DNA of 64,000 nucleotides from Candidatus Planktophila sp. (GTDB taxonomy: Bacteria > Actinomycetota > Actinomycetes > Nanopelagicales > Nanopelagicaceae): contig JBILBC010000001.1 of the NCBI GenBank assembly GCA_044353885.1, positions 2,544 to 66,543 of the forward strand. Reading direction: 5' to 3'. Of the stretch, positions 1-64,000 are shown in pieces. A program made the translations under genes and the position numbers. Each line of letters begins with the position of its first letter. Position 1 is the first letter of the stretch. Below the pieces are notes generated by a model, which was not told where the DNA came from, ran no database searches, and saw only the letters and a list, made by a program, of their open reading frames with translations.

Positions 1-998
1 ACTTCACCTGTGCCTGGGCGGATGGCAACGAGGGCAGTGTGCAGATTAGATGGGGCGGGTGTGGGGGTGAACTTATTGACTGCATCGACTGCAGATTGTT
101 GTGCTCGCTGATCCAGAGTTGTCTTAATGACATAGCCACCCACGAGAAGTTGATCTTGGGTAAATCCAAGCTTGCTCAACTCTTTCTGAACAGCATCGAT
201 GATGTAACCCTTAGGGCCACTGAGTTGTCCGGATGTAGTGCGAGGTGCAATCGGTGGAAGCTTTGCAGCCTTAGCCTCTGCCTCAGTGATCCACTTCTTA
301 TCAAGCATTCCTTGAATGACGTAGGCAAAGCGTCTTTCTAGCCTCTCGGCATTCTCTTTTGAGAGCACTGGGTCGTAATAACCAGGTGAGCGCAAAATAC
401 TTGCAATCACCGCGCTCTGTGAAATAGAGAGTTGGTTGGCATTACGGTTGAAGTACTGCTGCGCAGCTGTCTGCACGCCATATGAACCGCGACCAAAGTA
501 AATAGTGTTTAAGTAATTTTCAAGAATTTGATCTTTGGTGAGCGCATTCTCTAATTTGAGTGAGATAACAAGTTCTTTAATCTTTCGTTGAATGGTGCGG
601 CTCGGTGTTAGGAATGCAGTCTTTGCATACTGCTGAGTGATGGTGGAGCCACCTTCTCCATTGAGTGAACCAGATTTCAAGTTATTGAGCAGTGCTCGTG
701 CAATACCTGTTGCACTAAATGCACGGTTGGAATAGAAGTTGCGATCTTCTGCCGCCATCACTGCATTGCGAAGTCGTAGTGGAATCTTTGAAAGCGGCAA
801 GATCTGTCGGTTCTGAGTTCCGATGCGACCGATTTCAGATCCGTTGGAGTATTGAATGATGGTGGATTGACTATTGACGTATGCATTGGGATCAGGGATT
901 GAAACAGTGAACCACGCAAAGGCAAAGAGAGTTGCGCCGGCGACAAAGCCAAAGCCTGCAAGGAATACTCCGGCGCGGATTAACTTTGTCTTGAGCAT
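1..998 (-). CDS. ponA: Class A penicillin-binding protein (transglycosylase domain; truncated by window start)
   Basis: Not in the ORF track; translated by hand from ATG 998: MLKTKLIRAGVFLAGFGFVAG (TM anchor), then GT51 motifs EDRNFY, GGSTITQQYAK, RKIKE, KDQILENYLNTIYFG. The frame runs off the window. Confidence 0.92.
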   Translation of the reverse strand, partial: MLKTKLIRAGVFLAGFGFVAGATLFAFAWFTVSIPDPNAYVNSQSTIIQYSNGSEIGRIGTQNRQILPLSKIPLRLRNAVMAAEDRNFYSNRAFSATGIARALLNNLKSGSLNGEGGSTITQQYAKTAFLTPSRTIQRKIKELVISLKLENALTKDQILENYLNTIYFGRGSYGVQTAAQQYFNRNANQLSISQSAVIASILRSPGYYDPVLSKENAERLERRFAYVIQGMLDKKWITEAEAKAAKLPPIAPRTTSGQLSGPKGYIIDAVQKELSKLGFTQDQLLVGGYVIKTTLDQRAQQSAVDAVNKFTPTPAPSNLHTALVAIRPGTGE

Positions 999-1024
999 AT
1001 GACTAGATTACTGGGGAAATAGAA

Positions 1025-1441
1025 CTACTTCAGCGAGGCAAAGTCTTCGTCTTCAAGTGTTCGTGTTTTGCGAGGCGCTTTACGCTCGCGACCGTCTCCG
1101 AGTAAGTAGGTGGCGCAGAGATGATTCCACGAACAGTCGCGGCAAACCTCAACTACATACACAGAGAATTCTCCGAATTTAGATTCCATCTCTAATAACT
1201 CATCGCCATTCTTAATGCGCCCTGAGTACTGGCCGAGTTGATCGCCAAATGTGTAGCGAAGTTCAACGAGTGAATCCTTCTTGCAGACCGGGCACTTTCT
1301 CCCCGCCTTCTCACCATGGTGCTTGGCAGCGCGCATCAAGTAAGGATCTGCATCGCATGCATCGACTACTCCACGAAAGAGTGCGAGCAGGGTCGCGCGC
1401 TTATCAAGTGAATAGTCGATGAACCCACGCTTTGTTTTCAT
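1025..1441 (-). CDS. DUF5318 family protein (Rv0049-like, usually next to ponA)
   Basis: IDYSLDKRATL, DACDADPYLMRAAKHHGE, CPVC, YVVEVCRDCSWNHL. ATG 1441 preferred over the ORF-track TTG at 1462. Confidence 0.8.
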   Translation of the reverse strand: MKTKRGFIDYSLDKRATLLALFRGVVDACDADPYLMRAAKHHGEKAGRKCPVCKKDSLVELRYTFGDQLGQYSGRIKNGDELLEMESKFGEFSVYVVEVCRDCSWNHLCATYLLGDGRERKAPRKTRTLEDEDFASLK

Positions 1442-1484
1442 AGCAGGAGAAGAATAATCCAAATTCTTTAACTACGCTTACTTC

Positions 1485-2762
1485 ATGACCTTTTGGCAGC
1501 TGTTACGAGATGTCAAACTCTTTCGCCTGCTTCGCGTGCGGTGGACAGGTCAACTCACAGATGGAATCTTTCAAAGCGCACTTGCATCCTTTGTTCTCTT
1601 CTCTCCAGAGCGACAAGCACGTGCGGTAAATGCTGCAGTTGCATTTGCTGTCGTCTTACTTCCATATTCCATCGTTGGTCCATTTGTTGGCACCATCTTG
1701 GATCGGTTCTCAAGACAGCGTGCAATCTTCTTTGCCAACATCACTCGCGCTGCAACGCTTGTAATTATTGCCTTACTTATGTTTAACGATTACACAGGTG
1801 TTGAGATAACAGTCTTTGTACTTATTGCATTCGGTGTGAATAGATTAATTCTTGCAGGACTTTCTGCAGGTATTCCTTTAGTAACAACTCCACATTCCCT
1901 TATCTCTGCAAACGCTATTGCCGTCACGGGTGGATCTGTCTGGGTTGTGCTCGGTGGTGGAATTGGTCTTGGCGTTCGCCAATTACTTGACGCCAGTGCA
2001 TCTGCCGATCATGCCGATGCCATCATTATTCTTCTTGGTGCATGTGGTTTTCTTGCTGCAGCACTCCTTGCAGGGCTGCTCAAGAAAGATGAAATTGGCC
2101 CACTTCCTCATGAGAAAGTTCGAGGAAGCTTTACGCAGGGCCTGCGCGAGATGCGCGATGGATATAAATTCCTTGAAGAACATGCAGATGCTGCGCGCGG
2201 CATTGCAGCAACTGCTATCCATCGCGGTGGCCTGACAGCTTTTACTCTGACTGCACTTTTATTAGAGCGCAATACATTTAATGATCCTGCAGATAGTGAG
2301 GCAGGCCTTACTGGCTTAAGTCTTACGCTCTCCATCGCTGCAGTGGGCTTTGTTATCGGTGCCATTGCCGCTCCTTATGGCGTGAGAAAGGTAGGACGCC
2401 ATCGCTGGATGCGCTTATCTATTGGGGCCGCAAGTATCAGCGCACTCTTTCTCGTCTTTGATCGCACTCCAGTATTACTCGCACTCACCGCTTTCTTTAC
2501 AGCGCTCTGTGGACAGAGTGTGAAGGTGACAAATGATGCACTTGTGCAATCGAAGATTGATGATGTATTCCGTGGTCGCGTCTTTGCTGTCTATGACGTA
2601 TTAGTCAATGGCGCAATTGTTACAGGCGCATTGATTGCTGCATGGGTATTACCTATCAGTGGCGACACATGGATATTGCCGCTGATGATCTCTGTGGCAT
2701 GGGCACTTGTTGCACTTGTGCTCTTGCGCCCACAGAAGTTCTTTCTTAAGGGTGTCGCCTAG
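1485..2762 (+). CDS. MFS transporter
   Basis: 425 aa, about 12 hydrophobic segments, MFS motif A-like GTILDRFSRQR, C-half RGRVFAVYD. Confidence 0.85.
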   Translation: MTFWQLLRDVKLFRLLRVRWTGQLTDGIFQSALASFVLFSPERQARAVNAAVAFAVVLLPYSIVGPFVGTILDRFSRQRAIFFANITRAATLVIIALLMFNDYTGVEITVFVLIAFGVNRLILAGLSAGIPLVTTPHSLISANAIAVTGGSVWVVLGGGIGLGVRQLLDASASADHADAIIILLGACGFLAAALLAGLLKKDEIGPLPHEKVRGSFTQGLREMRDGYKFLEEHADAARGIAATAIHRGGLTAFTLTALLLERNTFNDPADSEAGLTGLSLTLSIAAVGFVIGAIAAPYGVRKVGRHRWMRLSIGAASISALFLVFDRTPVLLALTAFFTALCGQSVKVTNDALVQSKIDDVFRGRVFAVYDVLVNGAIVTGALIAAWVLPISGDTWILPLMISVAWALVALVLLRPQKFFLKGVA

Positions 2763-4194
2763 CTTTCCACCACTGCAATAGTTCTTCTGTGGCGCGTTCT
2801 TCACCTAGCGGCCCATGTTCCATGCGCAGCTCCATGAGAAAATCAAGTGCTTTACCGACATCAGCTGATGGTTTCAGTGCAAGCAGTGACATCACTTGGG
2901 CACCATCGAGATCAGGGCGAATCTTTGACAACTCTTCTTCCTCAGAAAGTTTTGCAATACGCGCTTCAAGTCCATCATAGATGCGAGCAAGGCGATCAGC
3001 TTTCTTTGCATTACGAGTTGTGCAATCTGCGCGAGTGAGAACATGTAAATGTGTGAGTAATTCACCAGCATCGCGCACATATCTGCGCACGGCAGAGTCA
3101 GTCCACTCACCATCGCCATAACCATGGAAGCGAAGGTGAAGTGCCACAAGGGTTTCAACTGCATCGATAGTCTCATTATCAAAGCGCAACGCCTTCATAC
3201 GGGCCTTAGATAGGCGCGCACCAACGACTTCGTGATGATGGAAGGAAACCCCACCACCATCAATGAGATTACGAGTCTTTGGTTTTCCAATGTCATGCAG
3301 TAGCGCAGCTAAGCGAATAACAAGGTTGGGACCACCCAGTCGTTCTTCTTGTGCGATGGCTTGCTCAAGAACGGTAATGGAGTGCTCATAGACATCTTTA
3401 TGGTGATGGTGTTCATCAATTTCAAGACGTAGCTTAGGAATTTCTGGCAGAACTAGCTCTGCAATTCCTGTGTCAACCAAGATAGTGATTCCACTACGAG
3501 GATGATCTGACATGAGCAACTTAGTAAATTCTTCGCGCACACGCTCTGCAGAGATAATGGAGATGCGAGATGCCATCGAACTCATGGCAGTAAGAACATC
3601 TTCATGGATATCAAAGTTAAGTTGGCTTGCAAAACGTGCAGCGCGCATCATGCGAAGTGGATCATCGGTAAATGATTGTGTTGCACTCGCTGGTGTGCGC
3701 AGGATGCGTCTACCTAAATCGCCTAGGCCATCGAATGGATCGATAAATTCTGGTTTTGCTCCCGTTAACTCAAGTGCCATTGAGTTGACGGTGAAGTCAC
3801 GACGAGAGAGATCGCCTTCAATGGTGTCACCGAATTCAACATCGGGGTTGCGAGATTCTTCTTCATACTTTTCTGTGCGATATGTTGTTACTTCAACAGT
3901 GGTATCACCGCGTTTGCCTGCAACGGTTCCAAAGAGAATTCCTGTATCCCAGGTGTTATCTGCCCACGCGTTAAGAATCTTCTTGCTCTGATGCGGATGC
4001 GCATCAGTTGTGAAATCTAAATCATTTCCGAGGCGACCAAGAATTGCATCGCGCACAGGACCACCGACGAGGGCGAGGCGAAATCCCTCTCTCTTAAATT
4101 CTGCAGCGAGTGAGCTCGCAAGGGGAGCGCGTTCGATCAGGGAGCGAATAGCTAATTCGCCCGCTGCTCCTAAATTGACCTTCTCAGCGCTCAC
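2746..4194 (-). CDS. cca: CCA tRNA nucleotidyltransferase with HD domain
   Basis: LVGGPVRD, DLDF, RRDFTVN, DDPLRMMRAARF, HD motif ALLHDIGKP. GTG 4194 chosen because the ORF-track start (4239) overlaps the divergent gene. Confidence 0.93.
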   Translation of the reverse strand: MSAEKVNLGAAGELAIRSLIERAPLASSLAAEFKREGFRLALVGGPVRDAILGRLGNDLDFTTDAHPHQSKKILNAWADNTWDTGILFGTVAGKRGDTTVEVTTYRTEKYEEESRNPDVEFGDTIEGDLSRRDFTVNSMALELTGAKPEFIDPFDGLGDLGRRILRTPASATQSFTDDPLRMMRAARFASQLNFDIHEDVLTAMSSMASRISIISAERVREEFTKLLMSDHPRSGITILVDTGIAELVLPEIPKLRLEIDEHHHHKDVYEHSITVLEQAIAQEERLGGPNLVIRLAALLHDIGKPKTRNLIDGGGVSFHHHEVVGARLSKARMKALRFDNETIDAVETLVALHLRFHGYGDGEWTDSAVRRYVRDAGELLTHLHVLTRADCTTRNAKKADRLARIYDGLEARIAKLSEEEELSKIRPDLDGAQVMSLLALKPSADVGKALDFLMELRMEHGPLGEERATEELLQWWKARRHP

Positions 4195-4226
4195 AATAGA
4201 TAAGGGTAGTCGCGTACGATTACTCC

Positions 4227-4835
4227 ATGACCCCGGCACCTGGTGCGGGCAGCGAAGGTACGAAAAAGAAACGCAGGCGCAGACGCCCAGCTAATCGCTC
4301 TCCGCAATCTCAAGATTTAGCGAGCTCTTCCAACCCTGATTCACAGACCCCAAAAGCTGCGCCAAAGAGTTCCAAGGCGAAGGCTCCCTATGCCAAGCGG
4401 GTAGATGAAGTCAGCGCAGGCGGACTCGTCATCGACACAACAGGAAAACTTGGATTGCTGATTGGCCGGCGCGATCAGAAAGATGCATCTGGCAAACGCA
4501 TTCTCTGGTCACTTCCTAAGGGACATATCGAAGAGGGTGAATCACCGGAACAAGCTGCACTTCGCGAAGTGCAGGAAGAGACCGGAATTGAATCAGTGAT
4601 TGAAAAATCTCTCGGTGTCATTGATTTCTGGTTTATGGCAGGTGGCAAGCGCATCCACAAAACTGTTCACCATTATCTCTTCCGTGAAAGTGGAGGTCTT
4701 CTTGCACCGCAAGAGACTGAAGTTGATGAGGTTGCATGGTTTCCCCTTGCAGAGATCGTTGAGCGACTTGCATACCCCGATGAGAAGAAGCTGATTGCGC
4801 GCACCAATGCATCACAAGAGTTGAGTGCGATATGA
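4227..4835 (+). CDS. NUDIX hydrolase (MutT4-like)
   Basis: Nudix box GHIEEGESPEQAALREVQEETG, SAGGLV, WSLPKG; basic N-terminal extension; conserved actinobacterial position divergent from cca. Confidence 0.9.
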   Translation: MTPAPGAGSEGTKKKRRRRRPANRSPQSQDLASSSNPDSQTPKAAPKSSKAKAPYAKRVDEVSAGGLVIDTTGKLGLLIGRRDQKDASGKRILWSLPKGHIEEGESPEQAALREVQEETGIESVIEKSLGVIDFWFMAGGKRIHKTVHHYLFRESGGLLAPQETEVDEVAWFPLAEIVERLAYPDEKKLIARTNASQELSAI

Positions 4836-5932
4836 GAAAACTCCTCGTTGCACTCTTCACTCTCTCACTTATAGCAATGCCAAGTGCGCAGGCAGAAACA
4901 CCTGTTATTCGCATCGTTGATAAAGCACATACTAATTTTGATGGAACATTTAGAAACAATGAGTTAGCTGTGACGCTCTTGCCTAATGGCAAACTTGGAA
5001 AATTAATCTATGGGCCAACATCAACACGGCGCACATATGTCATCGATGCAGCACTTATCGATGAAATTCAAAATATGGCAGATGGTTACTCCTTTGCCGG
5101 TGAAGAAGATCCTGCAGGTGCACTCACTGCTCGTGATTGGCTCTCTCGCTTGCGAAGCGTTGTTGCATATAACGATGTTGTGGCACTTCCTTATGGAAAT
5201 CCAGATGAGAAGTTGGCTAAATCTCTTGCGCCGAGTGAACTCAAGTTTTATTCACTCTATGCGCAGACTCAATTAGAAGAGGCGCTAAGGCGCCCTGTCA
5301 GCGCTCAAAATGGTTGGGGAGCGGGTGCTGCACGCGTTGGAAATGAAATCATTTATAACTACACACAGAACCGGCGCATGCTCAGTGGTCTTTCGACCAT
5401 TATTGAATCAGATGAGATTTTCCAAGCTCGTGCTCGTCTTGCAATTGTATTGAACCCACTTCTTACTCGTGATGATCGCGCCTACTTTAGTTATAACCTC
5501 ACAGCGGCAGTTGAAAAGTTATCTAATCGCTTGAAAGTTATTCCTGGTCGCTACCAAATCACATCAAAGAGTGTGAAGCTGCCAATCACTCTGGTTAATA
5601 ACTTTGATACCGCATCTGTTGTGAGCGTCTCATTGATTCCCATGAATTCACGTATGCAGGTGGAGAACATCAATAACATCACTATCGCTGCTAAATCTCG
5701 CCAGCAGATTCTTGTACCAGTTGATGTGATTGCACCAGGTTCAACTCTGGTCCTTGCTCAGTTGATGAATTCAAAGGGGCAGTTAGTCGGTCAGTCCTCT
5801 AAGTTAAATCTGACTGCAACCATTATTGATTCGCGTGTTGCGTGGTTTACAACGGGAGCTGCAGTTCTACTCTTCTTAGGTGCTGTCACACAATCTGTGC
5901 GACGCGTGAGGAGGTCTCGAAATGAAAAATAA
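4832..5932 (+). CDS. Exported, C-terminally anchored protein (short DUF6049/Rv3909-like)
   Basis: Signal peptide (AQA-ET), C-terminal TM helix plus RRVRR; sits between NUDIX and murJ as in other actinobacteria. Family call rests on synteny. Confidence 0.65.
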   Translation: MRKLLVALFTLSLIAMPSAQAETPVIRIVDKAHTNFDGTFRNNELAVTLLPNGKLGKLIYGPTSTRRTYVIDAALIDEIQNMADGYSFAGEEDPAGALTARDWLSRLRSVVAYNDVVALPYGNPDEKLAKSLAPSELKFYSLYAQTQLEEALRRPVSAQNGWGAGAARVGNEIIYNYTQNRRMLSGLSTIIESDEIFQARARLAIVLNPLLTRDDRAYFSYNLTAAVEKLSNRLKVIPGRYQITSKSVKLPITLVNNFDTASVVSVSLIPMNSRMQVENINNITIAAKSRQQILVPVDVIAPGSTLVLAQLMNSKGQLVGQSSKLNLTATIIDSRVAWFTTGAAVLLFLGAVTQSVRRVRRSRNEK

Positions 5933-7556
5933 TGAGCTCTTCCGTGCCTCAGGGATTATGGCTATCGGCACGATCCTCTCTCGCATCACAGGATTTATTC
6001 GTGCACTCCTTGCAGTCGCTGTTCTCGGAACGGCGCTGCTTGCAGATACATACAACGTGGCAAACACAATGCCTAATATTTTATATAACTTACTTGTCGG
6101 TGGGGCCCTGACTGCAATCTTTGTTCCTCAATTAGTTCGATCATTTTCTGACGAAGATGGTGGCCATGCATTTGCATCCCGCCTTGTCACAACAATTTCA
6201 GGAATTCTCTTTGCACTCGTTGTTATTGGAGTGATCTTTGCACCCGCTCTCGTGCGCCTCTATGCACCAGAATTTTCAACACCGGGCTTTGAAACTGAGC
6301 AACATATCGCTGTGGCATTTACTCGCTACTGCCTGCCACAGATCTTCTTCCTGGGACTCTTTACGATGCTGGGCCAAGTTGCCAATGCGCGGGGCTCATT
6401 TGCACCTCTTATGTGGGCTCCGATTGCGAACAATCTCGTTGTTATCGCAGTCTTTGCAGCAATTCTTGCTGTGCAGAACGCAATCACCATCGACTCCATT
6501 ACTGATTACCAAGTGCAGTTACTGGGGTGGGGAACGACCCTCGGTGTTGTGATTCAAGCTTTGATTCTTATTCCTGTTGTGAAGCGATCTGGAATTCACC
6601 TGCGCCCGATGTTGGGTGTGAAGGGTCTCGGTAAATCATTTGGGCTTGCTGGTTGGACTTTGGTCTATGTCCTTGTCTCACAGCTTGGTTACTTAGTAAC
6701 GGTCAATGTTGCAACAAGTGCTGCAGTGCGAAGTGCGCAAGCTGGAATAACAACAGGTGTGGGCTTTACTCCTTATACAAGTGCCTACTACATCATGTTA
6801 TTGCCGTATTCGATTGTCACCATCTCTATCGTGACAGCGCTGCTGCCACATCTATCTAAACTTGCAATTGCTAAGAATGTGGAAGGGGTGCGTAAACAAC
6901 TTATTCGCGCTATCCGCATGGTCGGTGTTGTCACTGTGCCGAGCGCAGTTGCGCTACTTCTCTTTGGCCCACTGATGACAGAAGTTCTCTATATGGGAAT
7001 TAGCCTTGAAGATTCTCGCTATATCGGTTTTGTTCTATCGGCGCTGAGCCTGGGCCTCGTTGCATTTTCTATTAACTTAATCCTTATCCGCGGATTTAAT
7101 GCCTTTGAAGATACGAAGACTCAAGTGACTTCCATTGTGATTATCAATGTGATCTCAGTTGGTCTCTCCTATGTATTCCTTGCAACGCTAGATAGTGACT
7201 GGGTAACAGTTGGTTTAGGTATTGCATTTTCTGCAAGTTACATCGTCGGTCTCTTTATTACGATCTCACTGCTGAAGAAGCATGTTGGTAAGTTGCAGAT
7301 CAGTGAATTTGCATCCCAACATGTCCGCCTCTTGGTGGCAGCACTCATAGGAATGCTTCCTTTCTTTGCACTGGCCCAATACTTCGGCTGGGCATATGAA
7401 GAGACAACGCTGACTATTCGCGCACTTCGACTGCTATTTGTTCTGGTGGGAAGTGGTCTGGGTTACTTACTCTGCGCCAAGCTCTTAAAGGTGAGTGAAA
7501 TCGCAGGTCTTAGAGGCTTCGCCACATCTGTTCTGCAACGACGTCGCAAGAAGTAG
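5922..7556 (+). CDS. murJ: Lipid II flippase MurJ (MviN)
   Basis: SRITGFIR, YNVANTMPNILY, GGALTAIFVP, LLPYS; about 14 TM segments. Confidence 0.93.
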   Translation: MKNNELFRASGIMAIGTILSRITGFIRALLAVAVLGTALLADTYNVANTMPNILYNLLVGGALTAIFVPQLVRSFSDEDGGHAFASRLVTTISGILFALVVIGVIFAPALVRLYAPEFSTPGFETEQHIAVAFTRYCLPQIFFLGLFTMLGQVANARGSFAPLMWAPIANNLVVIAVFAAILAVQNAITIDSITDYQVQLLGWGTTLGVVIQALILIPVVKRSGIHLRPMLGVKGLGKSFGLAGWTLVYVLVSQLGYLVTVNVATSAAVRSAQAGITTGVGFTPYTSAYYIMLLPYSIVTISIVTALLPHLSKLAIAKNVEGVRKQLIRAIRMVGVVTVPSAVALLLFGPLMTEVLYMGISLEDSRYIGFVLSALSLGLVAFSINLILIRGFNAFEDTKTQVTSIVIINVISVGLSYVFLATLDSDWVTVGLGIAFSASYIVGLFITISLLKKHVGKLQISEFASQHVRLLVAALIGMLPFFALAQYFGWAYEETTLTIRALRLLFVLVGSGLGYLLCAKLLKVSEIAGLRGFATSVLQRRRKK

Positions 7557-7584
7557 TCCACCTTCAGGCACTATTCTTTCGGCC

Positions 7585-8514
7585 ATGAGCACTGAAGTTC
7601 GCGAACTCGTCATTGTTGGATCAGGTCCTGCCGGATATACCGCTGCAATTTATGCAGCGCGTGCGCAGTTAAACCCTGTTATGTATGAAGGCTCTGTCAC
7701 TGCAGGTGGCGCGCTAATGAACACCACTGAGGTAGAGAACTTCCCGGGATTTATCGACGGCATCATGGGTCCAGATCTAATGGATAACATGCGCAAGCAA
7801 TCAAAGCGCTTTGGCACAGAACTTATTACCGATGATGTTGTTGAGATGGATCTGACTGGTGATATCAAGATCATTAAAGATGGTTCAGGAAATACCGTGA
7901 AAGCTAAGGCTGTCATCCTTGCAATGGGCTCTGCTTATCGTGAGATTGGTCTTGAGAACGAGAAGCGTCTATCTGGCCGCGGTGTTTCATGGTGTGCCAC
8001 ATGTGATGGCTTCTTCTTCCGCGATCAAACAATTGCTGTTGTCGGCGGCGGAGACTCTGCAGTTGAGGAAGCAACGTTTCTGACAAAGTTTGCAAGCAAA
8101 GTTGTTCTCATCCACCGCCGCGATTCACTTCGCGCATCAAAGATTATGCAAGAGCGCGCCTTTGCCAATCCGAAGATTGAAATGTTGTGGGATACCGAAG
8201 TCACAGATGTCTTAGGAGCTGAGAAGGTAGAAGCTTTACAGCTTCGTAATCTCAAGACTGGTGAGGTTAGCAAGCGTGATTTCACAGGGCTCTTTGTTGC
8301 AATCGGGCATATTCCGCGCTCTGAACTTGTTACATCTTCTGTAACTCTTAATAGCGAGGGTTACGTACAGGTGGAGGGGCGTTCAACGAAAACAAATCTT
8401 GCAGGAGTCTTTGCTTGTGGCGACTTGGTCGATTACACCTACCGCCAAGCAATTACTGCAGCAGGCTCTGGCTGCCAAGCGGCGCTAGACGCTGAGAAAT
8501 TCTTATCCCACTAG
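7585..8514 (+). CDS. trxB: Thioredoxin reductase
   Basis: GSGPAGYTAA, SWCATCDG, GGGDSAVEE, FACGD. Start set at ATG 7585 (MSTEVRELVIVG). Confidence 0.97.
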   Translation: MSTEVRELVIVGSGPAGYTAAIYAARAQLNPVMYEGSVTAGGALMNTTEVENFPGFIDGIMGPDLMDNMRKQSKRFGTELITDDVVEMDLTGDIKIIKDGSGNTVKAKAVILAMGSAYREIGLENEKRLSGRGVSWCATCDGFFFRDQTIAVVGGGDSAVEEATFLTKFASKVVLIHRRDSLRASKIMQERAFANPKIEMLWDTEVTDVLGAEKVEALQLRNLKTGEVSKRDFTGLFVAIGHIPRSELVTSSVTLNSEGYVQVEGRSTKTNLAGVFACGDLVDYTYRQAITAAGSGCQAALDAEKFLSH

Positions 8515-8563
8515 TAACCTTTGAGCCATAGACTTAATTAACGAAAGATAAATAGGAGTAAAG

Positions 8564-8887
8564 ATGAGCGCACCAACTAAGGTCACAGCAGCTGATTTCG
8601 ATCAGGTCGTCCTCAAGAGCAGCATCCCCGTTTTAGTTGATTTCTGGGCTGAATGGTGTGGACCATGCCGCGCAATCGCTCCCATCCTCGATGACATCGC
8701 AGCAGAGCACGGCGCAAAGCTAAAAATCGTAAAGCTCAACACTGATGAAGAGTCAGCAATCGCTATTAAGTATGGAGTGACATCAATTCCAATGCTTAAT
8801 GTGTATGTCAACGGTGAAGTTGTAAAGACAATCATCGGTGCAAAGCCAAAGCCAGCTCTTCTCAAAGAGCTCGAAGGCTTCATTTAA
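8564..8887 (+). CDS. trxA: Thioredoxin
   Basis: WAEWCGPC active site; SD AGGAG upstream. Confidence 0.97.
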   Translation: MSAPTKVTAADFDQVVLKSSIPVLVDFWAEWCGPCRAIAPILDDIAAEHGAKLKIVKLNTDEESAIAIKYGVTSIPMLNVYVNGEVVKTIIGAKPKPALLKELEGFI

Positions 8888-8915
8888 TCAACGCCCTCGC
8901 GGGACGGATTAATTT

Positions 8916-9917
8916 ATGAAAGAGATGTCTCCAGATGAGATTCGCTCTTTCCAACAAGAACGTGGCCTGCATGTAACAGGTGATCTCAACGATGCAACTA
9001 TCCGTGCACTTGATGAATCGCGCTGGAAGCTCGGTGATCGCTCGCTCTATCTACAAGCCTCTCCCTTTATGCGCGGAGATGATGTTGCAGCGTTGCAATC
9101 TCGTTTAACAGAGATGGGCTTTAACTGCGGCCGTGTTGATGCAATTTTTGGTGTGATGACAGAGGCTGCCGTAAAAGAGTTCCAGCAATCAGTGGGTGTC
9201 AAAGTCGATGGTAAGTGTGGTCCTGCGACCATCATCGCACTTCTTCGTCTTACAAAAATTGTTTCAGGTGGAGCACCTGCTGCCCTTCGCGAAAGTGCGG
9301 CACGTAAAAATCGCGGACCAGCACTTGCCGATAAAGTTATTGTCATTGATCCTGCATCAAGTAGCTATGAAAAGGAGATTGTCTATGACATTGCTCAGCG
9401 CCTTGAAGGGCGTTTGCTAGCACTAGGTGCAAGTGTCTTCTTAACGCGCGGTGCTAATAACAATCCGAGTGAAGCAGAGCGAATTACCTTTACCAATCAG
9501 AACAATGCAGATCTTTTAATCTCACTCCACGTTGATACCCACACAAACTCTGCAGCGCGCGGTGTTGCTACCTTCTTCTATGGCAGTGATCAACACGGTG
9601 TGCACTCAATTGTGGGTGAAAGATTTGCATCCCTTGTGCAGCGCGAGATTTGTGCGCGTACTGATTTTCTAAACTGTCGCACCCATGCAAAGACCTGGGA
9701 TTCACTGCGCCTGACCAAGGCTCCTGCTGTGCGCGTTGATCTTGGATATGCATCCAATTCTGGCGATGTTGACCGTCTTGCCCGCCCTGATTTTCGAAAT
9801 ACCGTCGCTGAAAGTTTTGTTATTGCTATTCAGCGCCTGTATTTAGCTGCTGAAGATGATGCAAAGACTGGAACTCTGCGAATTTCTGACCTTCGTAGCG
9901 CTGGCATCCGCCGATAA
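8916..9917 (+). CDS. cwlM: CwlM-like N-acetylmuramoyl-L-alanine amidase family protein with peptidoglycan-binding domains (probably degenerate)
   Basis: PG-binding repeats (FQQERGL..G; GDDVAALQSRL..GF..G.VD..FG..TE.AVKEFQ) followed by Amidase_3 fold (ISLH); located directly after trxA as in mycobacteria. Confidence 0.75.
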   Translation: MKEMSPDEIRSFQQERGLHVTGDLNDATIRALDESRWKLGDRSLYLQASPFMRGDDVAALQSRLTEMGFNCGRVDAIFGVMTEAAVKEFQQSVGVKVDGKCGPATIIALLRLTKIVSGGAPAALRESAARKNRGPALADKVIVIDPASSSYEKEIVYDIAQRLEGRLLALGASVFLTRGANNNPSEAERITFTNQNNADLLISLHVDTHTNSAARGVATFFYGSDQHGVHSIVGERFASLVQREICARTDFLNCRTHAKTWDSLRLTKAPAVRVDLGYASNSGDVDRLARPDFRNTVAESFVIAIQRLYLAAEDDAKTGTLRISDLRSAGIRR

Positions 9918-9959
9918 TCGACGAGCAGGCATCTCAATCTTTGTGGGAGACTAGGTCTT

Positions 9960-11219
9960 ATGTCCGATCTTTCAATTCGCTATCAAACTGGTGCCCCACA
10001 ACATCTCGAGACGAGATTTGCTGCGCGAGCTGCCGGAATGTTGCCATCTGAAATTCGCTCACTCTTTGCTGTTGCATCCCGTCCTGAAATTGTTTCTCTC
10101 GCAGGTGGAATGCCAAATCTTTCAGCACTTCCTATGGAGATGATGGCTGGTGTTGTGAATGAACTTATTCTCACCAATGGCGCTGAAGCTCTTCAATATG
10201 GAAGCGGTCAGGGACATCCCAAGCTTCGCGAACAGATCTGTGATGTGATGGCACTTGAAGGAATTCGCGCAAACGCTGATGACATTGTTGTCACAACTGG
10301 TTCCCAACAAGCGCTCGACCTTATTTCACGTATCTTTATTGATCCAGGCGATGTTGTTCTCGTTGAAGCACCTTCTTATGTGGGAGCACTAGGAACTTTC
10401 CGCCAATATGAAGCATCCGTTGTTCACGTTGAGATGGATAACGATGGATTAATCCCTGAATCTCTACGTGCTGCAATTAAGAGTGTGCGCGCTGCAGGGC
10501 GCAAGATTAAATTCCTATATTTGATCCCTAACTACCAAAACCCAACAGGTGTCTGCCTTCCAGCAGATCGCCGCACAGAGATTCTTGCCATCTGCCGCGA
10601 AGCTGAGATCTTTGTTGTTGAAGATAACCCTTATGGCCTTCTTGGCTTTGATAAGCCATCACCAAATGCGATGCGCGCTGAAGATTCAGAGAATGTCATC
10701 TACTTAGGTTCATTTTCCAAGACCATCGCATCAGGTCTTCGCATTGGCTGGGCACTTGTTCCACAATCACTCAAAGATAAGTTGGTGATTGCATCTGAAT
10801 CTTCGATTCTTTGTCCATCAAACTTCACACAACTCACAATCTCTAGCTATTTAGCTGATCAGCCATGGCGCGATCAGATTGCAAGTTTCTGTGAGCTCTA
10901 TAAGGTGCGCCGCGATGCGATGCTTGAGTCCCTTGAACAACATTTCCCAGCAGAGGCAACATGGACAAAGCCTGGCGGCGGTTTCTATGTCTGGGTCAAT
11001 CTTCCTGCTGAGATCGATACAAAAGCTCTTATGCCAAAGGCGATTGTTGCCAAGGTTGCATACGTTCCAGGCAATGCCTTCTATGCAGATGGACTTGGTT
11101 CATGGGCGATGCGTCTTTCCTACTGCCACCCAACTCCTGAGCGAATCCGCGAAGGTGTCAAAGCACTTGGTGGAGTTATCAAGCAAGAGATGCAGCGCCG
11201 CGGCACTGCAATTAATTAA
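9960..11219 (+). CDS. PLP-dependent aminotransferase class I/II (LysN/MocR-like catalytic domain)
   Basis: SLAGGMP, GSQQALD, IPNYQNPTG, EDNPY, GSFSKTIASGLRIGW. Confidence 0.9.
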   Translation: MSDLSIRYQTGAPQHLETRFAARAAGMLPSEIRSLFAVASRPEIVSLAGGMPNLSALPMEMMAGVVNELILTNGAEALQYGSGQGHPKLREQICDVMALEGIRANADDIVVTTGSQQALDLISRIFIDPGDVVLVEAPSYVGALGTFRQYEASVVHVEMDNDGLIPESLRAAIKSVRAAGRKIKFLYLIPNYQNPTGVCLPADRRTEILAICREAEIFVVEDNPYGLLGFDKPSPNAMRAEDSENVIYLGSFSKTIASGLRIGWALVPQSLKDKLVIASESSILCPSNFTQLTISSYLADQPWRDQIASFCELYKVRRDAMLESLEQHFPAEATWTKPGGGFYVWVNLPAEIDTKALMPKAIVAKVAYVPGNAFYADGLGSWAMRLSYCHPTPERIREGVKALGGVIKQEMQRRGTAIN

Positions 11220-11224
11220 ACTTT

Positions 11225-12091
11225 TTACTTTCCTTCGATCAAATCAACAATACGTTGTAGATCTTCACTGCCTGCAAATTCAATAACAATCTTTCCCTTA
11301 CCCTTACCGCTCTCAACACTGACGCGCGTATCTAGGTAATCACTTAACAACTCAGCGGCTGCAAGCCCCGCACCAGAGACACCCTTAGTTGCAGACTTTT
11401 TTGTTATCTTAGTTGAAGGCTTCATCGTTGCAATGATCTCCTCCACTGCGCGCACAGATAAGCCTTCAGCGACGATGCGTGATGCCAGCTTTTCAATATC
11501 GGCTGAATCTGTAAGACCTAAGAGTGCACGTGCATGTCCTGCAGAGATAACTCCTGCTGCCACCTTGCGCTGCACAGCATCTGGCAGATTAAGAAGACGA
11601 ATAGTGTTGGAGATCAGTGGGCGCGAGCGTCCCAACTTGAGTGCGAGCTCATCATGGGTGCAACCAAAATCAGAAAGTAGTTGTGCGTAGGCAGCGCCTT
11701 CTTCCAGTGGGTTGAGATTGCTGCGATGAATATTTTCAATGAGAGCATCACGAAGTAATTCATTATCTGGAGTCTGGCGAATAATGACAGGGATAGATGT
11801 CAGGCCTGCAGCTTTTGCTGCGCGGAAGCGTCGCTCTCCCATAATGAGTTCATATTTATTCTCTGCCACTTTGCGAACAACAGGTGGTTGCAAGATGCCG
11901 ATTGATTTAATGGATGCGATTAATTCATTAAGCGCAGTCTCATCAAAGACTGTGCGGGGCTGGCGTGGGTTAGGAAAGATTTGGTTAACAGGAATCTCAT
12001 TCTGTTGTGCAACTTCTGTGCCTGCAACAGTTAAGGATGTTGGGATAAGTGAATCAAGATTTGTTCCAAGACCACCACGCTTAACTGCCAT
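11225..12091 (-). CDS. parB: Chromosome partitioning protein ParB
   Basis: KRGGLG, PNPRQPR, GERRFRA, ENIHRSNL, HTH SRPLISNTIRLL, GHARALL. Confidence 0.96.
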   Translation of the reverse strand: MAVKRGGLGTNLDSLIPTSLTVAGTEVAQQNEIPVNQIFPNPRQPRTVFDETALNELIASIKSIGILQPPVVRKVAENKYELIMGERRFRAAKAAGLTSIPVIIRQTPDNELLRDALIENIHRSNLNPLEEGAAYAQLLSDFGCTHDELALKLGRSRPLISNTIRLLNLPDAVQRKVAAGVISAGHARALLGLTDSADIEKLASRIVAEGLSVRAVEEIIATMKPSTKITKKSATKGVSGAGLAAAELLSDYLDTRVSVESGKGKGKIVIEFAGSEDLQRIVDLIEGK

Positions 12092-13005
12092 TACGCGATT
12101 CCACCTTTGTAATTGATGCTGACGACATTTCCATCAAATACCACTTCATCTTTAGCTTTTCCGCGCTCTGCAATCTCTCGCGCAACCTGCATATATGCAA
12201 TAGCACCAGGTGAGAGTGGGTCATATGTCATCACTGTCTGGCTATAAGAGGGCGCTTCAGATACTCGCACTGCGCGAGGAATAGGAATATCAATGAGTTC
12301 ATTAGGAAAGTGTGATCGCACATTTGCTGCAACATCATTGGATAGTCGCGTGCGCGAATCAAACATTGTTAAGACAATCGTTGAAAGATTTAAGTTTGGA
12401 TTCAATCGCTTCTTCACAACACCATACGTTTCAAGAAGTTGTGACAAGCCTTCAAGTGCGTAGTACTCAGTTTGAATAGGAATTAACAATTCCTTTGATG
12501 CAGCAAATGCATTGATGGTAAGTAGCCCAAGAGATGGTGGGCAATCGATAAAGATGTAATCGTAATTAACGCTAATACTTTCAATTGCCTCTTTGAGTTG
12601 TAGCTCGCGCGCAACCATGGAGACTAAATTAATTTCAGCGTTAGCAAGTGAAGTATTTGATGAAACACAATCAAGAACAGGAAAGCCTGCAACTTTCTGA
12701 ACAACATCTAACATCTGCGCATTGCCCATCAATACTTCATAGACACCTGCGCTCTCGCGATGTTCAACACCGAGGGCAGTGGATGCATTTCCTTGTGGGT
12801 CGAGATCAATGACTAGAACTCGTAGGCCGCCCATAGCAAGGGCTGCTGCCACATTGACGGTGGTGGTGGTCTTACCCACCCCGCCCTTCTGGTTGGCCAC
12901 GGTGAAGATGCGGGTGGAGGCAGGCTTTGCCATGGGGTCTTTCAGGCGCCTAACCCCTACGACCTTCTGGCCGTTATTGGTTTCACGTGAATCATCGCCA
13001 GCCAT
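12091..13005 (-). CDS. parA: Chromosome partitioning ATPase ParA (Soj)
   Basis: NQKGGVGKTT, DLDPQGN, DCPPSLG, RVSEAPS. Stop overlaps the parB start; an alternative start exists at 12933. Confidence 0.96.
   Translation of the reverse strand: MAGDDSRETNNGQKVVGVRRLKDPMAKPASTRIFTVANQKGGVGKTTTTVNVAAALAMGGLRVLVIDLDPQGNASTALGVEHRESAGVYEVLMGNAQMLDVVQKVAGFPVLDCVSSNTSLANAEINLVSMVARELQLKEAIESISVNYDYIFIDCPPSLGLLTINAFAASKELLIPIQTEYYALEGLSQLLETYGVVKKRLNPNLNLSTIVLTMFDSRTRLSNDVAANVRSHFPNELIDIPIPRAVRVSEAPSYSQTVMTYDPLSPGAIAYMQVAREIAERGKAKDEVVFDGNVVSINYKGGIA
12979..12994. promoter_or_regulatory. parS site (centromere-like ParB binding site)
   Basis: GGTTTCACGTGAATCA, 14/16 match to TGTTTCACGTGAAACA; lies in the 5' end of parA. 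Confidence 0.75.
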
Positions 13006-13020
13006 GGACGAATCTAATCA

Positions 13021-13611
13021 TTAAAGAGGGGCGCTTCCTTTACGAAGCTCAACGATGCGCCCGAGTCCGATTCCCTCAAGGGTAATTTCATGCAATTTAG
13101 CGTTCTTCATATCAGCCATCTCAGCTGCTGCCCCCTCCCCCTTCATGGCAAGAAGGGATCCATTGGTCTTGACCATATGCCAGCTCATCTTCTTTAACTT
13201 CTCAAGGGGTGCAACCGCTCGGGCTGTGACGAAATCAGCCACCTTCTTCACATCTTGGGCTCTGCCTCGAATGACCTCGATATTGGTGCCGGCCGTTGCC
13301 TCTTTGAGGAATTCCACTCGGCGCTCAAGGGGTTCAATTAGAGTTACCTGCAGATCTGGACGGGCTAAGGCGATGACAATGCCAGGTAGGCCTGCCCCTG
13401 ATCCAATATCAAAGAGGGATGCGCCCTGCGGCAGCAAGGTGGTGATATGAAGGCAGTTGAAGATATGGCGATCCCAGATGCGCTCGCCTTCGCGAGGGCC
13501 TATCAGACCACGCTCAATTCCGGCGGTGACCAAAAACTCGGCAAAGGCTGCAATCTCAGCTTCTCGCTCTGGGAAGTAGCGGCCGACTAGCCCCTCTACT
13601 GATTGTTCCAC
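13021..13611 (-). CDS. rsmG: 16S rRNA m7G527 methyltransferase RsmG (GidB)
   Basis: RGLIGPRE, WDRHI, DIGSGAGLPG, TARAVAPL. Confidence 0.95.
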   Translation of the reverse strand: MEQSVEGLVGRYFPEREAEIAAFAEFLVTAGIERGLIGPREGERIWDRHIFNCLHITTLLPQGASLFDIGSGAGLPGIVIALARPDLQVTLIEPLERRVEFLKEATAGTNIEVIRGRAQDVKKVADFVTARAVAPLEKLKKMSWHMVKTNGSLLAMKGEGAAAEMADMKNAKLHEITLEGIGLGRIVELRKGSAPL

Positions 13612-13619
13612 GTGAAACT
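13604..13619. promoter_or_regulatory. parS site
   Basis: TGTTCCACGTGAAACT, 15/16 match to TGTTNCACGTGAAACA; overlaps the rsmG start and jag stop. Confidence 0.88.
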
Positions 13620-14142
13620 ACGCTGGGTAGATTACGACGAAGCGGTTTGGGTCTTCTCCATCAGATTCTGATGTGAGCCCCAAGGTCTGGATTGTGTCGT
13701 GGATAATCTTGCGCTCAAAGGCGTTCATTGGGTCTAACTTGATTGAGCTTCCTGTGGTATTTGCCTGCTCAGCCATCTTCTCAGCAAGGGCTGTGAGCTC
13801 CTTGCGGCGGCCAGCGCGGAATCCATCGATATCAAGCATCAGGCGGCTGCGATCTCCTGTGGAGGTCTGAACTGCCAGGCGTGTGAGCTCCTGGATTGAA
13901 TCAAGGACCTCGCCTTCAGCCCCAACGAGGTGCTTAAGCTTGCCACCGACGATTGCTAGGGATGCGCGACCATTCTCCACATCGATATCGATATCTCCAT
14001 CGAGATCTGCGATATCGAGTAGGCCCTCGAGGTAGTCGGCTGCGATATCGCCCTCTTCCTCAAGCTTTGCCACGCTCTTTGGAGCTTTAGCTACTGCATC
14101 AACAGTCTCTTCTACTTCTACAACTTCTGTTACATCTGACAT
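13618..14142 (-). CDS. jag: Jag/KhpB RNA-binding protein (KH + R3H)
   Basis: EEEGDIAADYLEGLLD, LVGAEGEVLDSIQEL, R3H motif ERKIIHD. Confidence 0.92.
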   Translation of the reverse strand: MSDVTEVVEVEETVDAVAKAPKSVAKLEEEGDIAADYLEGLLDIADLDGDIDIDVENGRASLAIVGGKLKHLVGAEGEVLDSIQELTRLAVQTSTGDRSRLMLDIDGFRAGRRKELTALAEKMAEQANTTGSSIKLDPMNAFERKIIHDTIQTLGLTSESDGEDPNRFVVIYPA

Positions 14143-14193
14143 TTCATGCCCCTTTTATCCTTATAAAGCGTTATTAATAGTATTTGTCTGAAT

Positions 14194-15126
14194 TTACTTC
14201 TTCTTCTTTTTCTTCTTCTTTGGTTGTTCTCGTTGTCCCTGAACTTCTGGCTCAATTGCCTCGTCCTGGTCAATTCCTTCTGCGCCTTTGGCATCGAGCT
14301 TGTCCTTATGGGCGCGCTTTCTCTGAAGCTCCTCATAGGCGGGAGATCCCGGCGTTGGGTTTCGCTTAATGACGTAGTACTGCTGTCCCCATGTCCAGAG
14401 GTTTGTTGTCGACCAGTAAATCAAAACTCCTACAGGGAAGTTCACACCTGAGATTGCAAAGATGACTGGGAATAAATACAACATGATTTTTTGCTGTTGA
14501 AGCATCATGTTATTTGATGCATCCATCTTTGGCATTCCCTTAACCATCAACTGACGTTGAGTTGTAAAGGTTGTTGCTGACATAAAGATGATGAGAAGAA
14601 CTGTGACAATCTTTACTGTGGTGTCAGTTGAACCAAGGAAGCTCTGTGAAATCTTTGCACCGAAGAATGCCGCTTGTGCTGCGCTATCAAGATATTCACC
14701 TTTAAGGAATCCGCGTGCAATAGGTGCTGAGACACCTTCAGGTGTCTTTGCTGCGATTCCATTAAGAACGGTAAAGAGTGCAAAGAAGATTGGTGCTTGG
14801 GCAAGGATTGGAAAACATGATGCAAGTGGGTTTGTCTTATGCTCTTTATAGAGCTTCATCATCTCTTCAGATTGCTTCTGGCGATCATCTTTATACTTCT
14901 TTTGAATCTCTTTCATATGTGGTTGCAGCGCTGTCAGAGCGCGCTGGCTCTTGATCTGCTTGACGAAGAGTGGAATCAAAATAATACGGATAAGAACAAC
15001 AAGTCCCATGATGGAGAGCGTCCATGTCACACCTGAGTCTGCACCGAATAGTGGCTCAAGAAGTTTATGGATAAAGACAATAACGCCAGAGACGATGTTA
15101 TAGAGAGGATTGAGAATAAAGCCCAT
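14194..15126 (-). CDS. yidC: Membrane protein insertase YidC
   Basis: VLIRIILIPL, QPHMKEIQKKY, NPLASCFP, GVLIYW; poly-Lys C-terminus. Confidence 0.95.
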   Translation of the reverse strand: MGFILNPLYNIVSGVIVFIHKLLEPLFGADSGVTWTLSIMGLVVLIRIILIPLFVKQIKSQRALTALQPHMKEIQKKYKDDRQKQSEEMMKLYKEHKTNPLASCFPILAQAPIFFALFTVLNGIAAKTPEGVSAPIARGFLKGEYLDSAAQAAFFGAKISQSFLGSTDTTVKIVTVLLIIFMSATTFTTQRQLMVKGMPKMDASNNMMLQQQKIMLYLFPVIFAISGVNFPVGVLIYWSTTNLWTWGQQYYVIKRNPTPGSPAYEELQRKRAHKDKLDAKGAEGIDQDEAIEPEVQGQREQPKKKKKKKK

Positions 15127-15398
15127 TAGTTAGCGCCCACCGCTTCTTTTTCGTTATCGCGAGTTAAGTTCTTTGCATCAGCACAGTCAAGGTGAGCGTC
15201 GACATAATCAACACCACCTTGTGACCATGGATTACAGCGCACGATGCGCCAGGTGGCCATGGCAATTCCTTTAAATCCATAGCGACCAATTGCTGTGATC
15301 GCATAGTTTGAACATGATGGGTAGTACTTACAACGTGGTGCAAAGTTAGATGTTGCCACCTGGTATGCGCGCACAAGGGCTGTCAGAATCATTCTCAT
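15126..15398 (-). CDS. yidD: Membrane protein insertion efficiency factor YidD
   Basis: RCKYYPSCSNY, RIVRCNPWSQGGVD. Confidence 0.93.
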   Translation of the reverse strand: MRMILTALVRAYQVATSNFAPRCKYYPSCSNYAITAIGRYGFKGIAMATWRIVRCNPWSQGGVDYVDAHLDCADAKNLTRDNEKEAVGAN

Positions 15399-15754
15399 TA
15401 CTTGGCCGCTACTTTCTCGGCGCGCGAAATGAGCTTTGCAATCAACTCTGAGATTTCAGTTTCGATATTGGAATCGCCCTCTTGTCCAAGTGCTCGGATT
15501 ACTAGAAGGGATCCGGTTGGAAGAGTTGGGATAAGTGGGGTGATCGCATGGCGTACTTTGCGTGCAACGCGATGGCGCTTTACTGATCCGCCGACTGCCT
15601 TACTAATAATGAGTCCGCACTTTGCACTTGCTGCATTTGTGACAGGTGAGATGTAGAGATATCCAACGAAGTGTTGTGTGGTAACTCGGATGCCGCTCTT
15701 AGTTGCACGAGCGAAATCTGAGCTTTGCGTTAAACGTGCGTCTACTGGGAGCAC
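15398..15754 (-). CDS. rnpA: Ribonuclease P protein component
   Basis: MLP...RL..SSDF, GLIISKAVG, RNR-like KRHRVARKVR; located between rpmH and yidD. Confidence 0.9.
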   Translation of the reverse strand: MLPVDARLTQSSDFARATKSGIRVTTQHFVGYLYISPVTNAASAKCGLIISKAVGGSVKRHRVARKVRHAITPLIPTLPTGSLLVIRALGQEGDSNIETEISELIAKLISRAEKVAAK

Positions 15755-15781
15755 GAGAAGTTGCCGTTGCGCTCTTTAAAC

Positions 15782-15919
15782 TTACGCTGAGAGCTTTATG
15801 CGGCCCTTAGCGCGACGAGCAGAGAGAACTGCACGTCCTGCGCGTGTTGCCATGCGGGCGCGGAAGCCGTGCTTCTTGGCGCGACGACGCGTATTTGGCT
15901 GGAAGGTGCGCTTTGTCAT
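15782..15919 (-). CDS. rpmH: 50S ribosomal protein L34
   Basis: Below the ORF-track cutoff; hand translation [45 protein letters not shown]; SD GGAG. Confidence 0.98.
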
Positions 15920-15999
15920 GAGAACTCCAAAATCTGTGAGGCGCTAATTACGCCTATCGGGTCATAAGTACGGGGGAAGCAAGGAGGTAACGGTAAGGG

Positions 16000-16184
16000 T
16001 GTGGATAGGTGTGGGTCAAACTCGCGATCTAGCCCCTGGCAACCCTCAACTTGTGGATAACCACTTGCTATTTGGGGCAATCGGGTCTACTTTGCGGGTT
16101 CTCCACAGGTATCCGTCATTTTCGGCCTAAATCAAGGGTAAACCCCAACTTTAGACCACAGCCTGTGGATAACATTGTGGATAG
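16000..16184. promoter_or_regulatory. DnaA-box cluster upstream of dnaA
   Basis: Perfect TGTGGATAA at 16052-16060 and 16164-16172; single-mismatch boxes at 16000-16008, 16099-16107 and 16176-16184. Confidence 0.9.
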
Positions 16185-16199
16185 ACCTGGGGGCTTGAA

Positions 16200-17603
16200 A
16201 TGGCAGTTGTTGGCGTTGAGCTAACTGAGCTCTGGGATCGCATCGTTGAGCATGTCTCAGCCGGTGAGCCCCAGCATCGCGCCTTCTTAGCGATGACTAA
16301 GCCCCTCGGTCTTCTACAAAATGAAGGTGGCGCCACATCCCTTCTGGTTGCAGCACCTAATGCCTTTGCAAAAGATGTTCTTGAATCCAGACTTCGCGCA
16401 GTTGTTAATGAAGTTCTCACCAATGAATTAGGTGAGAAGGCAAATATTGCAGTGATGGTCGATGAGACTTTAGAGCTTGCAGATCTTCCAGCTCCCACCA
16501 TTGTTGTTGAGAGTGTCTCCACACGACCTGGCACAGGCCGCGATGATGAAGGCTCCCGTAAGACAGATGAGCCATCACAACTCAATGCTCGCTACATCTT
16601 TGAAACATTTGTTATCGGTGCATCTAATCGCTTTGCACATGCTGCAGCAGTTGCTGTGGCGGAGGCGCCAGCGAAGGCATATAACCCACTCTTTATTTAT
16701 GGTGAGTCAGGTCTTGGTAAGACTCACTTGCTCCACGCAATTGGTGCTTATGCCAAAGAGCTCTATGGCAATACTCGCGTGCGCTATGTCTCCTCTGAAG
16801 AATTTACCAATGACTTTATTAACTCTATCCGTGATGATAAAGCTACAGCTTTCCAGCGTCGTTATCGCGACCTCGACATCTTGCTTGTCGATGATATTCA
16901 ATTCTTAGAAAATAAAGAGCGCACACAGGAAGAGTTCTTCCACACCTTTAATACGCTCTATAACGCTAATAAACAAATAGTTATTTCATCCGATCGCCCG
17001 CCCAAGCAATTAACCACACTGGAAGATCGCCTGCGTTCACGATTTGAGTGGGGTTTGATTACAGATATCCAGCCACCAGAACTAGAAACTCGTATTGCAA
17101 TTCTTCGCAAGAAAGCTGCGCAAGATAAATTAAATGCACCCGATGATGTTCTTGAATTTATCGCATCGAAGATCTCTACCAATATCCGCGAGCTTGAAGG
17201 TGCACTAATTCGCGTGACAGCATTTGCATCCCTTAACCGCCAGGTCGTTGATATGGGTCTTGCTGAAATCGTATTGAAGGATTTGATTCCTAATGAGATT
17301 AACTCTGAGATTACTGCGCCCACCATCATGGCTCAGACTGCTGCTTATTACAGCCTGACGATTGATGACCTCTGTGGAACATCTCGATCTCGCGCACTAG
17401 TAAATGCTCGCCAGATTGCGATGTATCTATGTCGCGAACTCACTGAGTTATCACTACCGAAGATCGGCCAGACATTTGGCGGCCGCGATCACACCACTGT
17501 GATGCATGCTGATCGAAAGATCCGCGAGCTTATGGCTGAGCGCCGCTCGATCTATAACCAGGTTAATGAGTTGACCACCCGTATTAAGCAGCAGATGAAG
17601 TAA
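16200..17603 (+). CDS. dnaA: Chromosomal replication initiator DnaA
   Basis: [44 protein letters not shown]. Confidence 0.99.
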
Positions 17604-17964
17604 ATTCCTAAATAGGGGTTATGTCCGTTTTCACCCCCTTTACCCCCAGATGGGGATAAGTTGTGGATAACTGTGGATATAGGCGCTATTTATGTGGGTA
17701 ACAGGCTTTGATCAGCACAAGTAGAGAAAAGGGAGTTTTAGTGGCGGTAGTAGCGCACACCTTTACCCACAGCCAGCGCGGTGTTTCCCACAGCGCCCCA
17801 CAGGCAAATAAAGGCTCTGACCAGCACTTTTACCGTTTTTCCACAGTTTTACCTCGCGGTTACTACTACTACCTTTATATATATAAATCCCGTTTCCAAG
17901 CGGACCGCTTCCACATTAGATTTCCACTACTAATAAACACCTACATGGATCTGAGGGCTACGGC
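17604..17964. other. oriC (dnaA-dnaN intergenic region)
   Basis: DnaA boxes at 17651, 17662 (perfect), 17672, 17693, 17763, 17784 and 17837, followed by trio repeats and an AT-rich element. Confidence 0.92.
17837..17888. promoter_or_regulatory. Basal unwinding system: DnaA box, GC spacer, DnaA-trios, AT-rich DUE
   Basis: TTTTCCACA (17837-45), CGCGG, (TAC)x4 at 17861-72, TTTATATATATAAAT at 17874-88. Confidence 0.8.
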
Positions 17965-19095
17965 GTGAAATTTACTGTTGATCAACATTCACTAACAGAG
18001 GGAGTGAACTGGGTTTCACGAAGCCTGTCCACGCGCCCCATTAAAACCGAGCTGCTCGGAATCAAGATTGATGCAACCGGTGATGACGTAGTTTTAAGTG
18101 GTTCAGATTTAGAGACATCTTCTAAAGCGCATTTTAAAGCAGATATTTTAGAAAAAGGCGCAGTGCTAGTTCCTGGAAAGTTACTTGCAGAAATCTGCCG
18201 CTCACTTCCAAATAAACCAATCTCCATCACACTAGATGGCACACGAGTACTAGTCACATCAGGCTCTGCAAAATTTACTCTTCCCACACTTTCACTCTCA
18301 GAGTATCCAAATCTTCCGGAACTTCCTGAGACAACAGGATCAGTTGCAAGCGACACATTTGCAACAGCTGTTGCACAAGTTGCAATCGCAGCTGGCCGCG
18401 ATGATTCACTACCCACGCTTACTGGTGTTCATGTTGAAATCAATGAAGAGACAATCACACTCGCGGCCACAGATCGCTATCGCCTTGCAGTGCGTGAATT
18501 TAATTGGAACCCTGCAACACCAGGATTTTCAACATCAGCACTCATGCGCGCTCGCACGCTAGCTGATGCTGCTAAATCACTTGTAGGTTCAAAGAATGTT
18601 TCACTTTCTTTTGCGCCCACCACTTCGAATGATCGCCTTGCTGGATTTAGTGGCGACGGTAAGACAATGACTTCTCGAATGCTTGATGGAACTTTCCCTC
18701 CATACCGCCACCTACTACCAACTGAAACAGTCACCACTGCAGTAGTTGAAGTAGCACCTTTCCTTGATTCAGTACGCCGCGTTGCACTTGTGACAGATAA
18801 GACTGTTCCACTACGTCTTGAATTTAAAGATGGTGGGGTCTCACTTGAAGCAGGTGCAGGGGAAGAAGCACAAGCAACCGAAACTATTGATGTGCTTCTT
18901 AACGGTGAGCCAATCTCAATCGCATTTAATCCAGTCTTCTTAGCTGATGGCCTGCAAGCGGTGGGAACACCATTTGTGCAGATCTCATTTACCGGCTCCA
19001 ACAAACCTGCGATTCTCACAGGGCGCACAGAACCAAACGGCGCATCTATTGAGAACTATCGCTATCTGTTGATGCCTATGCGTTACGCCTCGTAA
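17965..19095 (+). CDS. dnaN: DNA polymerase III beta clamp
   Basis: GSDLE, SAKFTLP, AATDRYRL, FNPVFL, YLLMPMR; GTG start. Confidence 0.98.
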   Translation: MKFTVDQHSLTEGVNWVSRSLSTRPIKTELLGIKIDATGDDVVLSGSDLETSSKAHFKADILEKGAVLVPGKLLAEICRSLPNKPISITLDGTRVLVTSGSAKFTLPTLSLSEYPNLPELPETTGSVASDTFATAVAQVAIAAGRDDSLPTLTGVHVEINEETITLAATDRYRLAVREFNWNPATPGFSTSALMRARTLADAAKSLVGSKNVSLSFAPTTSNDRLAGFSGDGKTMTSRMLDGTFPPYRHLLPTETVTTAVVEVAPFLDSVRRVALVTDKTVPLRLEFKDGGVSLEAGAGEEAQATETIDVLLNGEPISIAFNPVFLADGLQAVGTPFVQISFTGSNKPAILTGRTEPNGASIENYRYLLMPMRYAS

Positions 19096-19108
19096 CTAAA
19101 GGTTCACT

Positions 19109-20203
19109 GTGCGCGTAACCCGGCTAACGCTGACAAATTTTCGCTCCTATAAAAACCTCGAGCTGGAATTTTCATCTGGCCCTACAACCTTTATTGGTAA
19201 TAACGGCAGTGGTAAAACAAATATTGCAGAGAGCCTTATCTATCTTGCATACCTGTCATCCCACCGCGTCTCTAATAATCAACCACTGGTTTCACTCGGC
19301 GCAGATCAAGCAATTATTCGCGCAGAGATTGAAAGCCAAGGAAGAACACTCCAGGTTGATCTTGAGATCAATGCAAATAAAGCTAACCGCGCACGGCTTA
19401 ATGGCAATGCAGTGAAGTCACAGCGCGAGATATTAGGCGCTCTGCAAATCATCTACTTCTCCCCTGAAGATCTAGATCTAGTTCGAGGTGAGCCCACACA
19501 CCGCCGTGATTTCCTGGACAAACTTCTTATTACTCAATCACCACGCCTTGCAGGTGTGATCTCTGATTATGAACGCGTTGTGAAGCAGCGCAACACACTG
19601 CTTAAAACAAGAGCGCCAGAGAATGCGCTTGTGCCATGGACCGAACAACTAATCTCATACGGTGCACAGTTATCGGCAGAGCGCATCAAGTTGGTGGATG
19701 AGCTAGGTCCTTATGTTGCAGCAAATTATGCAAACCTCAACGAAGTAAAAGCTGCATCGATTTCATATAAATCATCTACCGATAACTTATCTGCAGATAT
19801 TGAACATAATGTTGAGATTATGACCGCGCGCCAATTAGAAGTTGCACGCCAAGAGCAAGAGCGTGGAGTTTCATTGATTGGCCCACACCGCGATGATCTA
19901 CATCTCCAACTTGGAGACTTTCCTGCAAAAGGTTATGCAAGCCATGGTGAATCCTGGTCGATGGCCATTTCACTACGCATTGGTTCTTATAACTTACTTA
20001 AATCAGAAGGTGCAGAGCCCGTCTTAATTCTCGATGATATTTTTGCTGAGCTCGATACTGCGCGCCGCCAACAACTCACATCCGTCACGCAGATGGCAGA
20101 GCAAACTTTTATTACTGCAGCTGTTGAAAGTGATTTACCGGCAGAGTTACTATCAACCAAGTTCTATGTGACACCAGGTAGTGCTGTGAAGGGGGAGGCT
20201 TAA
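19109..20203 (+). CDS. recF: DNA replication/repair protein RecF
   Basis: LTNFRSY, GNNGSGKTN, GPHRDD, LILDDIFAELD. Confidence 0.98.
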   Translation: MRVTRLTLTNFRSYKNLELEFSSGPTTFIGNNGSGKTNIAESLIYLAYLSSHRVSNNQPLVSLGADQAIIRAEIESQGRTLQVDLEINANKANRARLNGNAVKSQREILGALQIIYFSPEDLDLVRGEPTHRRDFLDKLLITQSPRLAGVISDYERVVKQRNTLLKTRAPENALVPWTEQLISYGAQLSAERIKLVDELGPYVAANYANLNEVKAASISYKSSTDNLSADIEHNVEIMTARQLEVARQEQERGVSLIGPHRDDLHLQLGDFPAKGYASHGESWSMAISLRIGSYNLLKSEGAEPVLILDDIFAELDTARRQQLTSVTQMAEQTFITAAVESDLPAELLSTKFYVTPGSAVKGEA

Positions 20204-20205
20204 CA

Positions 20206-20655
20206 ATGAAGCGCGATCTCGCTCACGACCTCTTTCAAAGTTATAAGACGGGATTTACTAAGAAGAAGAAAGTTATTGAAGAGCGCAGCCAGACACCAGG
20301 AGATCCAACCCTTATTGCCAGCGTTTTAAGTGAGCTGATCCAGCAACGCGATTGGGATGAGGGACTTGCTGAAGGAACACTCTTTGCAACCTGGCCACAA
20401 GTAGTCGGCCCTGAGATTGGCCAACACACAACACCTTTATCAATGCTCGATGGACGCCTCTTGGTTCAGTGTTCATCGACTGCCTGGGCGACCCAACTCA
20501 ATCTTGTGGGGCCATCGCTGCTTGAGAAGATCCGATCCAGCGCACCGGGCGCCCTAGTGGAATCCCTAGATTTTATTGGCCCCCAGGCACCTTCCTGGAA
20601 GCGCGGTCTTCGCACCATCTCAAACGGGCGCGGGCCCCGCGATACCTACGGCTAG
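20206..20655 (+). CDS. dciA: DciA / DUF721 family protein
   Basis: W..VVG..I..HT.P, LVQCSSTAWATQL, GP.APSW..G; follows recF. Confidence 0.85.
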   Translation: MKRDLAHDLFQSYKTGFTKKKKVIEERSQTPGDPTLIASVLSELIQQRDWDEGLAEGTLFATWPQVVGPEIGQHTTPLSMLDGRLLVQCSSTAWATQLNLVGPSLLEKIRSSAPGALVESLDFIGPQAPSWKRGLRTISNGRGPRDTYG

Positions 20656-20694
20656 GGAATAAAGCTCTCCCACCTGCTGTTCAACTCTATGAAA

Positions 20695-20738
20695 CCTGAG
20701 TCGACTCGACTCAACTCTTTGCGTAGACTCGACTCAGG
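20695..20738. promoter_or_regulatory. Two tandem HAIR (HspR-associated inverted repeat) operators
   Basis: CCTGAGT-N7-ACTCAAC (20695-20715) and TTTGCGT-N7-ACTCAGG (20718-20738) versus consensus CTTGAGT-N7-ACTCAAG; upstream of a dnaK operon that ends in hspR. Confidence 0.85.
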
Positions 20739-20817
20739 TTACAAAAGCCCCTCAAAAAGGCAGCCTCGACCCAGATCGGCTCGAGAGATCAACATTTCTA
20801 TAGAAGGAGCAAGATAA

Positions 20818-22650
20818 ATGGCTAGAGCAGTCGGAATCGACCTAGGAACAACAAATAGCTGCGTATCAGTACTCGAAGGTGGAGAACCAACGGTTATTGC
20901 AAATGCAGAAGGCGCTCGCACAACCCCATCGATTGTGGCATTTGCTAAGAACGGTGAAGTTCTTGTCGGTGAAGTTGCAAAGCGTCAATCAGTAACGAAC
21001 GTTGATCGCACAATCCGTTCGGTAAAGCGCCACATGGGTACTAACTGGTCGATGGATATCGACGGTAAAAAGTACACCGCACAAGAAATTTCAGCACGTG
21101 TATTGCAAAAACTTAAGCGCGATGCAGAGGCATACCTCGGTGAGACAGTCACAGATGCTGTCATTACTGTTCCTGCCTACTTCAATGATGCACAGCGCCA
21201 AGCAACAAAAGAAGCTGGCGAAATCGCTGGCCTTAATGTTCTTCGTATTATCAACGAGCCAACCGCTGCAGCTCTTGCATACGGTCTTGATAAGGCAGAT
21301 CAAGAACAGACAATCCTTGTATTCGACCTCGGTGGTGGAACATTTGACGTCTCACTTCTTGAAATCGGTGATGGTGTTGTTGAAGTAAAGGCAACCAATG
21401 GCGATAACAACCTTGGTGGAGATGACTGGGATCAATCACTTGTTGATCACTTAGTTAAGACATTCGGATCTGCAAATGGCATTGACCTGACAAAAGATAA
21501 GATGGCGATGCAGCGTATTCGTGAAGCAGCAGAAAAGGCGAAGATTGAACTCTCATCTTCACAATCGGCCACAATTAACTTGCCATACATCACAGTTGAT
21601 TCAGATAAGAACCCATTGTTCTTGGATGAAACGATTACTCGTGCACAGTTCCAGTCACTGACTGCAGATCTACTTGAGCGATGCAAGAAGCCATTCCAAG
21701 CTGTTTTAAAGGATGCTGGAATTCCTATTGCAAATATTCAATCAGTTGTTCTTGTTGGTGGATCTACTCGTATGCCAGCTGTCGTTGACCTAGTTCGCGA
21801 ACTTACAGGCGGAAAAGAGCCTAATAAAGGCGTTAACCCTGATGAGGTAGTTGCAGTTGGTGCATCTCTTCAAGCTGGTGTTCTTAAGGGTGAAGTAAAA
21901 GATGTATTACTCCTTGATGTGACACCACTGTCACTTGGTATTGAAACCAAGGGTGGAGTGATGACAAAGTTAATCGAGCGCAACACAACTATTCCCACAA
22001 AGCGTTCAGAGATTTTCACAACTGCTGATGACAATCAACCAGCTGTGCAGATCCAGGCCTACCAAGGTGAGCGCGAGATGGCTGCATATAACAAGAAGCT
22101 CGGCATGTTTGAGCTCACTGGAATTGCACCAGCTCCACGTGGAGTCCCACAAGTTGAAGTGACATTTGATATCGATGCAAACGGAATCGTTCACGTCTCT
22201 GCAAAGGATCTTGCAACAGGTAAAGAGCAAGGAATGACCATCACTGGTGGTTCTGCTCTATCTAAGGATGAGATTGCACAGATGATGGCAGATGCTGAAG
22301 CACACGCTAATGAAGATAAGCAGCGTCGTGAAGAAGCAGAAATCCGTAACACGGGAGATTCACTTGTCTACCAGACAGAGAAGTTCTTAACAGAGAATGC
22401 AGATAAGTTCACCGAAGGTGAAGCTGCAACGAAGAAGGCAGAGCTGGATGAAGCTCTTGCTCTTCTTAAGACAGATCTCGGTGGAGCAAACTTCGAGTCA
22501 ATTAAGACAAATACTGAAAAGGTTTCAACCATCTCACAGGCACTGGGTGCAATGATGTATGCAAATGCATCAGCGCAAGCAGAAGGTGCTGCAGGTTCTG
22601 AAGATCATGTTGAAGATGCTGAAGTAATCGACGCTGAAGAAGCTAACTAA
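20818..22650 (+). CDS. dnaK: Chaperone DnaK
   Basis: [33 protein letters not shown]. Confidence 0.99.
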
Positions 22651-23144
22651 TGTCAGATACAACAGATCAAGTTGTCGATGAGACAACACCTGTTGTTGAA
22701 GAAGTTGTGGAGGCTGCACTGGAGCAAGAGATTGATCCGGTTGCAGCGCTCACAGCTGATTTACAACGACTTCAGGCTGAATATGCCAACTACCGAAAGC
22801 GTGTAGAGCGCGATCGCGCAGTTGCCCATGAGATGGCTATTGGTTCAGTACTTACTGAGCTACTAGCAATCCTTGACGATATTGATCGCGCCGCAGAACA
22901 TAATGAACTCACCGGTGGCTTCAAGGCCGTTGCAGATCAGATGGCTGCCATCACCAATCGTTTTGGTCTTGAGAAATACGGTACTGAAGGCGATGCCTTT
23001 GACCCACAGATTCATGAGGCGTTACTGCATGACACATCCAGTGATGTAACAGTGCCAACTGCATCAAAGATTTTGCAGCCTGGATATAAATTTAAGGAAC
23101 GCATCTTGCGCCCAGCACGCGTTGCGGTAACGGATCCCGAATAA
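22650..23144 (+). CDS. grpE: Nucleotide exchange factor GrpE
   Basis: RLQAEYANYRKR, FDPQIHEA, GYKFKERILRPARV. Confidence 0.97.
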   Translation: MSDTTDQVVDETTPVVEEVVEAALEQEIDPVAALTADLQRLQAEYANYRKRVERDRAVAHEMAIGSVLTELLAILDDIDRAAEHNELTGGFKAVADQMAAITNRFGLEKYGTEGDAFDPQIHEALLHDTSSDVTVPTASKILQPGYKFKERILRPARVAVTDPE

Positions 23145-23147
23145 AAA

Positions 23148-24074
23148 ATGGCCGCTAAAGACCTGTATGAGAAGGATTTCTACAAGATCCTCGGTGTGGA
23201 TAAGAAAGCATCTGCCGATGAGATTAAGAAGAAGTACCGCTCTTTAGCGCGCGATCTACATCCTGATAAGAACCAAGGCGATAGTACGTTAGAAGATAAA
23301 TTCAAAGCAGTCTCTGAGGCTTATGACATCCTCTCTGATTCTAAAAAGCGCGCTGAATACGATGAAGCTCGCTCCTACTTTGAACGTGGTGGATTTCGAG
23401 CACCACAAGGTGGTGGACAGAACTTCCAAGGTGGAGATTTCTCAGACATCTTCGGTGGCGGAAACCCACAAGATATCTTTGCAAATCTCTTTGGTGGAGG
23501 CGGCCGTCGCGGTCCTCGCAAAGGAAGTGACTTACAGACAGAGGCCACCATTACATTTAAAGAATCTGTCTATGGCACAACTCTTGATTTGAAACTCAAC
23601 ACTGACGGTAATGGACCACAGAGTATCTCTGCTCGCGTTCCAGCAGGTGTGAATGACGGCGCAAAGATTCGCGTGAAAGGAAAAGGAGCACCAGGGGAAG
23701 CTGGACCTGGAGATCTCTTCATTGAGCTGACAGTAAAGCCCCACGCTGCTTTCTCACGTAAGGGTGAAAACTTGTTATTAACTCTCCCTGTTACATTTGC
23801 AGAAGCTGCATTAGGTGCAGACATTAAAGTGCCAACACTTTCAGGCGATGATGTCACTGTGCGCTTAGCTGGTGGAACCCCAACAGGTCGCGTGCTGCGC
23901 GTTAAAGGTCGCGGCATTAAAAAGGGTGCAGTTATTGGAGATTTACTAGTCACAGTTGAAGTGCAAGTACCACGCCGCGTTGAAGGAAAGGCAGAAGATG
24001 CCATTAAGGCATTTGCTTTAGCCACTGCAGATCACGATATCCGTGCAGAGTTTGTCATGAAGGCAAAGTCATGA
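23148..24074 (+). CDS. dnaJ: DnaJ co-chaperone lacking the zinc-finger domain
   Basis: J domain with HPD, G/F region and C-terminal domains; no cysteine in 308 aa. Confidence 0.93.
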   Translation: MAAKDLYEKDFYKILGVDKKASADEIKKKYRSLARDLHPDKNQGDSTLEDKFKAVSEAYDILSDSKKRAEYDEARSYFERGGFRAPQGGGQNFQGGDFSDIFGGGNPQDIFANLFGGGGRRGPRKGSDLQTEATITFKESVYGTTLDLKLNTDGNGPQSISARVPAGVNDGAKIRVKGKGAPGEAGPGDLFIELTVKPHAAFSRKGENLLLTLPVTFAEAALGADIKVPTLSGDDVTVRLAGGTPTGRVLRVKGRGIKKGAVIGDLLVTVEVQVPRRVEGKAEDAIKAFALATADHDIRAEFVMKAKS

Positions 24075-24466
24075 CAAAAGATTTGCCACACGAGGATCAC
24101 CCCGATGATGATGCGGGGCTATATGTAATTTCAGTTGCCGCAGAGCTTTCTGGACTGCACCCGCAGACTCTTCGTCAATATGATCGTTTAGGTTTGGTCT
24201 CCCCTGATCGCACAATAGGGCGCAATCGTCGTTACTCACTTCGCGATATTGCATCGTTGCGTATGGTGCAGCGCCTAGTCGGTGAAGGAATTAATCACGC
24301 AGGAATCAAACGCATCATTGAGTTAGAGGCGGCGATGGCAAATATGGCTGTTGAAGTTGCCAAGCTACGTATTGAAGTGGATGCACTCCTTATTGAAAAT
24401 CCACCAAAAGGATTGGCAACACGGAAGAAATCAGATGTCATCATTTACAGAGAAGAAGATAAGTAG
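24071..24466 (+). CDS. hspR: Heat-shock repressor HspR (MerR family)
   Basis: YVISVAAELSGLHPQTLRQYDRLGL, RRYS..D, EGINHAGIKRI; last gene of the dnaK operon. Confidence 0.95.
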   Translation: MTKDLPHEDHPDDDAGLYVISVAAELSGLHPQTLRQYDRLGLVSPDRTIGRNRRYSLRDIASLRMVQRLVGEGINHAGIKRIIELEAAMANMAVEVAKLRIEVDALLIENPPKGLATRKKSDVIIYREEDK

Positions 24467-24481
24467 AGATAAGGTCACCCA

Positions 24482-25015
24482 ATGAGCGCACGCGAGAATC
24501 TAAAGAACGAGATAGTGAAGAAGGCTGTTGTCCACGGCAAAGTTATTTTGTCTTCAGGCAAAGAGGCTGACTACTACGTCGACCTACGCCGCGTGACACT
24601 CGATCACATTGCAGCCCCACTTGTTGGTGAAGTAATGCTTGAACTCACCAAAGATCTTGATTATGAGGCAGTTGGTGGGCTCACACTCGGCGCAGATCCA
24701 GTAGCCACTGCGATGATGCATGTTGCAGCATCTAAGGGTCGCGCTATTGATTCTTTTGTAGTTCGCAAAGCAGAGAAAGCTCACGGTCTTCAACGCCGCA
24801 TTGAAGGCCCTGATGTGAAAGGAAAGAAAGTCCTTGCAGTGGAAGACACCTCAACAACAGGTGGTTCAGTCCTCACCGCAGTCGAAGCTTTGATTGAAGC
24901 TGGCGCAATCATTGTGGGAGTTGCCGTCATTGTTGAGCGCGGTGCAAAGCAGGCAATCCTTGATGCAGGTTATAAGTATTACGCGGCCTACTCACCTGAA
25001 GATTTAGGTCTATAA
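24482..25015 (+). CDS. pyrE: Orotate phosphoribosyltransferase
   Basis: LSSGKEADYYVD, VRKAEKAHG, PRPP loop VEDTSTTGGS. Confidence 0.95.
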   Translation: MSARENLKNEIVKKAVVHGKVILSSGKEADYYVDLRRVTLDHIAAPLVGEVMLELTKDLDYEAVGGLTLGADPVATAMMHVAASKGRAIDSFVVRKAEKAHGLQRRIEGPDVKGKKVLAVEDTSTTGGSVLTAVEALIEAGAIIVGVAVIVERGAKQAILDAGYKYYAAYSPEDLGL

Positions 25016-25018
25016 ACC

Positions 25019-25669
25019 TTAAGAGTGGTGCTTTCGAGTACTCCACTCGCGGAAGAATTCGATTGCTACAGGAATAACGCTCACAATAATAATGAGCCCC
25101 ACAACAGGCAGTAGGTATCTATCTACTGATCCTTCAAGCCTCTCACCCAATAAATAACCAAGACCAATAATTCCTTGCGTCCAGATGATGGCACCGAGCA
25201 CATTCCAGAAGAAGAACTTCTTCACTGGAATGCCAACAACACCGGCTAATGGATTAATCAAGGTTCGAACAAAAGGAATGAAGCGAGCTAGAACAAGTGC
25301 TTTACCTGTTCCATACTTATTGAGCCACTTCTCAGTTGCAGCAACCTTTGATTGAGTGAAGAAGCGTCCATCAGGGCGGTTAAACAACTTTCTCCCATAA
25401 GTGGCACCAAACCAATAGCCAACCTGTGAACCAAGAATTGCTGCAATGGGCGCCCCAATAAAGAGAACAACGGGGTTAAGAGATGCTGCACCTAAAATTG
25501 CAGCACCTGAACCAGATGCCGCAACACCTGCAATGAAAAGAAGTGAATCGCCAGGAAAAGCTAAGCCAACTAATAATCCAGTTTCGGCAAAGATGATGGC
25601 AAGAATGCCGATAAGGCCAAGATCGCCAACGATGGAATGTGCATCAAAGAGGTTTGCAGCAAAGTTCAT
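25019..25669 (-). CDS. DedA/VTT family membrane protein
   Basis: FAETGLL, FPGDSLLF, YG..ALVLARFIPFVRT. Confidence 0.92.
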   Translation of the reverse strand: MNFAANLFDAHSIVGDLGLIGILAIIFAETGLLVGLAFPGDSLLFIAGVAASGSGAAILGAASLNPVVLFIGAPIAAILGSQVGYWFGATYGRKLFNRPDGRFFTQSKVAATEKWLNKYGTGKALVLARFIPFVRTLINPLAGVVGIPVKKFFFWNVLGAIIWTQGIIGLGYLLGERLEGSVDRYLLPVVGLIIIVSVIPVAIEFFREWSTRKHHS

Positions 25670-25692
25670 ACCGTTGAGGATAGAGGATGAAA

Positions 25693-26694
25693 CTAGATTT
25701 TTGCAGTTGTCTCGCGCACAACAAGGCTTGTAGGCACAATAATATTCTTACGCTCGTGTGCCGGGTTTGTAATCTCAGCAATCACAGCAGCTGCAGCCAT
25801 CTGACCTTCAAATTGTGGAGGCTGAGCCACTGTTGTTAAACCGATGTATTGCGCAATCTCGTGATCATCAAAACCAATCACAGACATATCTTCAGGAACA
25901 CGCAAACCCTTCTTACGTATTGCTTTTAAGGCGCCAAAGGCCATCTCATCAGAGTGACAGAAGATGGCGCTAGGTAATTTCTTGCGGCCTAGAAAAGAGT
26001 CCATCGCAATTTCAGATGTGTAGATATTGAAATCTCCACGGATTTCAAGCTCTGGATTCCATTCAACACCGACAGCATTGAGCATTTCAACATATCCAAT
26101 GGTTCTATGTTCTGAGACAACAAAGTTATATGCAGTCTCACGTTGACCAGAAAGAATCGCAATCTCGCGGTGTCCTAAATCAGTCAAATGTTTTGTTGCA
26201 ATACGGCCACCTGAAAGATCATCGATAGAGACCGAACTACACCCCTCATGAGAAAAACCAATTGTTGTAATGGGGATTCCTAAACTTAAAAGCGCTGTGA
26301 ACTCTTCATCGGTAGGCGGCATGCTGACCACGATGATGGCATCAACTTTTCCTCGTAGCTTCTTCTGCTGGAAGATTCTCTGGCGCGCATCAACTTGCGA
26401 GAAGTTAAAGAGAAGTAGATCCATCCCCACTTCGCGCAAGCTCTGCTCAATGCCGTTAATTGCTTGAGAGAAGAACCAACGAGAGATATAAGGAGCTATC
26501 ACACCCACTCTGTTCGTTCTCTTAACTAAACCTTCCGGAATAAGATCAGGACGCAACGGATAATTAAGTTCCATTGCAGCAGCAACAATCTTTGAACGAG
26601 TACTTTCATTCACGTGATTCATTCCGCGCAGTGCGCGAGAGACAGTGGCAGGAGAGACGCCAGCCTTCTTGGCGATCTCAACGACTCCGCTCAT
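25693..26694 (-). CDS. LacI-family transcriptional regulator
   Basis: HTH VEIAKKAGVSPATVSRAL, AIFCHSDEMAFG, SVIGFDD. Start set at ATG 26694 with a G-rich SD. Confidence 0.95.
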   Translation of the reverse strand: MSGVVEIAKKAGVSPATVSRALRGMNHVNESTRSKIVAAAMELNYPLRPDLIPEGLVKRTNRVGVIAPYISRWFFSQAINGIEQSLREVGMDLLLFNFSQVDARQRIFQQKKLRGKVDAIIVVSMPPTDEEFTALLSLGIPITTIGFSHEGCSSVSIDDLSGGRIATKHLTDLGHREIAILSGQRETAYNFVVSEHRTIGYVEMLNAVGVEWNPELEIRGDFNIYTSEIAMDSFLGRKKLPSAIFCHSDEMAFGALKAIRKKGLRVPEDMSVIGFDDHEIAQYIGLTTVAQPPQFEGQMAAAAVIAEITNPAHERKNIIVPTSLVVRETTAKI

Positions 26695-26941
26695 GGCCAA
26701 TCCCCCCCTGAAAATTTCTGCAAAACCTCTGCAAAAGGTACTCCGCAAGGCTCATTTTTGATAGAGCGTGGGGTGATAGGCGAGCGTGGAAAGTAGTGCG
26801 TAACGCTCTTTATAACACTTTCATCACGTAGGGCCTTTGAAATAGCAACACGCAAAGCGTGGGTAATACCGTTGCCCCACGTTCAGGGCCTTCTGGGTTC
26901 TCCAGTTGGTCTTAACAACCCTCAATAGAAAAGGTACCCAC

Positions 26942-28240
26942 ATGCTAAAGAAAAAGGGTCTACTTGTTGGAACTGCAGTTGCAGTTCTTTCACTCGTAGC
27001 AACTACTTTCACAGCAACATCAGCATCAGCTGCTGGCTGTGACGAATATTCAAAGTGGAAGGGCACAGGAACAGTAAAGATTTTCGCTGGTATCCGTGAT
27101 CCTGAAGCATCAGTTATGGAAAAGATTTTCGCTGAGTTCACAAAGTGCACAGGCATCAAGATTGCTTACGAAGGCACAGACCAGTTCGAAACTCTTCTTC
27201 CAGTACGCGTTAAGGGCGGAAACGCACCTGACCTCGCAATCATTCCTCAACCAGGTCTAGTAGCAACAATGGTTGCAACAGGTAAGGCTGTTCCAATTTC
27301 AGCTGCAACTCGTTCAAACCTAACTAACTACTACAACCCAGCTTGGGCATCATTTACAACAATCAACGGACGTATCTACGGTGCACCATTTGGCGCATCA
27401 TCGAAGTCACTTGTTTGGTACTCACCAGCACAGTTCAAGAAGCTTGGCGTAACAATTCCTGACACATGGAAGGAAATGGAAGCAATCGCTACCAAGTTTG
27501 AAAAGGCTGGAGCTAACCCATGGTGTGCTGGTATTGAATCAGGCGCAGCAACAGGTTGGCCAGCAACTGACTGGATCGAGCAGATGGTTCTCCGCGAGCA
27601 GGGTCCAAAGAAGTACAACCAGTGGTGGCAAGGCAAGCTCAAGTTCTCATCACCAGAAATTCTTGGTGCAATGAACAAGGTAGCTGCTTGGCTCGGAACT
27701 AAGGACCAGGTCGGTGACCTCAAGTCAGTAGCAACACGTAAGTTCCAGGATGCAGGCGTTCCAGGACTCAAGGCAGGAACTTGCGGCATGTTGCAGCAGG
27801 CTTCTTTCTACTCATCAATGTACCCAGCAGGAACCACATTCGGTCCTTCAGGTGATGCTGATGCGTTCTATCTCCCACCAACAAACTCTAAGTTTGGTAA
27901 GCCAATCATGGGCGGCGGAGAGTTCCCAGTTGCATTCTCAAAGAAGAAGGAAGTTGGATTCGTCCAGGATTACCTATCTTCACCTGTATACGGCATTGAG
28001 CGCGCAAAGGCAGGCGGATGGACATCAGCTAACACTGGTATTCCTCTATCAAACTACTCAGATCCAGTTCTTAAGGTTGTGGCAGCACAGCTTCAGAACA
28101 AGTCTGGCGCAATCGTGTTCGACGCATCTGACTTGATGCCAACTGCTGTTAACGGTGCTTTCTGGAAGGAAATGACCAAGTTCTACGCAGAAGGTAAGTC
28201 AATGAAGGATGTTGCTGCAGGAATTGACGCTAACTGGTAA
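26942..28240 (+). CDS. Sugar ABC transporter substrate-binding protein (AglE/GgtB-like)
   Basis: Signal peptide; PDLAIIPQPG, PWCAGIESGAATGWPATDWIE. ATG 26942 with SD GAAAAGG. Confidence 0.85.
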   Translation: MLKKKGLLVGTAVAVLSLVATTFTATSASAAGCDEYSKWKGTGTVKIFAGIRDPEASVMEKIFAEFTKCTGIKIAYEGTDQFETLLPVRVKGGNAPDLAIIPQPGLVATMVATGKAVPISAATRSNLTNYYNPAWASFTTINGRIYGAPFGASSKSLVWYSPAQFKKLGVTIPDTWKEMEAIATKFEKAGANPWCAGIESGAATGWPATDWIEQMVLREQGPKKYNQWWQGKLKFSSPEILGAMNKVAAWLGTKDQVGDLKSVATRKFQDAGVPGLKAGTCGMLQQASFYSSMYPAGTTFGPSGDADAFYLPPTNSKFGKPIMGGGEFPVAFSKKKEVGFVQDYLSSPVYGIERAKAGGWTSANTGIPLSNYSDPVLKVVAAQLQNKSGAIVFDASDLMPTAVNGAFWKEMTKFYAEGKSMKDVAAGIDANW

Positions 28241-28270
28241 TTAATTACCAACTAGCTCTACAGCAGTAAG

Positions 28271-28317
28271 AAGTAATGATGCCGGGGTCCACTCCTTGTG
28301 GGCCCCGGTATTTACTT
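28271..28317 (+). terminator. Stem-loop after the SBP gene (terminator or mRNA-stabilising hairpin)
   Basis: ATGCCGGGGTCCAC-TCCTT-GTGGGCCCCGGTAT, extended by AAGTAA/TTACTT. Confidence 0.7.
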
Positions 28318-28385
28318 AGATAATGTCCCCCGCATCTAGTTATTAGTTTTTTATTTAATGCACTCACAGAAAGGAAGAATCTTAA

Positions 28386-29372
28386 ATGATCACATGGTCA
28401 AGTTTTCTTGAGTCTTCCTTTCCAAAGATTCTTCAGATCCTTGCTGTGCTCGCGATCTTCTTCGGTTTCTACGGAATCGCATTTGCAGCTGGAGCACGCA
28501 TCCAAGGCAAGAAGCAAAACATTCTTGCGCTCTCACTCTTCTTAGTTCCAGCAATCATCCTTGCGATGACCGGTCTTGGAATTCCAGCAGTACAAACATT
28601 TATCGAATCATTTAAAAACGCGGACTCTTCCAAGTGGGTTGGTCTTGCCAACTACACACGCGCTGTGAAAGACCCAGATATTCTCCTTGCTTTCCGCAAC
28701 ACCATGGCCTGGGTGATTATCTCCCCACTGGTTGCTACATCCCTTGGCTTAGCACTTGCAACCATGCTCAATAAGATGAAGCGCGAAGCGCTAGCTAAAT
28801 CACTGATCTTTATGCCGATGGCAATCTCATTTGTGGGTGGCTCACTGATCTGGAACTTGATGTATCAATATCAAGAGCCCAACATGAACCAGACCGGTCT
28901 TGTTGGTCAGGTTATGAAATCACTCGGTATTCCCTTGCAGCATCTGCTCTTGTGGTATCCGTGGAACAACCTCCTACTTATGGTCGTCTATATCTGGGGC
29001 TTCACAGGTTTCGGTATGGTTATTTTGTCTGCTGCCATTAAAAATATCCCGCAAGATATTGAAGAGGCAGCTCAGCTAGATGGTGCTTCAGGTTTTCGCC
29101 TATTTCGCACAGTCACAGTGCCGATGGTCAAGACAACCATCATCGTGGTCCTCACCACCGCAATGGTTGGCACGCTCAAGCTCTTTGATGTTATCCACAC
29201 AATGACAGGTGGAAACTTTAAGACTGACGTTCTCTCCAACCGCATGTTTGATGAGCACTTCGTCTATCTCAACAATGGTCGCGGATCAGCCCTTGCGATG
29301 CTTATCTTCTTAGGCGTATTGCCGATTACCTATTACAACATCCGCTCTATTCGCGCAGAACGGAAGCACTAA
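28386..29372 (+). CDS. Carbohydrate ABC transporter permease (MalF-like)
   Basis: GLANY, EAA loop IEEAAQLDGAS, LKLFD. Confidence 0.93.
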   Translation: MITWSSFLESSFPKILQILAVLAIFFGFYGIAFAAGARIQGKKQNILALSLFLVPAIILAMTGLGIPAVQTFIESFKNADSSKWVGLANYTRAVKDPDILLAFRNTMAWVIISPLVATSLGLALATMLNKMKREALAKSLIFMPMAISFVGGSLIWNLMYQYQEPNMNQTGLVGQVMKSLGIPLQHLLLWYPWNNLLLMVVYIWGFTGFGMVILSAAIKNIPQDIEEAAQLDGASGFRLFRTVTVPMVKTTIIVVLTTAMVGTLKLFDVIHTMTGGNFKTDVLSNRMFDEHFVYLNNGRGSALAMLIFLGVLPITYYNIRSIRAERKH

Positions 29373-29374
29373 CC

Positions 29375-30316
29375 ATGGCAAAGCTAACTGTGAAGAAGAA
29401 TAAGCCACTTCTTGCTCCAACGAGCTCGAAGCCATTCACATCACCTATTGCATCAGCTGTCGTCACAGTCATTGCATTGCTTTGGACTGTTCCAACTCTT
29501 GGCCTTGTTGTTACATCATTTCGCACCAAGGAAGACATTCTCTCCTCTGGTTGGTGGACTTCATTTACCAATCCATCATTTACCTTAGATAACTTCCGTG
29601 CAGTATTGCTCACAGGTGGTGGATCACTCGGTTCAGAGGGAATGATTCCTTTTGCAGTGAACTCACTTGCAATCACAATTCCTGCTGTAGTTCTCTCGGT
29701 TGGCTTTGGACTGATGGCTGCCTATGCACTTGCCTGGATCCCATTCCGCTTTAGTAACCACGTCTTCTATGGCCTCTTTGCACTGCAAGGTGTTCCACTG
29801 CAGTTATCACTCCTGCCACTACTCACATTCTTTGCAACAGGTGTTCAGCTCTTTGGAGTTCAAATCCTTCCACCACTCGGAATTGTGGGATCCCTCGCCG
29901 CAGTCTGGTTCCCACACGTGATGTTTGGTCTTCCTCTTGTTACCTACTTACTTCACAACTTTGTTTCAGCCCTTCCAAGAGAGCTTCTTGAGGCAGCGCG
30001 CGTTGATGGAGCAAATCACTTTGAAGTATTTCGCAAGATTGTTCTCCCGCTCTCACTTCCAGCAATTGCATCTATCTCAATCTTCCAATTCCTATGGATC
30101 TGGAATGACCTGCTTGTAGCACTTGTATTTGCTGGTGGCACAGATGATGTTGCACCGTTAACACTTCACCTTGCAAACCTTGGTGGATCACTGGGCTCTA
30201 AGTGGGAGAACGTAGCCCCTGCTGCGCTCTTCTCAATCATCATTCCTTTGATCGTCTTCTTCTCACTCCAGCGCTACTTCGTGCGCGGACTCCTTGCAGG
30301 TTCTGTTAAGAGCTAA
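29375..30316 (+). CDS. Carbohydrate ABC transporter permease (MalG-like)
   Basis: EAA loop LLEAARVDGAN, FLWIWNDL, LQRYFVRGL. Confidence 0.93.
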   Translation: MAKLTVKKNKPLLAPTSSKPFTSPIASAVVTVIALLWTVPTLGLVVTSFRTKEDILSSGWWTSFTNPSFTLDNFRAVLLTGGGSLGSEGMIPFAVNSLAITIPAVVLSVGFGLMAAYALAWIPFRFSNHVFYGLFALQGVPLQLSLLPLLTFFATGVQLFGVQILPPLGIVGSLAAVWFPHVMFGLPLVTYLLHNFVSALPRELLEAARVDGANHFEVFRKIVLPLSLPAIASISIFQFLWIWNDLLVALVFAGGTDDVAPLTLHLANLGGSLGSKWENVAPAALFSIIIPLIVFFSLQRYFVRGLLAGSVKS

Positions 30317-30795
30317 CGAATAAACCTGTAGGACTTCTTCTCATACAAAATGTCATACAGCATGGCGTAGTTCTTTCCATCTTGGCTATTTGGATCAAAG
30401 GCTGATTCCTGTGGCCCTACAACACTTACCGCCATCCCATCTTCTGCAATTAACTTAAAACCATACGGTGGCACCTCATCTGGTCTCATAGTTTTATCAA
30501 GATCTTTCTCATTAAAGTAGTAAGCAGTCATAAACCAAGCCTTCTCACCTTCAATCGGCTGATAAGAAGCACTCACAACACCGATTGCACCATCAATCTT
30601 TGCCTGCTTAAGAAGTTCAGTGTCAATTGCTTCCTCCTGCACTGTTATTCGATTGGCGAGATCTGAAGGCACCTTCATCTCATAGGGGATCGAAGCCAGA
30701 TTTATCCAGGTGTGGCTTGTTCTCGTCAGACCTATTGCACTAGCCATCAATATAAAGAGAAGAGGTGCAATGAGTAGAAAGCGTTTGTTTTTCAT
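30313..30795 (-). CDS. Hypothetical exported or membrane-anchored protein
   Basis: 160-aa ORF with basic plus hydrophobic N-terminus and purine-rich SD, 17 bp downstream of the GH1 gene; no family recognised. Confidence 0.6.
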   Translation of the reverse strand: MKNKRFLLIAPLLFILMASAIGLTRTSHTWINLASIPYEMKVPSDLANRITVQEEAIDTELLKQAKIDGAIGVVSASYQPIEGEKAWFMTAYYFNEKDLDKTMRPDEVPPYGFKLIAEDGMAVSVVGPQESAFDPNSQDGKNYAMLYDILYEKKSYRFIR

Positions 30796-30812
30796 AACTA
30801 TCTCTTCTTCAG

Positions 30813-32189
30813 TTAGGAAATATTTGAACCATTGGCCTTAATTGTTTCTGAATACCAATACCCAGAGTCCTTAATGGTGCGCTTTTGTGTATCAAAATCG
30901 ACGTGGACAATGCCAAATCGCTTTGCATACCCTAGTGCCCACTCAAAGTTATCCATCAGTGACCATTCGTAATAACCCTTCACAGGTGAGCCCTGTGCAA
31001 TGGCATCTGCCACAGCTGATAGATGTGACTGTAAGTAATCAATACGACGCTGGTCGTGACATTTTCCATCTTCACTGATTCCTTCATCGTATGCAACACC
31101 GTTTTCAGTGATGTAGAGATCAGGAAGTGCGCTGCCATACTCTTTATGCCAGCGCACGAGAAGCTTTGTTAAACCAGATGGAGTCAGTGGCCAACCCATA
31201 TCTGTAAGCGGTCCAGGGGCTGCCTCATCGATATCAAGGCCAAAGAGTCCTGCAATGGAATGCCATTGATTGGCAGCACCTTTGGATGGGTGGATGAAGT
31301 TATCGAAGTAGTAGTTAATTCCGATAAAGTCATTTTTAATTGTTGCAGACTCTAGGTCTCCTGGCTTAATCACTGATGCGAGTTCGTCATCATAGGTATC
31401 GAGCAAGATCTGTGGGTAGCTACCTTTCATAAAGGCATCCATCCAGAATCTATTTTGGTGGGCATCGGCAATATCGAGTGCATGCTTTTGAATAGGTTCA
31501 CTCGGGTCATCGGCAATACTGTTTGCTTGATTAAGCACTGGGCCTGTCAAGATATCGCTGCGCACAGCGCGCATCGCTTTCGTTGATGCAACGTGAGCTA
31601 AGACTGTGTGGTGGGCTGCTGCAAATGCTGCTTTTCGATCTTTCACACCGGGTGCGTGGATACCAATTCCGTATCCGAGCCATGAAACTACCCACGGTTC
31701 ATTAATCGGTGTCCACTTCTTCACGCGATCACCAAAGTGCTCAACAACAGCCGTTGAGTAATCAGCAAATGACTTTACGATCTCGCGATTAGTCCAACCA
31801 CCTTTATCTTCTAGCGCTTGTGGTAAATCCCAGTGATACAAAGTAGCGAGTGGTTCAATGCCAGCATCAAGGAGTGCGTTGATAAGACGGTCATAGAAAG
31901 CAAAGCCGCGTTCTTCGCGCACGCCATCACCGTTTGGAAACATGCGAGGCCATGCAAATGAGAATCGGTATGACTTAAGCCCAAGCTCTTTCATCAGCGC
32001 AATATCTTCGAGATAGCGGTGATAGTGATCATTTGCCACATCGCCTGTATCGCCACCCGCAACCTTGCCTGGGGTCTTTGAGAATGTGTCCCAGATTGAT
32101 GGGCCGCGCCCATCTACATTGGCGGCTCCCTCGATCTGATAACTGGAGGTCGCAGCGCCCCAGATGAAGTCCTGTGGAAAATTGGCCAT
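30813..32189 (-). CDS. GH1 beta-glucosidase
   Basis: WGAATSSYQIEG, YRFSFAWPR, acid/base INEP, nucleophile ITENG, WSLMDNFEW. ATG 32189 preferred. Confidence 0.96.
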   Translation of the reverse strand: MANFPQDFIWGAATSSYQIEGAANVDGRGPSIWDTFSKTPGKVAGGDTGDVANDHYHRYLEDIALMKELGLKSYRFSFAWPRMFPNGDGVREERGFAFYDRLINALLDAGIEPLATLYHWDLPQALEDKGGWTNREIVKSFADYSTAVVEHFGDRVKKWTPINEPWVVSWLGYGIGIHAPGVKDRKAAFAAAHHTVLAHVASTKAMRAVRSDILTGPVLNQANSIADDPSEPIQKHALDIADAHQNRFWMDAFMKGSYPQILLDTYDDELASVIKPGDLESATIKNDFIGINYYFDNFIHPSKGAANQWHSIAGLFGLDIDEAAPGPLTDMGWPLTPSGLTKLLVRWHKEYGSALPDLYITENGVAYDEGISEDGKCHDQRRIDYLQSHLSAVADAIAQGSPVKGYYEWSLMDNFEWALGYAKRFGIVHVDFDTQKRTIKDSGYWYSETIKANGSNIS

Positions 32190-32333
32190 GGGGCTGAGCG
32201 TACTTAGTTGTGATTGTTTTGACTGCAATAAATATGTATAGATTTGCTTAAAGGGACCCCTTTGACCCTAAACTTCCCTCATCTTCGCGCCCCTCCCTAG
32301 AGGGCGCCCTGACTCTCCAATGGAGGAGACAAC

Positions 32334-34619
32334 ATGAGTGCTTCTTATGCACTATCGACAGTCCAAGTGACTGGTGCCAATCTCAACATCACCTATGTGG
32401 TCCTAGCAGTCGCACTCGGTGCACTGGCAATCGCCTTCACCCTTCGCCAGCAAGTCCTTGCAGCAAGTGAAGGAACTGCAAAGATGCAAGAGATTGCAGA
32501 AGCTGTCCAAGAAGGAGCAGCGGCATATCTTGCCCGCCAGTTCCGCACACTCTCCTACTTCGTAGGAATCGTCTTCTTCTTACTTCTAGCCCTTCCTGCC
32601 GACACACTCTCACTTCGCATCGGCCGCTCCATCTTCTTCCTCCTCGGTGCAGGTTTCTCAGCACTCGTTGGTTATAACGGCATGTGGCTTGCAGTTCGCG
32701 CAAATGTTCGCGTTGCAGAAGCTGCTCGCCAGAAGGATGGCGCTAAGGCTGTTCAGATCGCTTTCCGCACAGGCGGCGTCGTTGGTATGACAACGGTGGG
32801 CCTAGGCCTCGTTGGTGCTTCAACTGTAGTTATTTTATTCCGCGAGAACGCACCTGTTGTTCTTGAAGGATTTGGTTTTGGCGCTGCCATGCTTGCAATG
32901 TTTATGCGCGTCGGCGGTGGAATCTTCACAAAGGCAGCAGATGTTGGAGCAGACCTCGTCGGTAAGGTTGAAAAAGGTATTCCTGAAGATGATCCACGAA
33001 ATCCTGCAACAATTGCAGATAACGTAGGAGATAACGTCGGTGACTGCGCTGGAATGGCAGCAGACCTCTTTGAGTCATACGCGGTAACACTTGTTGCAGC
33101 GCTCATCTTGGGTAAGGCTGCCTTTGGTAATGAAGGCCTTATCTATCCACTGATCGTTCCTGCAATCGGAATCATCACAGCTGTCATCGGTATCTTTGCA
33201 ACACGCTTGCGCTCTACAGATAAGTCAGCGATGAGCGCAATTAACCGCTCATTCTTTATGTCAGCAATTATCTCTGCAGGGCTAACAGGCCTTGCAACAT
33301 TTACTTACCTTCCAGGTAAGTTCAACTTACTTACAAATTACTCACCTACAGTTCTTGAAGATGCAGGAAACATCAACCCACGTGTTCTCGCCTTTGGCGC
33401 GGTCATCATCGGCATTGTTTTAGCTGCAGCTATTCAGGTACTGACAGGCTTCTTTACAGAGACTGGTAAGCGCCCAGTCAACGATGTTGCAGCATCCTCT
33501 CAGACAGGCGCCGCCACAGTGATTTTGGCTGGTATCTCAGTTGGTTTTGAATCAGCTGTCTACTCAGCACTTCTTATTGCAGCAGCAGTATTTGGCGCCT
33601 TCTTACTCGGTGGCGGATCTGTTGTCCTCTCACTCTTTGCAATCGCACTCGCAGGCACTGGTCTTCTTACAACAGTAGGTGTGATCGTTGCGATGGATAC
33701 ATTCGGTCCAATCTCAGATAACGCTCAAGGCATTGCAGAGATGTCAGGAGATGTTAAGGGTGAAGGCGCACAGATACTTACATCACTCGATGCAGTAGGT
33801 AATACAACAAAGGCAATTACTAAGGGCATTGCAATCGCTACAGCGGTACTTGCAGCTACGGCGCTGTTCGGTGCATTTACCGATGCAATCAAGGAAGCAG
33901 TTATTAAGGCAGTGGGTGAGGGCACAACAGTCGCCCTTGAATACCAAGGCATCTTAGATATTGCGTCCCCTCGCAACCTTGTTGGTCTGATTATTGGAGC
34001 CGCAGTTGTATTCCTCTTCTCAGGTCTAGCTGTTAACGCTGTATCGCGCGCCGCAGGTGCTGTAGTAGTTGAAGTGCGTAATCAATTTAAACTTCACCCA
34101 GGAATCATGAAGGGCACAGAGAAGCCTGAGTACGGTCGCGTTGTCGATATCTGTACTCGTGACTCACTTCGTGAACTTGTCACTCCAGGGTTACTTGCAG
34201 TGATGGCACCAATTGCTGTGGGCTTCGGTCTTGGCGTTGGCGCACTCGGTGCATACCTTGCTGGTGCAATCGGCACGGGAACACTGATGGCTGTCTTCCT
34301 CTCAAACTCAGGCGGAGCTTGGGATAACGCAAAGAAGATGGTTGAAGATGGACATTACGGCGGCAAGGGCACAGATGCCCATGCTGCAACAATCGTTGGT
34401 GACACTGTCGGTGATCCATTTAAGGACACTGCAGGGCCTGCAATTAACCCACTCATCAAGGTAATGAACCTTGTTGGTCTATTGATTACACCTGCGATTG
34501 TGAGCTTTGCTCTTCCTACGCAATCATCACAATCGATGATCATTGCACTTGTTGCAACGCTTGTGATTATCGGAGCACTCATTCGCAATCGTCGTCAATC
34601 CACATCTATCGAGTACTAA
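32334..34619 (+). CDS. hppA: Membrane-bound pyrophosphatase, K+-independent H+-pumping type
   Basis: DVGADLVGKVE, DNVGDNVGD, GNTTKAITKG (Lys at the GNxx[K/A] determinant). Confidence 0.93.
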   Translation: MSASYALSTVQVTGANLNITYVVLAVALGALAIAFTLRQQVLAASEGTAKMQEIAEAVQEGAAAYLARQFRTLSYFVGIVFFLLLALPADTLSLRIGRSIFFLLGAGFSALVGYNGMWLAVRANVRVAEAARQKDGAKAVQIAFRTGGVVGMTTVGLGLVGASTVVILFRENAPVVLEGFGFGAAMLAMFMRVGGGIFTKAADVGADLVGKVEKGIPEDDPRNPATIADNVGDNVGDCAGMAADLFESYAVTLVAALILGKAAFGNEGLIYPLIVPAIGIITAVIGIFATRLRSTDKSAMSAINRSFFMSAIISAGLTGLATFTYLPGKFNLLTNYSPTVLEDAGNINPRVLAFGAVIIGIVLAAAIQVLTGFFTETGKRPVNDVAASSQTGAATVILAGISVGFESAVYSALLIAAAVFGAFLLGGGSVVLSLFAIALAGTGLLTTVGVIVAMDTFGPISDNAQGIAEMSGDVKGEGAQILTSLDAVGNTTKAITKGIAIATAVLAATALFGAFTDAIKEAVIKAVGEGTTVALEYQGILDIASPRNLVGLIIGAAVVFLFSGLAVNAVSRAAGAVVVEVRNQFKLHPGIMKGTEKPEYGRVVDICTRDSLRELVTPGLLAVMAPIAVGFGLGVGALGAYLAGAIGTGTLMAVFLSNSGGAWDNAKKMVEDGHYGGKGTDAHAATIVGDTVGDPFKDTAGPAINPLIKVMNLVGLLITPAIVSFALPTQSSQSMIIALVATLVIIGALIRNRRQSTSIEY

Positions 34620-34646
34620 GAGAAAGCCACTTTCCCCAAAGTAGTT

Positions 34647-37415
34647 ATGGCAAAAACCTTAAAGACGCTGGTGATTGTTGAGTCCCCTGCGAAAGCACGC
34701 AAAATTGGCGGCTACCTCGGCGATGGTTACATCGTCGAGGCTAGCGTTGGCCATATTCGTGATCTGCCACAGAGAGCAGCTGATATCCCTAAAGAGGTGA
34801 AGAAGCTCGCCTGGTCTAAAGAGGGCGTCGATATTGAAAATGATTTCGCACCTTTATATGTCATCAACCCAGATAAGCGGGCGAAAGTTGCTGAGCTCAA
34901 AGAGTTGATGAAGGGCGCTGATGAGATCCTTCTTGCAACGGATGAGGACCGCGAAGGTGAAGCAATCGCTTGGCACTTAGTTGAAGTACTACAACCAAAG
35001 ATTCCTATTAAGCGCATGGTCTTTAATGAGATTACAGAAGATGCCATCAAGGCAGCGGTTGAAAACACACGAGATCTTGATTACAACCTCATTGATGCAC
35101 AAGAGACTCGTCGCGTATTAGACAGACTCTTTGGTTACCGTCTGTCACCGGTACTGTGGAAGAAAGTAATGCCACGAATTTCAGCAGGGCGCGTGCAATC
35201 TGTTGCAACGCGTCTCATTGTTGAAAAAGAACGCGAACGCATGGCCTTTATCTCATCCTCTTGGTGGGATTTGAATGCAAAGACAGATCTTGGCTTTACC
35301 GCGCGCTTATTGTCAGTAGATGGCAAGAAAGTAGCCTCCACTGCGGACTTTGGAGCAGATGGGGCAGTTAAAGAGAAGTCCCTCAAAGACATCTTGTTAT
35401 TAGATGAAAAACAAGCAAGAGCGCTTACTGAGAGTTTAAAGAACACACCACTAACTGTGAAGTCGATGGAGGAATCCCCTCGCACAGAGCGTCCAAAGCC
35501 ACCTTTTACAACGTCCACAATGCAGCAAGATGCTGGTTCAAGACTTGGGTGGGGCGCGCAGATCACGATGCGTATTGCACAGCGCCTCTATGAAAACGGT
35601 TACATCACCTATATGCGTACTGACTCCATCAACTTATCTGAGCAGGCAATCAAGGCAGCGCGCCAAGCAGCATCTTCCCTCTATGGAAAAGATCATGTCT
35701 ATGAGAGTGCACGTGTTTACCAAGGAAAGTCAAAGAATGCGCAAGAAGCACATGAAGCAATTCGCCCAGCAGGAGATGTCTTTAAGACTCCAGGTGAGTT
35801 AGCGCCAGAGCTCTCTCGAGATGAGTTCGCACTCTTTGACCTCATCTGGAAGCGCACCGTTGCTTCCCAAATGGCTGATGCCAAGAAGATGCAGATGCGC
35901 GTGGACTTTGATGCAAAGACTGCAGATAAGAAAGAGACAATCTTTCGTGCTAACGGTTCTGTGATTATCTTCCCAGGATTCTTGGCCGCCTACGATGACA
36001 TTGCAACGGATGAGAATAAAGATGAAGAATCTGAGGATCGACGATTGCCTGCAATGACTATCGGTCAATCAGTAAAGGTTGATGAGTACTCATGCGAAGG
36101 CCATGAGACTAAGCCTCCTGCGCGCTATACCGAACCAACCCTTGTTAAGAAGTTAGAAGAGCTCGGTATCGGTCGCCCATCAACATTTGCATCCATCATT
36201 CAAACGATTCAAGATCGTGGTTATGTTTCAAAGCGCGGGCGCGCACTAGTTCCAACCTTCCTGGCATTTTCAGTAACAGGCTTACTTGAAACCCACTTCA
36301 CCAAGCTTGTGGACTATGACTTCACAGCATCGATGGAAGAGGACTTAGACAAGATTGCAGCGGGGGAAGCTGGACGTGTCGATTGGCTCCGTGATTTCTA
36401 CTACGGCGTTGATGGTCAACCAGGGCTAAACGAACTATCTCTTGACCTCGGTGTGATTGATGCGAGAGCCACAAACACAATGAATTTATCTGACACGATT
36501 GAAATTCGTGTTGGTCGCTACGGTGCGTACTTACAAGAGAACTTACCGGATGTAGATCGCAAGCTTGCAAATATCCCTGAAGGTTTGGCACCGGATGAGT
36601 TAACACTTGCAAAGGCGATCGAACTACTTGCTGCCCCATCAGGGGAACGCGAACTCGGAGTGGATCCCAAGACAAACTTTGAAGTTGTTGCAAAGTCAGG
36701 ACGCTTTGGTCCATACATCACTGAGATCTTTCCTGAAGAGCCAGTTGAACTCAATGACAAGGGCGAGGTAAAGAAGAAGCGCAAGAAGAAAGATGCACCG
36801 AAGCCAAAGACGGCATCGCTTCTGTCCACAATGAACCTGGATACCATCACACTCGATGATGCACTTCAACTTCTTTCACTACCTCGCTTACTTGGTACCA
36901 ACACTGCAGGAGATGACATCACCGTGCAGAACGGTCGCTATGGTCCCTATCTCAAAGCTGGCGCTGATTCACGCACACTCACATCTGAAGATCAACTCTT
37001 CTCCATCAATCTTGATGAAGCACTTGAGATTTACTCAAAGCCAAAGGAGCGCCGCCGCGGTGTTGCAAAGCCACCACTGAAAGAACTGGGCGCAGATCCT
37101 GGAACTGAAAAACAAGTCATTATTAAGGATGGACGTTTTGGTATGTATGTCACCGATGGTGAAACCAATGCAACGCTTCGTCGTGGTGACACATTAGAGG
37201 CAATGACTCTTGAGCGCGGTCTTGAACTCCTTGCAGGACGCCGTGCGTGGGAGGCCGAGAACGGCCCATCTCCTAAGAAATCACGTAAGAAGGCTGCAAA
37301 GGCAAAGCCGGGCGATACTGCGCCAACTCTGACAAAGAACACAGTGAAGAAGGCTGCAACAAAGAAGAAGGCAGCCAAGAAGGCGTCAGGAAAAGCAAAG
37401 AAGAGCGCAGAGTAG
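34647..37415 (+). CDS. topA: DNA topoisomerase I (actinobacterial type with C-terminal repeats and Lys-rich tail)
   Basis: IVESPAKA, LATDEDREGE, SAGRVQS, ITYMRTDS, AHEAIRP; repeated GRYGPY-like units. Confidence 0.98.
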   Translation: MAKTLKTLVIVESPAKARKIGGYLGDGYIVEASVGHIRDLPQRAADIPKEVKKLAWSKEGVDIENDFAPLYVINPDKRAKVAELKELMKGADEILLATDEDREGEAIAWHLVEVLQPKIPIKRMVFNEITEDAIKAAVENTRDLDYNLIDAQETRRVLDRLFGYRLSPVLWKKVMPRISAGRVQSVATRLIVEKERERMAFISSSWWDLNAKTDLGFTARLLSVDGKKVASTADFGADGAVKEKSLKDILLLDEKQARALTESLKNTPLTVKSMEESPRTERPKPPFTTSTMQQDAGSRLGWGAQITMRIAQRLYENGYITYMRTDSINLSEQAIKAARQAASSLYGKDHVYESARVYQGKSKNAQEAHEAIRPAGDVFKTPGELAPELSRDEFALFDLIWKRTVASQMADAKKMQMRVDFDAKTADKKETIFRANGSVIIFPGFLAAYDDIATDENKDEESEDRRLPAMTIGQSVKVDEYSCEGHETKPPARYTEPTLVKKLEELGIGRPSTFASIIQTIQDRGYVSKRGRALVPTFLAFSVTGLLETHFTKLVDYDFTASMEEDLDKIAAGEAGRVDWLRDFYYGVDGQPGLNELSLDLGVIDARATNTMNLSDTIEIRVGRYGAYLQENLPDVDRKLANIPEGLAPDELTLAKAIELLAAPSGERELGVDPKTNFEVVAKSGRFGPYITEIFPEEPVELNDKGEVKKKRKKKDAPKPKTASLLSTMNLDTITLDDALQLLSLPRLLGTNTAGDDITVQNGRYGPYLKAGADSRTLTSEDQLFSINLDEALEIYSKPKERRRGVAKPPLKELGADPGTEKQVIIKDGRFGMYVTDGETNATLRRGDTLEAMTLERGLELLAGRRAWEAENGPSPKKSRKKAAKAKPGDTAPTLTKNTVKKAATKKKAAKKASGKAKKSAE

Positions 37416-37427
37416 ACTCATCACATG
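37413..37427 (+). repeat. Left copy of an imperfect 15-bp direct repeat bounding glycan island 1
   Basis: TAGACTCATCACATG, starting at the topA stop codon; 13/15 identical to 45260-45274. Confidence 0.55.
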
Positions 37428-37443
37428 AAAACGGGGAGTATCA

Positions 37444-38427
37444 ATGTCAGTATTTAAAGACTCGGCAATCTTGATTACTGGAGGCACGGGCTCCCTCGGC
37501 AAAGCCCTGATTGAAGAACTACTCGCCAACTCTGGGGCGCGCAAGATTGCTATTTTCAGTCGAGACGAACTAAAACAACTACAGCTGAAGAATCACTTTA
37601 ACAACGATTCGAGGCTCCGATGGTTCCTTGGAGACATTAGAGATCAACAACGCCTATCAAGAGCAATGCACGGAATTGATTATGTAATTCATGCAGCAGC
37701 ACTCAAACAGGTGGACACCGGTGAATACAACCCAATGGAATTCATCAAAACTAACGTCCTTGGAAGCCAAAATGTGATTGAGGCATCTATCGATGCGAAA
37801 GTGAAGAAAGTGGTCGCTCTTTCGACCGATAAAGCATCATCACCAATTAACCTTTATGGGGCAACCAAATTGACTGCTGACAAATTATTTGTTGCAGCAA
37901 ACAACTACAGCCAAGGGTATGGCACAAGTTTCGCAGTAGTTAGATATGGAAATGTGATGGGAAGTCGCGGCTCTGTAATTCCATATTTTCAAGATTTAGT
38001 TGCTGAAGAAAAACCACTCCCAATTACTGACATCCGCATGACTAGATTTTGGATTAGCCTCGCAGACGCCGTAAAATTCGTACTAGATTCTTTTTCAATC
38101 ATGCAAGGCGGCGAGCTTTATGTACCACGCATCCCAAGTATGAAAATTGTAGATCTCGCACGCGCAATTGGGCCCAAGTCAGAATTAGTTGAAATAGGTA
38201 CTCGCCCGGGTGAAAAGTTACATGAAGAAATGATTTCGGCTGAAGACAGCCCTCGAACAAAACTCATTGACGGAAGTCGTTACGTTGTGTTACCCGTCGT
38301 CGCAGAATGGAACTTTAAAGAGCCTGCAGGTGAATCTCTCCCTGAACGCTTCGCCTACGCCTCAGATACAAATAGCCAGTGGATGACGGTCTCCGATATT
38401 CAGAAATTCATTGCCTCTAATCAGTGA
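37444..38427 (+). CDS. pseB: UDP-N-acetylglucosamine 4,6-dehydratase (inverting), PseB family
   Basis: ITGGTGSLG, HAAALKQV, STDKASSPINLYGATK, VRYGNVMGSRGSV, RPGEKLHE. Confidence 0.92.
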   Translation: MSVFKDSAILITGGTGSLGKALIEELLANSGARKIAIFSRDELKQLQLKNHFNNDSRLRWFLGDIRDQQRLSRAMHGIDYVIHAAALKQVDTGEYNPMEFIKTNVLGSQNVIEASIDAKVKKVVALSTDKASSPINLYGATKLTADKLFVAANNYSQGYGTSFAVVRYGNVMGSRGSVIPYFQDLVAEEKPLPITDIRMTRFWISLADAVKFVLDSFSIMQGGELYVPRIPSMKIVDLARAIGPKSELVEIGTRPGEKLHEEMISAEDSPRTKLIDGSRYVVLPVVAEWNFKEPAGESLPERFAYASDTNSQWMTVSDIQKFIASNQ

Positions 38428-38428
38428 A

Positions 38429-39322
38429 ATGAAAAATGACAAGGTTCTTGTACTCGGAGCAACTGGATTTTTAGGTAGCTATTTTCAAGAGGCATTAGGG
38501 AATCTCGGGATAGGTCATACATCGAGGAACGATAATCCGACAGGAAGAGAATCCGACCAATATATTTCATCGAAACTTGAAACAAAAAATGATGTTGAGA
38601 GACTTCTTGATTCTGTCAACGTCTCCAAAGTTATCAATTGCATTGCATTGAGTGACATTGATCAATGCGAACAAAATCCACAAGCAGCAAGTTGGCTGAA
38701 CACAGAGTTACCGCTGGCCTTATCTAAGAAATGCAAAAGTATTGGGGCCCAATTTATCCATATTTCAACTGATGCAGTGTTTTCAGGTGAGGAGCAGCTA
38801 GCAAAAGAGACAAGTGAGCCCAAGCCAAAATCTGTATACGGGCTCACGAAGTATCTAGGCGAAACAGCTGTATGCAAAGAAGATTCAAGCTCCCTAATTT
38901 GTAGAGTTAATTTTGTGGGATGGAACCCAAGAGGAAAATCGCTTTTTAATTTCTTTTACACAAATCTAAAGGCAAATACTACAGTAACTGGGTTTCAGGA
39001 TATTTTTTTTACACCAATGTATGCAGCGGATACAGTTGCTGCAATCCTGAATCTAGCTATTAGAGGTCAATCAGGTTTATTTCACATCGCCGGAAGTGAA
39101 AGAATTTCTAAATTTGAATTTGGGAGACTTGTGGCAGAGAGAATGAATATGGATCAGTCACTCATCCGAGGAGGCTCCTTCCAAGATTCCCAGTTTGCTG
39201 CCACCCGTACCCCAGACTTAAGTCTTTCAAATGTTAAGATTAAATCTCTTGGGATCGAAATTCCAACTTTAGCCAATGGAATCGAAAGACTCGTGAAGGA
39301 AGTGGAAAGCAAGAATGCCTAA
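38429..39322 (+). CDS. RmlD-like NAD(P)H-dependent 4-keto-sugar-nucleotide reductase
   Basis: VLGATGFLG, HISTDAVFSG, YGLTK, FTPMY, GLFHIAG. ATG 38429 preferred over TTG 38411. Confidence 0.85.
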   Translation: MKNDKVLVLGATGFLGSYFQEALGNLGIGHTSRNDNPTGRESDQYISSKLETKNDVERLLDSVNVSKVINCIALSDIDQCEQNPQAASWLNTELPLALSKKCKSIGAQFIHISTDAVFSGEEQLAKETSEPKPKSVYGLTKYLGETAVCKEDSSSLICRVNFVGWNPRGKSLFNFFYTNLKANTTVTGFQDIFFTPMYAADTVAAILNLAIRGQSGLFHIAGSERISKFEFGRLVAERMNMDQSLIRGGSFQDSQFAATRTPDLSLSNVKIKSLGIEIPTLANGIERLVKEVESKNA

Positions 39323-40385
39323 ACTCAATTTAGATTTCCAAACTTCTGTAAATTCGCCGACCTATTTCATTGCAGATATCGCGGCGAATCATGATGGTTC
39401 CCTGGAGCGGGCTCTCGAGCTCATCAAACTAGCGGCCCAAGCAGGGGCAGATGCGGCTAAGTTTCAGAACTTTAAGGCCGAGACCATAGTCTCGTCCCAA
39501 GGGTTTAAAGATCTTGGGAAGAAAATGACCCATCAAGCGAAATGGGAAAAAGATGTCGTTGAAGTTTATAAAGACGCTGAATTACCGATGGAATGGACTG
39601 AAGCGCTAGTTAATGCCTGTAAAGAGAACAATATTGATTATTTCACTGCTCCTTACGACCTGAAATTTATTCCTTACTTTGCGAACACAATGCCATATTT
39701 CAAGGTTGGTTCCGGTGACATAACCTGGAAAGAGTCTCTTGAATTGATGGCTAGGCAAGGGAAGCCAATTCTTCTTGCAACTGGTGCCAGCGAATTTTGG
39801 GAAGTAGAAAGAGCCGTCCAGTTGATTTCGAAATTTGATGTGCCGATAGTGCTAATGCAATGCAACACGAACTACACCGGCAACGAAGACAACTTTGACC
39901 ATCTAAACCTGCTCGCTCTCAACGAGTTCAAGGATAAATTTCCTCAAGTGATTTTAGGTTTATCAGACCATTCGGTAGGACATGTAGCAGTCCTTGGAGC
40001 TGTGGCACTGGGAGCTCGGGCGATAGAGAAACACTTTACGGATGACACGCAAAGACCTGGCCCAGATCATGGCTTTTCACTTGATCCAATTACCTGGAAA
40101 AAGATGGTTGAAGAGACTCGAATCCTTGAGAGATGTCTTGGAAGTGGACACAAACGAGTTGAGGAGAATGAACTAGAGGCCCGCATTGTGCAACGAAGAG
40201 CCTTGCGGTTTAGTCGAGACATAAAAGCTGGCGAGGTAGTCAATTCAGATGATTTAGTCGCACTTCGACCCTGTCCTATTGACGGTATCGACCCATTTGA
40301 GAAAGAAAATTATGTTGGAAAATCTTTGAATCAAGCTGTTGTGAGAGATCAACTTGCAAGGAAGTCAGATTTTGGCGGCCACTGA
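39315..40385 (+). CDS. Nonulosonic acid synthase (NeuB/PseI/SpsE family) with C-terminal SAF domain
   Basis: IAANHDG, ADAAKFQ, GLSDH, IEKHFT, GPDH, RRAL...DIKAGE. Confidence 0.92.
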   Translation: MPKLNLDFQTSVNSPTYFIADIAANHDGSLERALELIKLAAQAGADAAKFQNFKAETIVSSQGFKDLGKKMTHQAKWEKDVVEVYKDAELPMEWTEALVNACKENNIDYFTAPYDLKFIPYFANTMPYFKVGSGDITWKESLELMARQGKPILLATGASEFWEVERAVQLISKFDVPIVLMQCNTNYTGNEDNFDHLNLLALNEFKDKFPQVILGLSDHSVGHVAVLGAVALGARAIEKHFTDDTQRPGPDHGFSLDPITWKKMVEETRILERCLGSGHKRVEENELEARIVQRRALRFSRDIKAGEVVNSDDLVALRPCPIDGIDPFEKENYVGKSLNQAVVRDQLARKSDFGGH

Positions 40386-41355
40386 AGCCCTCTATATATC
40401 CAAATCTAAATCAACTCACGATGATCGATTTGTCGAAGCTTTGCGCGAGGTTTTAGAACTGAGAGAAATATACCTAGATAAACCCACCTCGAATCAAGCT
40501 GAATTGATTACAGGTGAGCAAAATCTAATTATCGCAAGCCCACTTTCCACAGGAATAAACAGCATTCCTCAGTCCTCGAATGCCACGATTATAGGCATCT
40601 GTATGGCTTACGAGATAAATGAAGAAGCCAAGGAAAAAAATAAGTTCGATGAGATTTACGAGAACATCAATAGGTGTTCTGCCATTGTATGCGATTGCGA
40701 TTACATTGAAAATGAACTTAGAGGTAGGTTTGCATTTGCAGGCGAGATATTGAAAATCGCCTATGGGTGCGACCAGGAAATTTTTCAGAGCGTCCCTTTT
40801 GAAAATCAGGAAAAATTGCGAATAATCTCGACTCGAAATTGGACACCGATACATTCAAATACAACAAGTATTGAAGCTCTCCGAGAACTCCAAGAGGGCA
40901 CCCTAAAATTTGAAGCTAAGTTTTATGGGGTAGGTATCGAATTTACACAAGAACTTAGAGAAAGCGTGAGTTCAGAATTCTCCGACAAAATTCAATTTCT
41001 AGGTAGATTTGTTCAAGAAGATCTTCCAAGTGCCTTCTCGAAATCAGAGATCTATCTTTCTGCCTCCATTAGCGATGGAACTTCAGTGTCTTTATTGGAA
41101 GCAATGGCAGCTGGGCGTTTATGTATCTGTAGAGATTTTCCATCCAACCGAGAATGGATAAAGAACGGAGTAAACGGATTTCTTTTTACAACACCAAGCG
41201 ACCTGGCAGAGATCTTGACTTCAATTTCCCAGCTCTCATTCGAGGAGAAGTCGCTTATCTCAAATGCTTCAAGAGAGTCAGTTCTTACCCGTGGGAATTG
41301 GGAAATCATGAGAACTAACTTAATCAATTTCATTAAAAACTGGATTAAACAATGA
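40354..41355 (+). CDS. GT4-like glycosyltransferase (GT-B fold)
   Basis: SISDGTSVSLLEAMAAG, NGVNGFLF; N-terminal domain atypical; start uncertain. Confidence 0.75.
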   Translation: MQGSQILAATEALYISKSKSTHDDRFVEALREVLELREIYLDKPTSNQAELITGEQNLIIASPLSTGINSIPQSSNATIIGICMAYEINEEAKEKNKFDEIYENINRCSAIVCDCDYIENELRGRFAFAGEILKIAYGCDQEIFQSVPFENQEKLRIISTRNWTPIHSNTTSIEALRELQEGTLKFEAKFYGVGIEFTQELRESVSSEFSDKIQFLGRFVQEDLPSAFSKSEIYLSASISDGTSVSLLEAMAAGRLCICRDFPSNREWIKNGVNGFLFTTPSDLAEILTSISQLSFEEKSLISNASRESVLTRGNWEIMRTNLINFIKNWIKQ

Positions 41356-42197
41356 GACTACTTGTTTTAGGTTGCGCCCAATTTGGCAAGGGGTATGGGT
41401 TCTACGTGAAGACACCACAAATAAGCAGCGGGGAACTTAGCAAGATTTTAGAATTTGCAGCCTCAAATGATGTAAATGAATTGGATTTAGCTCAAAATTA
41501 CGAAGGGGTTGTCGAAAATCTTGCAGAACAAAGTTCCATCGGCGCATTCCAACTAGGGACAAAAATCAAATACAGTCAGTCAAGCGAACTGGAAATTACC
41601 AATCTATTACGCACTAATCTAAAGGCGTTTGGCGTGGGCTACTTTGAAAGCATTCTTATTCATAACTGGGCACAACTCAACAAGGCGGAAAGAAATCAAG
41701 CGCTTGCGTATCTTTCAAATCTACGAACTGAAGGGATAACAAGAAGCATTGGAATATCTGTTTACGAAACCAAGGAACTTCTTGAATTAGATGCGAAAAT
41801 TGATATCGTGCAGGCGCCCTTAAGTTATTTCAACACAAAATTCCTACACGATGAGAATGCTGTTCAACTAAAAAATCAAGGCGTCATATTTGTTGCGCGA
41901 AGCATTTTCCATCAAGGGACATTACTGAATCCCGACGCTCTACCAACAGAATTCACTGCATTTATAGATGAGTTTGAGGATTTTTGTGCAAGACATAATT
42001 ATTCACACTTGCAGGCGGCGCTTTCTGTCTTCGATACACAATCAGTGTTTTCGAAATTGGTGATAGGAGTAGCGGAATGCAACCAATTTGAACAAATTGT
42101 TAAATGTGAATTTGAAGCCCCTAAATCTCTTCAAGCGGAAATCCCATTGCACTTCCCTGATCAGTTATCAGATCCTAGACAATGGGTTGCTAAATGA
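41352..42197 (+). CDS. Aldo/keto reductase
   Basis: LGCAQFG; catalytic-tetrad-like D(LAQN)Y, TK, LIH; SIGISVY, Q.PLS. Confidence 0.88.
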   Translation: MRLLVLGCAQFGKGYGFYVKTPQISSGELSKILEFAASNDVNELDLAQNYEGVVENLAEQSSIGAFQLGTKIKYSQSSELEITNLLRTNLKAFGVGYFESILIHNWAQLNKAERNQALAYLSNLRTEGITRSIGISVYETKELLELDAKIDIVQAPLSYFNTKFLHDENAVQLKNQGVIFVARSIFHQGTLLNPDALPTEFTAFIDEFEDFCARHNYSHLQAALSVFDTQSVFSKLVIGVAECNQFEQIVKCEFEAPKSLQAEIPLHFPDQLSDPRQWVAK

Positions 42198-42955
42198 AAT
42201 TAGCTATATTGCAGGCTCGCATGTCCTCTACTCGCCTGCCTGGAAAAGTCTTACAAGAAATCAATGGGATGCCGATGATTCATTGGCAACTAAAAAGGAT
42301 TTCAAAGGCAAAGTCTTTGAGCGAAGTTGTCGTGGCGACATCGACAGATATTTCTGACGACCCCTTAGTAGAGTTTCTATCTTCCCAAAAAGTATCTTTT
42401 GTTAGAGGTTCTTTGGATAATGTGAAAGAACGTTTTGATCTAGTATTAGACAAGTTCCCCTCACAGTCGTTTATTCGCTTAACCGGCGACTGCCCTCTGG
42501 TTATGCCAGACCTCATTGATGACTTAGTTCATTCTTTCGACGAAGCTGAAGTTGATTACCTTTCAAATACGATTGACCCGACCTATCCGGATGGGCTAGA
42601 TATCGAGGTTGTCGCGACTAAGGCTTTCAATCAACTCGGGATTGGCGGTTTATCTAGAGCTGAAATGGAGCATGTCACTTACGGCCTGTATTCGAGAGTT
42701 GGCCAGTTCCGAATTCAAAACTTTGCCAACTCCGAAGATTTGAGCCACCTAAGGTGGACTGTTGACTACGAAGAGGATCTTGATTTTGTGCGGCAGGTAT
42801 TTGCACACTTCAAAGGCCGAGAAACCTCTTTTACGTACCCTGAACTCCTAAATTACTTGATAGATAATCCTGAGCTCAAGAGTAGAATCGACGGCAGCAG
42901 GCGCAATGAATCCCTCACCTCAATGCTAAAGGAAGGAGATTCTCTCAATGAGTAG
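42194..42955 (+). CDS. SpsF-like cytidylyltransferase (CTP_transf_3 family)
   Basis: ILQARMSSTRLPGKVL, RGSLDNV..RF, RLTGDCPL, YPDGLDIEV, EHVT, RWTVDYEED. Confidence 0.87.
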   Translation: MKLAILQARMSSTRLPGKVLQEINGMPMIHWQLKRISKAKSLSEVVVATSTDISDDPLVEFLSSQKVSFVRGSLDNVKERFDLVLDKFPSQSFIRLTGDCPLVMPDLIDDLVHSFDEAEVDYLSNTIDPTYPDGLDIEVVATKAFNQLGIGGLSRAEMEHVTYGLYSRVGQFRIQNFANSEDLSHLRWTVDYEEDLDFVRQVFAHFKGRETSFTYPELLNYLIDNPELKSRIDGSRRNESLTSMLKEGDSLNE

Positions 42956-44234
42956 ATACTCTAAATCTGAAAAACAGCTGTTAGCAGCAGAGGCAGTTAT
43001 TCCTTTAGGTTCGCAAACTTTTAGTAAGTCCAGAACTCAGTACCCAGTCGGAATTTCCCCCCTGTTTGCAAAAAAAGCAAAAGGTTCACGGATTCAAGAC
43101 CTCGATGGCAATTGGTATGTAGATCTAGTAAATAGTCTTGCTGCCATCACGATTGGATACGGGGATAGAGAGATAGCCAAAGCTGTTAGAGGGCAACTTT
43201 CCAATGGAATCATTTTTTCACTTCCAGGTACGCTGGAAGAAGAAGTTGCATCTTTGATTGTGGAACTTGTTCCATCTGCAGAGTCGGTTCGGTTTGGAAA
43301 GAATGGGACTGATGCGACATCCGCAGCCGTCAGGCTGTCACGTGCCTATACCGGCCGGGACTTAATTGCCGTCTGTGGTTATCACGGCTGGCAAGACTGG
43401 TACATCGGATCAACCTCACGCGATAAAGGCGTCCCAGATTTAACAAAATCTTTAACAAAAAGCTTCAAATTCAACGATATCTCCAGCCTGAAACAACTAA
43501 TTTCAGAATTTCCACAACAATTTGCTGCTGTTGTTATGGAACCGATGAATCTTAATTACCCCGCTGAAAATTTCTTAGGAGACGTACGAAGAATTTGTAA
43601 CGAAAACGGAATAGTGCTCGTTTTTGACGAAACAATTACTGGATTTAGATTTTCTAGAGGGGGCGCCCAAGAGCTATTTGGAGTTACACCCGACCTGTCT
43701 ACTTTTGGGAAAGGGTTAGCAAACGGCTATCCACTTTCCGCGATTGTAGGTAAGAAAGAAATTATGAAGGAGATGGAGGAAATTTTCTTTTCAGGCACTT
43801 TTGGTGGAGAGCTCCTTTCTCTTGCTGCGGCAAAGGTGGTGCTTGAGAGGCACAAGAGTCAAAATGTCTCATCTGAACTTGATTCCATTGGTAAAAACCT
43901 TAAAGAAAAGGTCGAAGAAATTATTCGGGAATGTGACCTTGAAAATGTTCTCGGCCTTTCAGGACATCCAAGCTGGGTATTCTTAAATTGGTCAGCAGTC
44001 GGAGACTATTCGGTTGAAGAAATAAAGACGTTCTTTATGCAAGAAATGTTCAAGCGTGGAGTCCTTATTCTAAATACCCACAACATCTCACTTGCATTTA
44101 GTAAAAAGGATTTAAAAGTTGTGCTAAAAGCTTATTCTGAAACCTTGCATGCTCTTTCGGAAGCCATTAATTTGCAGAATTTACGTGAAAGACTAGAGGT
44201 TAAGCCTTTGATACCTTTATTTAAGGTTCGGTAA
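42948..44234 (+). CDS. Class III PLP aminotransferase (glutamate-1-semialdehyde aminomutase-like)
   Basis: VRFGKNGTDAT, GYHGWQDW, VFDETITGFR, PLP Lys in STFGKGLANG, SGTFGG. Confidence 0.9.
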   Translation: MSRYSKSEKQLLAAEAVIPLGSQTFSKSRTQYPVGISPLFAKKAKGSRIQDLDGNWYVDLVNSLAAITIGYGDREIAKAVRGQLSNGIIFSLPGTLEEEVASLIVELVPSAESVRFGKNGTDATSAAVRLSRAYTGRDLIAVCGYHGWQDWYIGSTSRDKGVPDLTKSLTKSFKFNDISSLKQLISEFPQQFAAVVMEPMNLNYPAENFLGDVRRICNENGIVLVFDETITGFRFSRGGAQELFGVTPDLSTFGKGLANGYPLSAIVGKKEIMKEMEEIFFSGTFGGELLSLAAAKVVLERHKSQNVSSELDSIGKNLKEKVEEIIRECDLENVLGLSGHPSWVFLNWSAVGDYSVEEIKTFFMQEMFKRGVLILNTHNISLAFSKKDLKVVLKAYSETLHALSEAINLQNLRERLEVKPLIPLFKVR

Positions 44235-44261
44235 GTAACTTAAAGGCACTAGAATTCACAC

Positions 44262-45230
44262 ATGACCCAAGAGACGTGGCTACTTACAGGCGGTGCTGGA
44301 TATATCGGCACACATATTGCCGATGAGTTCATCCGCGCAGGCAAGTCAGTTGTTATCTATGACTCGCTCTATCAGGGCCTTGAATCCCGCATCGTCTATC
44401 TACGTGCTAAGCACAAGGTAGAGATCCCATTTATCAAGGGCGATATCCGCGATTACAACGAACTTGAAAGCGTAATCCGCACCCACAAAATTGATGGCAT
44501 CGTCCACACCGCAGCCCTTAAGGCTGTCGGTGAATCAATGGAGAAGTCAGATGAGTATTTCCAAGTAAATTTAGAGGCAACAACAGAACTGATTGCCATT
44601 GCAAAGCGCAACAATGTAAAGAAATTTATCTTCTCATCAACCGCTGCTGTCTATGGCAGTCCAGATTCAATGGATCCTTGCAAAGAGGATGGACCAAAGG
44701 CTCCAATCTCTCCTTATGGGGATTCTAAGTACCAAGCAGAGTCGGCGGTTACGGCATTTATCAATACAGCCGGTAACCATGGAACATCACTGCGTTTCTT
44801 CAACGTTGTAGGAGCTGCTGCCCCAGAACTACTTGATAACTCAGTGGAGAACTTAGTTCCTATTGTTCTTGGCAAGCTCAATAAAGGTGAAGCACCAACA
44901 ATCTTCGGTACCGATTACCCAACACCTGATGGCACATGTGTCCGTGACTACGTTGATGTTCGCGATATCGCCCGAGCACATCTGGCTGTAGCAGATGCCA
45001 CAACAAAATTGCCTGAGACCATGAATATCGGCACAGGGCGTGGTGCATCAGTGCGAGAGATCATCAAGCTTGTATTGGATGCAACTAAGAAGAGCGATAC
45101 CAAGGTCATTGAGGTAGAGCGCCGTGCAGGAGATCCAGCATTCTTGTGTGCGGATGTAACCCTGGCAAAGAGCGCCATGGGCTTTGAATCTAAGTACTCA
45201 TTGGAAGCCAGCGTCAGAAGCCTCTTTTAG
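44262..45230 (+). CDS. galE: UDP-glucose 4-epimerase
   Basis: TGGAGYIGTH, ALKAVGES, SSTAAVYG, YGDSK, GTDYPTPDGTCVRDY, RRAGD. Confidence 0.92.
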   Translation: MTQETWLLTGGAGYIGTHIADEFIRAGKSVVIYDSLYQGLESRIVYLRAKHKVEIPFIKGDIRDYNELESVIRTHKIDGIVHTAALKAVGESMEKSDEYFQVNLEATTELIAIAKRNNVKKFIFSSTAAVYGSPDSMDPCKEDGPKAPISPYGDSKYQAESAVTAFINTAGNHGTSLRFFNVVGAAAPELLDNSVENLVPIVLGKLNKGEAPTIFGTDYPTPDGTCVRDYVDVRDIARAHLAVADATTKLPETMNIGTGRGASVREIIKLVLDATKKSDTKVIEVERRAGDPAFLCADVTLAKSAMGFESKYSLEASVRSLF

Positions 45231-45259
45231 CCCTTCCTAGGCGTGACAGCTACGCCCGA

Positions 45260-45274
45260 TAGACTCAACCCATG
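45260..45274 (+). repeat. Right copy of the imperfect direct repeat (also the -10 element and ATG of MFS-tmk)
   Basis: TAGACTCAACCCATG, 13/15 identical to 37413-37427. Confidence 0.55.
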
Positions 45275-47410
45275 CCTGCAAGCCTGCCAACCCCTGCTGC
45301 ACCCGCACAGGATGCACGCCGCAGCGTCCTTGCTATCCCAGCCTTTCGCAAGCTCTGGAACTCCATGCTCTTCTCATCCCTTGGTGATTGGCTAGGCCTT
45401 CTTGCAACTACGGCGCTCGCACAGCAACTCTCTGGTGGCTCCTATGCAACTGCAAACTTTGCAATCGCTGGTGTCTTTATTGCACGCCTTCTACCTGCAG
45501 TCTTTCTAGGTCCTATTGCTGGTGTGATCGCAGATCGCTTTGATCGCAGGCGTTTGATGGTCTCAGTAGATGTGATGAGAGCTGGGCTCTATATATCTAT
45601 TCCAATCGTTCACACATATTTCTGGCTCTATACAGCGATGATCTTGGTTGAGTGCCTCACTCTCTTCTGGTCACCGGCTAAAGAGGCATCAGTTCCTAAT
45701 CTTGTCCCAAGGGACAAGTTAGAGAACGCAAATCAAGTCTCACTTCTAGCTGCCTATGGCACAGCGCCTATCGCTGCAATCTTGTTCTCACTGCTCACAC
45801 TTCTCTCAGGAGCAATTGCAGCAGTGAGTCCACTGCTGCCAAGTAACTCTGTCGATATTGCCCTCTATATCAACGCACTCTCATTCCTCTTTGCTGCTTG
45901 GACCATTAGGGGTCTTAAAGAGATACCAAAGGGTGCTGCGTCTAAATCTCATAAAGATGAGAACGTTGGACAATCACTGATTCAGGGGTGGAAAACTGTC
46001 TCTGAATCAAAAATCATCCGAGGATTGATTATCGGTATGGTCGGTGCATTCTCAGCAGCAGGTGCTGTTATTGGCCTTGCTCGCACATTTGTAGGAGACC
46101 TCGGTGGAGGAGATGCTGCATACGGTGTTCTCTTCGGTTCAGTCTTTACGGGACTTGCAATCGGTATTGCATTTGGCCCCAAGATATTTGCGCAGTTCTC
46201 ACGCCGGCGTCTATTTGGTGCTTCCCTTACAACGTCAGGTGTATTCCTAGTCCTGCTTGCACTGATCTCTAACTTAGTTCTCTCTGTTGTCATCGTTGCA
46301 ATTCTTGGAGCCTTTAGCGGAATTGCTTGGGTTACAGGCTTCACCATGCTTGGTATGGAGGTCCATGATGATGTGCGTGGGCGTACCTTTGCCTTCGTGC
46401 AATCACTGATCCGAATTACTTTGGTGGCTGTCCTTGCTATTGCACCCATCATCGCTGCGACAATCGGTGTGCACAGCTATGAATTTGAAAACATTAAGCT
46501 CAACTACAACGGAGCACAGATCACCATGCTCCTTGCAGGTCTTATTGCAGCTCTCATTGGCTCTATCTCTTATCACCAGATGAAAGATCGCCCCACAGTC
46601 TCTCTATGGTCTGACATCTTGGCTGCGATACAAGGTGAGCTAGGTAGCATCACAGGGGCTCCCACACAAGGAATCTTCATCGCATTTGAAGGTGGCGAAG
46701 GAACAGGCAAGTCAACACAATCTAAGTTGTTACAAAAATGGTTAGAGCAAGAAGGTGAGAGTGTTGTTCTCTCACGAGAACCCGGTGGCACAGACCTCGG
46801 AAAAGATTTAAGGAAGATTCTTCTAGGACATGAGACAGGTGCGATATCACCAAGAGCTGAAGCACTTCTCTATGCAGCAGATCGTGCGCACCACGTCTTC
46901 TCAGTTATTCGCCCAGGACTAGCGGAAGGCAAAGTAGTTATCTCTGATCGCTACTTTGATTCATCTGCTGCCTACCAAGGCGCAGGTCGCGTACTTAATC
47001 CATCAGAGGTTGCACGTATCTCACGATGGGCAACGGAGAGTTTGTATCCAACTCTGACAATCCTTATCGATGTTCCTGCAGAGGTGGGCTTAAGTCGACT
47101 TCAATCACGCGATCGCTTAGAGGCAGAACCAACAGAATTCCACGAACGAGTACGTCAAGAGTTTTTGCAAATTGCCATGATGGATCCAGAGCGCTACTTC
47201 GTTGTCGATGGCACACAATCAGTTGAAGAAATCCACACACAAATCATCGCTCGAGTGGCAGAGCTTCCAGCGCTGAAGCGCAATGCAGAAGGACCACAAC
47301 AGAATAAGTTCCTTAAACCAATTCGCATTGCAACACATGCAGTGACAACAACAGTTACAAGAGCGGCAAAGGCAAGCAAGTCAGCGACAACAAAGAAGAA
47401 AAAGAAGTAA
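45272..47410 (+). CDS. tmk: Fused MFS transporter / thymidylate kinase
   Basis: N-terminal ~430 aa MFS (GVIADRFDRRR) in one frame with dTMP kinase motifs FEGGEGTGKST, REPGGT, DRY, DRLE. Confidence 0.93.
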   Translation: MPASLPTPAAPAQDARRSVLAIPAFRKLWNSMLFSSLGDWLGLLATTALAQQLSGGSYATANFAIAGVFIARLLPAVFLGPIAGVIADRFDRRRLMVSVDVMRAGLYISIPIVHTYFWLYTAMILVECLTLFWSPAKEASVPNLVPRDKLENANQVSLLAAYGTAPIAAILFSLLTLLSGAIAAVSPLLPSNSVDIALYINALSFLFAAWTIRGLKEIPKGAASKSHKDENVGQSLIQGWKTVSESKIIRGLIIGMVGAFSAAGAVIGLARTFVGDLGGGDAAYGVLFGSVFTGLAIGIAFGPKIFAQFSRRRLFGASLTTSGVFLVLLALISNLVLSVVIVAILGAFSGIAWVTGFTMLGMEVHDDVRGRTFAFVQSLIRITLVAVLAIAPIIAATIGVHSYEFENIKLNYNGAQITMLLAGLIAALIGSISYHQMKDRPTVSLWSDILAAIQGELGSITGAPTQGIFIAFEGGEGTGKSTQSKLLQKWLEQEGESVVLSREPGGTDLGKDLRKILLGHETGAISPRAEALLYAADRAHHVFSVIRPGLAEGKVVISDRYFDSSAAYQGAGRVLNPSEVARISRWATESLYPTLTILIDVPAEVGLSRLQSRDRLEAEPTEFHERVRQEFLQIAMMDPERYFVVDGTQSVEEIHTQIIARVAELPALKRNAEGPQQNKFLKPIRIATHAVTTTVTRAAKASKSATTKKKKK

Positions 47411-48568
47411 ATGACTTCAGTCTTTGATGACCTTGTAGGTCAAGAACACATCATTGAAATCTTGCAGGGCGCGGTAGCGGCCTCTCGCACAGGCGAGGAA
47501 TCACAGGAAATGACCCACGCATGGGTCTTTACGGGACCTCCTGGGTCGGGTCGTTCCTCAGCTGCAGTTGCTTTCGCCCAATCGCTCATCTGCCCAAACA
47601 ATGGGTGTGGCACATGCTCTGATTGCAACTCGGCCAAAACCAGTGGACATCCAGATGTTGAAATCATTCGCACCGAAGGTTTATCAATCAAAGTAGAAGA
47701 AGTCCGTGAGCTTCTGACCCGTGTTGCATGGGCACCATCAATGGGCGGATGGCGCGTTGTTGTGATGGAAGATGCTGATCGACTTACCGAATCAGCAGCT
47801 AACGCACTTCTTAAGGCAATTGAAGAACCGGGAACTAGAAAAGTTTGGTTGCTTTGCGCACCGACTCTGCACGATGTATTGCCAACGATTCGTTCACGTT
47901 GTCGCCACCTGCAACTTCGCACACCAAGTCTCGAAGCAGTTACAAAAGTTCTCATTAATCGCGACAACATTGCTCCAGGAATGGCTGACTTCGCAGCCCG
48001 TGTGAGCCAAGGCCATATTGGACGGGCAAAATATTTGGCAACAAATGAAAGTGTCCGAAGCAACCGCAAGCTCATCATGCAGTTGCCGCTTCAGCTCGGC
48101 TCACTTGCGGAAGCATTTCAAGCAGCACAAATACTTGTAGATATAGCAACCACAGAAGCCAACTCATCATCAGATGAACGCGATGAAAATGAAGTCGAGA
48201 AACTTCAAGAAGCTTATGGAAAAGGCGCAACGGGCCGCGGGATGGCAACTGGTGGAGCCAAGGCAGTGAAGGAACTTGAGAAAGAACAGAAATCACGCTC
48301 TACCCGATTGGTCCGCGACTCCATAGATGGTGCGCTCCTTGATATCGCCACCTTCTACCGTGATGTCATGATGGCTCAAGCGGGTAAAACCGAATCTATG
48401 ATCAATACCGATATGCGAGAAGAAATTGAAAGATACGCGCTTTCGCACCCAGAGCACTCAACAATCATGAAATTCAACGCACTTATGGAAGCCCGAACCA
48501 ACCTTGCACGTAATGCCGCTCCGTTGGTCACATGCGAAGCGCTTATGTGTCAATTGGCGCGTAAGTAA
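47411..48568 (+). CDS. holB: DNA polymerase III subunit delta'
   Basis: HAWVFTGPPGSGRS, Zn cluster CPNNGCGTCSDC, ANALLKAIEEP, PTIRSRC. Confidence 0.95.
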   Translation: MTSVFDDLVGQEHIIEILQGAVAASRTGEESQEMTHAWVFTGPPGSGRSSAAVAFAQSLICPNNGCGTCSDCNSAKTSGHPDVEIIRTEGLSIKVEEVRELLTRVAWAPSMGGWRVVVMEDADRLTESAANALLKAIEEPGTRKVWLLCAPTLHDVLPTIRSRCRHLQLRTPSLEAVTKVLINRDNIAPGMADFAARVSQGHIGRAKYLATNESVRSNRKLIMQLPLQLGSLAEAFQAAQILVDIATTEANSSSDERDENEVEKLQEAYGKGATGRGMATGGAKAVKELEKEQKSRSTRLVRDSIDGALLDIATFYRDVMMAQAGKTESMINTDMREEIERYALSHPEHSTIMKFNALMEARTNLARNAAPLVTCEALMCQLARK

Positions 48569-48630
48569 CTATCTAAACCAGCACTTGAGGGTGGTCATGA
48601 GCACCCCTTGCTATAAGGCAGAATTCCACC

Positions 48631-49275
48631 ATGCGTCTAGACCATGTTTCTTATGTGACTTCCCACGATCAACTTGCTGACACAGTTCAACGCTTAGGCT
48701 CACGCCTCGGTAGCACTTTCGTTGATGGTGGCATCCACCCACGATTTGGAACACGTAACTTCACAGCATCATTAAAGAACGGTCAGTACATTGAAGTAGT
48801 TTGCCCACTTGATCACCCTGCGACAGAGCAAACTCCGTGGGGTAAGGCAGTTTCAAAGAAAGCCAACGAAGGTGGCGGATGGTTCACTTGGGTTTTTAGC
48901 ACAAAAGACATCGCACCAATTGCAGCCAAGTTCGGCCGCGATGCAACAGAGGGCCACCGGACACGGCCTAATGGCTCAGATTTAAAGTGGAAGCAAATCG
49001 GAGTTAAGGAAATTGCGGATACTCGCGAATTCCCATTCTTCATTCAATGGCTTTCGGCAGATCATCCTTCACAAGATGGAACACCACTTGCGGAGATTGA
49101 GAAGATTGTAATTGCTGATACAGATCAGCTTGCAGATTCTTGGTTCAAAGAAGACATCCTTGCTTCACTGGGCGATGTAAACATCGAGTGGGTAGATCCT
49201 TCAGCTAATGATGGTCAGTCAGGAATCGTTGCGGTGCATCTTTCAACCCCAAGCGGCGTTGTAGTCCTTGACTAA
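48631..49275 (+). CDS. VOC / glyoxalase-like domain protein
   Basis: LDHVSY, GGIHPRFGTRN, YIEVV, PFFIQW. Confidence 0.85.
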   Translation: MRLDHVSYVTSHDQLADTVQRLGSRLGSTFVDGGIHPRFGTRNFTASLKNGQYIEVVCPLDHPATEQTPWGKAVSKKANEGGGWFTWVFSTKDIAPIAAKFGRDATEGHRTRPNGSDLKWKQIGVKEIADTREFPFFIQWLSADHPSQDGTPLAEIEKIVIADTDQLADSWFKEDILASLGDVNIEWVDPSANDGQSGIVAVHLSTPSGVVVLD

Positions 49276-49422
49276 GTCTTAGGCCGAACTGTTTTGTTTT
49301 TTCACAGCCAGAATTAGTCTATTTCTTCATAACAGTAAATCACCGAAACTGTAATTTTGGGGCAACTAGGAGCGCGCGTATTTTCTAGTGCAGAATGTTT
49401 AGCCAATAAAAAAGATATTAAC

Positions 49423-50736
49423 CTAGGAGTTCCTAATTTTCGGATTCGTGAGCAAGTTAACTGAAACATAGAGTAGAGCGAGAGCTAAACATGTAGTGAC
49501 CACTGGGGCGATAGAGAGTCTAATTGTGAAAACAGTCGTTAAAGTCAACGCCAAAAGTATCTTCCCAATTTTCCTGTCTTGATATTGGTGCTTAGACAAA
49601 ATGATCACAATTGGAACCAGGGCTACCAGTCGATAGGCGAAACTATCTCCCACTAACCAGATAACAAAAAAGTTTAACGAATAGGCAGCAAGAATCTTAG
49701 AATCACTCCGATTGATATCTGCAAAAGATTCAAAATCAACAACCTTTAAGTTCCTGAAGACAACATATGACATAGTCAATAGAAAAAGTAGGAGAAATAA
49801 GAGTATTGATATCTTGGACTCAGATAAAATCCACAATTTAAACCCAAAAGAATTCCCAAATAAGGATCCAGCCTGCGTACTTTTAATCATTGCAAAAGCT
49901 TCCGAAGAGTTACTCAACCAATAAAATATTGGTGCACTTAATAGTAATTTCTCAAATTTTGATATCTGACTCCGGAATAGCACCAGTAAGACATAAATGA
50001 CAAATGTCGGCCACAATTTAAATGCACTCGCCATGAACAACAGGAGTATCCCCAGTAAGCGAAACTGAAAATTCTTACCTAGAAGCAATTGGAACCCCAA
50101 CACTAACAGCGAAATTGTCAATAGCTCATTTCCACGTTCTATCGCTAACAATATCGAAGGGGAAGAAACAAACAGGAGAATAGGTATACGGCTTGTTGAA
50201 TTTTGCTTCAAACTAACGGCTAGTATACAAATAAATAGGAGAAAGAAGAAGATCCCAACCAGGGGCAAGTTTGTTAAATTCAGAATGCGGAAGACATTAA
50301 CAACATCGGTATTCTGGTTAAGCAATCGTAGCCACGGATCACAGACAACTTTCCCGACTTCAATCGGCACTTGGCAATTAGCGGCAGCCGTAACTTGCGC
50401 TAGATCTCCGAGCGGGTATACCTTTCCATCGAGAGTCATAGACCCCGCGGTTAACTTGCTCCATAAATAATAGGGCTTTTCAATCTGATATAAATAGAGC
50501 AGGCTAATTGGAGCTAAGTACGAGATTATTGGAATAACAAACCAGATTTCTTCCCAGCGAATACTAGGTTTATTGAACCCAGATGAAATGGCATAAAAAG
50601 CAAATACAAAAACCATCAACAGCAGAAAGGATAGACAAATTCCCAAAACCGTCTCACTTGACTGGAAGTGAGGAAAAACGAGAGAGATAGCCCAGATAAT
50701 GGCCAATGCAATCCACCCAGTTCGAACCTGTGTCAT
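49423..50736 (-). CDS. Polytopic membrane protein, GT-C / GT87 (DUF2029)-like
   Basis: About 10 TM segments; SPSILLAIERGN and AFKLWP resemble the GN/GQ and KxxP motifs of GT87-like proteins. Weak family call. Confidence 0.5.
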   Translation of the reverse strand: MTQVRTGWIALAIIWAISLVFPHFQSSETVLGICLSFLLLMVFVFAFYAISSGFNKPSIRWEEIWFVIPIISYLAPISLLYLYQIEKPYYLWSKLTAGSMTLDGKVYPLGDLAQVTAAANCQVPIEVGKVVCDPWLRLLNQNTDVVNVFRILNLTNLPLVGIFFFLLFICILAVSLKQNSTSRIPILLFVSSPSILLAIERGNELLTISLLVLGFQLLLGKNFQFRLLGILLLFMASAFKLWPTFVIYVLLVLFRSQISKFEKLLLSAPIFYWLSNSSEAFAMIKSTQAGSLFGNSFGFKLWILSESKISILLFLLLFLLTMSYVVFRNLKVVDFESFADINRSDSKILAAYSLNFFVIWLVGDSFAYRLVALVPIVIILSKHQYQDRKIGKILLALTLTTVFTIRLSIAPVVTTCLALALLYVSVNLLTNPKIRNS

Positions 50737-50854
50737 CCCGTAATCCTATAGAAGCTAGAATTTCGGACACATTAATCGAAGACTTTTAGGTAGGAATTTT
50801 CTCTGGAGTAGGCGTAGATGCGCAAGTCAATTTTTTTAGTTGATACAATCAGGG

Positions 50855-51814
50855 GTGTCGCTCATTGGTTCTAACCTTTCTAATGAAATGCGCGTTCTAG
50901 TAACAGGTGCCTCAGGGTTTATCGGTCGTACCGTGACGACATTGCTGCAAACCAGGAGCATTAATGTAATTGGAGCAAGTAGCCGGTCAGATCCGAAAAG
51001 TGGCTTATTTTATATCGATTATCAGAATTTAAATGCCGTCCAATTGGCCCTATCGGAAATCGCACCGACCCACATAATTCATCTCGCAGGTACCAATTTG
51101 AAGAGGATACAAAAATCAGAATGGAAAATTTCAGCAGATTCTGACTTTCGAATGAACTCGAATCTATTCATTGCTGCAAGTAGGTCAAAGAACTTGCCAC
51201 ATGTAATTTACCTTGGAAGTTGTGAAGAATACGGCGTTTTAAAATCTCCTTTCGCAGAACACGATAGCTGCAGACCAGTAACTGCATATGGTGACAGCAA
51301 GCATAAGTCCACTAATCTGTTACTGGAAATTACAAATCAAGTAGGAATGTATTCAATTGTCTTACGACCCTCTGTGGTTTACGGAATAGGACAACAAAAT
51401 GGGATGTTAATTTCAAATCTTGTTGAAAATCTACTAACTCAAACTACGTTTAAGATTTTAAACCCCAAGCAAATCAGAGACTTCATTCACGTGGATGATG
51501 TGGCTCGCGCAATCCTGATGGCTTTAGAAAGTGATATTCCATATGAAGAGCCTATATTGAATATTGCTTCCGGAATGTCGATTTCAGTTGAAGAGGTAGT
51601 TCAAAAAGTGATTAACATATTGGGTGTAAACTTAAGCAAATATGTAATTTTTGAGCCTGAAGAAGACGGGCAGAATAACGCAGAGTATTACAGTGTAGAA
51701 AACAAGTTGGCATTCAAAAGTTTAGGTTGGAAGCCGGATGTCAACTTTGAAGTGGGTCTAGCGCAATACATCGAATGGAGCAGCAAGGAAATGACAAGGT
51801 TTTCTCAGTCATGA
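50855..51814 (+). CDS. NAD-dependent epimerase/reductase (extended SDR)
   Basis: VTGASGFIG, HLAG, GSCEEYG, YGDSK, RDFIHVDD. Start is GTG 50855 or ATG 50888. Confidence 0.88.
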   Translation: MSLIGSNLSNEMRVLVTGASGFIGRTVTTLLQTRSINVIGASSRSDPKSGLFYIDYQNLNAVQLALSEIAPTHIIHLAGTNLKRIQKSEWKISADSDFRMNSNLFIAASRSKNLPHVIYLGSCEEYGVLKSPFAEHDSCRPVTAYGDSKHKSTNLLLEITNQVGMYSIVLRPSVVYGIGQQNGMLISNLVENLLTQTTFKILNPKQIRDFIHVDDVARAILMALESDIPYEEPILNIASGMSISVEEVVQKVINILGVNLSKYVIFEPEEDGQNNAEYYSVENKLAFKSLGWKPDVNFEVGLAQYIEWSSKEMTRFSQS

Positions 51815-53055
51815 AAGTACATTTTCACACAGACTCTCCTTTCGTTGGCGGTTCTGAGAATATGCTGCTATTACTTCTAAATTCAGTCAAAGTTAGAAAC
51901 TATTGCCAACCGAGCCTTAGTTATCGTTATTCGCGTCGATATGAGGAAGGATTGCAAAGTAAGCTTGAGACTCCAGTAGATATTTTCAGAATTCGGGCAA
52001 TCGATCCAATGCGTTTCGTCTATTACTCGAGCCTCAATGATGTTTTTGCGTATAGGTTGATTCTTAGCGTAATTCGTAAGTTGATATTTTATCCAACTTT
52101 TATTTTTCAATGCATCAAATTGTTCTTCTTGTTTTTGAGAATCAAACCAGATATTCTGCACATCAACAGTGGAGGTTATCCCGCCGCCCTATCTACACGT
52201 GCAGCTGCTCTAGCGGGTAGAATCGCAGGGGTAAAAAATATAATTTATGTTGCGAATAACTTGGCGGTTCCATATGATTCAATTCAGCGATATATGGAAT
52301 ATCCCATAGATTTTCTAGTTCAAAAATCTGTGAAACTATTTGTTACGGGTTCTTCTATTGCGCTCCAAGAACTGAAGAGGGTTCTAAATAGATCTAAATC
52401 AATTTTTAAAGTTATCAACAATGGAATTAGTGTTAGTGAGCGTTTTCAGCATCCGGTAAGTCATCCCAGCGAATTCAAAAACGACTCGAGAGTGATAGTG
52501 GCTGTTATTGCAATTCTAGAACCCCGTAAAGGGCACCAGGTACTTTTAGAAAGTATTTATCTTTTATCCTCGTCCAATAAGATTGATGGTGAAAATTTCC
52601 TACTTGTGATAGAGGGAGAGGGTGACCTATCTGAAGAAATTGAGCAGAATATTGCAAGAATGAAGATTTCTCATCTGGTTAAAATGGTAGGAAAAGTTGA
52701 AAATATCTACGATTTTATTGTAAAGTCTGACATAGTGATATTGCCTTCGCTATATCAGGAAGATTTCCCAAACGTGATACTTGAAGCCATGGCATTGTCA
52801 AAACCAGTAATTGCCACAAGGGTAGGTGGAATACCCGAACAAGTGGTGGACGGGATCACAGGATATTTGGTGGCTCCTAACAATCCCTTAGGTCTCGCCG
52901 AAAGTATTCTTTCCCTGCTGAATAACCATGAACTACGAGTACAAATGGGTGTCAATGGCTATAGGAGATTTATTGATAATTTCACCGCAGAGCGAGCCAT
53001 TGAACGGTATCTTGAAGAGTACGATTGGCTTCTAAAGAGTCAGGATGCTATCTAG
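51811..53055 (+). CDS. GT4 glycosyltransferase
   Basis: GGSE, RKGHQVL, EDFPNVILEAM, ATRVGGIPE; ATG overlaps the upstream TGA. Confidence 0.9.
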   Translation: MKVHFHTDSPFVGGSENMLLLLLNSVKVRNYCQPSLSYRYSRRYEEGLQSKLETPVDIFRIRAIDPMRFVYYSSLNDVFAYRLILSVIRKLIFYPTFIFQCIKLFFLFLRIKPDILHINSGGYPAALSTRAAALAGRIAGVKNIIYVANNLAVPYDSIQRYMEYPIDFLVQKSVKLFVTGSSIALQELKRVLNRSKSIFKVINNGISVSERFQHPVSHPSEFKNDSRVIVAVIAILEPRKGHQVLLESIYLLSSSNKIDGENFLLVIEGEGDLSEEIEQNIARMKISHLVKMVGKVENIYDFIVKSDIVILPSLYQEDFPNVILEAMALSKPVIATRVGGIPEQVVDGITGYLVAPNNPLGLAESILSLLNNHELRVQMGVNGYRRFIDNFTAERAIERYLEEYDWLLKSQDAI

Positions 53056-54125
53056 TGAATTCAAGTTTCTCCCAGTTTGCAGGCCAAAAAGTTTTTATCA
53101 CTGGCCACACTGGTTTTAAAGGCACATGGCTTACTTTTATTCTGAAGGAGCTCGGAGCAGAAATCTGCGGTTATTCACTAAAGCCCGATCTAAGCAATAA
53201 GCACTTTAATGATCTTGGGCTGAAAGAGGAAATTCTGCACATCGAGGCAGATATTCGCGAGCAGAGACAGCTTGTCTCAGAGATGAAAGCTTTTCAGCCA
53301 ACTTATGTTTTTCATTTGGCAGCGCAAGCATTAGTAAGAAAATCTTATGTAGATCCAACTCTTACTTTTGAAACGAATGTATTGGGATCATTGAATTTAC
53401 TAGAAGCTGTCAGAGAAACGCAAAGTGTTAAATCTCTTGTTTATGTCACCTCCGATAAATGCTATGAGAACAAGGAGTGGGTTTATGGGTATAGAGAATC
53501 AGATGAATTAGGCGGATTAGATCCATATAGCGCCTCAAAATCTTCAGCCGAGATTCTATTCTCTAGTTTCACGCGATCTTTCTTGGAGACTCGAGAAAAT
53601 CTTGGCTTTGCTTCAGTCCGTGCGGGAAATGTGATCGGGGGCGGAGATTGGTCCGAAGATAGAATTATTCCAGACTGCGTTCGGGCAATTTCAGATAGCC
53701 AGCCCATCACACTCAGGAGTCCAAACTCAACACGACCTTGGCAGCATGTGCTTGAGCCGCTGTCAGGATATTTACTCCTTGCGCAGAAGTTGTATCAAGA
53801 ACCTCTTAAATGGAGAGGGTCTTGGAACTTTGGCCCTAATGCTTCGGATGTTTTAACGGTAAAGGAGGTTGCATTGTCAATGATTTCAGAGTTTGGAGGA
53901 GGAAGTATTGAAATCCAGAATCCTGGCACCGGCGAGCATGAGGCGGGATTTCTGAAACTTAACTGCGACAAAGCGCACGAAATTCTTAAGTGGTGGCCAA
54001 CCTGGAATTCAAGGAAAACTCTCTCAGAAACTGCCAATTGGTACAAAAGAGTAATGGCAGGAGAGGACGCACTCACTGTAACAAGAGATCAAGCTACGGA
54101 ATTCTTTGGAGGCTCAAGTGATTGA
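53055..54125 (+). CDS. rfbG: CDP-glucose 4,6-dehydratase
   Basis: ITGHTGFKGTWL, HLAAQALVRKSY, TSDKCYEN, DPYSASK, RAGNVIGGGDW, RPWQHVLEPL. Confidence 0.95.
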   Translation: MNSSFSQFAGQKVFITGHTGFKGTWLTFILKELGAEICGYSLKPDLSNKHFNDLGLKEEILHIEADIREQRQLVSEMKAFQPTYVFHLAAQALVRKSYVDPTLTFETNVLGSLNLLEAVRETQSVKSLVYVTSDKCYENKEWVYGYRESDELGGLDPYSASKSSAEILFSSFTRSFLETRENLGFASVRAGNVIGGGDWSEDRIIPDCVRAISDSQPITLRSPNSTRPWQHVLEPLSGYLLLAQKLYQEPLKWRGSWNFGPNASDVLTVKEVALSMISEFGGGSIEIQNPGTGEHEAGFLKLNCDKAHEILKWWPTWNSRKTLSETANWYKRVMAGEDALTVTRDQATEFFGGSSD

Positions 54126-54567
54126 TGGAGTAGTACTTACCCCTCTCAAGCAAATTTTCGACGAGAGGGGGAAGGTTATGCACATGCTTGATGTAAATTC
54201 TTCAACTTTTTCCAGTTTTGGAGAAATCTATTTCTCATGCACCTATCCGGGCGTTGTCAAAGCCTGGCATTTACACAAAGAAATGACACTCAACTATGCG
54301 GTTATTCAAGGAGAAATAAAGATTGTACTTTTTGATGATCGACCTACAAGCCCAACGCGAGGACAAGTAGAGGAGATATTTGTTTCACCAGAGAATTACA
54401 TGCTTGTCACAGTGCCTCCAAAAGTTTGGAATGGTTTTAAATGCGTAGGCTTAGAAACGGCGATTGTTGCGAACTGCGCAACAATCCCGCATGACCCTTC
54501 AGAGATTTCTCGGCTGGAGCCGACGGATTCCTCAATCCCGTATTCGTGGGATCTTAAGCATCGTTGA
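54106..54567 (+). CDS. RmlC-like cupin sugar-nucleotide epimerase
   Basis: DERG, VKAWHLH, VPPKVWNGF, HDP. Confidence 0.85.
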   Translation: MEAQVIDGVVLTPLKQIFDERGKVMHMLDVNSSTFSSFGEIYFSCTYPGVVKAWHLHKEMTLNYAVIQGEIKIVLFDDRPTSPTRGQVEEIFVSPENYMLVTVPPKVWNGFKCVGLETAIVANCATIPHDPSEISRLEPTDSSIPYSWDLKHR

Positions 54568-54588
54568 AATTAAGGGAAAGAGGCTAAC

Positions 54589-55356
54589 TTGAAAGTAGTT
54601 ATATTGGCAGGCGGGTATGGAACCAGGCTGGGTGAATACACAACGCTCATTCCCAAGCCCATGGTAAAAATTGGACATAAACCAATTATTTGGCACATAA
54701 TGGAGCATTACGCAGAGTATGGCCATAAAGAATTCTTCCTAGCCTTAGGTTACAAAGCCGAATACGTAAAAGAATACTTTCTAAACTATAGATCGTTAAA
54801 TTCTGATTTTTCAATAGATCTGCTTTCGGGGGATATCGCTACAACCAAAGAGCCAGCGGTTGACTGGAGAGTCAATCTAGTAGATACAGGGATTGACACC
54901 TTAACTGGAGGAAGAATAAAACGCTTAAGGGAGTATGTTGGAGAAGAAACATTTATGGTCACTTATGGAGACGGCTTGTCCGACATAAACCTTGACAGGT
55001 TGCTGGAATTTCATAGAAATCACGGAAAACTTGTAACAATTACCGCCGTACATCCCACAGCTCGATTTGGGGAACTCAATTTAGATGGAGACAGGGTGCT
55101 TACATTTCAGGAGAAACCGCAACTTCATGATGGCTGGATAAACGGCGGCTTCATGATTATTGAGCCTGAATTTTTGGATTTCATTGAAGGTGATTTAACT
55201 ATGCTAGAAAAGGAACCATTAGAGAGGGCTGCCTCTGTGGGAGAACTAATGGCATACCACCACCCTGGCTTCTGGCACTGTATGGATACCAAGCGCGATC
55301 ACGAGCTACTTGAAAGCATGTGGGAGAGCGGAGCCCCTTGGGCTGCTAGAACTTAA
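54589..55356 (+). CDS. rfbF: Glucose-1-phosphate cytidylyltransferase
   Basis: ILAGGYGTRL, PKPMVKIG, TYGDG, FQEKP, WINGGF, FWHCMDT. Confidence 0.95.
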   Translation: MKVVILAGGYGTRLGEYTTLIPKPMVKIGHKPIIWHIMEHYAEYGHKEFFLALGYKAEYVKEYFLNYRSLNSDFSIDLLSGDIATTKEPAVDWRVNLVDTGIDTLTGGRIKRLREYVGEETFMVTYGDGLSDINLDRLLEFHRNHGKLVTITAVHPTARFGELNLDGDRVLTFQEKPQLHDGWINGGFMIIEPEFLDFIEGDLTMLEKEPLERAASVGELMAYHHPGFWHCMDTKRDHELLESMWESGAPWAART

Positions 55357-56306
55357 TGAAAGTCCTTGTAACTGGCGCGGGCGGGTTTCTGGGCTCTCGA
55401 ATCATCAAAGCCCTAAGTTGCTTAAAGCATGAAGTTACTGGAGTAACAACAAAGGTTGAGTTAGGTAAAAAGTTCCAAGGGGACTTCGAACTTAAAATAA
55501 TTGATTGGGACAGTGCACAATCTCTACGTGACAGCTGCGTAGGTCAAGACGTTGTAATCCATGCAGCAGGTATGAATTTTATAGAATGTGTGGCAGATCC
55601 AAATCAGGCAAATAAATTCAATGGGGAAGCAACCCAAAATCTTATTGAGGCAGCAGTAGAAAGTAGGGTAGAGAGTTTTATTTACCTATCAACTGTTCAC
55701 GTATACGCCGACCCACTTACGGGAAAATTTCTTGAGAACTCCGCCACGACTGCTACACATGCATATGCAACATCGCACTTGCTTGGGGAGAAAGCAGTAT
55801 TGGAGAAAATAGGAAATAATGAAATAGCTGGAAAGATTCTACGTGTCGGAAACGCCTTCGGCACGCCAGTTATCCATAGTCAAGATTCCCCATGGAGCAA
55901 CCTTATTAACCAATGTTGTAAGACTTTAGTGGATACCAACATGATAGAGATTAAGAACAATCCCAATGTTCAAAGAGACTTTATTCCAGTTGGATACTTT
56001 CTGACTGAGCTCGATCATATACTAAATAAGAAAATGGATTCACCCTCAAAGATCATAAATCTCGTTTCTAGAAGTAGCCTTTCAATTTTCCAAGTAATAG
56101 AAATAATCATAAAAATATTTCGAAATTACTCCAAATTCGAAGATGAACCAACTTTGTTATTCAATCAATCAATTAGAAGTGCCAAGCATCTAGAAATAGA
56201 GAATTCTGATTCGACAATATTGAGTCCATTTCTGATTATCTACCTTGAAGACGAGATAAATTCCATTTTTAAATACTTGTCACGGAAGAAAATAAATGTC
56301 AGGTGA
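55356..56306 (+). CDS. NAD-dependent epimerase/reductase (extended SDR)
   Basis: VTGAGGFLG, HAAG, LSTVHVY, YATSH (YxxxK Lys replaced by His), QRDFI. Confidence 0.8.
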   Translation: MKVLVTGAGGFLGSRIIKALSCLKHEVTGVTTKVELGKKFQGDFELKIIDWDSAQSLRDSCVGQDVVIHAAGMNFIECVADPNQANKFNGEATQNLIEAAVESRVESFIYLSTVHVYADPLTGKFLENSATTATHAYATSHLLGEKAVLEKIGNNEIAGKILRVGNAFGTPVIHSQDSPWSNLINQCCKTLVDTNMIEIKNNPNVQRDFIPVGYFLTELDHILNKKMDSPSKIINLVSRSSLSIFQVIEIIIKIFRNYSKFEDEPTLLFNQSIRSAKHLEIENSDSTILSPFLIIYLEDEINSIFKYLSRKKINVR

Positions 56307-57183
56307 ATCAACCAAATTTTCGATAATTATGCCAACTTACAACCAGGCTGATTATATATTGCAATCAATCGCCACAGTGTTGAGTCAAGATTTTACGGAG
56401 TGGGAACTTATAGTAATTGATAACTCTTCAGACGATGGGACTGAATCCTTGCTTGCAGGGATTAATGATTCCAGAGTGAGAGTGATTAACTGTAACAATG
56501 GGGGAATTATTGCGCGATCCCGGAACTTAGGAATTGAAAGCGCATCAAACCCATGGATTGCATTTTTAGATTCAGATGACTTGTGGGATTCGAGAAAATT
56601 AAGTCACATGGCAAGAATAATCCAGAGGTTTAATCCAGATTTGATTTATCATCAGATGCGTTATGTCTCAGATGATATCTCAGGAAAGAAAGTTAAAACT
56701 CGTAAACTTAAGAGCAACGCTTTTGAAGATCTTTTAATTGCGGGAAACCCGATTGCAAACTCTTCAGTTGTGGTCCGTAAAAGTATTTTAAATCAAGTTG
56801 GATTAATGAGCGAGGAGAGAGAATTGGTAGGATGCGAAGACTATAACTCTTGGCTGAAGATTGCCAAATTGAAAGCAACTTTCTATTTCGCTAAACAAAC
56901 TCTAGGTGGATACAGGATTCATGAAAACAATTTTTCTACTTCTGCGCAGAAGGTTATTCATCTAGGTGCTACAAAAGAGTTCATTTTGGATCTCCCGATC
57001 AGAGTAAAGACTAAAATGAATAGCCACAACGCTTACTTACTAGCGAGACATTTTGCAAGTAACAGCAACTACGCGAAGGCAAAAGAAAACTATCTTCTCA
57101 CCATTAAGGGCGGAAGCATTTTGCTTAGGTTTAAAGCGACCCTACTATTAGTAATTTGCTTTTTTAGAAGCCATAGTGACTAG
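56296..57183 (+). CDS. GT2 glycosyltransferase
   Basis: [28 protein letters not shown]. Confidence 0.92.
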
Positions 57184-57884
57184 TGGTGAGTCTTAAACAA
57201 ATTGTACTTCAAGATGCAGTACAAAGCGCGGAATCCATCTTTCCACCCAATTTTTTTGCCCTCATCGTAAGTTCTTCCGTAATATGAAATCCCAACTTCA
57301 TAGACTCGTATATTCATGCGAGCAATTTTGGCTGTAACTTCAGGTTCAAAACCAAATCTATCTTCATGTATGTTGATTCTGCTTACGACGTCTCTACGAA
57401 AGACTTTATAGCAAGTCTCCATATCTGTAAGATCTAGATTTGTAAACACATTCGACAGGGTAGTCAAGACAGAGTTGCCTAGACGATGCCAGTAGTACAG
57501 GACTCTTCGTGGCCCCGTACTCAGAAAGCGAGAACCATAAACAACATCAGCCTTACCCTCCAAGATTGGCTGAATTAGCCTTGGATACTCTTGAGGGTCA
57601 TATTCTAAATCTGCATCTTGAATTAGAACAATGTCGCCAGTGGCAAGTGCTAAACCATCGCGAAGTGCGGCACCCTTTCCGAGGTTGCGTTCCTGCAAGT
57701 GCAATATAGATATTTGTTCACTCAGCTCACCTTGAAGTAATTCTCTTGTGCCATCAGTTGACCCATCGTCAACAACTATAACTTCCAACGACATTTCAAT
57801 TTTGGAAGCATGAACTCGAGCAAGTAGCTCCGAAATCGTATTGACTTCGTTAAAACAAGGAATTACAACGGACAATTTTTTCAT
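57180..57884 (-). CDS. GT2, polyprenol-phosphate glycosyltransferase (Dpm1/ArnC-like)
   Basis: [61 protein letters not shown]. Confidence 0.88.
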
Positions 57885-58813
57885 TGTGCAATCCTCATTT
57901 CAGAAATCGTGCGTACGAGGCCCTCTTCGATTCCAACTTTAGGCTCCCATTTTAACCAAGACTTTGCGAGCTGAATATCTGGCTTCCGACGGGAAGGGTC
58001 ATCTTCGGGGAGCGGCAAAAATTTGAGTTCAGACTTCGAATTTGTGAGAGTAATTATGAGATTGGCCAAATCAATCATGGATATCTCTGTGGGATTCCCT
58101 AGGTTTACAGGACCAAGTTCGCTCTTTTCTTTCAAAATGATTTGCATAAACCCAGAAATCAAGTCAGAAACATAGCAAAAACTTCGAGTCTGAGTACCTT
58201 CGCCGTAAAGTGTTAAAGCATCTCCGCGAAGTGCTTGAGAAATAAAGTTGCTGACTACGCGTCCATCATCCTTAGACATTCGGGATCCATACGTATTAAA
58301 TATTCTTACAATCGTAGTATTAACCTTGTATTGCTTCCGGAAATCTGAACAAAGTGTTTCAGCGGCACGTTTGCCTTCGTCGTAACAGCTTCGAGGACCA
58401 ATTGGATTAACGTTTCCCCAGTAGTCTTCTTTTTGCGGATGAGTAAGCGGCTCACCATAAATTTCACTTGTAGAAGCTTGAATAAATCGCGCATTGTTTG
58501 CCCTTGCAAGTTCCAAGGCATTAAAAGTTCCCAAGAAATTGGTTAGCAAAGTACCAACAGGATTTAGTTGATATCTAGGAGGAGAAGCCGGGCTCGCCAT
58601 ATTTACGATCACCTCACACTTTATGGAAAATCTCTCTTTCACGTCATGTTCAATAAAAGTAAAATTAGGTTGAGATGTCATTTTCTTTAAATTTTCCGTG
58701 CGACCGGTCGAGAGGTTGTCTACACAGATAACCGAGAAATTCGCATCCAAAAGGGACTCACATAAATGAGAACCCAAAAATCCGGCTCCTCCAAGCACTA
58801 AAACCGTTGTCAT
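57881..58813 (-). CDS. uxs: UDP-glucuronate decarboxylase (UDP-xylose synthase family)
   Basis: [68 protein letters not shown]. Confidence 0.9.
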
Positions 58814-58890
58814 GTCTTAATCCTATATCGCAACTTGGACAAAGCGTTGAATATGGTTGCGGATCCATTCTTCTCATGTATCTTTCAATC

Positions 58891-60318
58891 GTGACCAAGT
58901 TTCCTAATGTCTTAACTCAGCTTCGATTACCCCCTTACACACGGGTTGTGTATACACACCTTGCGTTGCTAATGATTGTTGTTTCTAATTTAATCCAATA
59001 TTTACTCAAGCCTGCCGGATTTAGACAGGGCGATTCTTGGGCATACGGGTTCTCTGGTGAGAGAGATTGGGGTTTGGTTTCATTTACAGGTCACGCTCTT
59101 CGAAAATGGCCGTTAGTACTAGTAAACACAATTTTAGGGAACGTCGAACTACAAGTTTTATTCCAAACCTTGTTTTCTTGTTGCGCTTGGATCTTTTTGG
59201 TTTGTGTGATTTCTAAGTTATATGGTTCAAATAATCTAGCCGTCTTGGCGACTGGAGTCTTAGGATCGATTAAGCAAATTGTAAGCTGGAACTCAATTCA
59301 ACTTTCAGAGTCATGGTCGATATCGAGCTTGATCATGGTTATTGCATTAAGTCTTTCTATTTCATACAAGCGATCTCGTACCAAAATTTTACTACTTCTA
59401 ATGTTTCTTCTCATTACCCTTAACACCAAACCTTCCACTCTACTGGCCCTAGTAGTGTTAATTCCACTTATTTTGCTAGGTATGGCCCTACTGAAACAAA
59501 CTACAAGGCTTCGCAAAAACGAGTCTTTAACATTGGCGATAATCGGAATAGTTGTGTATTCATGCTTTCTAAATGTCAATCAAGCTAACGAGAACCTCCA
59601 AAATGAGGGATCAGGTCAGTCCTATTCGGCTGCTCAAGCAGTAGCGGTTATTTCAAATATCAATCCAGAAGCCAAAAGAGTAATCAGCAAGCTATCCACG
59701 GTGGATGAAATCACCTGCCTTGATATAACTGCGCTCAAGTCTCCTATCGAAATCACTGAATTGATGAAGTTCAAATGCCAGACGTCAGAGAGCTGGCTTA
59801 CCGAGAATTTTGCGAAATGGTATCTCCGCTACCTGATTGAGAATCCCCAATACGTAATGAAGATATTTGCTACTTCCTTAAGCGCAGGCAATTCGCCTTT
59901 TTCCATGTACGCAGGCTCAATAAGTATTGTGCCTACTCCTGTAGAAGGATTGTTCTTCGGTTCCCGAAATTATGCTAATCGCCTGAATCAAGATTCAGCG
60001 CAGAATATTGATGTGGATAAAATTGAAATAACTTCACCACTCTTTGTCTGGATAATCGCAGGATTACTGCTCCTTACTTATTTAACATTTCGTACTCGTT
60101 TCATTAGATCGGATGGCCCAAGGGTTCCAGGGAGTACCTATGGTCTTTTGATCTGTCTTGGCCTTATCACCATTTTAATAAGCGGAGTGTTGATTCCAAA
60201 TGAATGGTTTAGGCAATCCATAGTCGGACAGATAGAAATTTTCGTAGGGACAATTCTTCTCTATGCCGAGTATTCGACAACCAATTCGCTGGATAACACT
60301 CGGACTAAAAATCAATGA
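58891..60318 (+). CDS. Polytopic membrane protein with a large extracytoplasmic loop (GT-C/polymerase-like, unassigned)
   Basis: About 9-11 TM segments, early loop RQGDSWAY, soluble loop ENLQNEG...; GTG 58891 fits a leaderless -10. The ORF-track start (58807) overlaps uxs. Confidence 0.6.
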   Translation: MTKFPNVLTQLRLPPYTRVVYTHLALLMIVVSNLIQYLLKPAGFRQGDSWAYGFSGERDWGLVSFTGHALRKWPLVLVNTILGNVELQVLFQTLFSCCAWIFLVCVISKLYGSNNLAVLATGVLGSIKQIVSWNSIQLSESWSISSLIMVIALSLSISYKRSRTKILLLLMFLLITLNTKPSTLLALVVLIPLILLGMALLKQTTRLRKNESLTLAIIGIVVYSCFLNVNQANENLQNEGSGQSYSAAQAVAVISNINPEAKRVISKLSTVDEITCLDITALKSPIEITELMKFKCQTSESWLTENFAKWYLRYLIENPQYVMKIFATSLSAGNSPFSMYAGSISIVPTPVEGLFFGSRNYANRLNQDSAQNIDVDKIEITSPLFVWIIAGLLLLTYLTFRTRFIRSDGPRVPGSTYGLLICLGLITILISGVLIPNEWFRQSIVGQIEIFVGTILLYAEYSTTNSLDNTRTKNQ

Positions 60319-60366
60319 AGCGCCTTACTATATTATTGGCAGCCATAAATTCTAGAAAGTATTTTG

Positions 60367-61242
60367 ATGCAAGGTAAGAGTCGCCAAAGAAAAGTGGTAA
60401 TCAGATTATATGGCGGATTAGGAAATCAGATTTTCCAATACCTATTCGGCATGCTTTTATCTTCTAAAGATTTGGCTGAAGTATATTTCGATAAAAACTG
60501 GTTAAATAATCAGCCTTCTCATTCCGGATCAGATTTGCGCAATTTTAAATTTACTGAAGAAGTTATGTTTGTTCGAGAGAGAGGTACTTTCGCAATCAAG
60601 TGCGATGAACTACTTACAAGACTAGCAAGAGTTATTAAGCCGCTAAGTAAAATTAGTAGAATCAAGTTTGAATGTTCGTTGGAAGAATTAAATTATGACT
60701 TAACCAAGAAATATTCAAGATTCCGTGGCTACTATCAAGAATTGAACTATCCAGAGAATTTAATTGGCGAATTAAGAAGTATGGACTGGGACCTTGACTG
60801 TTATTCAGAAAGTTTCACAAACATACTTGGCGATCTGCAGAGTAAAAAGTTCATCGCACTACATGTGAGAGGAGGAGATTATCTTTCTATTGGTTCAATT
60901 CACGAAAATCTAGGTACTGAATATTACGAAAAATCACTAAAGTACATAACAAAAGAATTGCCTGAAGCTTCAATTCTGATTTTTACCGACGATAGATTGC
61001 ACGCGCAAGAAGTCCTTCCAGCTAATGAAAAGTTTCAGTATGTCTCTGAGCTCAGTTTAAGCATTTCTGAGGAATTTCTATTGATGTCCAAAGCAAGCGC
61101 TCACATAATTGCCAATTCCACTTTTTCCTACTGGTCTGCGCAACTATCAAGGACCTCCTCGTTTTTTGTTTGCCCGCGAGCTTGGTACAGAGCCCCTGGA
61201 GGGGCTAGGCCAATCTATCCAATAAATTGGGTAGTTATTTGA
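60367..61242 (+). CDS. GT11 alpha-1,2-fucosyltransferase family protein
   Basis: LYGGLGNQIFQY, GYYQ, ALHVRGGDY, IFTDD, IIANSTFSYW. Confidence 0.92.
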   Translation: MQGKSRQRKVVIRLYGGLGNQIFQYLFGMLLSSKDLAEVYFDKNWLNNQPSHSGSDLRNFKFTEEVMFVRERGTFAIKCDELLTRLARVIKPLSKISRIKFECSLEELNYDLTKKYSRFRGYYQELNYPENLIGELRSMDWDLDCYSESFTNILGDLQSKKFIALHVRGGDYLSIGSIHENLGTEYYEKSLKYITKELPEASILIFTDDRLHAQEVLPANEKFQYVSELSLSISEEFLLMSKASAHIIANSTFSYWSAQLSRTSSFFVCPRAWYRAPGGARPIYPINWVVI

Positions 61243-62209
61243 AAGTGCCCAGGCGGTAGTTTTTCCGCAGTTGTTGAAATTTTCGCATTTCAATACCTGT
61301 ACTAAACCACTCGTTTCGATATTGTGAAAGAATTTGTAGGGAAATCTCTGCGCATTTGATTTTATTTCGAGTGTTACTAAATCGATACAATGTGATTAAG
61401 TCTCGCAAGAGTGAGAGAAACCTTTCAGGAGTGCCACTCGAAACACTGTAGATGGAATGTAATCTTGTTGTTTCCTCTTGAATTTTGTCCAGATCCAAGT
61501 TCTGCGAGATTTGAGATTGAAATCTCCTTAAGTTTCGAAGCATCATCTCTTGTGATACCGCACTTATTCCACTTGGGTTAAGCGTGTAATTCAAAAGAGG
61601 TAATGGCAAACTTGCAATTTCAGAATAGCTTGATACCTTCACCCAAAGTGCGAGATCTTCCGTCGGGTAGTGTTCTTCTTGATAGCCTCCCAGCTCTTGA
61701 ATTACAGATTTACGAAAAATCACACTGGGGTGTGGTGTTCTAGAAGATGTTATCAAGGATAGTTTGGTTAAATTCGGCAAAATGGCAGTACGCACGTCTC
61801 CCAAGAACTGTGAGTTCATACCCCTAATTGAATAATCTGAAAATGCGGCTGCAACATTCTGGTTAGTTGACATAAAGTTACTCAACTTTTCAATTCGATT
61901 GGGTGCATAGAAATCATCTATATCTGCACGTGCAACCAGCTCGAAATCACAACATTCGAGACCGTAATTTAAAGTATTGACCAAACCAAAGTGTTGTCTT
62001 GTTCTAAAAACTATTCTGGAATCCCGCTCCGCCGACTTTCTAACCAAGGCGGCTGTATTGTCTGAGGAGCCGTCATCAACAACAACGATCTGATCTATTC
62101 CTCTGGCACTTGAAACTATCGAAGCCAGTCCTTCTAGGATGTGCTTTTCCGCATTGAAGACAGGAACTAAAATCGAGCAAGGTACTGGCTGTGAATTTTC
62201 AAAGGTCAT
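61235..62209 (-). CDS. GT2 glycosyltransferase
   Basis: LVPVFN, VDDGSSDNT, ARADIDD, HPSV, EDLALW. ATG 62209 overlaps the GT6 stop. Confidence 0.9.
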   Translation of the reverse strand: MTFENSQPVPCSILVPVFNAEKHILEGLASIVSSARGIDQIVVVDDGSSDNTAALVRKSAERDSRIVFRTRQHFGLVNTLNYGLECCDFELVARADIDDFYAPNRIEKLSNFMSTNQNVAAAFSDYSIRGMNSQFLGDVRTAILPNLTKLSLITSSRTPHPSVIFRKSVIQELGGYQEEHYPTEDLALWVKVSSYSEIASLPLPLLNYTLNPSGISAVSQEMMLRNLRRFQSQISQNLDLDKIQEETTRLHSIYSVSSGTPERFLSLLRDLITLYRFSNTRNKIKCAEISLQILSQYRNEWFSTGIEMRKFQQLRKNYRLGTFK

Positions 62210-63008
62210 TCCGGGATTCCTTCTTATCAACAGCAATCACAATTGGTGATAACTTTTTAAGTTGTGGATAAGTTGGATCAAAGCAAAGAGCAGGTGGTAC
62301 CAAAGTCACCCGGCCGAAGGCATTAAAGTGATTCAAATGACTCTCATCATGATATTTTGCAATTATTCCTTTATCCAAATCATGATTAGTTGCTCTGCTC
62401 AACTGGCTACACATATTGAAGATTGCGTCACTTTTTCCAAACCAGATACCGCCACAAACGTACGCTTTCCTGAAAGCCCTAGGGACGTAAGCAGTTGAAT
62501 CCCTATTTGTTTCCCATGTGCCTATTGCGCCGAACCTGATTGACAAAACTAGGTCTCTAATTGCATACCTGGGATTTAGCACGTAAAAATGAAGTCTATC
62601 GATACCAGCCTCTCGGTAGAAGCCAGGGTGACGTACAAGCACAAGGGGACTGTCATTTAGAAGCGTCATTATTGAAGATACAAAATCTTTAGAAGTAATC
62701 AACATGTCAGCATCGAGATAAACAAAACTAGAGGTTGAAATATCCTGAAGCGAGTCCAAAATATGTTGATATCGCATTAGTGTGGGATAGGGCCATTCAG
62801 AATGTTGAATTTGTCGGACAATGAGATTCTCTCCCAAAGTGTTCGAAATACGTTCAGGGATTTCGTTCGGCCGATCCGTCAGTAGAAGCCATTTGACGCT
62901 TGGATTTGTTGAACCAGTCGAGAAGTAAGAATCAATGAGATTTACCCAATAGTCAAGGTATTTGCTTGTCGCAATCGAAAATATGGTCAAGCCGCTTAGT
63001 TTATGCAT
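62199..63008 (-). CDS. GT6 family glycosyltransferase (ABO / alpha-1,3-Gal(NAc) transferase family)
   Basis: IATSKY, WPYPTLMRY, YLDADM, HPGFY, E...STAY, YVCGGIWFG, IIAKYHDESHLN, AVDK: all hallmark GT6 blocks in the expected order. Confidence 0.88.
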   Translation of the reverse strand: MHKLSGLTIFSIATSKYLDYWVNLIDSYFSTGSTNPSVKWLLLTDRPNEIPERISNTLGENLIVRQIQHSEWPYPTLMRYQHILDSLQDISTSSFVYLDADMLITSKDFVSSIMTLLNDSPLVLVRHPGFYREAGIDRLHFYVLNPRYAIRDLVLSIRFGAIGTWETNRDSTAYVPRAFRKAYVCGGIWFGKSDAIFNMCSQLSRATNHDLDKGIIAKYHDESHLNHFNAFGRVTLVPPALCFDPTYPQLKKLSPIVIAVDKKESRNDL

Positions 63009-63083
63009 TCACATGAATTCCCTTAAGAAGCTTGCGGTGTGGATAGAATATACACTCCAACCTCTCGGGAAAAGGTAATAGCG

Positions 63084-64000
63084 GTGGCTTTTCGAACTGA
63101 AGATTTGCGGCGCTGCATTAGATTGTTACCGAAACGCGACCGGAGAAAGATCAAGATAGTTATTGCTGCTCAGTTAGCACTCGCTGGTTTAGATCTTCTT
63201 GGCGTCGCTTCGGTTGGTATTTTGGGCGCACTTGCGGTGAGAGGTATTCAATCAGCTGCACCCGGCGATCGAGTTTCAAGCATTCTTCAAATTCTCAATA
63301 TTCAGAATTTGAATTTTCAGCAGCAAGTTATGATTTTGGGCCTGATTGCTGCTGGAGTATTTGTTGTGAGAACAATCGCTTCTGTTTACATAACAAAAAG
63401 GACTTTTGTATTCCTTAGCTACAGAAGCGCTGAGATCTCTTCTGAGCAGATATCAAAAATACTATCTAACCCGAGGTTAATTCTGGAAGAGCTTAACCCC
63501 CAAGAGATTATTTATGCTGCGACATCGGGTGTATCCGCTTTAGTCTTAGGTGTCATAGGTTCTGGGGTGGTATTTATTTCCGATGCAGCCCTATTGATTG
63601 TGATTGCAGTCGGATTATTAGTTGTGGATACATCAATTGCGATAAGCACAATTCTCATTTTTGGAGTTATAGGATATTTTGTATTTAAGCTTCTAAGCAA
63701 CAAGGCACGGCACTTAGGTTCAAGGAACACGCAATTAAACGTTGAAAGCAATAATCTAATTGTAGAACTTTTGGGCGCGTATAGAGAAAACCAAGTGAAA
63801 AGCCGGCAGAAATTCTATTCACTCAAAGTAGGGAAAAAAAGATTTGAACTTGCGGAAGTTATGGCAGAGGTGCAATTTCTTCCAAATATTAGTAAATATG
63901 TAATTGAATCAACTTTGATTATTGGCGCTTTATTTGTGAGCGCAATTCAATTTAGGGCACAGGATGCCTCACACGCTGTAGCTGCATTATCTGTTTTTCT
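63084..64000 (+). CDS. ABC transporter, fused permease/ATPase type, PglK-like glycan flippase candidate (truncated by window end)
   Basis: Not in the ORF track; hand translation from GTG 63084: MAFRTEDLRRCIRLLPKRDRRK...LDLLGVASV...LLGAYRE..V...FLPNISKYVIE, open to the window end. Only the TM domain is visible. Confidence 0.75.
   Translation, partial: MAFRTEDLRRCIRLLPKRDRRKIKIVIAAQLALAGLDLLGVASVGILGALAVRGIQSAAPGDRVSSILQILNIQNLNFQQQVMILGLIAAGVFVVRTIASVYITKRTFVFLSYRSAEISSEQISKILSNPRLILEELNPQEIIYAATSGVSALVLGVIGSGVVFISDAALLIVIAVGLLVVDTSIAISTILIFGVIGYFVFKLLSNKARHLGSRNTQLNVESNNLIVELLGAYRENQVKSRQKFYSLKVGKKRFELAEVMAEVQFLPNISKYVIESTLIIGALFVSAIQFRAQDASHAVAALSVF

What the first reader, a model, noticed from the sequence alone, without database searches (positions are those of the whole stretch)
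62199..63008. GT6 keeps the metal-binding DxD motif, has A-type donor residues and carries a ~25-aa insertion
Seen: YLDADM, HPGFY, YVCGGIWFG, YHDESHLN, and 34 residues between HPGFY and the E...S.AY block. Established: most bacterial GT6s (e.g. BoGT6a) replace DxD with NxN and are metal-independent, whereas vertebrate enzymes keep DxD. In human GTA/GTB, G235 and G268 mark the GalNAc-transferring A form, and the spacer after HPGFY is about 9 residues. Inference: a DxD-type, probably Mn-dependent UDP-GalNAc transferase with a new acceptor or membrane-binding loop, useful for GT6 evolution and glycoengineering.
Basis: partly seen in the sequence, partly recalled or inferred. Interest (0 to 1): 0.7.

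Follow-up and report, generated by a model that had tools for sequence, protein, structure and literature searches.

The report
Blood-group-type sugar transferase with extra helices
A tiny freshwater lake bacterium carries an intact relative of the human blood-group A enzyme, and it is a typical member of a large, unstudied branch of that enzyme family in which a substrate-binding loop is replaced by a positively charged pair of helices.

Summary
ORF 62199-63008 (-) encodes a 269-aa GT6 glycosyltransferase. DAD99-101 aligns with D211-V-D213 of human GTA and N95-A-N97 of BoGT6a. There are 34 residues between HPGFY and E166, against 9 in GTA, so the insertion is 25 aa.

The framing is outdated. 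DxD-type, metal-dependent prokaryotic GT6s have been described since 2012 (cyanophage P-SSM2, Parachlamydia PaGT6). The insertion is also not private to this gene. All 142 alignable top cluster representatives carry DxD, and 127 of them have a 31-35-residue spacer.

In my tree, built without the insertion columns, these proteins form a well-supported clade (SH-aLRT 99). The clade is separate from P-SSM2/Parachlamydia-like, human GTA and NxN/BoGT6a-like enzymes.

AlphaFold models the insertion as two confident helices. They replace the flexible acceptor loop "Loop1". They are cationic (mean +4.5), and the clade lacks the C-terminal basic membrane tail of NxN enzymes.

The donor tripeptide is CGG, which was A-specific (GalNAc) in a published mutagenesis table. 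Relatives carry CGA or HGA.

The host is an acI Nanopelagicaceae bacterium. The gene lies in a conserved ABC exporter-GT6-GT2-GT11 module, and gmd and fcl occur elsewhere in the genome.

Most likely it is a metal-dependent alpha-1,3-GalNAc transferase that makes an A-antigen-like cap. No activity was tested.

The parts
62199..63008 (-). GT6 glycosyltransferase gene, 269 aa. It has no N-terminal transmembrane segment and no C-terminal basic tail.
   Evidence: AF2 model pLDDT 95.3, pTM 0.91. Foldseek TM 0.73/0.83 to BoGT6a 4ayj and 0.75/0.70 to GTA.
62706..62714 (-). D99-A-D101, the DxD metal/UDP-binding motif.
   Evidence: Aligned to GTA D-V-D and BoGT6a N-A-N. D99 is present in all 120 listed homologues and D101 in 119. 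DxD is present in all 142 alignable cluster representatives.
62520..62615 (-). Residues 132-163, which contain the 25-aa insertion. It forms two helices (136-144 and 146-159) and replaces acceptor 'Loop1' of BoGT6a. It is cationic and amphipathic.
62448..62456 (-). C185-G186-G187, the donor-specificity tripeptide, equivalent to GTA L266-G267-G268.
   Evidence: Alignment. Code table gives CGG = A only. Clade counts.
62340..62351 (-). H220-D221-E222-S223. E222 is equivalent to the catalytic Glu (GTA E303, BoGT6a E192).
   Evidence: D221, E222 and S223 are invariant in 121/121 sequences and H220 is His in 103/121. Alignments.
62223..62225 (-). K262, equivalent to BoGT6a K231 and alpha3GT K359, which contact the UDP diphosphate.
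   Evidence: Invariant in 121/121. Alignment. Role taken from PMC3961637.
61235..62236 (-). GT2 glycosyltransferase immediately downstream in the same operon. The real start is probably the ATG at 62209, giving 324 aa.
   Evidence: Pfam PF00535. The 324-aa orthologue is next to the GT6 on the P0002 contig. Conserved next to GT6 in L001, L002, L006. Start codon examined.
60364..61242 (+). GT11-family (alpha-1,2-fucosyltransferase family) gene, convergent with the GT2.
   Evidence: Pfam PF01531, 61.4 bits. A GT11 lies within the flank in 53 of 84 GT6 loci.
63039..63998 (+). N-terminal membrane part of an ABC exporter, cut off by the window and contig end. It is divergent from the GT6.
   Evidence: The orthologue on the P0002 contig is 621 aa with ABC_tran. 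It is 31-50% identical and linked to GT6 in L002, L004, L006, L007.

Best explanation
The gene encodes a cytoplasmic, retaining GT-A glycosyltransferase of CAZy family 6. It belongs to a large, previously uncharacterised DxD-bearing clade found mainly in freshwater Actinomycetota and in lake metagenomes. It most likely binds UDP-GalNAc through a divalent metal held by D99 and D101. It then most likely transfers GalNAc in alpha-1,3 linkage to a galactose that already carries an alpha-1,2-fucose. The adjacent GT2 would add that galactose and the adjacent GT11 the fucose, using GDP-fucose from gmd/fcl. The product would be a blood-group-A-like cap on a lipid-linked cell-surface glycan, which the neighbouring ABC exporter then moves outward. 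The 25-residue insertion replaces the short flexible acceptor loop with a cationic amphipathic helical hairpin. I infer that this hairpin docks the enzyme, acceptor side down, on the anionic membrane or lipid-pyrophosphate carrier. In that role it would stand in for the C-terminal basic-hydrophobic-basic tail of the NxN-type bacterial GT6s. Shown here: family membership, fold, motif positions, clade structure, gene neighbourhood, and charge and tail statistics. Inferred: metal dependence, donor, acceptor, linkage, and the role of the insertion.
For: Family and fold. DxD position and conservation. A DxD-type bacterial GT6 (PaGT6) needs Mg2+/Mn2+ and transfers GalNAc to H-type acceptors (PMC3516806 and PMC3961637). 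Donor: CGG at the 266-268 position was A-only in the code table, and bacterial A genes carry AGG or CGG (PMC5377540). Acceptor: H127, G129, F130, T164, Y183 and E222 match the FAL/H-antigen-binding residues His122, Gly124, Phe125, Thr134, Tyr153 and Glu192 of BoGT6a. A GT11 is adjacent here and in 7 of 11 insertion-clade genome loci. The ABC-GT6-GT2-GT11 module is conserved at 27-50% identity in L002, L004, L006 and L007 and on the P0002 contig. The genome has gmd at 514 bits, above its cut-off, followed by an fcl-like gene at 423 bits; a galE lies in the window. Insertion: two helices at pLDDT 96-98. Net charge is +4.5 on average (n=112), against -3.3 for the rest of the protein, and the helices are amphipathic. 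After DESHLN the clade has only a 42-aa, near-neutral tail. NxN enzymes have a 74-aa tail whose last 25 aa carry +5.4. Other DxD lineages (Moorena, Verrucomicrobiota, Betaproteobacteria) carry different cationic insertions at the same loop. Presence and expression: the locus is in many lake-water metagenomes. Freshwater metatranscriptome contigs cover parts of the gene at 98-99% identity.
Against: No activity was measured. Identity to any characterised GT6 is only ~22%, and the 266-268 code was established in the human scaffold. The same paper reports one discordant bacterial motif. The Trp that stacks on the acceptor (BoGT6a W189, GTA W300) is Tyr here, though it is Trp in most of the clade. 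The strand after the tripeptide reads I-W-F-G rather than F-F/N-G-G, so the donor pocket may differ. The high model confidence of the insertion fits a rigid, packed element as well as a membrane-docking one. I had no model coordinates, so its position relative to the active site rests on the sequence alignment with BoGT6a Loop1. The fcl-like gene is below its equivalog cut-off (423 vs 500 bits). Whether the GalE makes UDP-GalNAc is unknown. No initiating phosphoglycosyl transferase was identified in the module.
Confidence: 0.6

Rival explanations
1. The fold and context are as above, but the enzyme transfers galactose (B-like) or both sugars rather than GalNAc.
For: The enzyme is only ~22% identical to the human scaffold on which the code table was made. 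That paper notes a discordant bacterial motif. The neighbouring strand reads IWFG instead of FFGG/LSGG. The only 4-epimerase seen is a generic GalE, and UDP-Gal is certainly available.
Against: CGG gave GalNAc +++++ and Gal none in the code table, and CGG is one of the two motifs of bacterial A genes. G129 and G187 are both A-type. Clade members carrying CGA or HGA suggest that this position is the one varied to change donor.
Confidence: 0.25
2. The insertion is mainly an acceptor-recognition lid or an oligomerisation surface that gives the clade a different acceptor. It is not a membrane-docking element.
For: It replaces Loop1, which contacts the acceptor in BoGT6a. GT-A hypervariable loops generally encode acceptor specificity (PMC7185993). 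It has very high pLDDT, and D152, Y142, N145-P146 and G160 are conserved.
Against: The fucosyl-acceptor residues and the GT11 partnership are retained, as in clades without the insertion. Positive charge is the conserved property of the variable positions. The insertion and the C-terminal basic tail have complementary distributions.
Confidence: 0.3
3. One reading: this is an exceptional bacterial GT6 that has unusually kept the vertebrate-type DxD, and so has special bearing on the vertebrate-bacteria transfer question.
For: Literature up to 2014 counted only two DxD bacterial GT6s.
Against: DxD is found in 93 of 134 tree rows, from Actinomycetota, Chlamydiota, Dependentiae, Verrucomicrobiota, Cyanobacteriota, Pseudomonadota, Planctomycetota and phages. 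The window's clade is separated from the group that contains human GTA by a 99 SH-aLRT branch.
Confidence: 0.03

Closest known systems
PaGT6 of Parachlamydia acanthamoebae and the cyanophage P-SSM2 GT6 ('clade 1' of Thiyagarajan et al. 2012, PMC3516806)
   Same: Both are prokaryotic, keep the DxD motif and consist of a catalytic domain only, without a C-terminal BHB tail. PaGT6 is metal-dependent and puts GalNAc on H-type acceptors. P-SSM2 also has a GT11 nearby.
   Different: Identity is 25-30%. Those enzymes are ~230-245 aa with a 5-10-residue loop where this one has 33-34 residues. They read (S/T)YE and GGF(Y/N)GG where this clade reads (S/T)WE and GGxW(F/M)G. The tree puts the window's clade on the other side of a 99 SH-aLRT branch.
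BoGT6a of Bacteroides ovatus (PDB 4ayj, 4cj8)
   Same: It is the best structural and sequence match (TM 0.73/0.83; E 4e-37 with the profile). The acceptor residues, catalytic Glu and C-terminal Lys are the same. It is a GalNAc transferase with a small residue-Gly-Gly tripeptide (AGG).
   Different: BoGT6a has NxN and is metal-independent. It has a short Loop1 and a C-terminal basic-hydrophobic-basic membrane tail. It comes from a gut Gram-negative bacterium.
Human blood group A transferase GTA
   Same: Shared features are the DxD, HPGFY with Gly at position 235, Gly at 268, HDESHLN, and the GT-A fold at TM 0.75.
   Different: GTA is a type II Golgi membrane protein with a stem region. It has Leu rather than Cys at 266 and a 9-residue spacer, and identity is ~22%.
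E. coli O86 WbnJ (GT2) - WbnK (GT11) - WbnI (GT6) trio that builds the blood-group-B-like O-unit (my own knowledge; cited within PMC5377540)
   Same: The same three enzyme families are encoded side by side here (GT2 61235-62236, GT11 60364-61242, GT6 62199-63008).
   Different: O86 uses an NxN-type, Gal-transferring GT6 and the Wzx/Wzy route in a Gram-negative. Here the host is a Gram-positive planktonic actinobacterium and the linked exporter is of the ABC type.

Membership tests
CAZy GT6 / Pfam PF03414 | Sequence match above the curated threshold | tested here: met
   55.8 bits against a cut-off of 25, E 4e-15.
CAZy GT6 / Pfam PF03414 | GT-A fold superposable on solved GT6 structures | tested here: met
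   AF2 pLDDT 95.3. Foldseek TM 0.73-0.83 to BoGT6a and 0.70-0.76 to GTA/GTB, probability 1.00.
CAZy GT6 / Pfam PF03414 | Catalytic Glu in the HDES motif and the C-terminal Lys that contacts UDP | tested here: met
   E222 and K262 are aligned and invariant in 121/121 sequences.
CAZy GT6 / Pfam PF03414 | Retaining alpha-1,3 transfer of Gal/GalNAc | not testable with these tools
   Needs an enzyme assay and product NMR or MS.
Metal-dependent (DxD) GT6 | Asp-X-Asp at the position of GTA D211-V-D213 | tested here: met
   D99-A-D101 aligned. Conserved across the clade.
Metal-dependent (DxD) GT6 | Activity requires Mn2+/Mg2+ | not testable with these tools
   Inferred from PaGT6 and vertebrate enzymes.
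Prokaryotic minimal DxD clade (P-SSM2 / PaGT6) | [quoted passage not shown] | tested here: not met
   269 aa against ~231-245 aa, and 25-30% identity. A 99 SH-aLRT branch separates the two groups. The tree is unrooted, so sister-group status cannot be excluded.
Prokaryotic minimal DxD clade (P-SSM2 / PaGT6) | No C-terminal BHB membrane domain | tested here: met
   Only 7 residues follow K262. The clade's tail is 42 aa with about +1 charge, against 74 aa and +5.4 in NxN enzymes.
Bacterial NxN / BHB clade (BoGT6a, WbnI, BgtA); NCBIfam NF041524 | NxN in place of DxD, a C-terminal BHB tail, and a score above the NCBIfam subfamily cut-off | tested here: not met
   The motif is DAD, not NAN. There is no basic tail. 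NF041524 scores 100.6 bits against a cut-off of 250.
A-type (GalNAc) donor specificity | Tripeptide at GTA 266-268 of an A-specific type, and Gly at position 235 | tested here: met
   C185-G186-G187 equals CGG, which is A-only in the code table. G129 is in HPGFY. This is a sequence predictor only, not an activity.
H-antigen-type (Fuc-alpha-1,2-Gal) acceptor use | His and Gly in HPG (Gln and Trp in alpha3GT exclude fucose), plus a linked alpha-1,2-fucosyltransferase and GDP-fucose supply | tested here: met
   H127 and G129 are present. The GT11 is adjacent. gmd and an fcl-like gene are in the genome. The acceptor itself is not testable here.

The most novel reading that the evidence does not exclude
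Streamlined freshwater acI Actinobacteria carry an ABO-like polymorphism of their own. A hypervariable island downstream of topA holds, in different species, GT6 alleles with A-type (CGG), dual (CGA) or B-type (HGA) donor motifs, each next to a fucosyltransferase. Closely related plankton cells would therefore wear different blood-group-like caps, presumably to escape phages or grazers and not to mimic a vertebrate host. These enzymes would form a fourth GT6 lineage that is anchored by a new cationic helical hairpin built into the acceptor loop.
Probability: 0.35. Interest if true: 0.65.

Novelty: new variant of a known kind. Interest (0 to 1): 0.45.

Why it matters
GT6 enzymes are the textbook case of glycan polymorphism (ABO). 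Bacterial members have so far been read as host mimicry by gut or pathogenic Gram-negatives.

This gene shows that a large branch of the family lives in free-living, Gram-positive lake plankton. I found no mention of this branch in the library I could search. It has the DxD motif, its own loop architecture and A/B-like motif variation between close relatives.

If the predictions hold, three things follow. The biology of the family widens from host mimicry towards phage or grazer-driven surface variation. A natural test of how GT6 enzymes attach to membranes becomes available (internal hairpin against C-terminal tail). And there would be new small, soluble, metal-dependent A/B-type transferases for glycan synthesis.

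The specific claim that retaining DxD is remarkable does not matter: that was already known.

Tried and rejected
1. Scanning relatives with Pfam PF03414 found GT6 only in the window's own genome, 1 of 61. That model is too vertebrate-biased: the own gene scores only 38.5 bits in six-frame mode. A profile of the clade (A1) was used instead and found 7 of 151 family genomes.

2. The DNA of the closest named contig (P0002, 84% identity) could not be fetched because the sample file is too large. Only its gene table was usable.

3. My first motif table was shifted by 4 residues because of hmmalign --trim. It was redone, and one search should be ignored.

4. The 80 genome loci are the best-scoring of 345 to a DxD-clade profile. 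The DxD:NxN ratio among them is therefore biased, and I do not use it as a frequency estimate.

5. The review by Brew et al. 2010 (PMC2988317) is not held.

6. The structure tool returns no coordinates. I could not measure where the hairpin sits, compute surface electrostatics or dock substrates.

7. Considered and rejected: a pseudogene or chance ORF, given the conservation, the confident fold and the transcript fragments. Also rejected: recent transfer from a vertebrate or a cyanophage, given 25-30% identity and the separate clade.

8. No paper in the library links Nanopelagicaceae or Planktophila with GT6 or blood-group glycans. This is absence in that library only.
Full report
**1. What is there**

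The minus-strand ORF 62199-63008 is intact and encodes 269 aa. It starts at an ATG preceded by an AAGGGA ribosome-binding-like sequence. Homologues of 84-98% identity have the same length and the same start.

It matches Pfam Glyco_transf_6 at 55.8 bits against a cut-off of 25. Among solved structures it matches only GT6 enzymes. BoGT6a of Bacteroides ovatus is best, followed by human GTA/GTB and bovine alpha3GT. With a profile of 48 homologues the E-values are 4e-37 and 3e-32.

Both the single-sequence and the profile alignments put D99-A-D101 on N95-A-N97 of BoGT6a and on the D-V-D of GTA. HPGFY falls on HPGFY, Y-V-C185-G-G187 on Y-Y-L266-G-G268, and HDES on HDES. K262 falls on K231 of BoGT6a.

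Query residues ~134-161 face only three residues in either structure. The spacer from HPGFY to the Glu is 34 residues here and 9 in GTA. Window coordinates of each element were verified by translation.

**2. Structure**

AlphaFold2, run with the 48-sequence alignment, gives a very confident model: mean pLDDT 95.3 and pTM 0.91.

Foldseek against the PDB returns BoGT6a (TM 0.73 on the query, 0.83 on the target) and GTA/GTB (about 0.75/0.70), all at probability 1.00.

The insertion is modelled as two helices, 136-144 and 146-159, broken at the conserved N145-P146. Its pLDDT is 96-98.

The protein has no N-terminal membrane segment. It ends 7 residues after K262.

**3. The DxD is not the novelty**

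PMC3516806 (2012) and PMC3961637 (2014) already divide GT6 into three clades:
- prokaryotic minimal enzymes with DxD (cyanophage P-SSM2, marine metagenome homologues, Parachlamydia PaGT6);
- vertebrate enzymes;
- bacterial NxN enzymes with a C-terminal basic-hydrophobic-basic (BHB) membrane tail.

PaGT6 was shown there to need Mg2+ or Mn2+ and to transfer GalNAc to H-type acceptors.

In today's data DxD is widespread. It is present in essentially all 120 listed homologues: D99 in 120 of 120, D101 in 119 of 120. It is present in all 142 alignable cluster representatives. It is also present in genome loci from Actinomycetota, Chlamydiota, Dependentiae, Verrucomicrobiota, Cyanobacteriota, Pseudomonadota and Planctomycetota, and in phages. 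Those loci were chosen by similarity to a DxD profile, so their ratio is not a frequency.

**4. The insertion defines a clade**

About 100 of the 120 listed homologues are 257-272 aa long and share the insertion. Within it, Y142, N145-P146, D152 (91%), G160 and G163 are conserved.

An exhaustive HMMER search of 1.84 billion cluster representatives found 1450 GT6 relatives at E<=0.001, of which 166 were at E<=1e-30. Of the best 150, 142 could be aligned at this region and all carry DxD. In 127 the spacer is 31-35 residues. All have Trp in the (S/T)WE motif.

I built a maximum-likelihood tree of 134 sequences with the insertion columns removed. It included human GTA, BoGT6a and four phage enzymes. 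A branch with SH-aLRT 99 separates a 59-row clade that contains the window's protein from the other 75 rows. The 59-row clade holds 8 Actinomycetota, 2 Bacteroidota, 1 Opitutae and 48 metagenome proteins. The other 75 rows hold P-SSM2, the Parachlamydia-like group with GTA, the S-CAM9-type cyanophage group, and the NxN group with BoGT6a. This was a quick search and the tree is unrooted.

Besides the insertion, the clade has three signatures: (S/T)WE instead of (S/T)YE, GGxW(F/M)G instead of GGF(N/Y/F)GG, and an invariant R180.

I found no description of this clade in the paper library.

**5. What the insertion probably does**

By alignment it replaces "Loop1" of BoGT6a (about K128 to T134). 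That loop is flexible, lies between the acceptor ligands His122 and Thr134, and becomes ordered when 2'-fucosyllactose binds (PMC3516806). So the insertion is on the acceptor side of the enzyme.

Across 112 clade members it carries a mean net charge of +4.5 (range +1 to +11), while the rest of the protein averages -3.3. Conserved hydrophobic positions alternate with Lys/Arg positions, giving hydrophobic moments of 0.48 and 0.53.

The tail after DESHLN differs by group:

| Group | Median tail length | Net charge of last 25 residues |
|---|---|---|
| Insertion clade | 42 aa | about +1 |
| NxN enzymes (with BHB) | 74 aa | +5.4 |

Three other DxD lineages carry unrelated but also Arg/Lys-rich insertions at the same loop. 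They are Moorena, a Verrucomicrobiota group and a Betaproteobacteria pair. The tree needs at least three changes of the long/short state.

My inference, not shown, is that the hairpin is an interfacial docking element. It would orient the acceptor site towards the lipid-linked glycan and so stand in for the BHB tail.

A role as an acceptor lid or an oligomer interface is the main rival. GT-A hypervariable loops usually tune acceptor choice (PMC7185993).

**6. Donor and acceptor**

Yamamoto et al. (PMC5377540) put all 20 residues at codon 266, with Gly or Ala at 268, into human A transferase. Three of their results bear on this clade:

| Tripeptide at 266-268 | Activity in the human A-transferase scaffold |
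|---|---|
| CGG | GalNAc +++++, no Gal |
| CGA | both sugars |
| HGA | Gal only |

They also note that bacterial A genes carry AGG or CGG.

The window's tripeptide is CGG, and G129 matches the A-type G235.

The residues linked to a fucosylated acceptor are kept: His and Gly of HPG, Phe130, Thr164, Tyr183 and Glu222. The stacking Trp is Tyr here, though it is Trp in most of the clade.

**7. Context**

The gene sits in a run of five genes:
- ABC exporter (63039 onward, + strand, cut by the contig end);
- GT6;
- GT2 (61235-62236, probably starting at 62209);
- GT11 (60364-61242, + strand);
- a 503-aa polytopic protein with no family match.

The same order is found on the contig of the 84%-identical homologue. 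ABC, GT6, GT2 and GT11 are linked, at 27-50% identity, in four other actinobacterial loci. A GT11 lies within the flank in 53 of 84 GT6 loci, including cyanophages.

The genome has gmd (514 bits, above its cut-off) followed by an fcl-like gene (423 bits). A galE lies in the window.

GT2 plus GT11 plus GT6 is the same enzyme set as WbnJ/WbnK/WbnI, which build the B-like unit of E. coli O86. That comparison rests on my own knowledge.

**8. Host and distribution**

The assembly is 1.30 Mb in 119 contigs and ~90% complete.

Its TopA is 96% identical to that of Candidatus Nanopelagicaceae bacterium TarE-7. The host is therefore an acI-lineage freshwater actinobacterium.

The locus occurs in many lake-water metagenomes. 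Short freshwater metatranscriptome contigs cover parts of the gene at 98-99% identity. This is weak evidence of transcription.

With the clade profile, only 7 of 151 species genomes of the family, in 4 of 18 genera, carry such a GT6. It is therefore an accessory gene of the variable surface-glycan island downstream of topA.

The seven family copies carry CGG (3), CGA (2) and HGA (1); one had no match to my motif pattern. TarE-7, from the same genus, has an HGA-type enzyme that is only 34% identical, at the corresponding place ~18 kb after topA. Across the whole clade the counts among the 142 representatives are CGG 102, CGA 18, AGG 11 and HGA 8.

This pattern suggests A/B-like variation between related plankton. 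It is a sequence-based prediction only.

**9. Verdict**

This is a real gene and a sound observation.

What is new, as far as I could search, is the clade itself. It is a fourth GT6 lineage with a cationic helical hairpin in the acceptor loop. It is centred on free-living freshwater Actinomycetota and shows donor-motif polymorphism. I rate it a new variant of a known kind, of moderate interest.

Noticed in passing
L006 (Ca. Nanopelagicaceae TarE-7, OZ254148.1) 8001-8771; window 34647-37415 for topA: A same-genus relative (TopA 96% identical) carries a GT6 that is only 34% identical. It has the B-type tripeptide HGA and DSD instead of DAD. It lies in the corresponding island ~18 kb downstream of topA, again with GT11, GT2 and an ABC exporter.
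   Followed up: partly
L039 (Moorena bouillonii), L012/L026/L030 (Verrucomicrobiota), L014/L015 (Betaproteobacteria/Pseudomonadota): Other DxD-type GT6 lineages have unrelated Arg/Lys-rich insertions of 18-35 residues at the same HPGF-(S/T)YE loop. This may be convergent acquisition of a cationic element.
   Followed up: partly
L042 (Candidatus Woesearchaeota archaeon MAG, JAHWHN010000001.1) 6392-6973: A GT6 (DxD, tripeptide QGC) lies on a contig binned as an archaeon. The older literature states that GT6 is absent from archaea. Binning error is possible.
   Followed up: no
L091 (uncultured huge phage LR756502.1, 642 kb) 1001-1606: The GT6 domain is the C-terminal half of a ~530-aa ORF. The N-terminal half looks like another glycosyltransferase domain, so this may be a fusion.
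   Followed up: no
window 62199-62236: The listed TTG start of the downstream GT2 (62236) is probably wrong. An ATG at 62209 gives 324 aa, the length of the orthologue on the P0002 contig, and overlaps the GT6 stop region by 11 nt.
   Followed up: yes
window 63009-63038: Only 30 bp separate the divergent start codons of the GT6 and the ABC exporter as listed (GTG start). Either the promoters overlap coding sequence or the ABC start lies further downstream.
   Followed up: no
window 58807-60318: A 503-aa polytopic membrane protein has no Pfam or NCBIfam match. It is conserved in position on the P0002 contig (474 aa). It could be a polymerase, ligase or GT-C-like enzyme of the same glycan pathway.
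   Followed up: no
window 62199-63008 vs NCBIfam NF041524: The NCBIfam model that names bacterial GT6s ('family 6 glucosyltransferase') scores this protein at 100.6 bits against a cut-off of 250. Pfam PF03414 in six-frame genome scans also misses most clade members. The clade is therefore likely to be left as 'hypothetical protein' in annotations, as the JGI names show.
   Followed up: partly
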